From Podarcis liolepis (lineage: Eukaryota), in NCBI GenBank assembly GCA_965112155.1, contig OZ218101.1: a stretch of 64,000 bases of DNA. One strand, written 5' to 3'. Position numbers and translations under genes: made by a program. The notes beneath the pieces were generated by a model. The model saw nothing but the letters and a program-made list of their open reading frames with translations, was not told where the DNA came from and did not search any database. Of the stretch, positions 1-64,000 are shown piece by piece. The stretch's first letter is position 1. Each line of letters begins with the position of its first letter.

Positions 1-528
1 TTCCTGCTGCAATTGTGACACAAGTGTATGTAGGCAGGTGTAACTTTCGGGACTGGTGCCTGAGTTTGATTATTTTCCTCTTCATTCCCTGTGCTTTCCT
101 TTTGTTGTGTTTGAATTGTAAGCATGTGGGCAGGCACTGTTTTTATTTTATTTCTGTGCCAAGGCATCTTACATATATACAAAAATAAAACTTTAAACTA
201 CAATATCCCTACAATACAATACAACATATATGTCTGTGTTCTTACGTAAACTACTCTAATGTCTGCTCAACTTAGAAGTTGAGAAAAAAATCTTAAATAT
301 TAGTGAGCTAGTAAACTGGTACTTTGAGTAGAAATTGGCTAGCTGATCAGCTGCAGTGCTTTTTGCAACAAATAGCTCAAGAGGCTTTCTGTGTCTTGAA
401 TAAGGACTTGATCAAACAAAGAAAAGCAAGGTTTGTAACTTGAATGAAGGGTGGGCGGGCGGGAGGGCTTATCTCCTCTGGCTTCATGCCAGCTGATTGA
501 AATGTCAAGTTTTTTCTTTATTTTGCAG

Positions 529-667
529 GAGAAAATAGTCAGATTCTGGAGCAAAATCTACTTGGAAATGCAGATGGTGACATTAGTTGTAAAAGCACCA
601 GGGATGCAGAGACCTCTGAAAGCCGGACTGGAGGGAAGTGCTTGGAAACACCCAATGCTGAGGAAAG
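529..667 (+). CDS. CENPJ: CENPJ exon (ENSQILEQ...PNAEER)
   Basis: ttttgcag acceptor, AG|gtgag donor; phase matches next exon. Confidence 0.85.
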
Positions 668-3600
668 GTGAGTTTGTATGCAAAATGGCCTTGATACCCA
701 GTGAACAACCCCCCACTTCCCAAAAAAGAAACCCAGTTGTGAAGGTAGAAAACTAGCAGTGGCAACTACCCAGTGTCATATGTACAATGACCTGAAAGTT
801 GGACAGAAGTTGTGGGTGTATGCTTGTTCTCCGAGAGTCAGGAGCACACTGCACAAGATTTCTATCCCCTTGAGACCAAGGTAGCTAACCTGGAGAAAAT
901 GAAAGAGGCCTTTGAGACATAGTTGAGGTGCCTTATTATCAGGGTCCTCTTCTGTTATGGGGAATGAGGGTCTATGGGGAAGGAGGTTGTCATTCTTAGA
1001 AAGAGGGATGTGATTCCTTTTAATAATAATAATAATAATAAATTTATTATTTGTACCCTGCCCATCTGGCTGGGTTTCACCAGCAACTCTGGGCGGCTTC
1101 CAACAAAGATTAAAAATACATTAAAATGTCACACATTAAAAACTTCCCTGAACAGAGCTGCCTTCAGATGTCTTCTAAATGCCAGGTAGTTGTTTATCTC
1201 TTTGACATCTGATGGGAGAGCGTTCCACAGGGCAGGCACCACTACCGAGAAAGCCCTCTGCCTGGTTCCCTGTAGCTTTGCTTCTCGCAGTGAGGGAACC
1301 ACCAGAAGGCCCTCGGTGCTGGACCTCAGCGTCTGGGCAGAATGATGGGGGTGGAGACGCTCCTTCAGGTATACTGGGCCGAGGCCGTTTAGGGCTTTAA
1401 AAGTCAACACCAACACTTCGAAGGGATCCATTCCTTTATGATGAACCAATATCCTGTATTTTATAAGATCTGACAATAAAATGTGAGTCTCTTGCAATAG
1501 ACCTGTTGCTGCTAGTATTCAAGAAAGAAAACAGACATTTGAAGAGTTCCTAGAAGAGCAGATACAACTAGAAGAACAACGGCTGAGCCAAAAAGGAAAT
1601 AAAAAGGTTAGTAATTAGAAATGCTTCTTGCAGTGATATATAAAATGTATAACAACTGTGAGAATAAGTTCCTGCTTCACTTATGTTGGTTTCACTCTTG
1701 TAGGTGCAACACATGAAATTCCAGACTTCCCAAAAAGTTTTATATGAGTACTTTGATAGAGCAAGCAAAACACATAAATAGAAATATAAGAAAATGAAAA
1801 GGTCTTTTTGTTTTTGTTTTTTAGGACTCTGAAAAATCAACATTCCAGACACCAGTTGCAAAACGACCCTTTCTAAAACGAGGTGAAGGTTTAAGGAGGT
1901 TTGCTGGTGCAAAATCCAAAGCAGCTAATCAGAAAGAAAGCAAAGTAACTCATCTTAATGCATCAGAAGTAAAAAACTCAGTTAAAGCAGACAAGCCACA
2001 GCTTCACCGGAAAACAGCCACTTCAAATAAAGAACAAACTTCTGACAATTTTGTGTCTAAAAATGGTAATCAGAATGGTAAAATGAAGAAAGCTCCAGCT
2101 CTTCCCGCTCGAAAAACAGCAGTGCTCAGAACTTGTGCTGGGAAAGCCATCCCTTCATCTACAAGACGAAATCCCAGTGAAAGGAAATCTGGACAACTCA
2201 GAGAGTTTGCCAAGTCAGAAATAAATGGTGAAAGAGAAAAGAATAAAGATAATATAATGGCACTTGCAAAGCTGGATGAAATTGGCTGTGAGTTACCCAA
2301 AGAAAAGTATGCGCAACCAGTACAAGTGACCAAACATCTTACAAATTCCTCTGAAAAAGACCTAGACCTCTCTTTTGAACTTTCTTTCCAGAAGAAATTG
2401 GAAAACTGGGATACTGAAAAGGAAAAAGAGGAAATTGAATTGGATGAATTTTTGTTTCTAGAGCAGGCTGCTGATGAAATCTCCTTTGCCAGCAATTCCT
2501 CACTTATTGTAAGGATCTTGGATCAAGGCCAGCAGATTTCTACAGGGCGCAGACTGTCTTCTACTCCCATTAAATCAAGGCAGCAACAACAGCAGATAAA
2601 TGTGCAGGACGCTACAGCTGTAGAGAACAGAAATGGAGACGCATGTGTTTCCCAACCAGCAAACAATGAGAAGGACAGAGGGATGATCACTGAATCCCAG
2701 GCACCTGAAATGCTGAAGGATCATCAAAATAAAATTGACAGTAAAATACTTCAAGCTTTCCCCACTGAGTTTCAAGGTTTTGGAGACACTGAGTGGGACG
2801 AAGATAAATCTGGTGAAAGTAGTGATGTGACTTTGGGGTCTGAGGAGGAATTTGAGACTACCATAAAGCCTGCTGAGAGAGCTAAAAAGTTTGATTTGAG
2901 TCATAGAGGTGACAGTCCTGAATTTTCAGAGTACAAAGAAGGCACAAATAGAGATGCCAGCCTTGGCTTACTGGAAAAAAATGTTGGTAGTATCCAGTGT
3001 AGCAAGATAAACAAGGGTTCTGAATTTCAAACTGTGTGTTGTGCAAATGGAAATCAAGTTGATTTTGATGACGAAACATCGTGGACGGACTTTGACGAGA
3101 ATGGGAGTCGGTGTACCCAAGTACCAAATGATGACTTGGTTATTAAAGGACCATTGTCCCCTGACTGTTCAGCTACAAATGAGGCATTTTTTCCAGATAA
3201 AAGGATAAAGAGGAAGATTGCTGTAGCAAAGAAAGGGGATGTTCTGCTCAGGCAAAGTGTGGCAGACAATGAGGCAATTGCACCCCCCGCAACAGATCTG
3301 ATGCTGAAGCTCTTTCCTTCTCTGAGGCCCAAACAGAAGGTAGAGGCACAGCAAAGACATGATGCCAAACCCAATGTGTCTCAGGAAGAATCAGGAGGTA
3401 AGCAAGAGGGATAAATGAGTATTGAGCGTAATAATCAGTCCCATAAATCTCCTCAATAGCAGTAGTAATCTTCAAAGCCTATATCCCTCTGTCCTGCTCT
3501 TCAGCTTGCATTCTCAGGGTTTTAGATTCTTAAACAAATTGCCAAGCAATTTATTGGAGCCAATTTGCTTTTCAGACTGGTTTCTATTGTAATGGCTACA

Positions 3601-6600
3601 ATTTTATGTGTTTTAAGCCCATTTATTTCATCCAGTCTTACAGCAACTCGCTCATAGTTTCAGTCTGGATATGTATGTGTAAAAGCTGACCTGGAAGTCA
3701 GCAGAGTTGGCTTTAAAACTCCTATAAAGATGGCAAAGATCAGAGAGGGCGGGAAACTGGTAAAACGTTACCACACAACAGTATGGTGCATACATTGACA
3801 TTGGTGCATCAAACATTGTGCACCTGTTCTTTGTCAGGAGACACGGCTCGTTCCCAGCTATTGAGAGAGAAACTTGTTGAATTGGAAGTTGAAATCGAAC
3901 GGTTTAGGGAAGAAAATGCGTCCCTCACAAAACTTCGAGAAGAGCGTGAGAAGGCTTTGGAGAAGTTCAGGTAACTTAAAGAGCCTGTCTGATTTCTATC
4001 CTGTTGGTGGGAAGCTGATTTAACCTAGAGCAGGCTTGCCACTTAGGACCCACCTGCCATCTGTGACAGCCCATTCATTTAAAATAAATCCACCCTTTCC
4101 TGTTAAAAAGCTCAAGGTGGCTAACAATGTATAAAAAATAAATAAAACCCACATCACTAGAAGCAGCAAGAAACAAAAAGATAAAAGGCGGCTATTGAAA
4201 ACAAGTGCATATTCTCAAGTGATAAAAACATTTCAATGCAGCTAAGACAGTCTGGTGCAGAAGCTTAAAATGACCCCCCCCCCAAAAAAACACCCCTCTA
4301 ATAAGCAGGAAGGAAGGTTTTAATGAAGTGATGGGAAGAGTTTTCTTTGCGGGGGTCTTTCATAACCTGGGTGGAGGCCACTGAAATGGTTATGGCCTGG
4401 TTCTACTGGGGGCCCTCTTCCGGGTGCCAACTAAGCATAGTTCGGGGGAATGCACAAGAGGGCGTAAGATATTAACAGACGAGTGGGTTCATACAGGACT
4501 AGGTTGCCCTTCAGTTATCCTGGTCCCAAACCATGAAGGGCTTTAAAGTTGCCACCAGCACTTAGAATTGGGACAAGATACAAGTTGGAAGCCAGAGTAG
4601 TTGTTTCAATAAGAGAGTCACATACTCTGGTGAACCACTGAGCTGCCATGTTTTGTACCAGTTACAGGTTTCTGGACTTTCTTAATAATGAGGCCGTATG
4701 CAGAAGGCATAGTAGTCCAGCTGTTCAGCATGTGTTTAAAATGGCATGCAGGACAATGTGCAAGCCAGTGGGACCCATAGCCCAGGGGCAGAATAGTACC
4801 TAGAAATACCATCCCTTAATATTAAATCTCAAAAATACCATCAAATGCCAACAGTGTCCTTCAGCTCTCTATATTGGACAAACAGGCCAAACCTTACGCC
4901 AAAGAATAAACGGACATAAATCTGACATCAAGAATCACAAAACAGAGAAACCAGTAGGAGAACACTTCAATCTCCCAGGACATTCTATACAAGATCTCAA
5001 AGTAGCTGTTTTACTACAAAGGAATTTCAGAAATAGACTGGAAAGAGAAGCTGCTGAATTGCAACTCATTACCAAACTTAAAACCATGGAGAGACCTGGT
5101 CTGAACAAAGACATTGGATTCTTACCTCATTATACATGACTAAGCCATTTCTCACCTTCTCACCCCTTGCCTTTTCCTATAAGACCTATTACAGTCGTTA
5201 AGAGTCGTCAACAGGCTCATCTCAGCTATCTGCCAATCTCCCATTCCCACCACCCTTCTGAGTAATACCCCTCCCCACCTTCTCACTATATAGAAGGGTC
5301 TGGCAACTTCTGTTTCAGTGTATCTGAAGAAGTGTGCATGCACACGAAAGCTCATACCAAGAACTAACTTAGTTGGTCTTTAAGGTGCTACTGGAAGGAA
5401 TTTTTTTATCTCAAAAATACTGACATCTAGATAACAGTTGATAACAATGCAATTGACTAATTCAGCTGCAGTAAAAGATGCCAGAGACAATGCATCATAC
5501 AGGGCTAATATAATTTGGTAGTTTGCAAACAATAAACTAAGTCATGCAGCTATTTATACTGGGCAGCTGGAAATTACCGATTTTGCTAACCAAGAAATAT
5601 TGTGGAATTTCTGAAGATATGGCCTGTTGGTTTACTGGGATTTATGTAGAGAGCCAAGAAGGATGACGTAAGAAAGCATGCGGTTTGTTAAAGCAACAGT
5701 GCCTGGTGGTTGTGTTCTAGGAGAGCTTTTTAAAAATATACTATATGGGGTAGCTTGTGGAGCTAACAGTCCTAAGTTATAATGTTATCAGTAAAACATA
5801 CAATTTTTCAAGGAGCAGCATTTTTTGCTGTTCTGAAATAATTACTGTAAATTTTCAGGAAAGAAGTTGCTGACTTTGAACAACAGAAAGCCAAAGAGCT
5901 TACCCGAATAGAAGAATTTAAAAAAGAAGAAACAAGAAAGCTGCAAAAAGAACGTAAAGTTTTTGAGAAGTATGCACAGGCAGCTAGAGCTATTCCAGAT
6001 AAAAAGGAACGGGATGAAATTCAGGTATGGATGCAGGGGAAAACCTATATGGTTACTTTGATTGGGATCAGATTTACTGGTTGTTGATTTAAGGTGAAGA
6101 ATGTCCACTGAGTAATTTTATTACAGGTATTGCATTTATTACTGCAGTGTAAAGTGATTTGTCTTTTTCTTCAGTTTGTGTATTTTAACATAGCAGCAAA
6201 TGACCTGCTTGCATGTTGTTTTCTCAAGGCTTTGAAGCAGCAAATGGCAACCTTGCAGGAAGATTTAAAAAGAAGAGAGACAAAATGGTCAACAACCCAC
6301 ATTCGTCTTAGAGACCAGATAGAGGCCTTAACTAGGGAGAATGTGCAACTACGGGAAGAGATCAAAATTATGGAACGATTTCGTTTGGATGCTTGGAAGA
6401 GAAAAGAGGCATCTATAAACAAGAAGAAAACTGGCTGTGATAAGAAAGCAGAGTCGGCAGTAAGGTTTCTTTCCCCCTTCTATCTCTTTTCAGGCGTAAA
6501 AGTGGTAGTGTGGTTAATGTGTCACACTCAGACTGGGAGACCCGGGTTCAAATCCCCACTCAGTCATGAAGCTCACACTTTCTCTGCCTAACCTATTTCC

Positions 6601-9600
6601 CAGGGTTGCTGTAACAATAAGAGTTGCGTGGAGGAAAAACACACATGAAACTTGCCTGAAAAGGATGAATTAAGGAAACACAAACTGCCCAGGCACCTTA
6701 GGTTGCACAAATTTGACTTACATTTGCGTACTTGTCATTATTGAGAGTCAGGCTGATGTTTTTGAGCCCTGGCCTAGGCAAACTCCGGCCCTCCAGATGT
6801 TTAGGACTACAGTTCCCATCATCCCTAGCTAACAGGACCAGTGGACAGGATGAGAATTGTAGTCCCAAACATCTGGAGGGCTGGAGTTTTCTATGCCTGC
6901 ATTAGTCTGTCTCTTTTGGTAGGAGAGTTTTGTGTGTGCAGCTGTTAAGGTAGAATCATTAATGTGGAACTGCTGGGACAGAACTTTTCAACTTTTTTTG
7001 ATTTGACAAGCTGCCTTCATTTCTAAAGTGTTTGAACGAGTATCCGGAGTCATGTGAGCACACTTCCTCCTCACTAGTGCTCCCCCAATCCAAATCTGCT
7101 CTGGAGGATTCCTCAACTGTTCAGGGCACATGTTGGCAGGTTGTGGGGAAAAGAGTGAGAAGTCCACTTGGGTAGGTGGCCACTGTTGGCTTTCACTCTA
7201 TATTATATATTACTGAACAGCTCTCAGGCACACAGTTCCAAGTATGAATAAGCAAAAGTGCATACATGTTGTAAACAGGTTCCTACCATATTGACTTTAG
7301 TTTTATGTTGCAAATAGCTTTGTGAACATACCGTATTTTTCGCCCTATAGGACGCATTTCCCCCCCTCCAAAAATGAAGGGGAAATGTGTGTGCGTCCTA
7401 TGGGGCGAATACAGGCTTTTGCTGAAGCCTGGAGAGTGAGAGGAGTCGGTGCGCACCGACCCCTCTCGCTCTCCAGGCTTCAGGAAGCCCTGCGCAACCC
7501 TCGGGAGACCGACGCGACTTAGCGCCGGGCTCCCAAGGGTTGCGCAGAGCTGCCTGCGCTCCCGGGCTTCCCGGAGAGCTGCCTGCATTCTGAAGCCTGG
7601 GGTGCGCTGAAGAGCGCGTCCGGGCTTCGCGCAGCTCTCCGCAAGCCTGGGGAGACCGGCGCGGCTCCCTAGGCTTGCGGATAGCAGGCTGTTCTGGGGT
7701 CGGGGGAAGCTCGGGCTTCCCCCGCGCCAGTCCTGTGCCTGGGGGGGGGGGGGAAATAATTCCCCCCTTTATCCCCCCCCCCCAGAAAAACTAGGTGCGT
7801 CCTATGGGGCAAAAAATACAGTAATTTTGAAAAGTGGTGTATAAATATGGTAAAATAATCACCTTTTACTTTTTGGGGAAAAGGTTTGTGTTCCTGAATA
7901 TTATCATTGTAGCATTTTAACAACAACAAAAAATCTCAATATGCCCCTGCTTTACATCCCCCCCTAGCACTCTCCAGCTATATTGCAAAAAAACCAGACT
8001 CTGCCTTCAATTCCTCAAGCAGAAAAGAGCAGCAAGATGAATGGCAAAAGTGATCTGTCATCAGAAGGTAACTATACTTAGGATACAGTACCATTTCTAG
8101 TAAGCAGCAATATGACATTTTATATGCAAGTCTGCATGTTACATACCTTGTCATTCTAACACTTCAGCTACCTCCAACCCCCCCCCCACACTACTGGTAT
8201 GTTTTACAGTAATTTACCCAAGTAGCAGTAATGCCACTGATAATAAAAAAAATTCCTTCCAGTAGCACCTTAAAGACCAACTAAGTTAGTTCTTGGTATG
8301 AGCTTTCGTGTGCATGCACACTTCTTCAGATACACTGAAATATTTAGTGTGGGCCTCAAATTAAATAAGAGGTAGCAGAAAATTTGAGAGGGATGTACCT
8401 ACTTTCTCCCCATGTCCTAGGAAATATAAAATATTAGAATGATATTTTTATTATTGTTTGAAATAGGAAGACCCTGTGCAAAATTTAAACTAGCAGCTGC
8501 ACCTGAAGAGAGTTGCTTGAACAATGTGGCAGTGACTTTTGAAGATTCCTCCAAAGCATTTATGGCTGTAAGTAAAGTACAAGAATGTTGGCTCCTGGTT
8601 TCATAAGGCAGCCTAGGGCCTTGGATAGAAATGTTTAAGCTGTGTAATAGATAGCCAAAACTGACCCAAGGATGATTGCAGCATCAAGGAAGTAAGAAAA
8701 CGCTGGGGAGGTTGCTATGTTAAATCTCCTCTTGCTCTTCTTGACTGTTTGTGCTGCTCCTTTGGTTGAGAAATAACCCAATTTTTATGGATTAAATTTA
8801 TATTCAGTATAAAGGTATGAAAGGTTATAGATATTAAATTCTAGGGAAAACAGTGTTACATTCTCATTTAAAGAATGTAGGATACTGTAGCTGTATAATA
8901 GATTTTAGTCCCGTTTTGCTATTGGCATCTTTTCTCTGCAGAACAGGAATAGAGCATGCCTTCAGGGGTAGTATTTTGTGGGATGAGCACAGTCCAGGAA
9001 ATTTAGGTTTGCACATTTAAACCATGGCAGACACATCATTGTGGAAGGGGTCCTGTAATGATAGTCTGAAGACCATTTCAGTAGAGGATTTCAGTTTACG
9101 TGAATGAAGCTTGTCTTGTAGAGAAGTTCCCAGATTGTCACCATTTAATGCCCCCAGTAATATGATTTGCCTCTCAAGACAAATTTATACAGTTTTGCCC
9201 ACCTCCCATTTCAGAATTTACCTGGTAATGGAACTGTTGAATCGTCACCATCACTAAGTCCTGATTCATCAGACAGTGAAGACGAAATAGAGAGTGAAGC
9301 CAATCATCCTGATGGAAAGGTAGTAAGTTGTTGTTTTTTCTAGCACATGGGTGGGGGAACCTGTGGCTCTCCAGATGCTGCGGGACTCAAACTTCCTTTG
9401 GGGCCAGCCAACATGGTCAAGTTCCATGGGAATTGTCATCAAAATCAGGAGCGCAGCAGGTTTCCCATCCCTGCTCTGAAGCGATTCCAGAAAGTAATAC
9501 CGGGAGAACATTGCTATGTAAAGGAAATGCTTGCTCTTTCTTGCCTCAGAAAGGATGGCCAGTTCCATACCTGCACCACCTATGAAAGTGCAGTGCTGCT

Positions 9601-12600
9601 GCTGCTGCTGCTAGGCTTGGGAGCCTTTTTGGATCTGAACTAGATGTTTATGCCATTCTGCCTAATTTTCAGAATGGAGCCCAAAGAATGCAGGGAAAAA
9701 TAAGAGGTGGTAACTATTTATGTATTTTTCATATTCATATACCACTTAACTACCATCGTATCTAAGTACTGTACAAGAAATAAAAAATCAGAAAAGGTGA
9801 AAATTGGTTAAAACTGTAAAACCAGACTTAAAGTGTCCTGGAATAAAAGTATGGAAGTTCAGGGAGCTTCACCAAATTGGGCCTGCAATACTAAATGCAT
9901 GGCTTCCATCTTTGCCACAGTAGACCCACTAAAAATGACTCTGCCAAAGACCGCAGGGATTAGGCGGTCCTGTCAAGGCCCTTGTACAGTGCTACCTCGC
10001 AAGACGAATGCCTCGCAAGACGAAAAACGAGCAAGACGAAAGAGTTTTCCGTTTTTTGAGTCGTTCCGCAAGACGAATTTCCCTATGGGCTTGCTTCGCA
10101 AGATGAAACGTCTTGCGAGTTCTTGTGAGTTTGTTTCCTTTTTCTTATAGCCGCTAAGCCGCTAATAGCCGTGCTTCGCAAGACGAAAAAACCGCAAGAC
10201 GAAGAGACTCGCGGAACAGATTAATTTCGTCTTGCGAGGCACCACTGTAAATAAAAACAGTCTTCTCAATACAGTTTTGCTGAATTTCATGCTGAATTTA
10301 GGTCCAGTCCCTATTATGCAGAGGAAACCAATGTACTTTTATACAGCCAAACCAAAGCCTACTTTTATACAGTCTTGCAGCTGTTTCCCATGCATTTGCA
10401 TAATACTCAAGGCCGGGTCATGCTCAGCCACAGTTAATGGTTATGCCCCACAGCAAATGTGGGAATGAACCTCAGGCTTGTATGATCTTTCTCAGTCCAC
10501 AGAGAAACGCTTGGTGCTTATGTGAAGGCCTAACTCGAGAGTGATCTGCCTACAGAAAGGGGGTGGGATGGCTCTGGATCCATTCCAGTCTGGCTTCCGC
10601 GCTGGTCATGGGACCGAGACGGCTCTGGTTGCCCTAACAGACGATCTCCGCAAGCAGCTGGATCGTGGCAGGTCGGGGCTGCTGATTCTTCTAGACCTGT
10701 CAGCAGCCTTCGACATGGTCGATCATGAACTCCTGGACCACCGCCTTGCCGAAGTGGGGATCCAGGGCACAGTCCTTCAATGGCTGCGCTCGTTTCTCTC
10801 TGGCCAGGGACAGAGGGTGGCGCTTGGGGGGAGGGGGAATTGTCATCCTTGGTGTGTGGAGTGCCTCAGGGTGCGATACTTTCCCTGATGCTTTTTAACA
10901 TCTTTATGCGCCCCCTCGCCCAGCTTGTCCAGCGTTTTGGGCTGGGCTGCCATCAGTATGCCAATGACACCCAACTCTATCTGTTGATGGATGGCCATCC
11001 TGACTCGGCCCCAGACACACTGACCAGATGTTTGGAAGCTGTGGCTGGATGGTTACGTGGGAGCCAGTTGAAGTTAATTCCTTCAAAGACAGAGGTCCTC
11101 TGGCTGGGACGGGACAATATGGGATTGAGGGGGCAACTCCCATCTCTTGCGGGGGTGCAATTAGTGCCAGCACCGTCCGTTAAGGGTTTGGGTGTAATCT
11201 TCGATACCTCCCTCTCCATGGAGGTGCAGATTACAGCTATAACAAAGGCGGCATTTTTTCATCTCCGCCAAGCTAAGCAGTTGGCTCCTTACCTCTCTCG
11301 CCCTGACCTAGCCACTGTGATCCACGCGACGGTCACCTCCAGACTGGATTATTGTAACTCACTCTACGTGGGGCTGCCCTTGAGACTGACCCAGAAACTC
11401 CAGCGGGTGCAGAATGCCGCGGCGAGACTCCTTACGGGGTCTTCGCTGCGAGATCACATTCATCCGGTGCTATACCAGCTGCACTGGCTCCCGGTAGAGT
11501 ACAGGATCAGGTTTAAGGTGCTGGTTTTAATCTTTAAAGCCCTATACGGCCTAGGACCCTCATAGCTACGCGACCGCCTCTCCTGGTATGTCCTACAGAG
11601 GAACTTATGGTCTTCAAACAAAAACATCCTGAAGGTCCCAGGCCACAGAGAGGTTAGGCTGGCCTCAACTAGAGCCAGGGCTTTTTCGGCTGTGGCTCCA
11701 ATCTGGTGGAACGCTGTCACAAGAGACTAGGGCCCTGCGGGACTTGACATCTTTCTGCAGGGCCTGCAAGACAGAGCTGTTCCACCAGGCCTTTGGTCAG
11801 GGCACAGCCTGACTCCCTCCTTTGGCAATCTTCACAGAACTTTAGCTTAATGGTTGCCATCAATTTGATTTTAATTAATTTTTATAATGAAATGTTTTTA
11901 GAATGTTGCACTATTTTATTGTTGTTAGCCGCCCTGAGCCCAGCTTCCGCTGGGGAGGGTGGGATATAAATAAAATTTATTATTATTATTCTTTTGAGTG
12001 TGTGTGGCCCACTCATGTAAGCTGCAATCAAATAAATAAGAAAAATCCTACATCCAATTTCTGGGCCTCTGGATTTGTGAAGCATGCCCCATACTCTTGA
12101 ATTTCTAAGGGCACCGTATTTAGAAGTGGGAGGGATACTATCCCTTATTATCAGATAAGCTCTGTTTGGGTTTGTTTGTTTTGGCCTCTTCCCCTTTCTT
12201 ATTCTCTGCTTGGCTTAGTCTATAGAAATTCAGTCAGAATTGTTACGATATATGCTTTTATTTCACTTCTTTCAGGTTGAAAAGATTTTAAAAAATGGAT
12301 CCCACCTGATTATTTTCCCCAATGGCACACGGAAAGAAGTGAGCTGTGATGGGAAGACTACAACTGTAACCTTCTTTAATGGGGATGTAAAGCAAGTTCT
12401 GGATGATCGGAGAGTGGTATGTATCCAGTAAGAAGTATGTGCCATTCAGATATGGACAGAAGGTTCTATTCATGCTAAATCTGTTACCTCTTCTCAACAG
12501 ATATACTATTATGCAGATGCCAAGACTACGCACACCACCTACCCCACAGGCTTAGAGGTCCTACATTTCTCAAATGGACAAATAGGTAAACGGAGACCTG

Positions 12601-14406
12601 GATGTCTTTCTTGTAGCCGTTTAGGGAAGTTTTTAATATTTAATGCTGCATTGTTTTTAACACTCGACTGGGAGCCGCCCACAGTGGCTGGTGAAACTCA
12701 GCCAATGGGTGGGGTATTAATAATAAATTAATATTTTTTTTATTGTACTGCTCTATAAATTGCTGTGTATTTGTGTGTATTAAATTGCAAGAACTACCGT
12801 ATTTTTCGCCCTATAGGATGCAATTTTTCCCATTCAAAAATGAAGGGAAAATGTGTGTGCGTCTTATGGGGCGAATGCAGGCTTTTGCTGAAGCCTGGAG
12901 AGCGAGAGGCGTCTGTGCGCACCGACCCCTCTCGCTCTCCAGGCTTCAGGAAGCTATCCGCAAGCCTTGCGCACCCGGGGGAGTTCCCACGGGCTCGCAA
13001 GGCTTGCGGGCAACAGCCTGTTCTGGGGGCTGGGGAAGCTCAGGCTTCCCCCGCCTCCAGCCCCAGCAAGCAAGCTCCAGGAGCGATGGCGAGGTTGCAG
13101 CCCCGAGGCTAAAAACGAAGCCAGGACAGCGAGCGGGATAATTCCCCCCCCTTTATTCCCCCCCCCAAATAAGTGCATCCTATGGGCTGGTGCGTCCTAT
13201 AGGGCAAAAAATACGGTACTTACAAGGCGTATCAGTATTCTGACGTGAGGTATGCTCGTTCATTCCTTGCAGAAAAGCATTTTCCAGATGGAAGGAAAGA
13301 GATTGTATTCCCTGACCAAACCATTAAGAATGTGTACACGGATGGGCGAGAAATGACCATTTTCCCTGATGGCACCATTGTCCGCACACAGCAGTAAGAT
13401 TTATTTTCATAAAACTATTTTAAGTGTTAAGTTTGGCCTGCATTTACTGCAGCCATATAGAAAAAGTAAAGGTAAAGGTATCCCTGACCATTAGGTCCAA
13501 TCGCAGACAACTCTGGGGTTGTGGCACTCATCTCGCTCTATAGGCCGAGGGAGCTGGCGTTTGTCCGCAGACAGCTTCCAGGTCATGGGGCCAGCAGGAC
13601 TAAGCTGCTTCTGGCCAACCAGGGCAGTGCACGGAAATGCTGTTTACCTTCCCGCTGGAGCAGTACCTATTTATCTACTTGCATTTTGACGTGCTTTCAA
13701 ACTGCTAGGTTGGCAAGAGCTGGGACCGAGCAACGGGAGCTCACCCCATCGTGGGGATTCGAACCACCAACCTTCTGATCGGCAAGCCCTAGGCTCTGTG
13801 GTTTAGACCACAGCACCACCCGTGTCCTATATAGAAAAAGTAGTGACTCACATTAAGAATGCCTTTTGAGGAAACAAGACTGTGGAGGAAGAGAAAGGCT
13901 ATCAAGTGCTGACTGTGTTATGACAGTCTTTATGCTACCCTTACCCAGTCTGGCCAGCTGCAGGAGTACAAGATGATAATCTCAGCAATTTAAGAATACT
14001 TCCTGTGTAGGCCAAGATTTGTTGTGCTGAAAGTACACATTGGGAAGAACCCAAATGATATGAGGCAGAGATGCTGCTTAAAATTACGTTTTAAGTAGGC
14101 AGGCTGTAGTAGGTATGGCAGTTAGAACAATTAGCTGCATTCTTAATTGTACCTCCCAGCAGAATTTAGCTATAACATTACATTGGTTTTAAAGGTTGCC
14201 TTTCTATTTTAAGGGATGGAAGTAAGGTTATCGAGTTCAGTAATGGCCAGCAAGAAGTGCATACAGCCCATTTCAAGAGACGGGAGTATCCAGACGGTAC
14301 CGTTAAGACAATGTATGCCGATGGACGCCAAGAAACGCAGTATGCTTCGGGTCGAGTTAGAGTTAAAGATAAGGATGGTGAGATTATTGTGGACACCATC
14401 CTCTAA
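529..14406 (+). CDS. CENPJ: Centromere protein J / CPAP (SAS-4), 3' portion; 13 coding exons, 5' exons upstream of window
   Basis: Spliced frame is continuous through 529-667,1501-1606,1825-3397,3838-3970,5859-6024,6229-6459,7968-8067,8467-8567,9215-9319,12276-12416,12501-12585,13273-13393,14214-14406(TAA). Contains PN2-3 motifs [16 protein letters not shown] and [14 protein letters not shown], coiled coils, and the C-terminal TCP/G-box beta-hairpin repeats (FPNGT, FPDG, YPDGT). Confidence 0.97.
1021..1418 (-). mobile_element. L2/CR1-clade LINE 3' fragment
   Basis: ORF2 C-terminus ([36 protein letters not shown]) plus (TTA)n tail; same family as 62745-63362. Confidence 0.85.
1501..1606 (+). 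CDS. CENPJ: CENPJ exon, PN2-3 ([26 protein letters not shown])
   Basis: caatag / gttag sites; conserved CPAP motif. Confidence 0.95.
1825..3397 (+). CDS. CENPJ: CENPJ large exon ([14 protein letters not shown]...[12 protein letters not shown])
   Basis: 1573-nt open exon containing ORF 2053..3414; ttttag / G|gtaag. Confidence 0.97.
3838..3970 (+). CDS. CENPJ: CENPJ coiled-coil exon ([16 protein letters not shown])
   Basis: gtcag / AG|gtaac. Confidence 0.95.
4839..5407 (+). mobile_element. 5'-truncated Penelope-like retroelement (GIY-YIG endonuclease C-terminus + pLTR)
   Basis: Frame 4840-5139 reads [30 protein letters not shown]...[10 protein letters not shown]...GLNKD*; 13-bp TSD atctcaaaaatac at 4826-4838 and 5408-5420. 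Confidence 0.92.
5320..5357 (+). ncRNA. Minimal type I hammerhead ribozyme motif in Penelope pLTR
   Basis: GTAT-CTGAAGA-A-GTGTGCATGCACAC-GAAA-GC-TC-ATAC: conserved core, palindromic stem II, 4-bp stem I, AGCT palindromic stem III. Confidence 0.8.
5859..6024 (+). CDS. CENPJ: CENPJ exon ([10 protein letters not shown]...DEIQ)
   Basis: tttcag / CAG|gtatg. Confidence 0.95.
6229..6459 (+). CDS. CENPJ: CENPJ exon ([20 protein letters not shown])
   Basis: ctcaag / GCA|gtaag. Confidence 0.93.
6500..6620 (+). mobile_element. Old MIR-like SINE fragment
   Basis: A-box-like gtagtgtggtt, B-box gggttcaaatcc. Confidence 0.6.
6770..6899. mobile_element. hAT MITE, same family as 63128
   Basis: ggactacagttcccatc...gaattgtagtcc hairpin body. 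Confidence 0.8.
7331..7821. mobile_element. TcMar (Tc2-like) MITE with GC-rich internal palindromes
   Basis: TA TSD, TIR CCGTATTTTTCGCCCTATAGGACGCA. Confidence 0.85.
7968..8067 (+). CDS. CENPJ: CENPJ linker exon ([10 protein letters not shown]...)
   Basis: ccctag / G|gtaac; open frame, phases match neighbours. Confidence 0.8.
8245..8340 (-). mobile_element. Solo Penelope pLTR fragment with hammerhead motif (8296-8333)
   Basis: Reverse complement of 5313-5407, identical by eye. Confidence 0.88.
8467..8567 (+). CDS. CENPJ: CENPJ linker exon ([10 protein letters not shown]...)
   Basis: aatag / GCT|gtaagt; phases match. Confidence 0.8.
9215..9319 (+). CDS. CENPJ: CENPJ exon, start of TCP domain (...[12 protein letters not shown])
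   Basis: tttcag acceptor; tandem donor gtagtaagt. Confidence 0.9.
9987..10247. mobile_element. TcMar/Tigger-like MITE (GCAAGACGAA subrepeats)
   Basis: TA-CAGTG...CACTG-TA ends. Confidence 0.85.
10570..11990 (+). mobile_element. 5'-truncated L2-clade LINE with disrupted RT
   Basis: [30 protein letters not shown] (YADD mutated), SRLDYCNSL; frameshift near 10835; (TTA)n tail. Confidence 0.93.
12276..12416 (+). CDS. CENPJ: CENPJ TCP exon (VEKILKNG...FPNGTRKEV)
   Basis: ttcag / GTG|gtatgt. Confidence 0.96.
12501..12585 (+). CDS. CENPJ: CENPJ TCP exon ([15 protein letters not shown]...GQI)
   Basis: caacag / G|gtaaa. Confidence 0.96.
12797..13216. mobile_element. TcMar (Tc2-like) MITE, same family as 7331
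   Basis: TA TSD, CCGTATTTTT TIRs. Confidence 0.87.
13273..13393 (+). CDS. CENPJ: CENPJ TCP exon ([17 protein letters not shown])
   Basis: ttgcag / CA|gtaag. Confidence 0.96.
13469..13828 (-). mobile_element. Sauria SINE, near full length
   Basis: tRNA-derived head with B-box GGTTCGAATCC, (ACCTTT)n tail, TSD atatagaaaaagta at 13455-68 and 13829-42. Confidence 0.92.
14214..14406 (+). CDS. CENPJ: CENPJ last coding exon ([11 protein letters not shown]...DTIL*)
   Basis: tttaag acceptor; TAA stop 14404-14406. Confidence 0.96.
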
Positions 14407-14498
14407 AGTTCATATTTTGTTCAGGTCTTAATATTTATCCATGTTTTCTCTTCTGAGAAAATGTTTGTAAAGGTTGTACATAGTAAAAATGTTTTGTC

Positions 14499-14504
14499 AA
14501 TAAA
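14499..14504 (+). terminator. CENPJ candidate poly(A) signal AATAAA (second candidate 14709-14714)
   Basis: AATAAA 93 nt after the stop codon. Confidence 0.6.
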
Positions 14505-14734
14505 CTTGTTTTTAAAGATTAAGGCCATTCCTACTCACACAAGTCCTAATATGTAAATAGCAATACATTTCAAAAATGACACTTAAACTTTCTGTTTCTT
14601 GTTTTCAGACAACAACTTGTTGCCAAAGCAGGTTATAACCATTTTGAAGCAATCATGCACACTTTGTTCCTTTTAACAGTAAGCCCACATCTTACACTTA
14701 TTTAACCTAATAAACCAACACAAGCAAGATGTTT

Positions 14735-14895
14735 TCTGCTTCAAGAACAATTTTTAATGAACATCCTTTAGTACTTGCACAAAGCAAGTATTACAACTGG
14801 CAACAAAAAAGGTAACTGCACTTATCAGGGAACAAACAAACAAATCCAAATGAAATCTCTTTATTCTGGTATTGTTTTCATCTAATGATCTGCAT
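14735..14895 (-). other. RNF17: Predicted non-coding terminal (3'UTR) exon of RNF17; 3' end approximate
   Basis: tttgtttgtttttcag acceptor at 14896; minus-strand AATAAA 14865-14860 and ATTAAA 14758-14753. Confidence 0.6.
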
Positions 14896-16372
14896 CTGAA
14901 AAACAAACAAACAAAATTTCAAAGCCTGCAACCCTTGCCTTGATGTTGTAGTATTAAAATGTTACATGCTCTCCCATGGCAAAAAAGCCAAGGTGGGCAA
15001 CTGGCATCACCACTTGCTGCATGCTTTGCTACACTAATTCTGACAGGAGATGAGGCTGAGGGTCACATTTCTTTCAAGGTAACCTTTACCTGGCTGCATT
15101 TTTAGACTTTCAAATCTCTTCCCTCCTATTCCTAGCAGGGGCTCAGACTCCAAGCTTTTATTTTAAGGAGAGTGTCTATCCCTCTTAAGCAAAATATGAA
15201 GCAAAATCTGCAAGCACCTGTCTAAACAATTTCTATGAAATGAGCAAGTCTTGCCGCTCGTCTGTTTTTCACCAGTAAGTCAAGTCAGAGCTGCGACTGA
15301 TGAATTGCTTGAGGTCCTAAAGAGCTTGTTTTCTCAGCCCCTTTAATGCACTTTCCCTCCTTTTATTTTCTAAGCAGAAATTTAACACATTAACCCTTGT
15401 ACAGAAATACAATTATAGGAAAAACTTCACCATGGCCAAACTCTCATTTTGTTTAGCCATACACCCCATAGTAGCCACTGTGCGGCTGGCACCTTGAGCA
15501 CTCTCAAAATGTGTCTTTCGCTCCAAAAACGTTGGTAACTTCTGTTTATTAAAATGCTAGTTATACTTATTCTGTTCTATGACAAATTGGCATGCAAAAA
15601 TTCTTTTGGTTGAGTTACTAATGCAGGTATATAACTTTAAAATCTGGACATCTGTTGAAGTCCGTTTTTCATTACAATTTGCCTACTGCTTCTAAGCAGC
15701 ATCTGCAACAATTTCCAAAATTATTTCAGAACGTATTTCCCTAAATGCCAGTTGCTGGTATTTGCAGGTGGGGGGAGAGCACACATTCAGAATCTGGCTG
15801 TCTACAGTGAGAACCGAGTGCTGAACGAGAGGGTTCTGATCCAGTAGGACTCTTCCTACGTTTTTAAAAATGCCCTCTCAATACAATCTTTCATTTTTTA
15901 AAGCCTTTATTTTCTTATTGAACCATCTTAAAACTGATAAAATACAAATATGTCTATGCAATTCCTGTTTGAAAACTCTGCCACTCACAATCCCCAATGT
16001 TTTAACTCAGTGGTGCCTTTACATGCCTACCCCCAAGACCTTCCGGTGAAGGGTAGGAATTCAGATACTTCTCTAGCAGTTGTTTTATTAATCTCTGGTT
16101 CTTCGCATTTGACAACCAATAGTAGGCCATTCCACCAAACTACATGGATTGTTTCCATCCTGGCCAGTTATTGTAAGAACTGCAACGTTACTAAAAGTGC
16201 CAGCCTTTCCCTTCCCTCATTACTTTTTCCTTTTATCTTTTAGACTGTAACCTTGAGGACAAGGGCAGTCTTTGTGTTTCTACTGATCTGCAAGCTCCCT
16301 TGTGACCCTTTAAAGTCGAAGAGTAGGACAAAAAAGCTTTTAATAGATGAAATTGAGTGTGCTTACCAGTCA

Positions 16373-16465
16373 CTAAATTAATTCAGCAAATCCCATTTCT
16401 ACTAGTTTCATGTGAACTAGGTGCCCATCTTCATATACAAACACGGTATGCTCTGGTGAATGCGT
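16373..16465 (-). CDS. RNF17: RNF17 exon 35, last coding ([14 protein letters not shown])
   Basis: ttgcag acceptor; TAG at 16375-16373; gtaag donor 6 nt after the stop. Confidence 0.94.
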   Translation of the reverse strand, partial: THSPEHTVFVYEDGHLVHMKLVEMGFAELI

Positions 16466-19400
16466 CTGCAAGTAAGATATACGGCCAACGTCAACAGGCA
16501 ACTTTTGAGAATCAGTACAGTTTCCAAAACTATACAATGATAAGAGTTCTAAACTTCTGTTCTTGGCTATCCAAATCTTGTCTGCTTCCTAAGCAAAACT
16601 CAATTATAGAGAGGTGGCACACAGTTGGAGTGAGTTTGATGAAACCATTCCAAGACAGAATTGTAGGCTTTCACTAAGGAGTGTTCTGAGAGGATACTGA
16701 CACCCCCCCGCCTCACAAAAAGCCCCAAATATGGAAATGTTGTTTTACAGGCAACATTTGTCACTCTTGCACAGACTATAGTATTTAATTTAAAAAACAA
16801 CCAGTAGAAATTGGTATAACAGCCCCCCCCGCCCGCACAAACCTTCGTTTTGTCTAATGTGAAACATGAATGACTGGCTGTATAAAGTAAACTTTTATGC
16901 GTAGTGCAGTGCCTGCAGCTTTTTTAAAGTTACATAAATAAATACCTGTCGAGAATGGGAAAAGGTAGTGGAGGATGGGGGGGGGGGAGAGTGAGTGAGG
17001 AGGGGACAGGAAAGCGCAGCTGTGATACATTCAGTGGTGTGGACAGCAAGTTGCAGAATAATAAGCCTTATGAATGAAAGAACAGGACTGGGCTAAAGCT
17101 TGCCCCCCCCCCCAGTCCTCTAAATTCATTCAAAGGAAATCATATGAATGAGATAGCAAGAATTAAAGTGCTGGTTCAAACTGGCCTTGGAACTTAATTT
17201 GTGTACAGGAGACCCTCAACTTACATGGGGGCTGCGTTCCAGGGATAGTGTGAAAAGCCAAAATCTTTTGTATAGTCGAAACACAATGGGTTCAATGGAG
17301 GGTGGGAGTGCTGTTCTTTTCCCCCAGACACCCTCCCCCTTTTAATTTTTTTAAAATCAAGAACGTAAAGCTGAATGTGTGCAAGTTAAATATGTGTAAG
17401 TTGCAAGTTACTTGTATTTATTTATTGCAGTCCTATCCCACCCAAAGGATCCCAGGGTGATAAACAATGAAACAGCAAAATAATACTGTTTTCTTTTTAA
17501 AACATTTTAAAAGATCAAATATCCTGACAGCCAAGTAATTTCAAGGTTGCCGGGTGAACAGGAACCTTTTAAAATTCCACCTGAATACTGAAAGTGGGAA
17601 AGGGAATTTACAGTTAAGTCTGTGGATGGGAAGAGTTGGCTGGGATAAAATAAGGGAAGACTTTACCAGTGAAGAAGCATAGAGATTTTTCCCTTGGAAG
17701 CAGTCTATCATGGTCCACAATGCTTCCATGCTCCATTCGGAACAATACGGGATTTTTGTGTGTGACTCACACAAAGCTGGTTTAAATCCAGCCAGCAGAA
17801 CTTTGAACGCTTGAGCAGGGTACTGCATGAACTCAGGAGGAAGCTGACGTAACCTGAGGCAAAATTAAAGTCAGTGAATAACCCTATTCAAGATGGCAGC
17901 CTACAAGCAATTTGTTAGCTGCTACAAAGTGGTGGTAAAATGATGTTAATATGTATATTCTGTACAGACCAATGTCCGATCTTAGTTTCACCTGTCTTGA
18001 ATAGCAATTTGCACTAATACATGAGCAATGTATAGATTTACCTGCTTGTGGGCACTGTTTCGCTGGATCCATAGTCAACAAATTCCACCATAATCGAAAG
18101 AGGATTGCATTCATGAATTGAGATGAGCTTTGCCCGATACCAGAAGCCATCACTGTACTTTGCAAGGCAAGGCATGTCTAACGAAGGGAGAAAAGCTGTT
18201 TAAATTTCAGCACCCAATGCTGCAACATGGGGGGTTAACCTGCATCTGGCTCCCAAGTTTTATGCACCCCCCCCATTGCTTTTTTAAAATAATGTTAATT
18301 TGCAGAGGTTTTCTAAATTGACTGCTCTCATAAGTTCTCTACTGTGATACCAAAAGGTTCTGTGCCCCCAAATGTTTACCAATTCTTTTTTTAAAAAGGG
18401 TTTTTGACCATGCCCACTTTGATATGCAGAGGGTTGATCATGGTTGAGTGAAGTCCTCCAGCTGAAAAAAGGGTACCCCCTCCTATAACCATTTATATTG
18501 CAAAACTGGGAAGGCATTAAATAAAATCATCCAAAGGAATTGATTTAGGCTTGCGTTCTACGTCCTACTGATCTTCCAACATTCAGCTTCATTGGATGGC
18601 TCCCTAGCTATCACATCTCATAATAGTAGAAACTGTAGATAAAGTTTTGCAGATGGCTACTGTGTGCCAGAAACACTCCATGGCTGTCACCCCCTTTCCC
18701 AGTCATCACGATCTGGGTTTTTTTTGATGTCCTGCAAGAAGTGGAGTGACAGCTAAACCCACTTGAGAGACTTCCAACACCCGAAGGAGAACAGAATAAC
18801 ACACATCAAAACACCCTACTATATTTTAATAAATACTTTCTATAGTTTAATGGAGCCCAGTATTTATCATGAGATACTTTCATGATTAGTGATGCCTCAG
18901 CTAAATTATTCCAACCTCATGGTACAGTAGTACCTCGGGTTAAGTACTTAATTCGTCCCGGAGGTCCGTTCTTAACCTGAAACTGTTCTTAACCTGAAGC
19001 ACCACTATAGCTAATGGGGCCTCCTGCTGCCACCGCACCGCTGGAGCACGATTTCTGTTCTCATCCTTAACCCAAGGTACTATTTCTGGGTTAGTGGAGT
19101 CTTTAACCTGAAGAGTATGTAACCTGAAGCGTAGGTAACCCGAGGTACCACTGCACTAGCATCACTACACTATCTGAAGTTCAGCAGAAACTCGGAGAAT
19201 TCATTGCATAGTTTTTTTATAGCAACAAGCATCAATGAAGAGCTTTCAGGGGTTTATATGCTGTGAACCACCCTGAGATCTATGGGTACAGGGTACAAAT
19301 TTAATAAATAAGTCTGTTTTCTCTTATTTGATTCTGAATGCAAGGAGACCGTAGAGAAGTTTTGTTCTAAAGTAGTTAAGTAACTTTTCACCTTCAATTA

Positions 19401-22400
19401 CAGAATGTATAAATGCAAATTACCAAGAAATAATACAGTGGACGCTTGGGTTGTGAACGTGATCCGTGCGGGATCTGTGCATGCGCTGGTTGTGATCTGG
19501 CACTTCTGTGCATGCGTGACCGCCAAAACCGGGAAGTAACTTCCGGGGTTCGGCGGTCCGTAACCTGAAAAAAGCAACCTGAAGCGTCTGTAACCCGAGG
19601 TATGACTGTATACCTTTCCGAAAATCAGTTAGGAAAGGGATGGACTCCAAGTTCTGATTACACCGTCTCAAGGCTTGGTCTAGAGTTTCAACGTCCCCAC
19701 TGACTTCTGTATCATCTTCATGCTTGGGACTGTCTCGCTGATCAATGGTAATGTACACCTAGGGCACAGTAATTGGTGTCATATATCAAAAATATATATC
19801 AAAGATCTTGAAGTGAGAGCATCGTCCAACATACAGGATGGACCAGTCTCCCAGTTTTGACTATCTGAATGGAATCAATACTAGAAATACTAGCAATTGC
19901 CCATGGCAAGTGCCCATAAGCCATAGACAGCTTCTTAGGAAGTCTTATGTCATGCTTCGAAAGCTATCATTATACATCTCAAACAATGGATGTAACTATT
20001 TATGAAGAATCCCAATTCTCACAAGTTCAGGTTCTAAAACACAGGATGAGCTGCTGTGAAAGGATGCAATTACAACAGACCCGATAACAGCAAAAATATT
20101 TACTTCACCACGATACCTCATTAGGTGACACAACATGTGTTACTTTAATTGGAAAAAGTTCTCCAAGAACAGGCAGTGATGGCGAGATATAGGGTGGCAG
20201 CAGGGGAGTATCTACTTCAGACATCAGTAACTCCTAAAAAAAAGGAGGAAGCAGGAAATCTTTATGTGCCTAGAGATGCAAGCAGGAGCAATATGAGCTG
20301 TGCACAGAGAATGACAAGGAATGCAAGCTGGGTGCACATGAATGAAGTTGGTGCCAGTGATGTCATGGAGACTATTCTGTGCAAGACTCACTATTCAGAT
20401 TGGTGTGCTATTGGGGGAGCAAGGAATAGAGCTTCTTTGTGCCGTTTTAAAATGCTGGGAAAATGCAGTATGATGCATTTCATTAAAGATTTCCAATTTG
20501 GGCTAATCACCAACCACTGCACACTTAATGTACACCCTATCCCAAAACCCACTTTCAGGAAAGGCATCAGAACTGATCCAATGTCTCTCCCACCGCTAAA
20601 ACCTTACAGACTTGATCCACTCAAAACAAACTATAACGGATGTTAGTGGCTGGGCTGGAGTCACAAAAGTTGGTAGATACCAAACTGGCTTCAACACATT
20701 ATCAAGCTTGAAAACCAAGAAATCCATTGACATATTTTAACATTTACCTCATGACTGATTTCACAGTTTTGCTCCAAATGATCTTCACTGCAACAGGTGA
20801 TATCCTAGAACATATGAGAAGGGAAGAAGTTGTTTTAACTTCTAAAAGTATATTAACTGACTTGCAAGCTAATGCCTGCAGCAGTGGTTTGTCTCAAAAT
20901 GTTTTCAATCGCTTGAATTGCAATCTAGCACTCTGGGGAAAAAATTCATGCCAAAAAATCAGGGCTAATCTGGTGCATAATGCACTTGTGCAGCTACAAT
21001 ACAAGCCCTTAAATGAAACCATTAACACCTTATTATAACTGCAGGGTGGGAACCAAATGTGGACAAACTACCCCCAGGAGCACGTGTCCCCCACCGGAGG
21101 TACTACCATTAATTTTGAGCTTGTTACCTTTTTACATACATCTTGCATTTGGTAGCAAATTGCTTTTGGATATAATAAGGAATTACACTGTTTGATTTGC
21201 CAGCCATTGTGACTGTATTAACTACCAACTGAAAACACTGGATATGACATGGAAGAACTAATGCAGGAAAAATAGCCACACTAAGTAACATACCCATGTT
21301 AAGCTTTATATAAATCTTAAGAGCTGAAAGGAAAGATTACCAGTTTTGGCATGTGACCGTCATCATCTTCACTAATGCAATGTTTATGGTATGCCATGAA
21401 AGATGAGAGCGACATTCCAGAGAAACAAAGTTTAACAGATACTTTATCCCATGGGTTGTCCGAGTGCTCCTGTTAAAGCCAGGCAAAAGATTACTGCATT
21501 ATCATTTCTGCTACTGTTTTTAACCTCAAAAAGTGGGCCTATGGCTGAACAGAACAAAGCTACTCACAGAACCCTGAAGAACAGATACACCAAGAACCAC
21601 CACCACAGGTTTGTGGTTCTTGATTCTATGTATCAATGCTTGAGTGGAAGCATAGAAAAAGCAAAGCATCTGGCACAGTACAATTCCATTTCTAACTAAG
21701 TGGAATGTATCTTACTTCTGAATATTCCCTCCTAACGTTTTTCATATTTGTTTCTAACATTTTATGGTTCTGTTATTTGTCTGATATCACTCTTGATAAT
21801 AACATGGCTTGTTCTGCAGCTCTGTGTCTTACCCCATCCCCTAATTTCATAATTAGTAACCCAGCAGTTTGATTCAAAGCATATTAATATTCACATTTCA
21901 ATACAGCAAGCTTGCATCTTTTCAAGGGTTCAGTTCCAAGGTAAGCCAGGAAACTTTGGACACCCCCCAATGCTTCTTGTCCAGTTTGGGAAGGCGGTGC
22001 AAGAGCTCCAGCAGGGTCCTAGAGTCCCCGCACCTCCTTCCCAAAGCCTCCTAAGTGCTTGTTCAGCTTTGGGAGGGAGGGCTCTGGGTAAAGGTAAAGG
22101 ACCCCTGGACGGTTAAGTCCAGTCAAAGGCAACTATGGGGTGCAGCACTCATCTCGTTCAGGCCGAGGGAGCTGGCGTTTGCCCACAGACAGATTTCTGG
22201 GTCATGTGGCCAGCATGACTAAACTGCTTCTGGTGCAACGGAGCACCGTGACGGAAACCAGAGCGCACGGAAACGCCGTTTACCTTACCGCCACAGTGGT
22301 ACCAATTTATCTACTTGCACTAGTGTGCTTTTGAATTGCTAGGTTGACAGGAGCTGGGACATTGCCAGAGCCCTCATACCCCCTTCACAAATCCAGGTAA

Positions 22401-23701
22401 GTCTGTGGATCACAGCTTTGTGCAGGTGTGGGGGAGGGCTAATAAATAAACAGGGAATTGGTTTCCTCCATTCTCCATGTGTAAGTAAAGTAAGTGTATG
22501 ATGCTGGTTTACTGTAAAAAGGAACAAAGAAAAGGGAACTGAACCCTCTCCCTTTACCATCTGTTACCACAGGATCTTACTTTACTTCCAAAGACTCTGT
22601 TCTATTACCAGGAGTAAATTAAGAATACCTGAATCATTAAGTGTGAAGTTTTGACTTCTTCTCCCCTACATGCCCCATTTCATATTATGGTAAAGTCCTC
22701 CCCATCCCTTATTTCAGAAATGAACAGGACAGGGGAGAACAAACAGGAATGCACTTGCCGCATCATAACTGGTTTTGAAAGTGAAATAAATCCAAAATAT
22801 GTGCAGCTTGCTCTTGGAAGTCTAAGGGAATGATCCAACAAAATCCACTGGCAGAAATGATTTTATTTTTTTTGTGGGGGACTGACTGCAAGAGAAGAAG
22901 GACTTGCACAATTTGTTTTTATGCTTACCATAATATTTATTTCAACGAGCCTTTTTGTAAGTAGTTCTTGAAGAAGTTCAACTGCATCCTGCTGCCAAAC
23001 AGTTCCAACCTGGATAACCAACGTAGAAAAATCACCAGCACATCACTAATTATGTAAAAGCACTCAGGACTGGCCCTATCTTGGAGATTAGAATGGTTTC
23101 AGCATTATAAGGAAAAAAATTAAGTTTGTTTTAACCGAACGTTAGTTTCTGCTTCACATGCCTAAATGTCTTGTGCAAAGCACCTGCCATGTTCTGTATG
23201 ATCTAAGCCCTGAGGTTTATATAGGAAGTACTGTATATGGAAGACAAGACTTCAATTTCCTTTCTGCTAACAGGAATGGTATATTGGGTTATTGCTCCAC
23301 CTTCTGACCAAGGCAGGAACAAACACTATAGGAAATGGGTTGGGCTCCCATTATGCTCTTGTTGGTTTCCTGCCTTCCTCAAAGTTCAGTTATGTTCATA
23401 GTTGCTCCTGTTTATCTATTCTCCTTAGGCAAGTGTACTGTATTTTTCGCTCTATAAGACGCACCAGACCACAAGACACACCTAGTTTCTGGAGGAGGAA
23501 AACAAAAAAAAAATTCTGAAAGCAGCAATCCCTCTTGCTGTTATGGCTTCTGGGACAGCTGCGCAGCCTGCATTTGCTCCATAAGATGCACACACATTTC
23601 CCCTTACTTTTTAGGAGGGAAAAAGTAAGTCTTATAGAGCAAAAAATACGGTATCCTCAGGCTAGTGAATGGCACTTCAGTCATTACATGAAGCACAACT
23701 T

Positions 23702-23733
<32 letters not shown>

Positions 23734-26700
23734 ATGATGATAGTAATAATTTATTATTTATACCCCGCCCATCTGGCTGGGTTTCCCACTCTGAATATTA
23801 AAAACACAATACAGCATTAAACATTAAAAACTTCCCTAAACTTCCCTTTATGTTGCTACGGCCTGGGACATTGTCCAGTGACTATTACATCCATGCTACA
23901 GCATGATGCCATGGCTTAGACTAAGCCAGGAAAGTGATACGTCGACTTTAATATATTGCTTTGTGGAACAGTCTGCCACCCTTTTGGCGCAATCTTTTAA
24001 GAGTTTTCTCTTGAGCAGTTTTTTCCATTTGCAGAAAATCCAGAAGCGTTCTGGAACTTATGAAGGCACAAGCGTAGCATATGTAATTGTTTCTTTGCTC
24101 CCTGTTCACAAGACCAGGTGCTTAGTACATTTGAAAATGCAGCCTCCACTCACTGGTATAGTTTTATAGAGCTGACACGGTATGGAAAATGGCGGTATGT
24201 CTGCATACAAAACAGTTGGATAGAGATGACATTGAGGAATCTTCTCAATATAGCCATAGTCCAAGTACTGCACCTACACAAAAAGCAACAAAATCAGTAG
24301 ATTATTTCCCAAGCTTTCATGATGTGATTCTATTCTGTTTTTAAATGCATGCCAGCAAGGCACAACAGACCCATCCTTCGCTTTTTTACCCTAGAGGTAG
24401 TTTGGGGAAGTAGGAATGACCTAACTGGGGAAGAGGAGCTATTGAGTCTCTTTAAGGTAGTCAGACTCCCTGGAAAAGACCCTGATGTTGGGGAAAGATG
24501 GAGGGCACAAGGAGAAGGGGACGACAGAGGACGAGATGGTTGGACAGTGTTCTCGAAGCTACCAGCATGAGTCTGGCCAAACTGTGGGAGGCAGTGGAAG
24601 ACAGGAGTGCCTGGCGTGCTCTGGTCCAGGGGGTCACGAAGAGTCGGGCATGACTAAACAACAACAACAACAAGGTACCTACCCACCCCAGCACCATGGA
24701 CTACTTGAAAACTGCTGGGCTGCTTAATTATTTTTCTGTCTGTTGTAGAAATTACAAAGCACTATGCTGGATGAGTCTTAATTGCATTTTTCTTGCTTCT
24801 TTTATCATATTATATTTTATTGTATTACAATTTGAATTTTTCACAAACATGCTTCAGCTCACGCAGTTTGGGAACCTCTGCTTTAAAGGAAATAAGTACC
24901 TCGATTACAAAATCATGAACTGTGGTAGTTTAGTGAAGCTATTTATTAACACGCAAATTTATCAGGACACATGCAAGAATTACAGGCAAAACCTTCTTCC
25001 CCCCCATATTGTTGTTTAGTTGTTTAGTCGTGTCTGACTCTTCGTGACCCCATGGACCAGAGCACGCCAGGCACTCCTGTCTTCCACTGCCTCCTGCAGT
25101 TTGGTCAGATTCATGTTTGTAGCTTCGAGAACACTGTCCAACCACCCCCCATATTAGTGTGCAAGTAAGGTATGTGCAACCGTGCCCATCTTGGAAGTCA
25201 CCCAAAAAATGTCACAAAAAGGGGCAGGGCGTTTGAAGGCTTTTTCAATGGTGTTTCAAATATACACAATTTCACTTAAACGTGCGCTGCCTTGGAACAT
25301 AACCCCTGTGTAAATGGGGGCTTGCCTGTACTCAAGTGTTATCTCCTGGATCTCCCAATTGTTAGCTTCCTTTGTTTCATCTATAGAATTTCTAAATCAC
25401 TCATTAAACAACGCTCAGAGCTTTACAGGCAGAACGTTCTACCACGTTCTTTACTCCTCCTGGGCTTAAGGAAAATAATAATGACCACCCCTACACTTGC
25501 CAAGGTGGTAGCAAACATCCCTTACTTCTAATCAAAACTCATACTAAGAGGCCATGATAGGAACACATGAATATGCCTTATCCCAAACCAGACCACTGAT
25601 CCATCTGGCTTAGTATTGTCAACACCAACAGACACCAGACTGCCGGGCCTTCGGGCAAGAGAGATTCCCAGAGCTACCTGGAGATTCTAGGAATGAGCTA
25701 GGGTCCTTCTGCATGCCAAGCAGATACTCAGCTCCTGAGCATTTGTTCTTCCCCATCAAGGGAATGCAATTCTTGTCACACCAGTCTTACCTTGGTAATG
25801 CCACAGCCAACTTCCAAAACTTCCCCTCGATACCACAATGTATCTGCTGCTCTTACAACACAAGCTTCTCCCTTTTTCCAACTGTAGGGTTCCAAAAGAC
25901 CTAGACATTTGAAGTTCTTCTGTATATCGCTCATCAGCGTATTTAGCTGCTGCTCTGGAGAAAAATGCCAAGAAGGGAGCTTTGTTAATGCTATTTATAT
26001 GATCATTTTCAACCAAGTTCCATATATTCGTATAGTGGAATATCAATATAATGGCTTAACGGAATAATTTAAGAGTTGGAACGTAAAATGCATTTGAATA
26101 AAATGCTAAATTTCCTTGAGGTATGAGTGGCAGCATTATTTACACTTTAGGAGAGGCTGCTGTAGTTCAGAGAAAGTAGAAACAGTCAAGAAAGAGGCAA
26201 TCCTTCTCCCAGGGGAGGATTTTTTGGGGGGACCTCTTTGTTTTTACTCTCCATGGAATAGACCTGCTTCTGCTACTGTAAAAATGCTACCTCTAAATAC
26301 AAATTACTTCATGATATACTGGCATTGTGGTTTTTTTTATTATTAAAAAAAGCAGGTACTCATTTGCAAACTGCATGTATACAGAAGTTTATTATGTTTG
26401 ATTTTTTTATCGTGTTTTTAATATTCTGTTGGAAGCTGCCCAGAGTGGCTGAGGAGGGTTAACAGACAGTCCTATTTTGTAAATAACAACAACAACAACA
26501 TGTACAAAATAGGACTCTGTTAACTAACTGAACGTTTGTGCAAAGTACTACGATAGGCATCGTAACAGAAATTACAGTTTACAGCTAACACATGGCTAGC
26601 AATGGACTCCTGTGACATTCAATTATACAAATCCAAATTTGTCACAACTATTGCTGGAGCAGGTGCAGTTAAAGGCACCCTCTCTCATTTATGGAAGGCA

Positions 26701-29700
26701 TAGGCCAGTTTCCCAAACTTGGGGAAAATCATTCCTAGCTAGCAGAACCAGTAGGTCAGGGATGATGGGAATTGTAGTCCAAAAACAGCTGGAGACCCAC
26801 GTTTGGGGAAAACTGGCCTAGGCAATGGTGCAGATTTCCTGGCACACGATTTTTGCTTCTGTTAGTTTCATTTTCCAGCAATTTGTAGTACTTGATCCTA
26901 TTCCGCTGCTCTCTATTTAGAATGAATAGTGTCATATAAAAGATTTGATACTCAAATTCCTAGTGGCTGCCAGACTTGAAATCATGGCTTACTCGAGGAT
27001 CTGAGTGGCTGCTCAATTAATAGTTTGTGTGCTAGGGTCTGGCAACTGGCTCTGGCTGAAAAATTAACAATGTAGAAAAGCTAGGGGAGAAATACACACA
27101 GACAAGTTCTCAGCAACACGGTTCCAATTTATTATATATGCAAGTACTGAGATAAAATGCTTTGCCGACCAGCGAACACTATCTCCTTTTGGAGGGACTC
27201 TGGTTTCTGGTCTCAAAGTTTGTTTCCTTTTTTGCATCCAACTTTGGCTGCTTTTCCTGCTATGCTGTAGAGCTGTGGAACACAGCTCAGTTTATGTTGT
27301 TTTGCAAGGTTTGTGTTGTATTTTATTGATACAAATCAGTAACAACCAAGTGAAGAAGAAGAAGAAGAAGAAGAGTTTGGATTTGATATCCCGCCTTTCA
27401 CTCCCCTTCAGGAGTCTCAAAGCGGCTAACATTCTCCTTTCCCTTCCTCCCCCACAACAAACACTCTGTGAGGTGAGTGGGGCTGAGAGACTTCACAGAA
27501 GTGTGACTGGCCCAAGGTCACCCAGCAGCTGCATGTGGAGGAGCGGAGACACGAACCCGGTTTCCCAGATTACGTGACTACCGCTCTTAACCACTACACC
27601 ACACTGGCTCTCTTAAGTGTTAAGAAAACAGTGTACTAATGCTGCAATTGCATATCATCACTGCTGTACAACATTTCCCCTTTTACCTTGTGACTTTGGA
27701 ATCACATAAATAGTTCCTGTGTCTGAAACACAGCTGACTACAGCACTGAAGACGAGCGAGGTAGGAACAGCTGGTGGTTTGTAGGCTTCAACCGTTACAG
27801 GGCAAGTCAAAGAGACCTTCAATTCTTGCTCTTTGTGATCTGTGATCGAAGGATCAATGTCTTCCTCTGGTTTGGAAGAGGTTGGTGTACACTCTGTGTC
27901 TGCAAGCAATTGGCTTACGTCTACATTCTCCTGCTGGAAGGGCGTGTCAGGTAGCTTCTCAAGGGATGGTGTACTAGGTGCTCTAGGGGAGCTTCAACAG
28001 AAAGTATGTCAGCAAGTAAAGGAATCAAATAACATTCAAGCTTTATTTCTAGCCCAAAGACTTTTTCAGGCCAATTCTTTTCTTGAATTCTGCAGCTTAG
28101 GAAAGTTACTAAGGGGACCTGACCCGGAACTTACCTACTCATGGGGCAACTTTAACATGTGGGTAAGACCACCTGCCTATCATTCACCCAACATCATGAA
28201 GAAATTATCTCCATCTGGCTTTTCTAAAGAGCTAGATGACACTTAGTGAAAAATACCCTCTAATACCTTTCTTAAAGAGTTCTAGTGCTAATTAGTCCTC
28301 AATACTATTGATAAACTAAACCGAGTCTGGTTGTCTGAGGTGCTAGCAGCTGTTGGCTTTGTTAGGAATTAGTAACATTAAACTTGATTCAAGTAACAAA
28401 TAATAATACTTCACATTTATATAGTTCATTTCAAATGTTCAAAGCTTTTTTATATAAAGCATCTCCGTTATTACAATGCTCTTATACTGTCTAAAGCCAC
28501 AGGCGATAGCTTTGCCCAAGTGGTTTTCTCTGAACAAAGGAAGGAAATGAACTTAGGCTCAATAGGAAGGAAGTGCTAAATACTTCCTTTGAAGTCACAC
28601 TATTTCCTGCCTTCAAGCGACAGGGAGCGCTAAACTCACTTGGAGACATCCAGCACCCAAGAGAGCATAAATATTCTGAAAAATGCATACCTTCTTTTTC
28701 TAAATGCCAAACCTTCTTTAATCATGTATTCCGAAATGTCAGTATATAGCCCTCCATCTTTGCTAAAAACTTTCACAGGTAAAGGTGACGTGTTACTTTC
28801 CTGGGATAAAACATACTTCTTGTAAGAAAAGGCAGATATTGTTGGTTTTGCACTACTACTATAAAGTGAAACAAAGTTCTTCAGTGTGCAGGAACTGGCC
28901 ATACCATCAAATTAATATACAGCGAACTGCTAGTTTACTGACATATGTCAGGAAATGCAACAAATCCTAGATATTTGTGCTGAGTTCACAACTTCTATAT
29001 ATTAGTAAATGAAATTGTAAATGGGCACAAGCTTCTGTGAGAAGAGTATGGCTAACTTTCCAAAAGTATGTATTTATGATTGGACAGAAGTAGTACTGGA
29101 TTACCAGACTGAGGAATAAATGGGAGAGAAATTGGGTAGATGATGATGATTAAATTAGTATACTGCCCTTCATCTGTAAATTGCAGGGTAGTTCACAGCA
29201 TAAAAATGTAAAATAAAAACACAAAACATGTAACAAAACAAGATCAAATTTTAGATCTTAAAAGGCCAATTGAGTGAAGATTAGTGAGAAATGTTTAGAA
29301 CTGAGGCATCTTCTGTTTATTTAAAATGTGTTCCCTTCACCACCAGGCCTGATTTAAACCATCCTGAGCAAGTACAGCGACAGAATTTGGGAACCTTCCA
29401 TATTCTAATCGATGGGATAGGCAATTAGAAAGCCAAGTACTGCCATGCAGACTTAAGACAATAATTTGTATTCCCAGATGTTTTTATAGCTAGGACATTA
29501 ACATACATCATACAGAACAACTGAAGAGAATGTTGTTGACATCTCTGCACGATACTCTTTGCTATATATCAAACACTGGCTTAGTTGTCATCCTGTTTGC
29601 AGATAAACCAGATATAATCATCAATAGCTATCTGGCATATTTGGATACAGCCATAACCTCCCTTACAGGAGGGAGTGACCAACCAACCAACCAACCAACC

Positions 29701-32700
29701 AACCCCAAATGAAGGGTTCTGGGATGCAGAACATCAACTGCAACCTCCCAACAGTGTTACTTCACCCCCAAAGGCACACTCCTCCATTGCCTCTTGAAAC
29801 AGATGGATGCCAACCAAAGTATTTGCTTGTAGAGCAGGCTCATAACTTAGGTGGATTTTACTTGCACAATTTCAACTTTACACGCTTGGTGGCTGGCCGG
29901 TTGAAATCACAAATTAAACGCCAAAAATTTTATGCCAGGAAGTGCTTGCTGACAAGCCAAGTCTCCTTAAAATGATCTGCCCACCCCCTCAACATAAGCT
30001 GGCAAGTTTTCACTAAACTCAATGGTTTCCAAAGGAGACTTTGATGTTGGCCAAAGTGTTCTTAGTCAACTACCTGATTCGCTGTCATTACTTAACCAAC
30101 TGCATTCTATCACAGCAGCCAGATTGTGCTCTTTTCACTACAGGGAGAAGCTAGTAAAAATACTGGCCAATTCTAGTTTTAACAAAGCAGAACCACACAT
30201 AGATTTTGTCACTTCCTCCTTAGAGAGAAGTGTTCAAGGTTGTGTGAGCTAAGGCATATTCCAAGTCTTCATCCAGACAGAATCCTGGGGGCCTGAAGTA
30301 ATAGAGGGACACGTTCCAGTATCTTAGCCAACTACATACTCCACGTTTCAGTTGTACAAAGAGGTTACAATTCTCCCCCCAAAAAACTTGCACTGGTAAA
30401 TCAGACATTTACTACTACAAAGCTCTCTATTAAAGTTAGGCCTATACCACTACTAACCTGTATTATTAGGTTTACCACAGCTCCAGTTAAGTAACGTGCA
30501 AGAACATCGCAGGCAGTTCCTGTCCACTGCTCAGTCCCACCAGCTGGTCTAAAACAAGATACATAGGGAGGAATGAAATAAAAATCATTTCATCTCAAAT
30601 GATACCCTCTCCCCTATTGTTCATATAATTGCTGGAGAGGATACAGATCTTCCAGCAGGCAGAACATCTGTAACAGCATCAGTTTGATTAAGCATTATAT
30701 TTTTCAATTGCCCAGTGAGTCTTGTTCCTTATTTTAAAAATATAGAGAAATTTCAAAGTCTTGCTGACAAATACAAATGCTGCCCAAGGAGCACTGGAAA
30801 TGGCCACTCCTAGTGCTTCTACATGGCATGTGAACACATGGTATAGCGGATACAGGTTTGGGCACCCTGCTTCAGGCCCAAGTTCAAATCCCAACACCGC
30901 TGCAACACTTGCAGAATGGGAGAAAGGATGTTTTAGAACCGAATGAAATGGACACTTTACCTTATGTCTGTTAGTGAGCACTCTATTGCAAGAGGCTTGT
31001 GCGTCTTCAGATTCTGCTCAAGTTCTCTTAGGGAGACACTATCTATAGTTTTAGTTATGCCAAAGTCAATGAGGAACACCTGCAAAAGACAGGTGTAAGA
31101 AAAATACAGTTCTTCAATGGCCCAAATTAGACTTATCACGGACCTACAAAACTCTGGCTGGCTTTGTTAGGAAACTTCTCTTAGCCGGCTACAGAGTACA
31201 AACCTCATTATGATACTGCAAAAATCTTGCATTCATTTTCAAAAGAAGTAATACATCATTTAGCCTGTTTAACTGATTAATAAGTTTTTATGTAGGATAA
31301 AGAATGCATTAAATTTCACGTATTAAATTACTAAATGAGTGCTTCCTAGTCATAATGAACGCAGTGATACTTATCTACATAAAGCAGTGATTTTATTTAC
31401 CTCAAGTTTACTTTCTGAAACAATCCTGCGGATTTGGCCTCTCTGCCACTGATTCAAATCATGTACATAAGCAGCACAATTCATATCAATTTTCCATTCA
31501 ACTGTTTCTCTTTCTGATTCCAAGTAAGTGGCTGCCATCTTTTCCTGTAAACTAATATTATAAGTAGCCAAATAGACAATCAAATCTACATTGCCAGTAT
31601 TGTTCTGAAAGAAACATACTTTTCTAAAGGCTAAAGATACGGTAGGGTCAATAATTTATTTAACTGTTAAGATTACAACTGTACATTATTTTCTAGTCTT
31701 GAAAATAATGCACAGTTGTGCGTTTCGAACCCGCGCTTCATCATTTAGTTCCAAGGACTTTAACAAATATGACATTAACACAAAAGAATTAGCAATATTT
31801 CTAAAGGGGAACACATAAAACATGAAATCATAGATGAAGCATCAATAAAACTGTACATGGGATGCCATTCCACCCCATGGACCTTAATTAGCAGCAGTAG
31901 CACAAGAAGGGACTCATCTCAAAACATTATTTCAAATATTTAAACCCCAAGTTGACCAGGGCTTTCTTTATATGTCATCGTAAGCACCTAATAATTGGCA
32001 ACCAATGCAATTCTTTTAGAATCTGTTATATGAAACCAGACAGTGGTGCCCATTAACTAATGGTGCATTTCGCAACATCTGAACCTTTTTCAAAGGCAGA
32101 ACCACTTAACAACACATCCACACTATCGTCCACTCTAGTTCATATAAAGTGCCTAACTGCAGCTAGACTCCCTCTGTTTGGGAAAGCCTATAGCTAATGA
32201 ACCAGCTCAAGCAGAGAATAGGCATCCCTAGCTACAGAAGCCACCCAGGCTTCTAGTGACAATATAGCCTCTAGGAGCAACTCAACCTATGTACCTACTC
32301 TTTCAAGAGGAGTCCAACCTCATCTAAAACAAGGTACCTCTTCAAATCCAGTATCCATGAACCCAGAACAACTTTGTTTTGTATGGTTTCAACTGACCCA
32401 CAACCAGCCCATACTGCCTGTTCCGAGTCAGATGGAAGAGGGGGAATTTTCATGTCGCCTGCATATTTGATGATACTTTACTCCAACTCACTTTTGTCAG
32501 CAGCTTCATACAGATGTTAAATACCATGGGAGTTGGGATCAAACCATGTAGAATCCTGCAGGTCAGTTTCCACATGGCTGAGCAAAAAAAACCCCATTAC
32601 TGTTCTCAGAAACCACCCCCAGCAGGTAGAGTGGAATCCACTACAAAGCCATGCCTCCAGCCCTAAACCACCAGAGGTTCTCCAGGACACTGTGGCCAAT

Positions 32701-35700
32701 GGTACAAAAAACCACAAAGTTCATAAACCATAACCAGGGCTGCATTCCCTGCATCCTTTCTTCCAGATTAATTTGCTCCTAGTATGCTTGTAGCTGAACT
32801 CCCACCATTATCTTGAGCATGTTGTCCAAACAGAACATGGAGCACTTAGCTTGAATGTTCCCTTCGCAGAGTAGGCAGGAGCAGGCCAGAAAGAGTTGGT
32901 TACTTTCTTACACCATTTATGTCAGGTAAAGGGATGAAAGGACCATAAAAATCTGGTCCATCCCAGTTCTGCATGAGGATAGGACCAAGTCTTTCCTGTC
33001 CCCATACATGTGTATGTCTATCTATTTTATCTATTAATCCATCCATGTAAAATATTTTTCTGTCTTTAACTTTCAAGCACTGGCATGCCAGCTACCCACA
33101 ATCGGAAGTGGCCAACATGCTGGGTGTCTTGCCACTGGTACACTTTAATCACAAATACAGTAAGTCCCTGGAATGACACAACATTCTGATGACTTTCTGT
33201 GGACCTCAGGGGTTATTTTATGGAAAAAACATGGCACACTGGCAGCAAAGACTCCTTTCTTAGTTTAATCGCTATTTTCATCATCCTGCAGGAGCTGTAG
33301 AATATGTAAAGTTAAGCAACAACAATTGTCAAAAATGAAAAGAACCAAAAAGCATGAAGTGCTCTGACCCAGGCCAAGTGGGAAAAGGAACTTACCTTTT
33401 CAGAATTTGTTCTGATGACATCAAATGCACGTAGAACTTGCTTGGGGACACAACGTGACTAATTCGCACTTGCAGTTCTTTGCTGCAATCTAATTTTGTA
33501 CCTTCAAGCTGTATCGGCTCTTCGTTCCCAGGCTGTAAATTATCTCCATGAGCTTTGAATAGTTCTTCTGGAGTAGGATCCCAAACTTCATGATGTGATT
33601 CGGTAATCATTTTGGTGTCACTGTAGAATTTGGTTTTATTTAGTTTTTTGTTTCATCTGCCAGTATCAGACAAATAGAAGAAGAAATGCCCTCCACAAAA
33701 CATGACCAACAAGTTTTAAACAAAGACCTGGTTGGCATGTTAACATTAAGCCAAACCATGGCTAAGTGTAAACAAGCAAGAGTGATGGTTTACTGTAAAA
33801 AATAAATCACCACAATGTCACACTACCCTTGCTATGCACAAACTTGGGCTTGTGGTGTGATTTGTCTTGCTCCAAAATGAACCATGAACTGTGAACCAAG
33901 GTTTGTTTCTTGGCTTAGTGTTCAGTTTGTTTGGAATGAGACAAAATCGTGAGTCTAGGTTTGTACACAACACTAAGCCAAGCCATTTAAGCCCTACCTG
34001 AGATGACATTACATACACTTCACTGAGAAATATTGGGCTGCTCAAATTCAGAAGTTGCAAAAAGATTATGAGCGTGTTGAAGTTAATGAAGCTGCACACT
34101 CACCTTAATATATAAGATGCCAGACCTTCTTTAACCAAGAGGCTGTTAACACTCCAAGATGCCTTTGGTGGCACACATACACTTTCATAGAGCTCAACAG
34201 ACAGTATATTGTCTTCAGATTTTTCTAGAGGTAGTTGAAAGAGGTTTAAGTTCAAAATGTCAAAGGAAAGAAATTAGCTACGAGTGTTGGGGAAAGGAGG
34301 CGGCATGATGAAGGTCTTAGCTGTGAACCATTTTATTTTACTTCATTATGTTGGGATTTTATTGCTTTTACCTACTGTGATTTTTAATTGCTTTTGCATT
34401 TTGTAAGCTACCTTAAAAAGTTACGTAGAAAGGTGAGGAACAAAGAAAACCAATTATTAAGACCAGAAGGCTCCTTTGAGACAATTACTTAATAAAATGT
34501 AGTGCCTGTGTATTTATGTGACAGATAATTTAAGTCTCTGCATTAAAAAACTGGATTTTTTTTTAAAAAAAGTGTTCTGAAAGCCTCTGATATTTCCAAA
34601 GCTCCATATTCTTACAAATAATTTTATCTCATTTGTCACCAAAATGGTCAGGTGATGTAGGTTAATAGGATACTGTGACTTAAGATTACAGGTAGGTAGC
34701 CGTGTTGGTCTGCCATAGTTGAAACAAAATTAAAAAAAATCCTTCCAGTAGCACCTTAGAGACCAACTAAGTTTGTTATTGGTATGAGCTTTCGTGTGCA
34801 TTTCGTGTATCTGAAGATGTGTGCATGCACACGAAAACTCATACCAATAGCAAACTTAGTTGGTCTCTAAGGTGCCACTGGAAGGAATTTATTTATTTAT
34901 TTTGTGACTTAAGAGTTAGCCAGCATGTTTTATGGCTGAATTCCAAATACCTGCCCCTCCTTCCAACTGGAAAACCATTGACAGGGTTGGGAATAAGCTG
35001 CCCTGGTGTTCTGGCTGGGCATAGCTGAGCACCGAGCTAATCCAATTAGGTAGGGAAAGGGAAATAGTCCTACACCGATGACAAGAGCAGCAAGCAGTCC
35101 TAACAACATTAAGGTACTTATCCCAAGGAGAAATTGAGAATTTCCCTGACAGGCTGGATGGGAGGCACTGTCCCTATCAAGTTGCTGTCCACTGAGTGAG
35201 AATGGATGATTTGATTTTTGAGTCAGCAACTCTATTTGGCTCTCAATTACTGAGTAAGTTACTCAAGACAGGCAAACACTTACCAATAATAAAGCAGAGC
35301 ATACATTTATCTTGAATTAGTTCTTCAAATCTGTCCTTTGATTTACTACTCCATTCATTTGCTCCTTTATTTGGTATGATATGGGCCAGCTTGCACCTGA
35401 TGGCCTAAATTATAAAACATAGCCCAATTTGTTTATTTAGTTTCAATGCCATCGTTCCTTTAATGAAATTTCAGTGTGCTTACACAGGGCTCCCAGCAAT
35501 CTCTAATCTAGGCAACAATTAAGTACGCATCTCCTGTAGTGCTTTCTTGCTATAGCACAACTATTATCGGACCCACTGCTGAGCCGCAGGGTGCCTACCT
35601 TTCGCACAACAGCAACTTGCCCCACTCTTAAAACATGGCACTTGTGTGCAAATTTCTTTGGCTCTGCGTGTGTTGGAGGGGAGATAGATTCTTAGAGAAA

Positions 35701-38700
35701 AGCTTGACACACGGCTCACTTCTATTACATTTATCATCTTGTTAGAATTTAGTGGACACAGAATTACACTTTATAAGAGAAGATAATTCAGAAACATTAG
35801 GAACTGAATTTCAAGCTGCACAGAAGGTGCTTTGTCAGGAATACACAGCATTCTGCAAATTTAGATTTAACTCATGCGGGATGCAGCTCTAACTTACCTT
35901 TGCTGGGAGAGCTAAAAACTCATCTTTGATTTTACGCATGTCTTGCACATTTATTTTAGCAGTGTTCCCAAAGTCAACATATTTAACCTCAACTTCTTGG
36001 TGGCCTGGCAATCCTTTAGAAAACATTATGCGGTTAGGAATCAATGATACGTGGACATTATAAAATTATAGGAAACATTTGTGTACACCTCAGTCCAGCC
36101 GTACCTCGGTGATTGAGGTGCAGCGTTAAGGAGAGCAATGTTACTGCAGATATATGTAATGCCCTCCGAGCTCCACACACAAACTTTGAAATCAACATCA
36201 CTTCCTTCAAAACCATCCATCAAATACTGCATACATGACAATTTTTAATAATGGCAATATCAACACACAAGAGTCAGATGCTCTTTTACATTATTAAACC
36301 AAGAGAATTCATTAGCCTTTTTAGGTTAGGTTAGGTTTTATATGTTATATTAAAAAACTAAGAACAGTAGCATGTTAATGAACAAGTTACGGCACCCCAT
36401 ATCAGAAATGGCAAACCATGGTTTAACACTTGCCCCACAGATCAGAATTAAAACCTAAATTTTGAAGTGGGTTTCAAATTCTCATTTGGAGCTCAACTGT
36501 GAACCATCGTTTGCCTGTTTTTGCTGCAACTTCAACCTACCTACGGTTTAGCGCAAAGTAGAAAAGTCGAGCCATGTGGCTATTAAACCCTGCTTCATTG
36601 TAGGAAAGATGGGTGTATTACTTGGACATAAGAAAAAGAAATCACAGTGGGAGAATGAAATGGGAAAAACCAGCATTCATTTAAAACAGAAAATGAATTA
36701 AATAGGTGCCTTGAAAATATATAGGTGATTTGATTGGGGGCGGGGGAAGCGTCAAAACAAAAGTCCTCTAACTTAATACTATAGTTACTTACCAACAACC
36801 TGTGCCCTGTACCAAACTCCATCCTCTTCGAATTTTGCTATGCATGGCTGACCCTGGACCGGACAGAGAATTTCCAAGCCAACTCTGCTGTCATTTTTAT
36901 ATACTTCCTCAACTTTGCTCAGAAAAGCTGCAAATTCTGGACCTTCTTCTACCTAACGCAATGGAAACAGTATTAATCACTATGGATTGTAGTCAACACA
37001 CTCTTACTAAATGTAACATCACACAGAAAGTCAAACTGATGCACTCTGTACCTAAAGAACTCGATTTTACATCTGCTGAAGAAATGGGGGAAAGTAGCAC
37101 ATGAAACACTGAAGCCAGACTAATGTGTGAAGATGCATATCAGATAGCTGAGAAAAGGCAGCTGATATTGGAGACTTGCTCAGTTGACATTGCAAATTAA
37201 TCGCATGCAAGGTGGAGAGCTCTTAAGCACTTTCCATGCCGAGTTTTTCTGGCACGGCAAGAGTTTTTAAGCTCGCTGCCTTGCTTACTGGGCTTTGGGA
37301 GGGTCTCACATGGGCTCATCAGCCCCATAACATCTCACGAGAACCTCTCAGAGCCCAATAAAAGCAAGGCAGAGAGCTAAAAAAGTATCTGCTTTGCTTC
37401 AGGGTGGTGGTCAAGATTCCTTTAGTGTGCTGGCTCCGGAAAGGAAGATTACTTGTGCAGGGGTAGTTCCTAAGGCAACTGTGGCTTCAAGTCCCTGGAA
37501 CATAATCCCCATTTAGGTTCTGAGTGATCTGTATATTAAACAAGCACTAGAAAAAGATCTATTAATGTATTTTATACATCTGAAATGGTAACTTGAAAAA
37601 CACACTACTCCCAATTTCCAGCAATAAACTTATCTTTTTATGTTCCAAAATAGAAAGTGTAAAGCATTTTTCTTTTCTTTTTGTAAAATAATTTTTAACA
37701 ATTTTCCATTAATAATATTCCAATTAATAACAAATCAAATCATATCATACCAAATCTCAGGAGCATTTTTCAATAATGTCAACACAAAAATTAAATATAC
37801 TGAATAATACTTACTAGCTGAATGTAGAAATCACCTGGGCTAGTAATATAACTAACAACAATGGTGACTTCTGTATTTTCCTCTGGTATCGCAGGTGCCC
37901 AGTACTGCAGGAATTCAATGTTTTCAGGTTGATCAGAAACTTCAGCACGAAACCTAGTAAAGTAAGAATCTAGAATGAACTGCTGAAGTCAGTCACAAGA
38001 GGAAGTTTTCTATGGCCCCCACCACTGCCTTTTTCTAGAAAAATAGATGCCAGTACTCAGGATGAAGTTGTTACAGCAAGTGCCACATTTTTTAACAAAA
38101 CAAAAAAAGAGGTGCCGATACTGTGTACCCTTGAGCACCCCTTGAAAAAAAAGGACTGGCTTCCACTGGATTCCACAGAACCAATTTAATGACCTGCATT
38201 TGAAACACATGAGAAGGAGCAAGACATACTGTATTTTCCCTTGTATAAAGACTGTATTTTTTCCTAAATTTTTGAAGTTTAAAATAAGAGGTCGTCTTAT
38301 ACATGGGGGTAGTGCATAGTGCATTTTCTTAATTTTGGGTTAAAAAATAGAGGTCTTGTACAGGGGGGGCGTCTTATAGATGGAAAAATATGGTATTTGT
38401 GTGTAAGACTGCAGGCAAAGTGTGACAATATAGGAACACACACAGCCGACAGTTTCCTCTTTCCTGACTTTCTAGTGTTGCCCTTTTCTGCTTCGCCTTT
38501 GCCCAGTTGCAGCCTCACAAGAACAAATCAGCAAACAAAAACGAAATGCCCATGACCAGTAAGTAGGAACAAGGTCTGAAAGTTACTGGGCAAGCCCAAG
38601 CAGTTTATTTCATGAGATGGAAATGAAATGCCAATATTTGGCAGGTAGAGTAGGATATGCAGATATTGGGAAGGATCAGATTGATTCTTCATTTACACAG

Positions 38701-41700
38701 AGAAGCCTCCTTCAATTCCATGTCTCTGGTAGAGGCACCGATCAGTTCAAAGATATAAGCTATGGGGCTAGCATGCTTATATCCAGATTTCATATTACTG
38801 TATCTTAATAAAAACATAGCATTTACATTTTAAAATAAAAAATTGAATTATAAGACATTTATCCACTCTGGAAAGTGGGGAAATAAACTGAACAGATTAA
38901 GAGAAACAGGATGATGGAAAAATGGCAAAAACTGACTTTAGGTCCCTTCCAGTACCACAATTCTATGATTCTCCATTCTCACCCTCACTACACCAAATCT
39001 TTAAAAAAAATATTTAGGTTAGTGGTATTTAACAGTTAGCAGGCTTTAGTCAATTTGTGGCCAATTCTTGTTCTCTGTTATAAAGGAATACAGTCGTACC
39101 TTGGCTCCCGAACAGCTTTAGTATTCAGTTTGAATGTGAAAAATAAAGTGGCTGAAAGCCCAACTGGAGAGAACAATCTAGAATTTTAGTAATTAAGCAT
39201 TTGTAGCTAATCATGCCAGCAGCAGAGAAAAATAAGATGTTGTCATCTTAATCTAGTCTTTATAGCAGACATAACCTCCCCCGACACATAATCACACTCA
39301 CCTAAACTGTGTTTCATGATTTCAAGAGGAATTAGTTTTAATTAAGTACATTTTTTTTAAAATAACCCTATTTTATCTCTAACCCTGAAATGCTCTGTAT
39401 TGCATATACCTTGCCAAGTCCATAAAAACTAAAGCATCTCTGAGAGATACAGGCATGTCACTACTTATTTTGTTTGCTGGCGGTTTCATCAGATCAACAA
39501 TAAGCACACCATCCTCTTCTCTGAAGACTTTCATTAGAACAGCTTTGTTTTTTACCATTTTCAAAAATTCTGTCCTTGCTTTTCTGCTCCAACCTTCAGC
39601 CTATTGCAGGGGGAGAAAGAAGTTCAGAATCCTATCCACCTGCAGACTTTAGGATTTAAATACAGTATCAAGAACTACTAAATACCCAATATGTAACAAA
39701 ACTCAGGACTTAACCACACTGTTATGTACATTGCATGGCATCCAAACACATCAAGACTTTTAAAATAATAATTCAGACACCATACCACACCAATTAATTC
39801 TTTCCAAACTGAACTAGCAATGTTTACTCGTAACTATTCCTTGAATGGGTATTTTGTGCAATCACAAATAGGAATGATCTGTGTAGAAGACAGCTTGAAT
39901 CTTCTAAAACATGGGTAGGCAAACTAAGGCCCGGGGGCCGGATCCGGCCCAATCGCCTTCTAAATCCAGCCTGTAGACAGTCCGGGAATCAGCATGTTTT
40001 TACATGAGTAGAATGTGTCCTTTTATTTAAAATGCATCTTTGGGTTATTTGTGGGGCACAGGAATTCATTCATTTCCCCCTCTCCAAAATATAGTCTGGC
40101 CCCCCACAAGGTCTGAGGGACAGTGGACTGGCCCCCTGCTGAAAAGGTTTGCTGACCACTGTTCTAAAAAGTTAGGCACATTAGGTTATTATCTTTATTG
40201 AGTACAATGTAAGAATTACATCATTACGAAGGAAGGGAAAGCCATCTCAATCAGGAAAAATCAGAATATGAACATTCAATTGTTTCTTTAAAAAAAGATA
40301 TTATCTAACTTCTCTAAGAATGCAGAAGTCCAGACAATATAGTTCTTACTTACTGAATCTTTGGGAACAATGTCCTTCAGGGAGCACTGTAGTGCTAAAT
40401 GATTTATACCACTAAGTTGTGCCTCTATATGTATGTCAGGTTTCTTCACAACCAAGCAAAAGTCTTCAGTCACTATATATTCTAGAGTGATATGTTCTGG
40501 ATTAATGCCAAGGTTATTTGGTACGCTTGATGGCAGAAAGAGAAGATAACAAATATTATTTCTCAATATAAGCTTGGAATAAAATGCTTCAACATCAATA
40601 GGCAGATTTTTTAAGTCTAAAAAGTTTTCTGTTTAAGAGATGCTTTACTGGGAACAACTGAACTGTATTATTCAAAAGAGATCATAAAAAGCAAATCAGC
40701 AAAATATTTCCTATCTGCTCTAATTAAGATAGTTTTATAAGAAGTTGTTTTAGACCAGCTCCAACTATAATCTACTCTGACAACGGCAATTCAAAATAAA
40801 AAAATTCCTTCCAGTAGCACCTTAAAGACCAACTAAGTTAGTTCTTGGTATGAGCTTTCGTGTGCATGCACACTTCTTCAGATACACATGCACACGAAAG
40901 CTCATACCAAGAACTAACTTAGTTGGTCTTTAAGGTGCTACTGGAAGGAATTTTTTTATTTTGACTATGGCAGACCAACACGGCTACCTATCTGTAACGG
41001 CAATTCAGTTAAATGGATCAGATGATGGGACAGAGCTCTGTAATAACCCTTGAGATGTTCAGGAATTGAACCCGAGGTTTTCCAAGTGCAAAATAATCAA
41101 GCTGTTGGGTGGCTCATACAACTGATAACCCCTAGATTAAGACTACTGCAGTATGTTGTACGTGAAGTTAAAAACAATTTGGAAAAGTCAGAACCAAGGG
41201 AAGCCAATGAACTCATCCTGGAGTCATTGGGGTGGGGATGGGGATTTGCAATTTTCTCTCATTACACACCAATGTAGTTCTGCATACATGTCCCCTCAAC
41301 AAGCAGAAACCATGATATTATTTGTGCGTGGCAAACTGACAGGCATGGGACCACCCAATCTGGAATATGAACTGGGGCCTACGTGAAGAAGGCAGGAAAG
41401 GTCTATTTGTAAAATTCCCCTATACCTGGCTTTATGATGGTCTGGCCCTAGTTAAAATATTTTAATCAATAATTGGGTGGGGGAGGAAGAACTGGATTCT
41501 ATGCACAGACCCAGATTACATAATCCATCTACCATGAATGGATGTAGAAGAATCACATGTTCACGGAGGACCTACATGCAAAATTCACATCACCACATGC
41601 AGTTAAGAGATAGCTAGCTTGTGATTTTTTTTATATTTACTGTCTGAACACTATTTGAATCCCATCAGCAATTAACTGAGCAAATTATGCACTCTTATTG

Positions 41701-44700
41701 TTGCTCATTTCTACTTTATGAAGATTGTTTTTACAGCAGGTTGTCTTGAGATTCTCCTGCATAAGGCAATGAACAAATGAAATGGTAATGAGGCTTTAAA
41801 TCCACTCTCCTTTTCATCACTAGAAATTGGTGCACCTTATACATTGCCACTAGAAAGCAATATGGCAAAACCACCATGTGGCAAATAAAGGCAAAAAAGC
41901 ATACCTTGAAATAATCAAAGCTTCAATATGCCCAAAGTCCACAAGGAATATTTTCATCATTGCTATATCACAAATTTTGTACTTTGTTGGACCACGGGGC
42001 TTCAGCTCGTTTGACTTCTGCAACGGCATCAGTTCAATGATTTTTCCACGACACCATATTCCATGTTCCTTGCTTTTAACATAGATTCTTGAACCTGAAA
42101 TAAGTTTCAGTACACAATTTGTTGCAAAATATTCTCATTGAGAGGAACATTTGAGATTAGGCAGTCTATCACAGCAGCCATTTTTGGTGGTATCCTCAAG
42201 AGTCTGATTTCCAAATGAGTCCCTGGGTCCAAAATGACTGCAGACCTCTACTCTACAATATTAAAAGGTTACTTAGTAAACCCCCACAATATATATCCCC
42301 CTCACTGGAATAAAAAAAAACCCTGAAATTATATAAACATTATTATTAGACAAAAGATTTGAGAAGTGTTGTTACCTAGTTCCAAAATGTCACTAGGGTA
42401 GGACCTTTTATGATTGCAGAATTGCCTCAGAGTTTTTTCCAAACGAACAGCTGCTTTCTTCTGTGAAACTTTTCGAACGTAGAAGTGGCAAGGATTTAGA
42501 ACACTGCTGACAAAAACTAATTCTGGAGCATCTGTGTGGTACAGAGTGGGTAAGAAAGGTAATGTGAAGGAAGGTAAGGTGAAGGAAGATCACAGGGAAC
42601 ATTTATGCACACTACTGAAAAACAACATTTTGAGACAGTGCAAATTAATAAGTTTGTATTGTTACAGAAAGGGTGACATGCACATTCTGAAATGATTTGG
42701 TGCTCATTTCTGAAAAAGGATTTGAACATACCAATGAATGTGCAAACATGCCTTTAAAATATGCTTCTTCACTTAATCGATCAATACTTTATTAATGAAA
42801 TCAATTATGTAATAACTGATTTCATTAATATAGTATTGATTGATTGGTAGATCCCTTCCAGCTGCAGGCTATGTAAGAAAAACAATGCATCAAGAGCAGG
42901 TTGCTATGTACTTGTAAGAATATAGTTTTAAAAACAAAGGGAATTAGCCACACAACTCTGGCAACCGGTTGGAAAGTTCTACTCACTTTCTTGGTCATCT
43001 TCAATGATTTCTTCAATTATGACATCTGGAGTGGATGCTGTCTGAGGTAAAGCAGAAATGCATTTCTGAGTGAATGGAGGAGTCATTTCTTGGAGGTGGG
43101 TATAATTTCCTTCAAGACATGCATCAGATTCTGGCAGAAGAGCAACTGTGCCAATGTCTTCAACAAGCGGTTCAAGGTTTACACTCATATGAGATGGAAC
43201 ATCAGTTCTGAATTCCTCTTCCATATTGCTCAGTTTTAGAAGGCTGCCTTCAAAACTGCACCTAGGTTGACAAATTGTTCAGAAAACGTATCTTAAACAG
43301 TAGCCATCACTAACATGGAAGAGCAAACACTCGGTAGAAATAATAAAGTGCCTATAGGGTTTCAAGATGCACACATAACACCCATTAATATTTCAGATCC
43401 ATTAGGTTTGGAGAGGAGTACAAGACAGGGCTGCCCTTTCTCTATATTGATGTTGGAACTGTTGGCGTGTGCAGTCAGACAGAAAAGGGACATTTACAGT
43501 TTTGTTCATGAACCAGAAGAATTTAAACTAGTTTTGCATGTGGAGAGACATGAAACTACATCATCATAACCATCACTGAAATTAATGAAAAATAATTAAT
43601 AGTTTGGGTAGAATTTCAGGGTATACAATTACTGAATGAATCTGAATGAATGCTACTTTGTGTGCTGACTGCTCATTTTGTTGGTACTCAGAGGTTATTT
43701 GGATTCCGAGAGATATTTCTCATATGATTAAAATGAATTTAAATCAGATGAAAAAATGTGATTTCCAGTGATTTGGAAAGATAAGCATTGCTTATTAGGA
43801 TTCAGGGTTAAGTTAATACACCCAAGATAAATACTGTTCCACAGATATTAAAAATACTTTGTTCCCAAAGTGTATTTTCAATATATTAATGGGACATTTT
43901 CAAAGTTTTCTGCGGGATAACTCACCACCCTGCTTGTCACATAAGAGAATGCAGCTGCTTTCCCAGATATTAGGTTTTATCTTAAGATGTACTTGTTGGC
44001 ATGTGTAAGTTTCTATAGCCTGCTCCAGCTAGGATGTCTTTCCCACCATCACAGGGCTATCTACTACTAAATGACTAGTAAAAGATATCATTTTGATTGG
44101 CTGGATATTATTACTTACTGTTTTTTAGTTTTTTTAATGCATTGATATTACTTGCACACAATCTTAGAAAAACAGCATCCTAAAACATGGCGCATTATTA
44201 GTAAGCAAGTCCTAGGCTTTTAATTATTATTTTTGCACACTACATAGTAACTCAGCAATTTATAAGTATAATTCATGACTACAAAACTCCTAAGATTTTC
44301 CAATTATATCGAAACTATCAAAAATCCTATTCATTATCAGAACCTCAGAACTATTTGAGCATTACTCTCCAGTTTATTTCTGTATTGTTTCTAGGTAAAC
44401 TGCTTAGTTTCTACCCCAGCACATTTCCAAATAAAAAATATCCTGTGTTACTGAAGTACAAGATGAGGCACAATGATGAATGCTGAGAAAATTGATAAAC
44501 CTGCAGGTGCCATTTTTTTATATATAGGAAAATTAACACCACAACAGAAGTACTTACATGTTAGGTGTATCAGGGAAAAAATTCCCCAGGTTTTCTAACA
44601 TGGGGGTAATCTTTTCAGAGTCCATGTGAAACCTGTATTAAGTATACAGGAAGTTCAATCGTTTGCAACCACAATAATTCATTCAGGACAGCAATAATTA

Positions 44701-47700
44701 ACACCATAAATCTACTACATTCATAGAACAATTTTATGTTAATTCCTCAAGATCACAATCAGGTTTAAACTACAAAAACCCACAATCAGAATTACTCCCA
44801 AAAAACAAAAACACGAGATAACCACCACCATGTATGCCACAAGTAAATACAGCAATAAAAAGTGTTAACAGTAAAAACCATTTAAGAAACTCCTGCTCTA
44901 AAAGCCTTCCCGGTTGGCTTTTTAAAAATGTTTTAAAGCATCCAGTGAAATGCCAGAATTGCCAGTGTTGTGTGACTACCAAGCATATCTAATGAGTCCT
45001 ATTTTACAGATTAACTGACGCTACCGAGAATGACCTGCTCTGTGCATAAGTAGAACTTATTCCCTAAAAGGTGGAAAGCTGATGGGATCATCTCTCCAAG
45101 CTCTCAGAATCCAGGAGGGGGTATATAGGTGAAGGTTCTCTATAAGGCATGGTGGGTAACCTTTTTTTGGCTCAACCTCTGGGAGCTGCATGCCAGCAGT
45201 GGGTGTGGCCACCAGTGTATGTGCATGTGTGCGCATGCAGAGACACTCCCACTCAGTTAATCTATGCACGTCAACTAACATGGGAGGGTGAGCACCCATT
45301 TTCCAGTTATCAAGCCATCAATTTAAGGGCTGAGGAGGGGGCGATCTGCATGCTCACTGGGAGTTAATGAGAGTTGTAGTCCAAAACATTTCTATTGCAC
45401 CAGGCTGATAGATCCGCCATATAGCATGCTGAACTCCAGACCTCCTGCAAAGGGTCGAGTGAAGTATATGCAACTCTTAATTTTATTTATCAGTTCTACA
45501 AATTCCGTATGGGTTTTTTTAAAGGTGAAAAGACAGTTTTTTTAAAAGGTGCAGTAACTCTGCTATCCACACTAAGTAATTCTATGAATGTTTACCTTGG
45601 AAGTGCTCTTTTTTTCAGACGATCTAGTTTTAAGACATCTTCCTCCAAAGTCATTTTTAAGTTGCAGAGTACCTAGAATAAGAATACCCTAATTTAATTT
45701 ACAGTAAAATATAGCAACCAATGGGAGCTGAACGTGGTCTTGAATGCTGGAGAGCTACTGCTTGTGTGAAGTTAGTGATGTCCCATTTGATTTCAAAGGA
45801 AACAATTTCAAAAGAAACAACAAGTCCTGGCTAGTGCCCACATTGCTGCCCTAAAGATTTCAGAAAGGATGATTGTGGAAAGGCTGCAGAAGTAGCCGTT
45901 GCTCTGGTCAAGCATGACTTAGGAAAGGTGAAGGCAGATGCCAGGCCTAATATGCTATAGAGAAATAAGTCTTGAACTGGCTAGGATGAACCTTGAAACT
46001 ACAGTGGTACCTTGGTTTACAAACTTAATCCGTTCCTTTCACCCGTTCTTAAACCGAGGCACGCTTTCCCTAATGAGGCCTCCTGCCATCAGTGCCGTTT
46101 GTAGAACAAGGTAAAGTTCACAAACCAGAACACTACTTCCGGTTTTGTGGAGTTCATAAACCGAATTGTTCGTAAACAGGGCTGTTCATAAATCGAGGTA
46201 CCACTGTACTTCTTTGAGGATGTGGTGTAAAAGGGGGTGAATGCCTAAAATCTGTCTACAGTGGTACCTTGGGTTAAGAACTTAATTCATTCTGGAGGTC
46301 TGTTTGTAACCTGAAACTGTTCTTAACCTGAGGTACCACTTTAGCTAATGTGGCCTCTTGCAGTTGCCGCACAATTTCTGTTCTCATCCTGAAGCAAAGT
46401 TCTTAACCCGAGGTACTATTTCTGGGTTAGTGGAGTCTGTAACCTGAAAAGTATGTAACCTGAAGCGTATGTAATCCGAGGTACCACTGTATATGTATTT
46501 TAAGTGCTCTGTGCACATCCAGCTTCTGCCATGCCTTCTCAGAGGGATGGAAAGGGTTGGGACAAAAATGGTAAGCTCTTAAGATCTATGAAAATGTGCA
46601 GTGGCTTTAGGAATAAAGGAACCAAAAGAACCCTGAAAAACTAGCTGAGGCTTCAGACCTAAATCAAATGATCCTACCTTGAATGCTTCTATCACACTAA
46701 ACTACTGTGACTTTTCATCAAAAAGACAATGCTTTCTGTAAAAAAACAATTCAGTAAAAATAAAAACCAAGCCAAAGAGGAAAAATCTTCTCATGATAGC
46801 TCTGACATGAGAAATTAAAGACTAATGGAGAAAGTTCATTATTTCCACTTGCTTTAAAACATGTTGTTTTTGTTTTCAGTCAGCTATATGGAGACTTCAC
46901 TGGCTTGCAAGTTACCACAATAAGCAAATGAGTTCAATTCCTCTGCTTAATTGATAAAAAAAAGCTAATGTAAAATGTTGGCTACCAACAATGCTTGCAA
47001 ACTCTGCAGTAGCTGCACTGTTATCATCTGGTTGTTGAAAATTGTGGTTGTATTACTGAGAACTGCTTTGAAAAGATATGTTTCCTGAAAATAGGATATA
47101 AAACTTTCAAATAAATAAATACATACATACCCAGAAGGAAAGTTAAGGAATCAAATGATTTAATATTAAAGTTACCTGATTTAAAGTATGGCAAGGCTTT
47201 AAGGAATGGGTTGCTTTAATCTCCCTTGCCATTTTTATGGCTCCATCCAAACTGTTTATTTTCTGCATAACCGATAACTGAACACTATGTATATCAGTTA
47301 TATAGTAACTGGTGTTCATTATCAGTTCTGTCTCCAGTTTCCTTTTCCTAATTGAATGCAAAGAAAATCAGACCTCAGAAAAAGTTGATCACGTTACAAA
47401 TAGTAACTCTGAATAGTAAACTATACAAAACAAACATACAGTACTCATGTTAAAAATAAGGTTTTGGTGATGATGTTAAAATTACAAACTACAGAAAACG
47501 CCAGATTTATATTTACTCTGTGATAACCAACTAAGTTGGTGATAACCAACTAAGAAATACTCAAGAGTAGATCTACTACAATGAGTGCACTCAATGGATT
47601 TCTTGAGTATGATTAATGCTGGATAGCTATCACCTATTGTCCTCATAACAAGCAACTGACTGATACTGCATACATCACACAAAAATGCATCCTTAACAGC

Positions 47701-50700
47701 CAGCTCTTCATGCTGAACACATTCTAAAAGCTCAAGGGCAAAAGACATGCAAGCATCCATAGCACTCCAAACAACAACCAACTACTGTAGTAGAAATGAA
47801 ACTGCAAAGATCATAGGGAACAAAGAGAGGTGCAAGAGGAGGAAAATTAGAAGGTGGGTGTTTTGAAATATTCTTGTTTTGAATATGCAACTGCATTTTA
47901 ATTCATATGGGCATATAGCGAAGTATTGCACAAAAGGACAAATACAGCAAGGGCATAAATCTACCCTGAAACTTGATGGTCAGGTCTTTGCCGATAGCAA
48001 CTCCATGGTAGCGTAAACAATGGATCTGAGCTCACAGATTCCCTGTGTCCTTCCAGGACTCCTGCTACATATAGTCCCTCCCACGTCACAGAAGCAGGCA
48101 TTTTGCTAAACATTTTGCCACACAGAAATCTGCATTATTATAGTTATGTAATACTTTTCAGATAAATTATTAACATCAAAGTAAAAGCTTTAAACTAGGT
48201 TACCTTGAATTTACAGAAGCAATAATATCTGAAAACGTGTCATTAATAACACTTGCAATCTTGCTTTCTTCTTCTTTTGCTTCGGTGATCAAATCCTCAA
48301 GCATCTTTTTCATTTTAGGGGGGAAGTGACAAAACAACAAGCTGTAATTCTGTATGTGCTCTATAGCCAGCAGAACTAGATTTACAAATAATAAAAGCAG
48401 CATATAACTTTCAGGAACAACCTCCCCCCTTTTCTCTCACATGGTGGCAGTAGTTGAGAAGTAGTGATGTACAAGAATACAAGGTTGAGGTTCATATTTT
48501 ATAATGGCTACATGGATGATACATAACATATAAGGTCGAGCAAATAACTATTAGTACCCAATTGTTTAAAGGTACTCCAGCAACTTTTAGGTATTCCTTC
48601 ATCACTGGACAACACACAAAAACATCAGTTAATGGTGCACAATGCAGTAGAAATTATTAATGTTATGAAATGATTTCTATTCTGCCTTTGGATTCAGGAA
48701 TCAGCAAGGCTGCTCACAGTATTATATAAGTCACAATACAACTGGTAAAAAATGATCAGGACTACAGTACAGTCACAGTTAATACAATGATGAAGACAAG
48801 ATCTCTTTTCAGAACAGCCCTATATTGGAAGAGCAAAGAAGCAAGACAAACTTTCTTAGGGAGGAAGGTCCAAAGTTTGGTGCTACCTCTGAGAAAGTCC
48901 AATCCCAATTTTTTTTTTATGGCTAGTGCATCCGGGGCTTCAATGGAAGATGATGATGATATGCAGGTCTGTTCAAATGGGAAGACAGTACTCCCTTGTT
49001 TTTGTTTGTATTTTATATATTGTGATATTTCCTGTGAACCGCCCTAAGACCTCTGTGCATAGGGCAGTATATAAATTAAATAAGGTATTGCAGACCCAGA
49101 CAGTTTAAGGTAATGGTTGGGAAACTAAGGCCTGGGGGCTGAATATGGCCCCCATGCCCCTCTATCTGGCCCTTGGAACTATCCCATGAGCCCTGATTCT
49201 GCCTGGCTGGAATGTGCCCTTGCTTGTCTGAATGGAGGCTAGAGAAGGGTGTGTGAACGCTGTTGCACAAAAGTAAAATTTAATTCTTTTGCCTACTTTT
49301 GTTTCTGGTCCTACCCATCAGTATGCTGCCCAGAAGGGAAACACTGCATAGGATGGTTTTAACCTTTAAAACAAACACAAAACCCTCCAACACAGTGCAA
49401 TTGTTAAAGCAGCCTTCCTTATTTAACACCCTGGCAAGTGGCACTGTGCATCATGTTCCCAGCTTCCATCTATACATTGGTGTTTAAAGCCCTAAAATGA
49501 CTTAGGACCCAAATATCTTAAAGACCATCTCCATCCCTGCAGACTCTCTAGGTAGTTAGTTCTACCACCCACAGGAGTGCAGGAAATGAGGGCCTTTTAT
49601 CTATGGCAACCCATAAACTGGGAAACTTCCACCCCATAGAGGTGCATCAGACATCTTTGTTGCATAGCTATACTGAAGGCCCACCTCCCCCTGGCATTTG
49701 ACAATTAAGGTGTTTATTTTGTGGGGCCCAATCTCTTTTCCTGAATCTGTACTCTACTGATTGCAACCATTTTATTTGCATTAATAATTGTATACTATAC
49801 ATGTATACTATATTGTTGTAGCTGGCCCTGGAACCTTATGGTAAAGAGCAGGCAGAAAATATTAATACAGTGGTGCCTCGCAAGATGAAAAGAATCCGTT
49901 CTGTGATTCTCTTCGTCTAGCGGTTTTTCGTCTTGTGAAGCAAGCCCATTGACGGATTAGCGGATTAGCGCTATTAGCGGCTTTTAGCTGCTTATCTTCT
50001 GATCGGATCAGCTGATAAGCGGCTTAGAAAAAGGGGGGGAAGGAAAAAAACCAGCAGGAACTCGCAAGGCATTGTTGTCTTGCGAAGCAAGCCCATAGGA
50101 AATTCGTTTTGCGAAGCACCTCCAAAACGGAAAACCCTTTCGTCTTGCGGGTTTTCCGTCTTGCGAGGCATTCGTCTTACGGGGCACCACTGTACATAAT
50201 CGTAATTTAGAACTAATGTGGATGCTACAGTGGTGCCCCACAAGACGAATGCCTCGCAAGACGAAAAACTCGCTAGATGAAAGGGTTTTTCGGTTTTGCG
50301 TTGCTTCGCTAGACGAATTTCCCTATGGGCTTGCTTCGCAAGACAAAAACATCTTGCACTTTTTTTTAAAGCCGCTTGAAGAGGCGCAGTTGCGACAGAC
50401 CGTGCTTCGCAAGACGAAAAACATCGGAAGACGAAAAGTCTCGCAGAACGAATTATTTTCGTCTTGCGAGGCACCACTGTACTAGGGTATAAATTATTGT
50501 GGCTGCAGTCTTCTCTAGAAAAACGCAAAGCTGCTAAGCCCGTCTAAAATGGTAAAATACACTCTTCACAACAGTCTCTACCTGAACATCAAGATGCAGC
50601 CTGAAGCCCAAGACTACAATACAGAGTCCTATGCGTATATGAAACTCTGTTCCAATATATGCTGTATCTCTCTATCCTTCTTCAGACTAATTTTCAACAG

Positions 50701-53700
50701 TACGTCCATCCTGTCTGCATTAAGGTTCAATTTTATTCACCCTCATCCAGTCAATCGCAAATGCTGTCCCAGAATTTTCCCAGCCTCCCAATGATAGAGG
50801 AGACATAGAACAATCATCAGCATACTGTTGACATCGCATTCCAGATTTTTGGATGACCTCTGCAGTGGTTTCATACAGATACCTTAGGCTTGCCACTGCA
50901 AGCTCCAAACACCACCTTCTGAGTGCTACCCTTCAAAGGACCAGGACCAAATGCAGTACAATGCCTCCCCTCCCAGCTAGGAGATCCAGGAGGATGCTAT
51001 GATGGATGGGATCAAAAGCCAGTGAAAAGTCCAGGAGAGCCACAGGGACCCACTCTCATTGCTCATTTCAAAGCATTTTTAGTAATAATCCGAAGATCTC
51101 TGGGGGTTTCAGGGCAACCAATGAAGTTGTTTCAAAACCAGAAAGAAGCCAGGGTGAAGATCTAAAATAACTGGTATCCTCCAAAAACACCTGGAGCTGA
51201 GCTGACATTAAATTTTATAGCACCTTGCTGAAGTATTGTTAGAGAAAGAATTTCTGGGAAGAGACCTCAGTATAAACTAAAATCTGAAATACTTCAAGCC
51301 AAGACACAGAATTCTTTTGGCCTACCTCCTTCGCACTCTTTAACCACCCAAGATTGTTTTTAGCTACTTCCAAAGCTTTCTCTATCTCTTGTCGAATTTT
51401 GCTATTCTGGGGAAAATAAAAGGATAACAATAAAATTAGAAGAGAGAGCTGCTTTAAACAAAGGCCCTCATAGCACTGTAATTCAATTAATTTTGATTAT
51501 TATCTTTTTTTTTAATGCATGTGTATGTTGTTTTCAACAAGTAGCAGACAGGGTTTCTAAAAATAAAACCGGAGTATCTCAAAAGAGTAGAAATCAAGAA
51601 TCCATACCCTCAGGTTAATCATTTAATAATGTGGTATAGTCACTACAAGGTTATCTCTTTAACAGTTCATATTTCATTCTTCTTTAAAAAAAAAAAAAAA
51701 ACTAACACCCTGTAAGCTTTCCACACAATTGTTTTTTCATTCATGAATGCAGAGCTGTTAATCACTTCTTTCAAAAAATCCAGACATATTTCTGAAGAGA
51801 TGCCAAGACTATGAAACGCTCTCATCTAAGGCGGCTGTTTCATAGCCTTGGCATCTTTTCTTCAGGATTATTTTGCTCCTTTATCCATTTAATTCTTTGA
51901 AGGTTCTGCTCTCCTCTTCTCCACTGTTGGGAGTTGACATCTCAGTTCACTACAGCCAACCGACAATCACCAAACAACAAGTTAAAACAGGACACTGAAC
52001 TGCCCCAAATCTAGTGACGGTAATATAACTATTAAATGTAGGTGCTTTATTCTCAGGAGAATGAGAAATATTCTCAAGGTGACATATTTTAACCCAGAAC
52101 ACATTATGGAGTACAATGAGTTTGAATAATCATTGATCTCCACTTATGTAAATGGCTAAAAAAGACAATGCAATGTTTTCTAAAAATGCTACAACACATT
52201 TGGGGGGCAAGAATCAGAGAAGGCTGTCACACTGCAAAATAAATTCTTGCAGGTGTCACCAGTAGTGGCGAACATTAAATGGCCAAAACTGATGGAGAAA
52301 AATATCAGTATTCGGTCTCTTAATTCTCTAGCCCCCAGTGATTTCCAAAAAAGGCATCACTTTGTTGCTGTGCTTTTTACCAGCAGTCCAACAACACAGA
52401 AGTTTAGCAAATATTTCTTCAACTCATAAAATGTCATTGTCACTAGTCCAATTTAGTTACACTTAATTTGAAACACTTTACTAAGCAGACACAAAACCGA
52501 GTAAGATCGTTTACATACCATATCTGCTGTAGATGGTTCTGATCTTAGATAGTGAGCTGGAGTCCAGTCAGCAGAGTTAATCGGCTGATTGATGTTTTGA
52601 GTATTAAACCTAAAAATCAAATTGTTATATTACTTAATAAAAATAATACCTTCAATAACACATCTCTTCCGACTTCCAGGGGAGAAACACAGTGGATTGC
52701 ACTTCTTTTGTCAGAACGTTGCCGACAGATAAATTATGTGGCAATTGATGATAGCCAGAAATAAATCTTGGCTATTGAATTCAGTCTGGAAAAAAGTGTT
52801 TACAGGGGATTAACCGCTGGTGCTCTGAAAAAGCCGTTTTCTGCATCAAGAGAACAGGAAGCTGTCAGCTCCTGAGAACCCTGATGGGGTCAAGTGACTT
52901 TTAAGCATAGGAATCAGCATCTTGCCCCAAAGCCTTGTAAGAGCCCTGATGGGCATTGAATCCGCAAAAGTCTCCCTTAATCATTTCTAAGATTGTTATA
53001 ATTTATAACGGCCCTTTTTTCCTTTCTTTGCTTTTTGCTCCTTTTTTCTTCTCTTTCTTTTGTGTCCTTTGCTCTGGGCCATTATTGGTCCAAGGATTAC
53101 ACAAACATGAGAGTGGTGGGTGGATGGATGGACTCTGAGTGAGAGGCAGGGCAGGGCAGGGCAGGGCAGGGCAGGGAAGACCTCCCAGAGGGAGAGACTG
53201 GAGGAAAAAAGGAAAGCTCCTTGGTGAGAGGTGGGCAGGTTTACTACTTTCTGTGTGAGACAAGGGTTAAGAGCTACCTTTGAGGACACTATTTTCTTTT
53301 CTCTTTCTCTTTTTGTTTATAATTAGACTGGTTTATTTTATCTTACTGTATCATGAAAAAGCTTTAATAAAATCTTATTGGGGGAGGACACATGCTCTTC
53401 TGAAATATTCTTTTTTGTTGCTAATTTTAATAAGCTATAAATGTTTTTAATTGTTTTAAACTTTTCTTATAATTTTGTTTCTTGTAAAATTAAGAGTTTT
53501 GCTGCAATGAAGTAAATAAATTTTGTAAAATAACTAATAACCTTTTACTGTCGCCTCAAACTTTTTTTCTTTTTAAACAAGACCAAGCTATTTACCCTCA
53601 CATTTTTAGAGATAGAACATAGAATTACAATCCTGATGAAAGCCTAAAAAGGTAAAATGGGTTGATTGGAATTTTATAGGGAGTCAAGAAAAAACGAATG

Positions 53701-56700
53701 AATAAGTTGCAGCAGCCTAAAATGTCATTTTCTTAGTTTCTTCGGTACACAGAACCCAGCAGCACTAAATGTTAAATATTTCACCAACTGAACAAAATCT
53801 TAATGGATTTCCTTGTAAACAACAGCATTTTAAGAGCCAAATGATGAAATAAAAAAAGTTTACTAAAAAAGCTATTATTTAAATATGTTTCAGCCCCACA
53901 TGCCAACTCCCCCTTCGCTTCGAGTCATCAAAACACCCTCAGATTTACCTTTTATATTTTTGCAGACTCCTAAGACGGACTTTTTGTTCAAAATCTAAGG
54001 TCACCTACAAGAAAGGAATGGAAAAGTTCATAGTACTCATTTTAATACTTCCTAATACAATTTCCAATACAGTACTCAACACTATTGGATCCAATCTTTC
54101 TTAGATTGCTGCTTATATTTTTATTTCTGTTCCAGGTCAGCAACAGAACAGGAAAGGAGACAGTAGAGACAACATGAGAACTGACAATGTCCTACCCATG
54201 TACTCTTAAGCTATTCTCCGACAAAACATTTGGCTGCAGGTTTAATTTTGTTAGTATCCCATCAGAGGCCGATTTAGGGCAGTGCAACCTAGGGGGCAGT
54301 GCAGGCGTCACAACTATGACACAGTGAGTGGAGCAGAATGGAAGGAGAGAGGTGAGGTGCCAAATTTTGGCCTTGCACAGGGCACTGCTGAAATTTGAAA
54401 GTTTTAAGTCTGCCCTGATCCCATATATCCCCAAAGAAAGCAAATCAATTACTTGTGAAGTATAGCTATCATATGCACCAGCCCTGTTGGAATTCTGAGT
54501 CTGCAAGTCTGAAAAGAAGAAAATAAAGAGACGCAAAAACAAGTTAGTATATGAATGCTCTTGTTATTTGAAACAAATTAACACACATTAGAGTAACACA
54601 ACAAGCACTGAAGTTTGAAAACAGCAATTTCCATGTTTCCATAGGTCTTTGGCTGGTCAAGATGAGGGAGGAATTGGAGGAGACAGAATAGTTACGGCAC
54701 TTCCAGAAAATGTACTTATTGAGCACTCATCCTACCTTATCTGTTCACAGGTAGATTAGATGATTTTGGAGACTCAATAAACAGTCACACAAGATTTGTT
54801 TTAAGTGTTTTCCCACTTTCCAGTGCATTTTCTCATCATGTTCCTTACTGCAACAAGTTTTCTCTCTTGGGGAAGTAGGTTTGTTGTGAAAGAACTGCCA
54901 ATCAAATAACTGCACAGCCTGAATTTGCCCAAAGACCCCCCCCCTCGGGCCAGATTTAGGTTTGATAAGGCCCTAAGCTACTGAAGGTAATGGGGCCCTT
55001 TATATGTCCAGCTGTCCTTTGTCAACAACAAATTGCTGCTGTTTTTTGCGTTGAATATATGCTATATGGTAATTTATGAACCTAATAGGTATCTAAAGAC
55101 ATTTGCACATGCTGCCATGCAACCAGTCCACGCAGAATGTAGGAACCCTATATATAAATGAGCAAACCAGTGATATTTTAGGAAGCAGGCTAATGGGCGG
55201 GGTCCATTACTTACATCATAGGAGCCTACACAACACAAAGCAGTGTTGCTGTATGTAGGTTTTATTTTATTTGTCTTTTATCTTATATTTTGGAAATGTA
55301 CATCCAGCTTTTTTCCCTTTAAATTTTTTGGGGGCCCACCAGAGAGTGGGGCCCTAAGCTATAGCTTGTTTAGCTTATACATACTGACCCCCTGTCTCCC
55401 AAAAAAAACAACAGCAAACTGGAAGCATTGTTGAGTAAGAAATTACAGGTTTTGCCTTTGGTTGACTCTCCCTCACATAAATCATCTGGGTTTGCATTCT
55501 ACCAAAGTCAAAAGCTGCAATCCTGTGCTACTTACATGAGCATCCCACTGAAAACACACTTTCTTGTGAGTAAAAATGCACAGGATAGGGTTTGGAAGGC
55601 AGGAAATAATATGCCATATGCTTATAAATTAAAAGTCAAGGCCAACTTCCATTGTAGGTAAGGTTTTCCAGAAGTCTAAAGGAACACCTAGCATTATTTA
55701 CAGATGGCCCTGAAAGTTAATTGATAAGAAACCCAACTCCAAAAAAAAAACAAAAAAAAACCCCAACCCCACAACAAATTAACAGCCTGAGAGCTTTCTG
55801 TATTTTAAGAATCGCTGCGCTGGGACCTGGACCTAAACCTAAAGCAACTGTGGGCGATGAGGGCCTAACCTAACAGAATATACTAATTTTCCGACTATAG
55901 ATTAGTCTTTTTTTTCATTGTTTCGATTTCTACACAAATCCTGCTCCATCACAAACGAAGGGGCAGTGGCGACCAAGCAGAGCTCCGAGGTAATATATGG
56001 TTTTACATTTGCGTCAAGTCACCTAAAGAACTTCATAATTAAAAAGTCGGGTCTCGCCGCTGGAAAGATGGCGGCCGACTGAGGCGGCCTCTCGCTCCTC
56101 GTCTGAACATGCCCGTCGCGTGTCGGGGAAAGGGAAAAAAGAGGACCCAGATGGCCTGCTTTTCTTCCAGGGAAACGGGAGGAGGCGTGAAATGAGATGG
56201 TTTTCCAGCCAAATGCTGCTGCGGAGGGAAGACGGGGCATCCCCACCCAAGGGGTGTTTTGTGCAGAGTTTTGTCCTCCAGGGAGGAAACGAACCGTAGT
56301 TTCGTGCTTGCTCGAACCAAGCAACAAAACGCCACCGCAAACCTTCCCGAACTCAACAGGTCCCGTTTGCGAGTGTTTAGGATGCGGCTGCGCGGGTTAC
56401 TCGCGCGCGGGGTCCCGAGCCGCAGCCTCGCCTACTCGGAAGCAAGCAAGCCGCCTGCCCCGGATTAAACGAGGTGGTGGGTGTTTTTTTTGCAACCCCC
56501 AGTTCTCTAACCCGCTGCCCCTTGCAAAACCCTCTCCTCCGAAGAAGGAGCGTCTTGTTCGCACACTCCACCTGAGCCGGCGTCTCTCAACACCCGTCGC
56601 GGCGGGGCTCCGCGCTGCCAGCCGCCCTCGAACGGGCTTTTCTGCTGGAACCTGCCTCGCCTCTTGGCGGAAGCGCCCGGGAAGGATGCCGCCGCCGCCG

Positions 56701-56704
56701 CCAT
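16373..56704 (-). CDS. RNF17: RING finger protein 17 / TDRD4 (multi-Tudor piRNA-pathway protein), 35 coding exons, ~1567 aa
   Basis: Exons join into a 4704-nt open frame. Five Tudor domains (WCRG..LVDFG; WYRAQV..YVDFGN; WQRGQI..LIDFG; WYRGEV..YLDYG; WYRAKL..FVDYGS). C-terminus [14 protein letters not shown]. Tail-to-tail with CENPJ as in mammals. Confidence 0.95.
17667..17853 (-). CDS. RNF17: RNF17 exon 34 ([22 protein letters not shown])
   Basis: cctcag / CTG|gtaaa. Confidence 0.96.
18042..18177 (-). CDS. RNF17: RNF17 exon 33, Tudor 5 ([22 protein letters not shown])
   Basis: gttag / AG|gtaaa. Confidence 0.96.
18925..19153. mobile_element. TcMar/Tigger-like MITE (TAACCTGAAG subrepeats)
   Basis: CAGTAGTACCTCGGGTTA / TAACCCGAGGTACCACTG TIRs. 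Confidence 0.85.
19436..19608. mobile_element. TcMar/Tigger-like MITE abutting the RNF17 exon 32 donor
   Basis: TA at 19434-35 and 19609-10; imperfect CAGT.. TIRs. Confidence 0.75.
19614..19758 (-). CDS. RNF17: RNF17 exon 32 (VYITID...LTDFRK)
   Basis: ccctag / G|gtatac. Confidence 0.92.
20117..20233 (-). CDS. RNF17: RNF17 exon 31 (TPLLPPY...HVVSPNE)
   Basis: ttttag / GAG|gtatc. Confidence 0.94.
20748..20804 (-). CDS. RNF17: RNF17 exon 30 (57 nt)
   Basis: ttctag / GAG|gtaaa; open, phase 0. Confidence 0.78.
21341..21469 (-). CDS. RNF17: RNF17 exon 29 ([21 protein letters not shown])
   Basis: aacag / CTG|gtaat. Confidence 0.93.
22087..22361 (-). mobile_element. Sauria SINE, 5' truncated
   Basis: Same body and tail as the 13.5-kb copy. 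Confidence 0.85.
22929..23009 (-). CDS. RNF17: RNF17 exon 28 ([13 protein letters not shown])
   Basis: atccag / ATG|gtaag. Confidence 0.94.
23438..23651. mobile_element. TcMar (Tc2-like) MITE
   Basis: TA TSD, CYGTATTTTT TIRs. Confidence 0.8.
23702..23745. repeat. (TAG)n/(TGA)n microsatellite at a LINE tail
   Basis: direct observation. Confidence 0.85.
24154..24273 (-). CDS. RNF17: RNF17 exon 27 ([19 protein letters not shown])
   Basis: tgtag / CCA|gtgagt. Confidence 0.95.
24462..24672 (+). mobile_element. BovB (RTE) 3' end
   Basis: [24 protein letters not shown] tail plus (CAA)n. Confidence 0.9.
25011..25144 (-). mobile_element. BovB (RTE) 3' end
   Basis: Reverse complement of the 24.5-kb copy; TSD ccccccatatt at 25000-25010 and 25145-25155. 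Confidence 0.9.
25791..25954 (-). CDS. RNF17: RNF17 exon 26, Tudor 4 (WKKGEAC..LWYRGEV)
   Basis: ctccag / AAG|gtaag. Confidence 0.95.
26706..26815. mobile_element. hAT MITE, related family
   Basis: CAGTTTCCC/GGGAAAACTG ends; 7/8 matching TSD gcataggc/gcctaggc. Confidence 0.7.
27353..27612 (-). mobile_element. tRNA-derived CORE-type SINE (Squam3/MIR-like)
   Basis: Head GAGAGCCAGTGTGGTGTAGTGGTTAAGAG, B-box-like GGTTCGTGTC, (CTT)n tail. Confidence 0.8.
27687..27982 (-). CDS. RNF17: RNF17 exon 25 (...YKPPAVP...[10 protein letters not shown])
   Basis: ccctag / G|gtaaa. Confidence 0.9.
28691..28800 (-). CDS. RNF17: RNF17 exon 24 (LPVKVF...MIKEGLA)
   Basis: cccag / AG|gtatg. Confidence 0.93.
30458..30548 (-). 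CDS. RNF17: RNF17 exon 23 ([14 protein letters not shown])
   Basis: ttttag / CAG|gttag. Confidence 0.94.
30961..31079 (-). CDS. RNF17: RNF17 exon 22 (VFLIDFG...ECSLTDIR)
   Basis: ttgcag / AG|gtaaa. Confidence 0.95.
31401..31551 (-). CDS. RNF17: RNF17 exon 21, Tudor 3 (QWQRGQI)
   Basis: attag / GAG|gtaaa. Confidence 0.92.
33396..33620 (-). CDS. RNF17: RNF17 exon 20 (EVWDP...[14 protein letters not shown])
   Basis: ctacag / AG|gtaag. Confidence 0.94.
34104..34224 (-). CDS. RNF17: RNF17 exon 19 (...LVKEGLASY)
   Basis: ctctag / AG|gtgag. Confidence 0.93.
34686..34902. mobile_element. Fold-back Penelope pLTR insertion; hammerhead variant 34807-34844 (+)
   Basis: Inverted pLTR arms; TSD tgtgacttaaga at 34674-34685 and 34903-34914. 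Confidence 0.85.
35284..35404 (-). CDS. RNF17: RNF17 exon 18 (AIRCKLAHI)
   Basis: tttag / G|gtaag. Confidence 0.94.
35898..36013 (-). CDS. RNF17: RNF17 exon 17 ([12 protein letters not shown])
   Basis: ctaaag / AAG|gtaag. Confidence 0.96.
36793..36952 (-). CDS. RNF17: RNF17 exon 16, Tudor 2 ([16 protein letters not shown])
   Basis: gttag / G|gtaagt. Confidence 0.96.
37815..37953 (-). CDS. RNF17: RNF17 exon 15 (...[13 protein letters not shown])
   Basis: tactag / CTA|gtaagt. Confidence 0.94.
38229..38393. mobile_element. TcMar (Tc2-like) MITE, diverged
   Basis: TA TSD, imperfect GTATTTT TIRs. Confidence 0.65.
39410..39600 (-). CDS. RNF17: RNF17 exon 14 (...[16 protein letters not shown])
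   Basis: caatag / AG|gtata. Confidence 0.95.
39910..40161. mobile_element. hAT-Charlie-like MITE
   Basis: 8-bp TSD ttctaaaa at 39902-09 and 40162-69; GGCCC subterminal motifs. Confidence 0.85.
40354..40525 (-). CDS. RNF17: RNF17 exon 13 (...[12 protein letters not shown])
   Basis: atcaag / TCA|gtaagt. Confidence 0.9.
40794..40995. mobile_element. Fold-back Penelope pLTR insertion; hammerhead 40848-40885 (-)
   Basis: ~78-bp perfect inverted arms; TSD aacggcaattca at 40782-40793 and 40996-41007. Confidence 0.88.
41905..42094 (-). CDS. RNF17: RNF17 exon 12 (WCRGKII...FLVDFG)
   Basis: tttcag / AG|gtatg. Confidence 0.94.
42376..42531 (-). CDS. RNF17: RNF17 exon 11 ([17 protein letters not shown]), Tudor 1 start
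   Basis: cacag / G|gtaac. Confidence 0.93.
42987..43261 (-). CDS. RNF17: RNF17 exon 10 (...[16 protein letters not shown])
   Basis: cctag / A|gtgagt; conserved [11 protein letters not shown]. Confidence 0.9.
43340..43990 (+). mobile_element. Decayed L1-like LINE ORF2 fragment; boundaries approximate
   Basis: [22 protein letters not shown] resembles the L1 RT motif RQGCPLS. Confidence 0.6.
44558..44632 (-). CDS. RNF17: RNF17 exon 9
   Basis: atacag / AT|gtaagt. Confidence 0.85.
45596..45672 (-). CDS. RNF17: RNF17 exon 8
   Basis: ttctag / AG|gtaaa. Confidence 0.85.
46002..46206. mobile_element. TcMar/Tigger-like MITE
   Basis: TA-CAGTGGTACCT...AGGTACCACTG-TA. Confidence 0.85.
46259..46489. 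mobile_element. TcMar/Tigger-like MITE
   Basis: TA-CAGTGGTACCT...AGGTACCACTG-TA. Confidence 0.85.
47176..47347 (-). CDS. RNF17: RNF17 exon 7
   Basis: attag / CAG|gtaac. Confidence 0.88.
48204..48304 (-). CDS. RNF17: RNF17 exon 6 ([13 protein letters not shown]...VNSR)
   Basis: purine-rich aag acceptor; AG|gtaac; coiled coil. Confidence 0.8.
49868..50192. mobile_element. TcMar/Tigger-like MITE
   Basis: TA-CAGTGGTGCC...GGCACCACTG-TA. Confidence 0.85.
50228..50479. mobile_element. TcMar/Tigger-like MITE, inverted relative to the 49868 copy
   Basis: TA-CAGTGGTGCC...GGCACCACTG-TA. Confidence 0.85.
51326..51406 (-). CDS. RNF17: RNF17 exon 5 ([15 protein letters not shown])
   Basis: ccccag / GAG|gtagg. 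Confidence 0.85.
52519..52609 (-). CDS. RNF17: RNF17 exon 4
   Basis: ttttag / ATG|gtatgt; phase 2->0. Confidence 0.75.
53144..53176. repeat. (GGCAG)n pentamer repeat
   Basis: direct observation. Confidence 0.85.
53949..54004 (-). CDS. RNF17: RNF17 exon 3 ([19 protein letters not shown])
   Basis: cttgtag / AG|gtaaat. Confidence 0.7.
54453..54508 (-). CDS. RNF17: RNF17 exon 2 ([19 protein letters not shown])
   Basis: long polypyrimidine tract + cag; CAA|gtaatt; phase 1->0 links exons 1 and 3. Confidence 0.65.
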
Positions 56705-56930
56705 CTTCTCCGCCCTTTTTCCCTCCCTCCTTCTGCACCTCGCGTTGCCCCGCGCGGCGCAAACCGGCCAAGTTCCGAGTCACCGGCCAGCGCAAGCTCC
56801 AGCTCTTCTCCGTATTTGTTTGCGCACACCTTCCCCGGCACGTGCGTTCCGACCAATGGAAACTCCTTAACCTCCTTTCCTCAGCCAATCGCTGCATCTC
56901 GGGATGGAGCGGGGGCGGGAACCCTCAGTG
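56040..56930 (-). promoter_or_regulatory. CpG-island promoter of RNF17
   Basis: Abrupt GC/CpG enrichment over exon 1. CCAAT 56853-57 and 56885-89, E-box CACGTG 56839-44, GC box 56913-18, TGCGCA 56821-26. Confidence 0.85.
56572..56704 (-). CDS. RNF17: RNF17 exon 1 CDS ([10 protein letters not shown]...RRVLRDAGS)
   Basis: gaagATGG Kozak context inside CpG island; G|gtggag donor, phase 1. Confidence 0.7.
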
Positions 56931-57198
56931 TGAGCATGGCAACTTAAATACTGTAATAATAATGATTAATTGCTGTATTATACCTAGGATGAGAATTCGC
57001 AGGAGGGCGCTACTGTACAATTGATTGTAATCATTGATATGCCTTTAAGGCGGATTTCATATATGTATATGGTTTTATTTCTGTTAATATTTGCTTGTGT
57101 TTTAATGGATGTTTTTTCCCTATGTTTTTAGTGGTTCTTGTTTTTATCTGTAAGCTACCTTGGGTCCCGTCAGGGAAAAAGGCAGGATAATAATATTA

Positions 57199-57200
<2 letters not shown>

Positions 57201-57228
<28 letters not shown>
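57201..57228. repeat. (GAT)n microsatellite
   Basis: direct observation. Confidence 0.9.
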
Positions 57229-57229
<1 letters not shown>

Positions 57230-58776
57230 TTGGGTTGAAACTGGGTGTTTGCAAGTGCAAAGGTACCATCTGTTATAATGCATTAACTACAAAGTAATAT
57301 TAACTCATCTGTAGACAAGATCTTTCCCGCAGAATCACCCAAAGCGCTCCCTCCCCCCCCAGCAACATTTTCTTTGCTTTTGGACAGTGATGCTTTGTCC
57401 AATGGAGTTGAGCTTTATTATACTTGCATTTGCAGTAGTGGCTAGTCCTTTAGGTGAGAATTTACCACTATATGTACCACAAGCTTTGTTTCATTTTGAT
57501 TCCCCCCCCCCAACACCACCACTCTGCAAATTCACATACACACACTACTTCAAAACTGGGAAGCAAAGACTGCCAGGTTCCCCATCTTTGCTCTAACTAC
57601 TGCATTACTGTAGTTGCTTTCTTTCCCCTCCTCTCACAGCTGCATCATATCTTGTTGCCTCAGTGCTGGGAAGCCCTCTCATTGTTTCAGGTATGTTTAC
57701 CTCACAAAGCTAATAAGTACCTTATGCGGCAGAAAGCCCCTAGGATATTGGGTTTTCTGTTTTTAATAAGAAAAATAAATTGCAGATTTCAGACGCAAGA
57801 TGGCAGCAAGGTTTAGCTAGAATTAGAATGGCTGAGGATAGCCATACCTAATAAGATGGAACGATATCCCCCATCATTTTCTTGGCTTTGTGTGTTTTAC
57901 AGAAACTCTACAGTGTTCTCAGCCCAGTGGTTCTCAACACAAATTATATCTATGCTAAACGTTTCATTAGTCAAAGCAAGAACCAATATAACTTTCCAAT
58001 AGCTGTTTGGAAGGAATCCTATCAATGCACAGGTGGGTAGGTATTTTATCAGATGGGTTAAATTTACTGGAAAAGGAGCACCTGAATCTAAATTACCCAG
58101 CTTTTTCTCATGCAGTCATCTAGGCAAATTCTGTGGATGACATGAAATGGAAATTATATGCAACTAAAGGAGACATTCCCAAAGGCTTCCCAGTGAAGTA
58201 AATGCTCTTAGTCCCAAGAACTATGTAGTCGTAGGATAACACTGAGGACACCCGCTAATATATACAATGTGTAGCTTATGGTGCAATCTGAGTATGCCTA
58301 CTCAGAAGTAGGCCTCACTGAGTTGAATGGGACTTTATCCCTCACACTGTCATGAATTGCAGGACCAAATTCACAGTTTACCAGATTAAATTTGAGTTCA
58401 GTAACAAACTGTTGAATGGCACCTCCATGAATCGCTGAATGATTAAAAAAGGAATATATTTAAATCACCATATTCCCTCATATGAACCTCCCTGGGTTTT
58501 GAAACTTAAGGAAAGGCCCTTCTCTCAGTCATGCCTCCCTCATAGGCATACTTGGTGGGAACAAGGGAGAGGGCCTTCTTGGTGGCTGCTCCCAGACTTC
58601 GGAACATGCTCCCAGATAAGTTTGATTAGCTCCTTCCTTGTAGTCCTCCTGCTTATTCCACCACCTTATTCCACCTTATTTGAATAACTAATTGCTTTTA
58701 ACGAAAGGGCTGTGCTGTGCTGTTTTTACTGTAATTATTTGTATGGTTTTAACGTATTTTTTAATGTATATATACA

Positions 58777-59117
58777 GTAAGGTAAAGGCAAAGGGACCCA
58801 GGACCGTTAAGTCCAGTCGTGGATGACTCTGGGGTTGCGGTGCTCATCTCGCTTTATTGGCCGAGGGAGCCGGCGTTTGCCCGCAGACAGCTTCCAGGTC
58901 ATATGGCCAGCATGACTAAGCTGCTTCTGGTGAACCAGAGCAGCGCACGGAAACACCGTTTCCTTTCCCGCCGGAGCAGTACCTATTTATCTACTTGCAC
59001 TTTGACGTGCTTTCAAGCTGCTAGGTTGGCAGGAGCAGGGACCTAGCAACAGGAACTCACCCCGTCGCGGGAATTGTAACTGCCGACCTTCTGATCGGCA
59101 AACCCTAGGCTCTGTGG
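58777..59117 (-). mobile_element. Sauria SINE
   Basis: Same body and tail as the 13.5-kb copy. Confidence 0.88.
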
Positions 59118-59156
59118 CTGCTTTGAGTTCCTGTCAGGGAGAAAGATGGGGTATAA

Positions 59157-59214
59157 ATCATAGAATTGTAGATTTGGAAGGTACCTCAAGGGTCATCTGG
59201 TCCACCCCCCTGCA
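59157..59214 (-). mobile_element. CR1 LINE 3' tip
   Basis: Reverse complement reads ccttccaaatctacaattctatgatt, a CR1-type tail; similar + strand tip at ~38941-38972. Confidence 0.6.
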
Positions 59215-60249
59215 ACTTATAAATAAATAAATATTTTAAAAACCACTAAATTGTTCAAGGACTACTGACATTATCAACTCCAGCTGCAGTCAAATATAGC
59301 TGAAAAGCTTGCTCCCATCCAATTATCAGCCAACTTGCCTTGTAAAACTATTGCAGGGAAGAGGCTGCATACTCTGAAGCTAATGCATGTGTGCAAAAAT
59401 GCACCAACAAACTCTCAGCTCCCAAAAAGAAGAAAATAAATCCACACCAACTTCTGACACCATGTAACAGTTGGTTCTCAAAGGTTCTGTGGAATTAACT
59501 CAATAATGCACAAGCCTCCTATATACAGAATTTATCCATTTTTTCCAAAGACAAGCCAGTAGAAACATACACGTCAAAAGACAGAACCTCAGATCAAAAG
59601 CACTAGGCAGATAAATGTTTCTCACAAGCAGTTCACAGTCATTCCCCAGAATCCTAAACATATCAACTCAGTGCTAAGTCACATTAAGATGCTGTCATTT
59701 ATTCCTAGGAAATGATGCATAGGTTTGCAACTTTACAAATGTTTTATGTTTTACAGCCTTGATAATTAAGAAACATTCTGGAAATGCCAGGAGAGAGTCC
59801 TTCGTTTCCTCTACCTCCTGATACCGTCCTCATTGTCGCAACACATTTCTAGTTTTAATATAATTTATTGTGCTTGTATTTTTCACAGTGGCGGGGAAGT
59901 CACGCTTTTTAAGTGGAGCAAAACCAAATCCCCGTGGCACATTACACAATGATCCCTGTAAGTGTAATTGCTAACAGATTAATCCTGTACCATGGAAGCT
60001 GTTCTGAGTGTTTTACCAGAAGGAACGGGGTGTCTTTAGAGCTTTGTGTTAATAAATGTATGCAGCAATTTGACAAGTACTATTACTGAATGAGGCAATC
60101 AATTGTGAGATTAAAGGGATATCTGCATAGATGAAACTTCAAACTAAGCTTTTAAAAATGGATTGTTCTAAGCAGGTTAATTCAGAAGTAATCTTTCAGA
60201 ATGCAAAAGGGCCACATCTATACATATGCACATATTAATAAAGGTAGTT

Positions 60250-60251
<2 letters not shown>

Positions 60252-60295
<44 letters not shown>
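60252..60295. repeat. (GT)n microsatellite
   Basis: ~22 GT units. Confidence 0.95.
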
Positions 60296-60297
<2 letters not shown>

Positions 60298-61229
60298 CTC
60301 AGAATCATTTCACAGGTTGAAAATACTGTAGGGCTGTTTTATCAATATTGGAGGTAATCTCTATCTCTATCTCTATCACCTCTATCTGTATATCAATTCC
60401 AGAGAGAGCAGGCGATCCTGAAGGCAGAATACTTTTGTCATAGCCTTTTTGAAGGTGGCTCCCAGATCTGGGTCAGATTGGTTTAGACCTGTAAACTGAA
60501 TATAATGGGATTTAAAGGCCTCCTCCCCCCCCCCCATCTTAAAAATGAGATGCTTTGTGTTTAGCAGTTTAAAATAAACATTTTTGTTAGGCCAAATGTT
60601 GTGCAACTTAATGGTGTAGCACAGTGAGTTTAATGGTATGTATATTAACAGCAGCAACATTTACTGTAGCCAAACACTGGAGGACAGTGAACCTGGGTGG
60701 AATCTACACACATATAAAAGCGTTTTTAAAACTACATTGAATTTTCCATAAGGCCATCGCCATCTAATATCACATTGTATATTGAACTTAAAACACACTT
60801 AAAACATTTCATTTGTAGCTGTATAGCCGAGTCCCTGATGCCAGCCTGGCAGCAGCAACTCTGCAACTTGGCTTTGATGGAAAAGTTACCTCATCAAGTT
60901 CAAGCGTGTCAAAATAATCAGACATACACTTTTGACACCACCCCTAATTTCTGTACGGGTCATAAATACGCAGTTGCAAAAGAACTTGCACTGCATGGGA
61001 ATCTATGGCAGGACTCTTATAATACAATGTGTAGAAGTGATATAATTGACTTCTGGAACAATACAGGGCACTTATCCAGGTTGTTGATGTGTAATATCAT
61101 AACTTGTGCTTGCTTACAATTTACCCTCCATGCATCCATACTTTCCCTTACTATTTTAGGACCTTATCCAGAGGGAGATGATGGAGGGCATGAGACCAGC
61201 AAAGATGCCCCACATTGTCCTATACTGTA

Positions 61230-61463
61230 CAGTGGTACCTTGGGTTACAAATGCTTCAGGTTACAAACGCTTCAGGTTACAGACTCCGCTAACCCGGAAG
61301 TAGTACCTTGGGTTAAGAACTTTACCTTAGGATGAGAACAGAAATTGTGTGGCGGCGGCAGCGGGAGGCCCCATTAGCTAAAGTGGTACCTCAGGTTAAG
61401 AACAGTTTCAGGTTAAGAACGGACCTCCGGAACGAATTAAGTTCTTAACCCAAGGTACCACTG
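61230..61463. mobile_element. TcMar/Tigger-like MITE
   Basis: TA-CAGTGGTACCTTGGGTTA...TAACCCAAGGTACCACTG-TA. Confidence 0.88.
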
Positions 61464-62744
61464 TATTGCATTATGCAATATCTGAGCCTTACTGTATTGC
61501 TAAAGGAATCCTTCTGTAAGTTGTTGACACATGCCTGTTTGTTGGATGGAAGAATGAGTACCATTAACAAAATTATGTCGATGTCAGATTTTTGTGGCAA
61601 ATTCAATAAAAGTCAACTCAATATATGAGGCTGTGACTCATTTATTGGTGGGGTGCCTTCTCCCCCCTTTCCCCTCCCTTTTGCTCGCTCGTTTTCTTTG
61701 ATTTTTTTGGTATAATTATACATCTGCAATCAACTGTCAAAAGCCTGCTGCAAACATAATAGACAAAAGCAGCTAGCAAAATTGGTTTGTGCTTCTTGAT
61801 TGCAAATGAGTCTTCCGCTACAGATAGTTCAAGTAGCAGTTTTCATAAACAGTTCAATTTCTGATCTTTTTAAGGCCTTGGTCTCTTTTCTATTAATATT
61901 TGTGTGTGTGTGTGTGTGGAGGCATTATCATCAAGCCGGCAATCTACCAAAGATTTCAAAATGGCATGGAAATCAGTAATCACACATGATGAAAACATTT
62001 ATGATATTACATTACGTTCATTTTAGATCATTGGCAGACACATTTCAGGAAGGAGAACAATATTATACAAATTCTAGTGCTCTAGTAAACAAAGGGATTT
62101 AAACACCCTTGGCTGAGGCTGCTGGTAATATCCTCAGCTAAACTACCAATCATAATGTTTTAAAATCAAATTAGGATTTTCTTTTCCTCTTTGAAACAAT
62201 TCTGTGAGTAATAAACAATAACTTAAGCCCCCTAGCTTTTTTTTATATTGCCTCTCAGTGCAATAGGCATTTATTATAAACAATCTAATTCGCATATCAT
62301 GTTATCCTGTCGAGAGAATGTAAAGAACTGATTTGGTATTTCCCCAGCAGGAGAAAACCTAGCTATGAGTGAGGAAAAGACTCAGCTGAGAGCTAGTTTT
62401 CTTACCTTCCTTCCTGTCTTAGGAATCAGCCAGTCGCTTCAGATCTCCTGGAAAACATTCCTCCTTGGCCCAAAACAAAAAATGCACCACAACTTAACTC
62501 TTTCACAGAGTGACATATATATGTATACAGTCTCAAGGACTGAAGGAGTTGGTTTCTCTTTTCCTCCTCAAGGCCTAGGTTAGCCAGGGATGGGGAACAT
62601 CATACCCAAGGGCCAAATGCAACCCTCCAGACTTCTCTATCTGGCCCTTTGAACTCTTCTCAGGCTACATCCTTAACTTGCTTTGCATCTTCCTTGAGTC
62701 AAGGAATACGTCTTATGAAGTACAGAAGTCACCAGAACGTTCTG

Positions 62745-63362
62745 GTGCATTCTAAGGTTTTAAAAGTTGAGACCACATAACACCAGTCCTGAACGAATTA
62801 CATTGGCTCCCAGTATGTTTCCAAGCACAATTCAAAGTGTTGGTGCTGACCTTTAAAGCCCTAAACGGCCATGGCCGAGTATACCTGAAGGAGCGTCTCC
62901 ACCCCCATCGTTCAGCCCTGATACTGAGGTCCAGCTCTGAGGGCCTTCTGGCGGTTCCCTCCCTGCGAGAAGTGAGGTTACAGGGAACCAGGCAGAGGGC
63001 CTTCTTGGTAGTGGCGCCCGCTCTTTGGAACATCTTCCCATCAAGGAAATAAACAACTATCTGACTTTTAGAAGACATCTGAAGGCAGCCCTGTTTAGGG
63101 AAGTTTTTAATGTTTGATGTTTTACTGCAGGCATAGGCAAACTCAGCCCTCCAGATGTTTTGGGACTACAACTCCCATCACCCCTAGCTAACAGGACCAG
63201 TGGTCAGGGATGATGAGAGTTGTTGTCCCAAAACATCTAGAGGGCCGAGTTTGCCTATGCCTGTTTTACTGTGTTTTTGAATTCTATCGGGAGCCGACCA
63301 TAGTGGCTGGGGAAACCCAGCCAGATGGGCGGGGCATAAATAATAAATTATGATTATTATAA
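62745..63362 (+). mobile_element. L2 LINE 3' fragment interrupted by a hAT MITE
   Basis: [25 protein letters not shown]; 3' UTR resumes after 63271. Confidence 0.85.
63128..63263. mobile_element. hAT MITE (palindromic)
   Basis: TIR CAGGCATAGGCAAACTC; 8-bp TSD ttttactg. Confidence 0.9.
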
Positions 63363-64000
63363 TATCTCAAGTCTTCTCCAAAGCAGAGAGAGTACAGCTG
63401 CTGTTTACCAAGCTGTGAGCTATCTCTATACTTTGAGGTTATTTCCTCCAGATAAAGCCTGTATGTACTGTCCACTGGGGAACTCTGTTATTCTCCCTCT
63501 CTTCTTTCTGACTGGACTGTTCTTACTTTCGCTTTTGTATTTATATTTATATTGTGTGGTGTGATTTTTCTACTGCTGAAAATTGGATTTGCACTACATG
63601 AGCTAAGTTTTGCCTTGCAAGGGAGCTAGCAACAAACTGTATGTTTTATACCTTAGTGGATCTTTTACCAAAGACAACTTCGGCTTTCTGTGTGTTTTTG
63701 GAATCCACGCGTCTGAAAATTACTGCTACTCTGCTGATCAAATGAGACTGGGAGGGTCTTTGGTCTTCAGCACAGTTTTCTCGTCAGTATTTTGCCTAGC
63801 TGGAATGCGTCCCTGAACACTGATAATGCCTCATTGAACAGATAATAAAGAGTGGTATGAGTGCTTCACAAAGGCATACCCTCCAACATGTTCCCTCATG
63901 AAAGCCAAAAACAATGGACAAAAGCAGAGGGGCAAGCGGCGGCAGGGAGGGGGCAAGCGATGGAGTCAGTGGGATGGTGGGGGAGTGCCCCGAATTGCCA

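Follow-up and report, generated by a model that had tools for sequence, protein, structure and literature searches.

Hammerheads conserved in amniote introns are single-copy, are kept across species and have full stems. Minimal hammerhead ribozymes (min-HHRs) of another kind are described in Penelope-like elements (PLEs), where single motifs are reported to be inactive and dimers to cut weakly (Cervera and De la Pena 2014, PMC4209133). The hammerhead of PAc (Poseidon_Ac), a PLE of Anolis carolinensis, is reported to be inactive without the protein of the element and dispensable for insertion in vitro, and in the RNA-seq data described there no reads start or stop at the hammerhead cut site (Frangieh et al. 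2024, PMC11167929). A TATA box plus an Inr inside the pLTR are described for a rotifer element (PMC3846280), and the promoter of Penelope from Drosophila virilis is described as internal and TATA-less (PMC2377424). A Zn-finger-like CX2-5CxxC linker between RT and EN is given as a mark of Neptune/Nematis (Craig et al., PMC8557442). Here we analyse a hammerhead motif located in an intron of CENPJ in a 64,000-nucleotide stretch of DNA from Podarcis liolepis, further referred to as the window.

The 38 bases at 5320–5357 of the plus strand form an intact minimal type I hammerhead motif (Table 1). The sequence reads exactly as given in the initial annotation, with AGCU as stem III, a perfect 14-nt palindrome as stem II and the predicted cut after C5353. 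The core CUGANGA ... GAAA ... UH is intact, helix I falls within the range of 4–5 bp, G10.1-C11.1 closes helix II, an extra base follows position 9, and the remnant of helix III is palindromic. The motif sits in the pLTR of a PLE, 3' of the end of the GIY-YIG ORF. No stem I longer than 4 bp can form, and the stem II palindrome folded as a hairpin yields a stem of only 5 bp with a CAUG loop. The PLE min-HHRs described in PMC4209133 share with this motif type I topology, a helix I of 4 bp, the lack of a real helix III, palindromic positions 15.2–16.2, the extra base between 9 and 10.1, G10.1-C11.1 and the pLTR location, and like it they occur as thousands of dispersed single copies and as pairs on opposite strands; reptiles are among the hosts reported there. 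Unlike the Schistosoma min-HHRs of the same report, with helix II of 7–8 bp, helix II here has 5 bp and is wholly palindromic. The motif is thus of a known kind, a minimal hammerhead of PLE pLTRs; it has all the structural features given for the class needing a dimer or a helper, to which the initial annotation had assigned it (PMC4209133).

A structural descriptor search of the window yielded 4 matches, all of them copies of one repeat, whereas 100 block-wise mononucleotide shuffles gave 0.01 on average. The covariance check proposed in the initial annotation was run as Rfam scans of positions 3000–8000 and 5280–5410, neither of which detected a hammerhead at E<=10.

Table 1. Coordinates of the hammerhead motif, the element carrying it and related features in the window
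Feature	Position	Strand	Comment
CENPJ host intron	3971–5858	+	Flanked by exons 3838–3970 and 5859–6024; predicted from sequence
Target site duplication (TSD), left copy, 13 bp	4826–4838	+	Identical to 5408–5420; the empty-site joint shares 13 letters
5'-truncated Penelope-like element	4839–5407	+	3' end of ORF and pLTR, without tail/ATG
C-terminal GIY-YIG endonuclease fragment of element ORF	4840–5136	+	
TATA-like box and Inr-like TTCAGT	5287–5319	+	TATA-like box at 5287, +1 at A5317; likely pLTR core promoter
Upstream arm	about 5303–5318	+	Predicted partner of hammerhead core
Stem I	GUAU 5320–5323 / AUAC 5354–5357	+	4 bp
Core CUGAAGA	5324–5330	+	Extra A at 5331, between positions 9 and 10.1
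Stem II palindrome	5332–5345	+	14 nt
GAAA; AGCU in place of stem III	5346–5349; 5349–5352	+	Predicted cut after C5353 (5353/5354)
Downstream arm	5377–5396	+	Predicted partner of stem I and core after its transcription
TSD, right copy, 13 bp	5408–5420	+	Perfect match to left copy
Second pLTR copy, antisense to CENPJ	8246–8340	-	In intron 8068–8466
Descriptor match 1	5320–5357	+	
Descriptor match 2	8296–8333	-	
Descriptor match 3	34807–34844	+	
Descriptor match 4	40848–40885	-	

The boundaries of the truncated element (4839–5407) were set by the TSD and the empty site described below. Its sequence is 95–100% identical to copies on many contigs, and Pfam PF01541 matches 4804–5136 with 23.1 bits against the cut-off of 22.6. 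In longer copies of the family RVT_1 and GIY-YIG are encoded in a single ORF (at locus L017, RVT_1 with E 3.8e-12 and GIY-YIG lie within one 700-aa frame). The linker CxxxxCxxC between RT and EN was found in 6 of 6 long ORFs, which points to Neptune/Nematis; the family is probably of the Neptune type (or Nematis) rather than Poseidon and in this linker differs from the Poseidon-type PAc (PMC8557442).

The family has the features of EN+ PLEs: partial tandems, inverted 5' copies, an optional tail of 30–40 bp and a TSD. The inverted 5'-truncated pLTR, the tail, a TSD (8–10 bp there) and TATA plus Inr in the pLTR recur in EN+ Penelope of Adineta vaga; unlike the insertions described for Adineta vaga, short pLTR-only inserts dominate here, with ~16,000 copies (PMC3846280). 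With PAc the family shares the hammerhead in the pLTR, two 3' end points defining an optional tail, an AT-rich target and templates uncut at the hammerhead, whereas the ATG, which in PAc lies in stem II, is here located in the tail, ~60 nt behind the motif (PMC11167929). In tandem copies (L091, L092, L097 and L100) the hammerhead precedes the ORF start: the motif is followed by ~60 nt and then by the tail holding the ATG, which stands ~95 nt behind the motif start and opens a long frame in L091, L097 and L100. In the tandem copy L092 (G000:C16:46832883-46836088) the ORF start is broken by ~190 nt absent from other copies. The CENPJ copy terminates ahead of the ATG-bearing tail and of the element ORF.

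The exact 38-mer occurs 9,879 times in the genome (4,999 + 4,880), its reversed control 0 times, which corresponds to one copy per ~159 kb. Exact copy numbers step up along the pLTR, from 3,761 for an upstream 30-mer (5282–5311, one degenerate position) to 9,879 for the motif and 15,893 for a downstream 30-mer that lies behind the cut site. An intact copy of the motif at 40848–40885 (minus strand) lies between exons of a neighbouring minus-strand Tudor-domain gene and is in sense orientation there. At 40791–40964 and 34723–34903 the family is also represented by two miniature inserts, in which pLTRs are inverted head-to-head and a tail is present on one side only. Both sit in introns of the minus-strand multi-Tudor gene, which we take to be RNF17 from synteny; the insert at 34.7 kb is an older variant, ~91% identical, with AACU replacing AGCU.

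The host gene was recognised by a match of window positions 1825–2100 to solved CENPJ chains (5itz_D, E 3.5e-8) and by Tcp10_C exons on the plus strand at 12219–14403. Joining 7 AG/GT-bounded exons yields 803 codons with zero stops. These three lines agree that the hammerhead motif is in sense orientation relative to CENPJ, as had been claimed. Fragments of another reverse transcriptase (RVT_1) lie within a CENPJ intron at 10526–11565 (plus strand). Short hairpin-forming repeats with sub-threshold Rfam miRNA matches, likely miniature DNA-transposon copies, are located at 6782–6892 and 7329–7830.

Contigs from 4 DNA runs of related organisms were compared over positions 3800–6500. In organisms C and F one contig each joins 4825 to 5408; these contigs skip 582 bases, share 13 letters at the joint and have the same depth as the flanks, and represent the empty site. 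Contigs of organism B, and of another sample of organism A, enter the element from both flanks, as in a filled site. The flanks diverge at only ~1–2% of positions in all four runs. Given the empty sites in C and F and this low divergence, the insertion is recent and lineage-restricted and is no conserved part of CENPJ. The conservation at the orthologous CENPJ site expected of a domesticated intronic ribozyme was not observed, the site being empty in 2 of the 4 runs. Like the conserved amniote intronic hammerheads, the motif lies in sense orientation in an intron of its host gene; unlike them, it is part of a repeat that is young and missing at this site in two close relatives. The copy number together with the empty sites in relatives makes it very probable that the hammerhead was brought into the CENPJ intron by a recent PLE insertion and is a silent passenger spliced out with the intron.

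The 5' ends of copies were mapped by ungapped extension at the first 100 of the 15,893 listed places of the downstream 30-mer, which is anchored downstream of the cut site. This gave 101 ends at 67 loci, all from the start of contig C1; where copies carry internal deletions, a few ends are placed wrongly by this procedure, and ends from the two arms of one inverted insert do not count as independent. Among these places 44 of the 101 ends fall at 5316–5323, compared with 5.4 expected if the 73 ends in 5251–5359 were spread evenly, and 28 lie at or before 5250. The tail is present in 52 of the 101 copies. Loose contig ends also cluster at 5318–5320 in all 4 runs. No end of the 101 lies at the cut site (5354) and one lies at 5356, which rules out cleavage as the origin of the 5' ends among the places listed; no copy with a 3' end at 5353 was found among the loose ends listed from the 4 runs. 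The whole motif spanning the cut site is present in 81 of the 101 copies from these places. Hence their templates were copied into the genome uncut at the hammerhead, or were re-joined.

The Inr-like TTCAGT was called with the Inr consensus, and its A5317 is located 30 nt from the TATA-like box. Since the ends pile up ~30 nt behind this box, we propose that the pile-up at 5316–5323 points to a transcription start at the 5' edge of the motif. A less probable, still tenable reading is that the pile-up marks a splice acceptor (AG 5317–5318) or stems from template switching at short repeats (GTGT/ACAC) in the course of inversion. A branch-like CTCAC lies 33 nt upstream, and an intron ending at the 5' end of helix I is described for Penelope of Drosophila virilis (PMC4209133); however, the 44 copies from the listed places share no upstream exon, and the TATA-to-Inr spacing of 30 nt speaks against this reading. 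As for both variants of this reading, 35 of the 44 ends adjoin other element sequence and only 9 adjoin host DNA, but those 9 abut it directly.

The family is near-uniform: among the places listed, 57 of the 81 whole copies are exact, and no compensatory pair was found. In being nearly invariant the family of the CENPJ copy resembles that of D. virilis, in contrast to the heterogeneous families described in the same report (PMC4209133). Core G8 is mutated at least as often (56 copies) as a loop-base U (40 copies), so no selection on the core is visible, and the inserted copies decay with no sign of selection to keep or shed it. A loop variant that breaks the stem II palindrome and keeps the stem is present in 477 copies; the palindrome is therefore not needed for mobility, which rules it out as a required dimer hook in this respect. 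In addition, about 20 divergent motifs resembling minimal hammerheads, with the same core and AGCU and with variable stems, were observed on several contigs of the genome (L102–L121 in G000), apparently older single copies. We chose these 20 by eye for different stem II among the first 100 of 140 matches to a loose pattern (control 2). With kinship ignored, stem I in this eye-picked set has 38 of 80 cells paired compared with 29.4 in shuffled data (reached in 89 of 5000), including two-sided C-G/T-A and G-C/A-T swaps; for stem II the corresponding values, likewise with kinship ignored, are 34 of 80 and 29.6 (624 of 5000). The signal is thus weak for stem I, and stem II is close to shuffled data.

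The predicted fold of the motif depends on where the RNA begins, in models that leave out proteins, kinetics and trans pairing. In RNA starting from 5200, which is pre-mRNA-like, the pairing probability of the core is 0.92 and that of stem I ~0 at all lengths tried. In RNA starting from 5317, the pairing of the core is 0.17–0.19 and that of stem I 0.60–0.86 until the downstream arm appears. The core pairing observed with the downstream arm is reached by 10 of 500 shuffles, and a common variant at 5380 creates a mismatch in this arm. Core pairing by the upstream arm is modestly above shuffles (5–32 of 500), and the accompanying loss of stem I is within the shuffle range (61–280 of 500). According to these models, the upstream arm likely pairs off the core in CENPJ pre-mRNA, leaving the hammerhead misfolded and probably inactive.

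The steps that would connect these observations are as follows. The RNA of the element would start at the TATA/Inr near 5317, with the motif as its first ~37 nt, ahead of the ATG of the ORF. The hammerhead would fold briefly in this RNA, and cutting would require a partner copy or the element protein. Where transcription reads through, as in CENPJ pre-mRNA, the core would be occupied by the upstream arm, so that cutting would be rare. The RNAs copied into the genome would be those uncut at the hammerhead, or re-joined. We consider it rather doubtful that the pLTR goes further and works as a safety switch, in which the hammerhead folds only as the first 37 nt of RNA started at the TATA/Inr while read-through RNA, both host pre-mRNA and the 3' repeat of the element, carries the core-sequestering upstream arm. 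If true, this would explain how 10,000 intact ribozymes are tolerated in introns and why templates are copied uncut. Since the CENPJ copy retains the promoter, carriers of the filled allele could then produce a truncated CENPJ RNA that is capped by the hammerhead.

A cut within an intron need not stop splicing. It is very unlikely that the hammerhead cuts CENPJ pre-mRNA when stem III is contributed in trans by a second PLE RNA or by the PLE protein, which would tie the CENPJ level to PLE activity. The core and the AGCU palindrome are intact, 9,879 identical potential partners exist, and help by dimers and proteins is documented for PLE hammerheads (PMC4209133, PMC11167929). However, the core is predicted to be sequestered in the pre-mRNA context, the insertion is absent from two related organisms, and the copy ends ahead of the ORF, where, if the comparison can be extended across clades, the 172 nt needed for activity of the anole element are located (PMC11167929). 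Moreover, two copies are predicted to cofold via the 14-bp stem II duplex (−30.6 kcal/mol) in preference to the AGCU-linked form, whose score of −13.0 refers to a form with one core, the form with two cores being pseudoknotted and outside the scoring. Neither a special link to CENPJ nor the conditional switch suggested in the initial annotation is supported: the motif has thousands of identical copies, the next gene also has one in sense orientation, the insertion is recent and absent in 2 of the 4 runs, and the core is predicted to be paired away.

The antisense pLTR copy at 8246–8340 is complementary to 5313–5407 over 95 nt with 100% identity, is located 2.8 kb downstream and is predicted to form a duplex of −173 kcal/mol; in the folding model it could also bind the hammerhead motif, a further point against cleavage in CENPJ RNA. 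The inverted pair brackets three CENPJ exons with a total length of 497 nt, not a multiple of 3, so that their skipping yields a frameshift. We regard it as unlikely that the insertion affects CENPJ without cutting, by the duplex, the retained promoter or a cryptic acceptor. By the first route the 95-bp duplex would loop out the three exons and favour dsRNA editing, exon skipping or back-splicing into a circular RNA, in parallel to inverted Alu pairs. The perfect complement 2.8 kb away and the exon map fit this route, but at one copy per 159 kb such inverted pairs must be very common. By the other routes a CENPJ RNA truncated to its C-terminal part would start at the TATA/Inr, or splicing would use the AG at 5317–5318 as a cryptic acceptor; the promoter-like motifs, the pile-up of ends and the TATA plus Inr described in the rotifer pLTR (PMC3846280) are consistent with a promoter.

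As a regulator of CENPJ the hammerhead very likely does not matter, the preferred reading remaining that of a passenger removed with the intron. Against this reading stand the perfect core and the possible transcription of thousands of identical partner RNAs. Xenopus retrozymes, which are tandem hammerhead repeats, are reported to be depleted in introns (bioRxiv 10.64898/2026.07.22.740005); by analogy, intronic motifs such as this one may carry a cost for the host. The pile-up of ends at the 5' edge of the motif, and not at the cut site, lends genomic support to the uncut PLE templates described in vitro (PMC11167929). About 10,000 near-invariant hammerheads, together with filled and empty alleles of an essential gene among closely related organisms, provide a system for testing cutting in vivo and its cost for the host.
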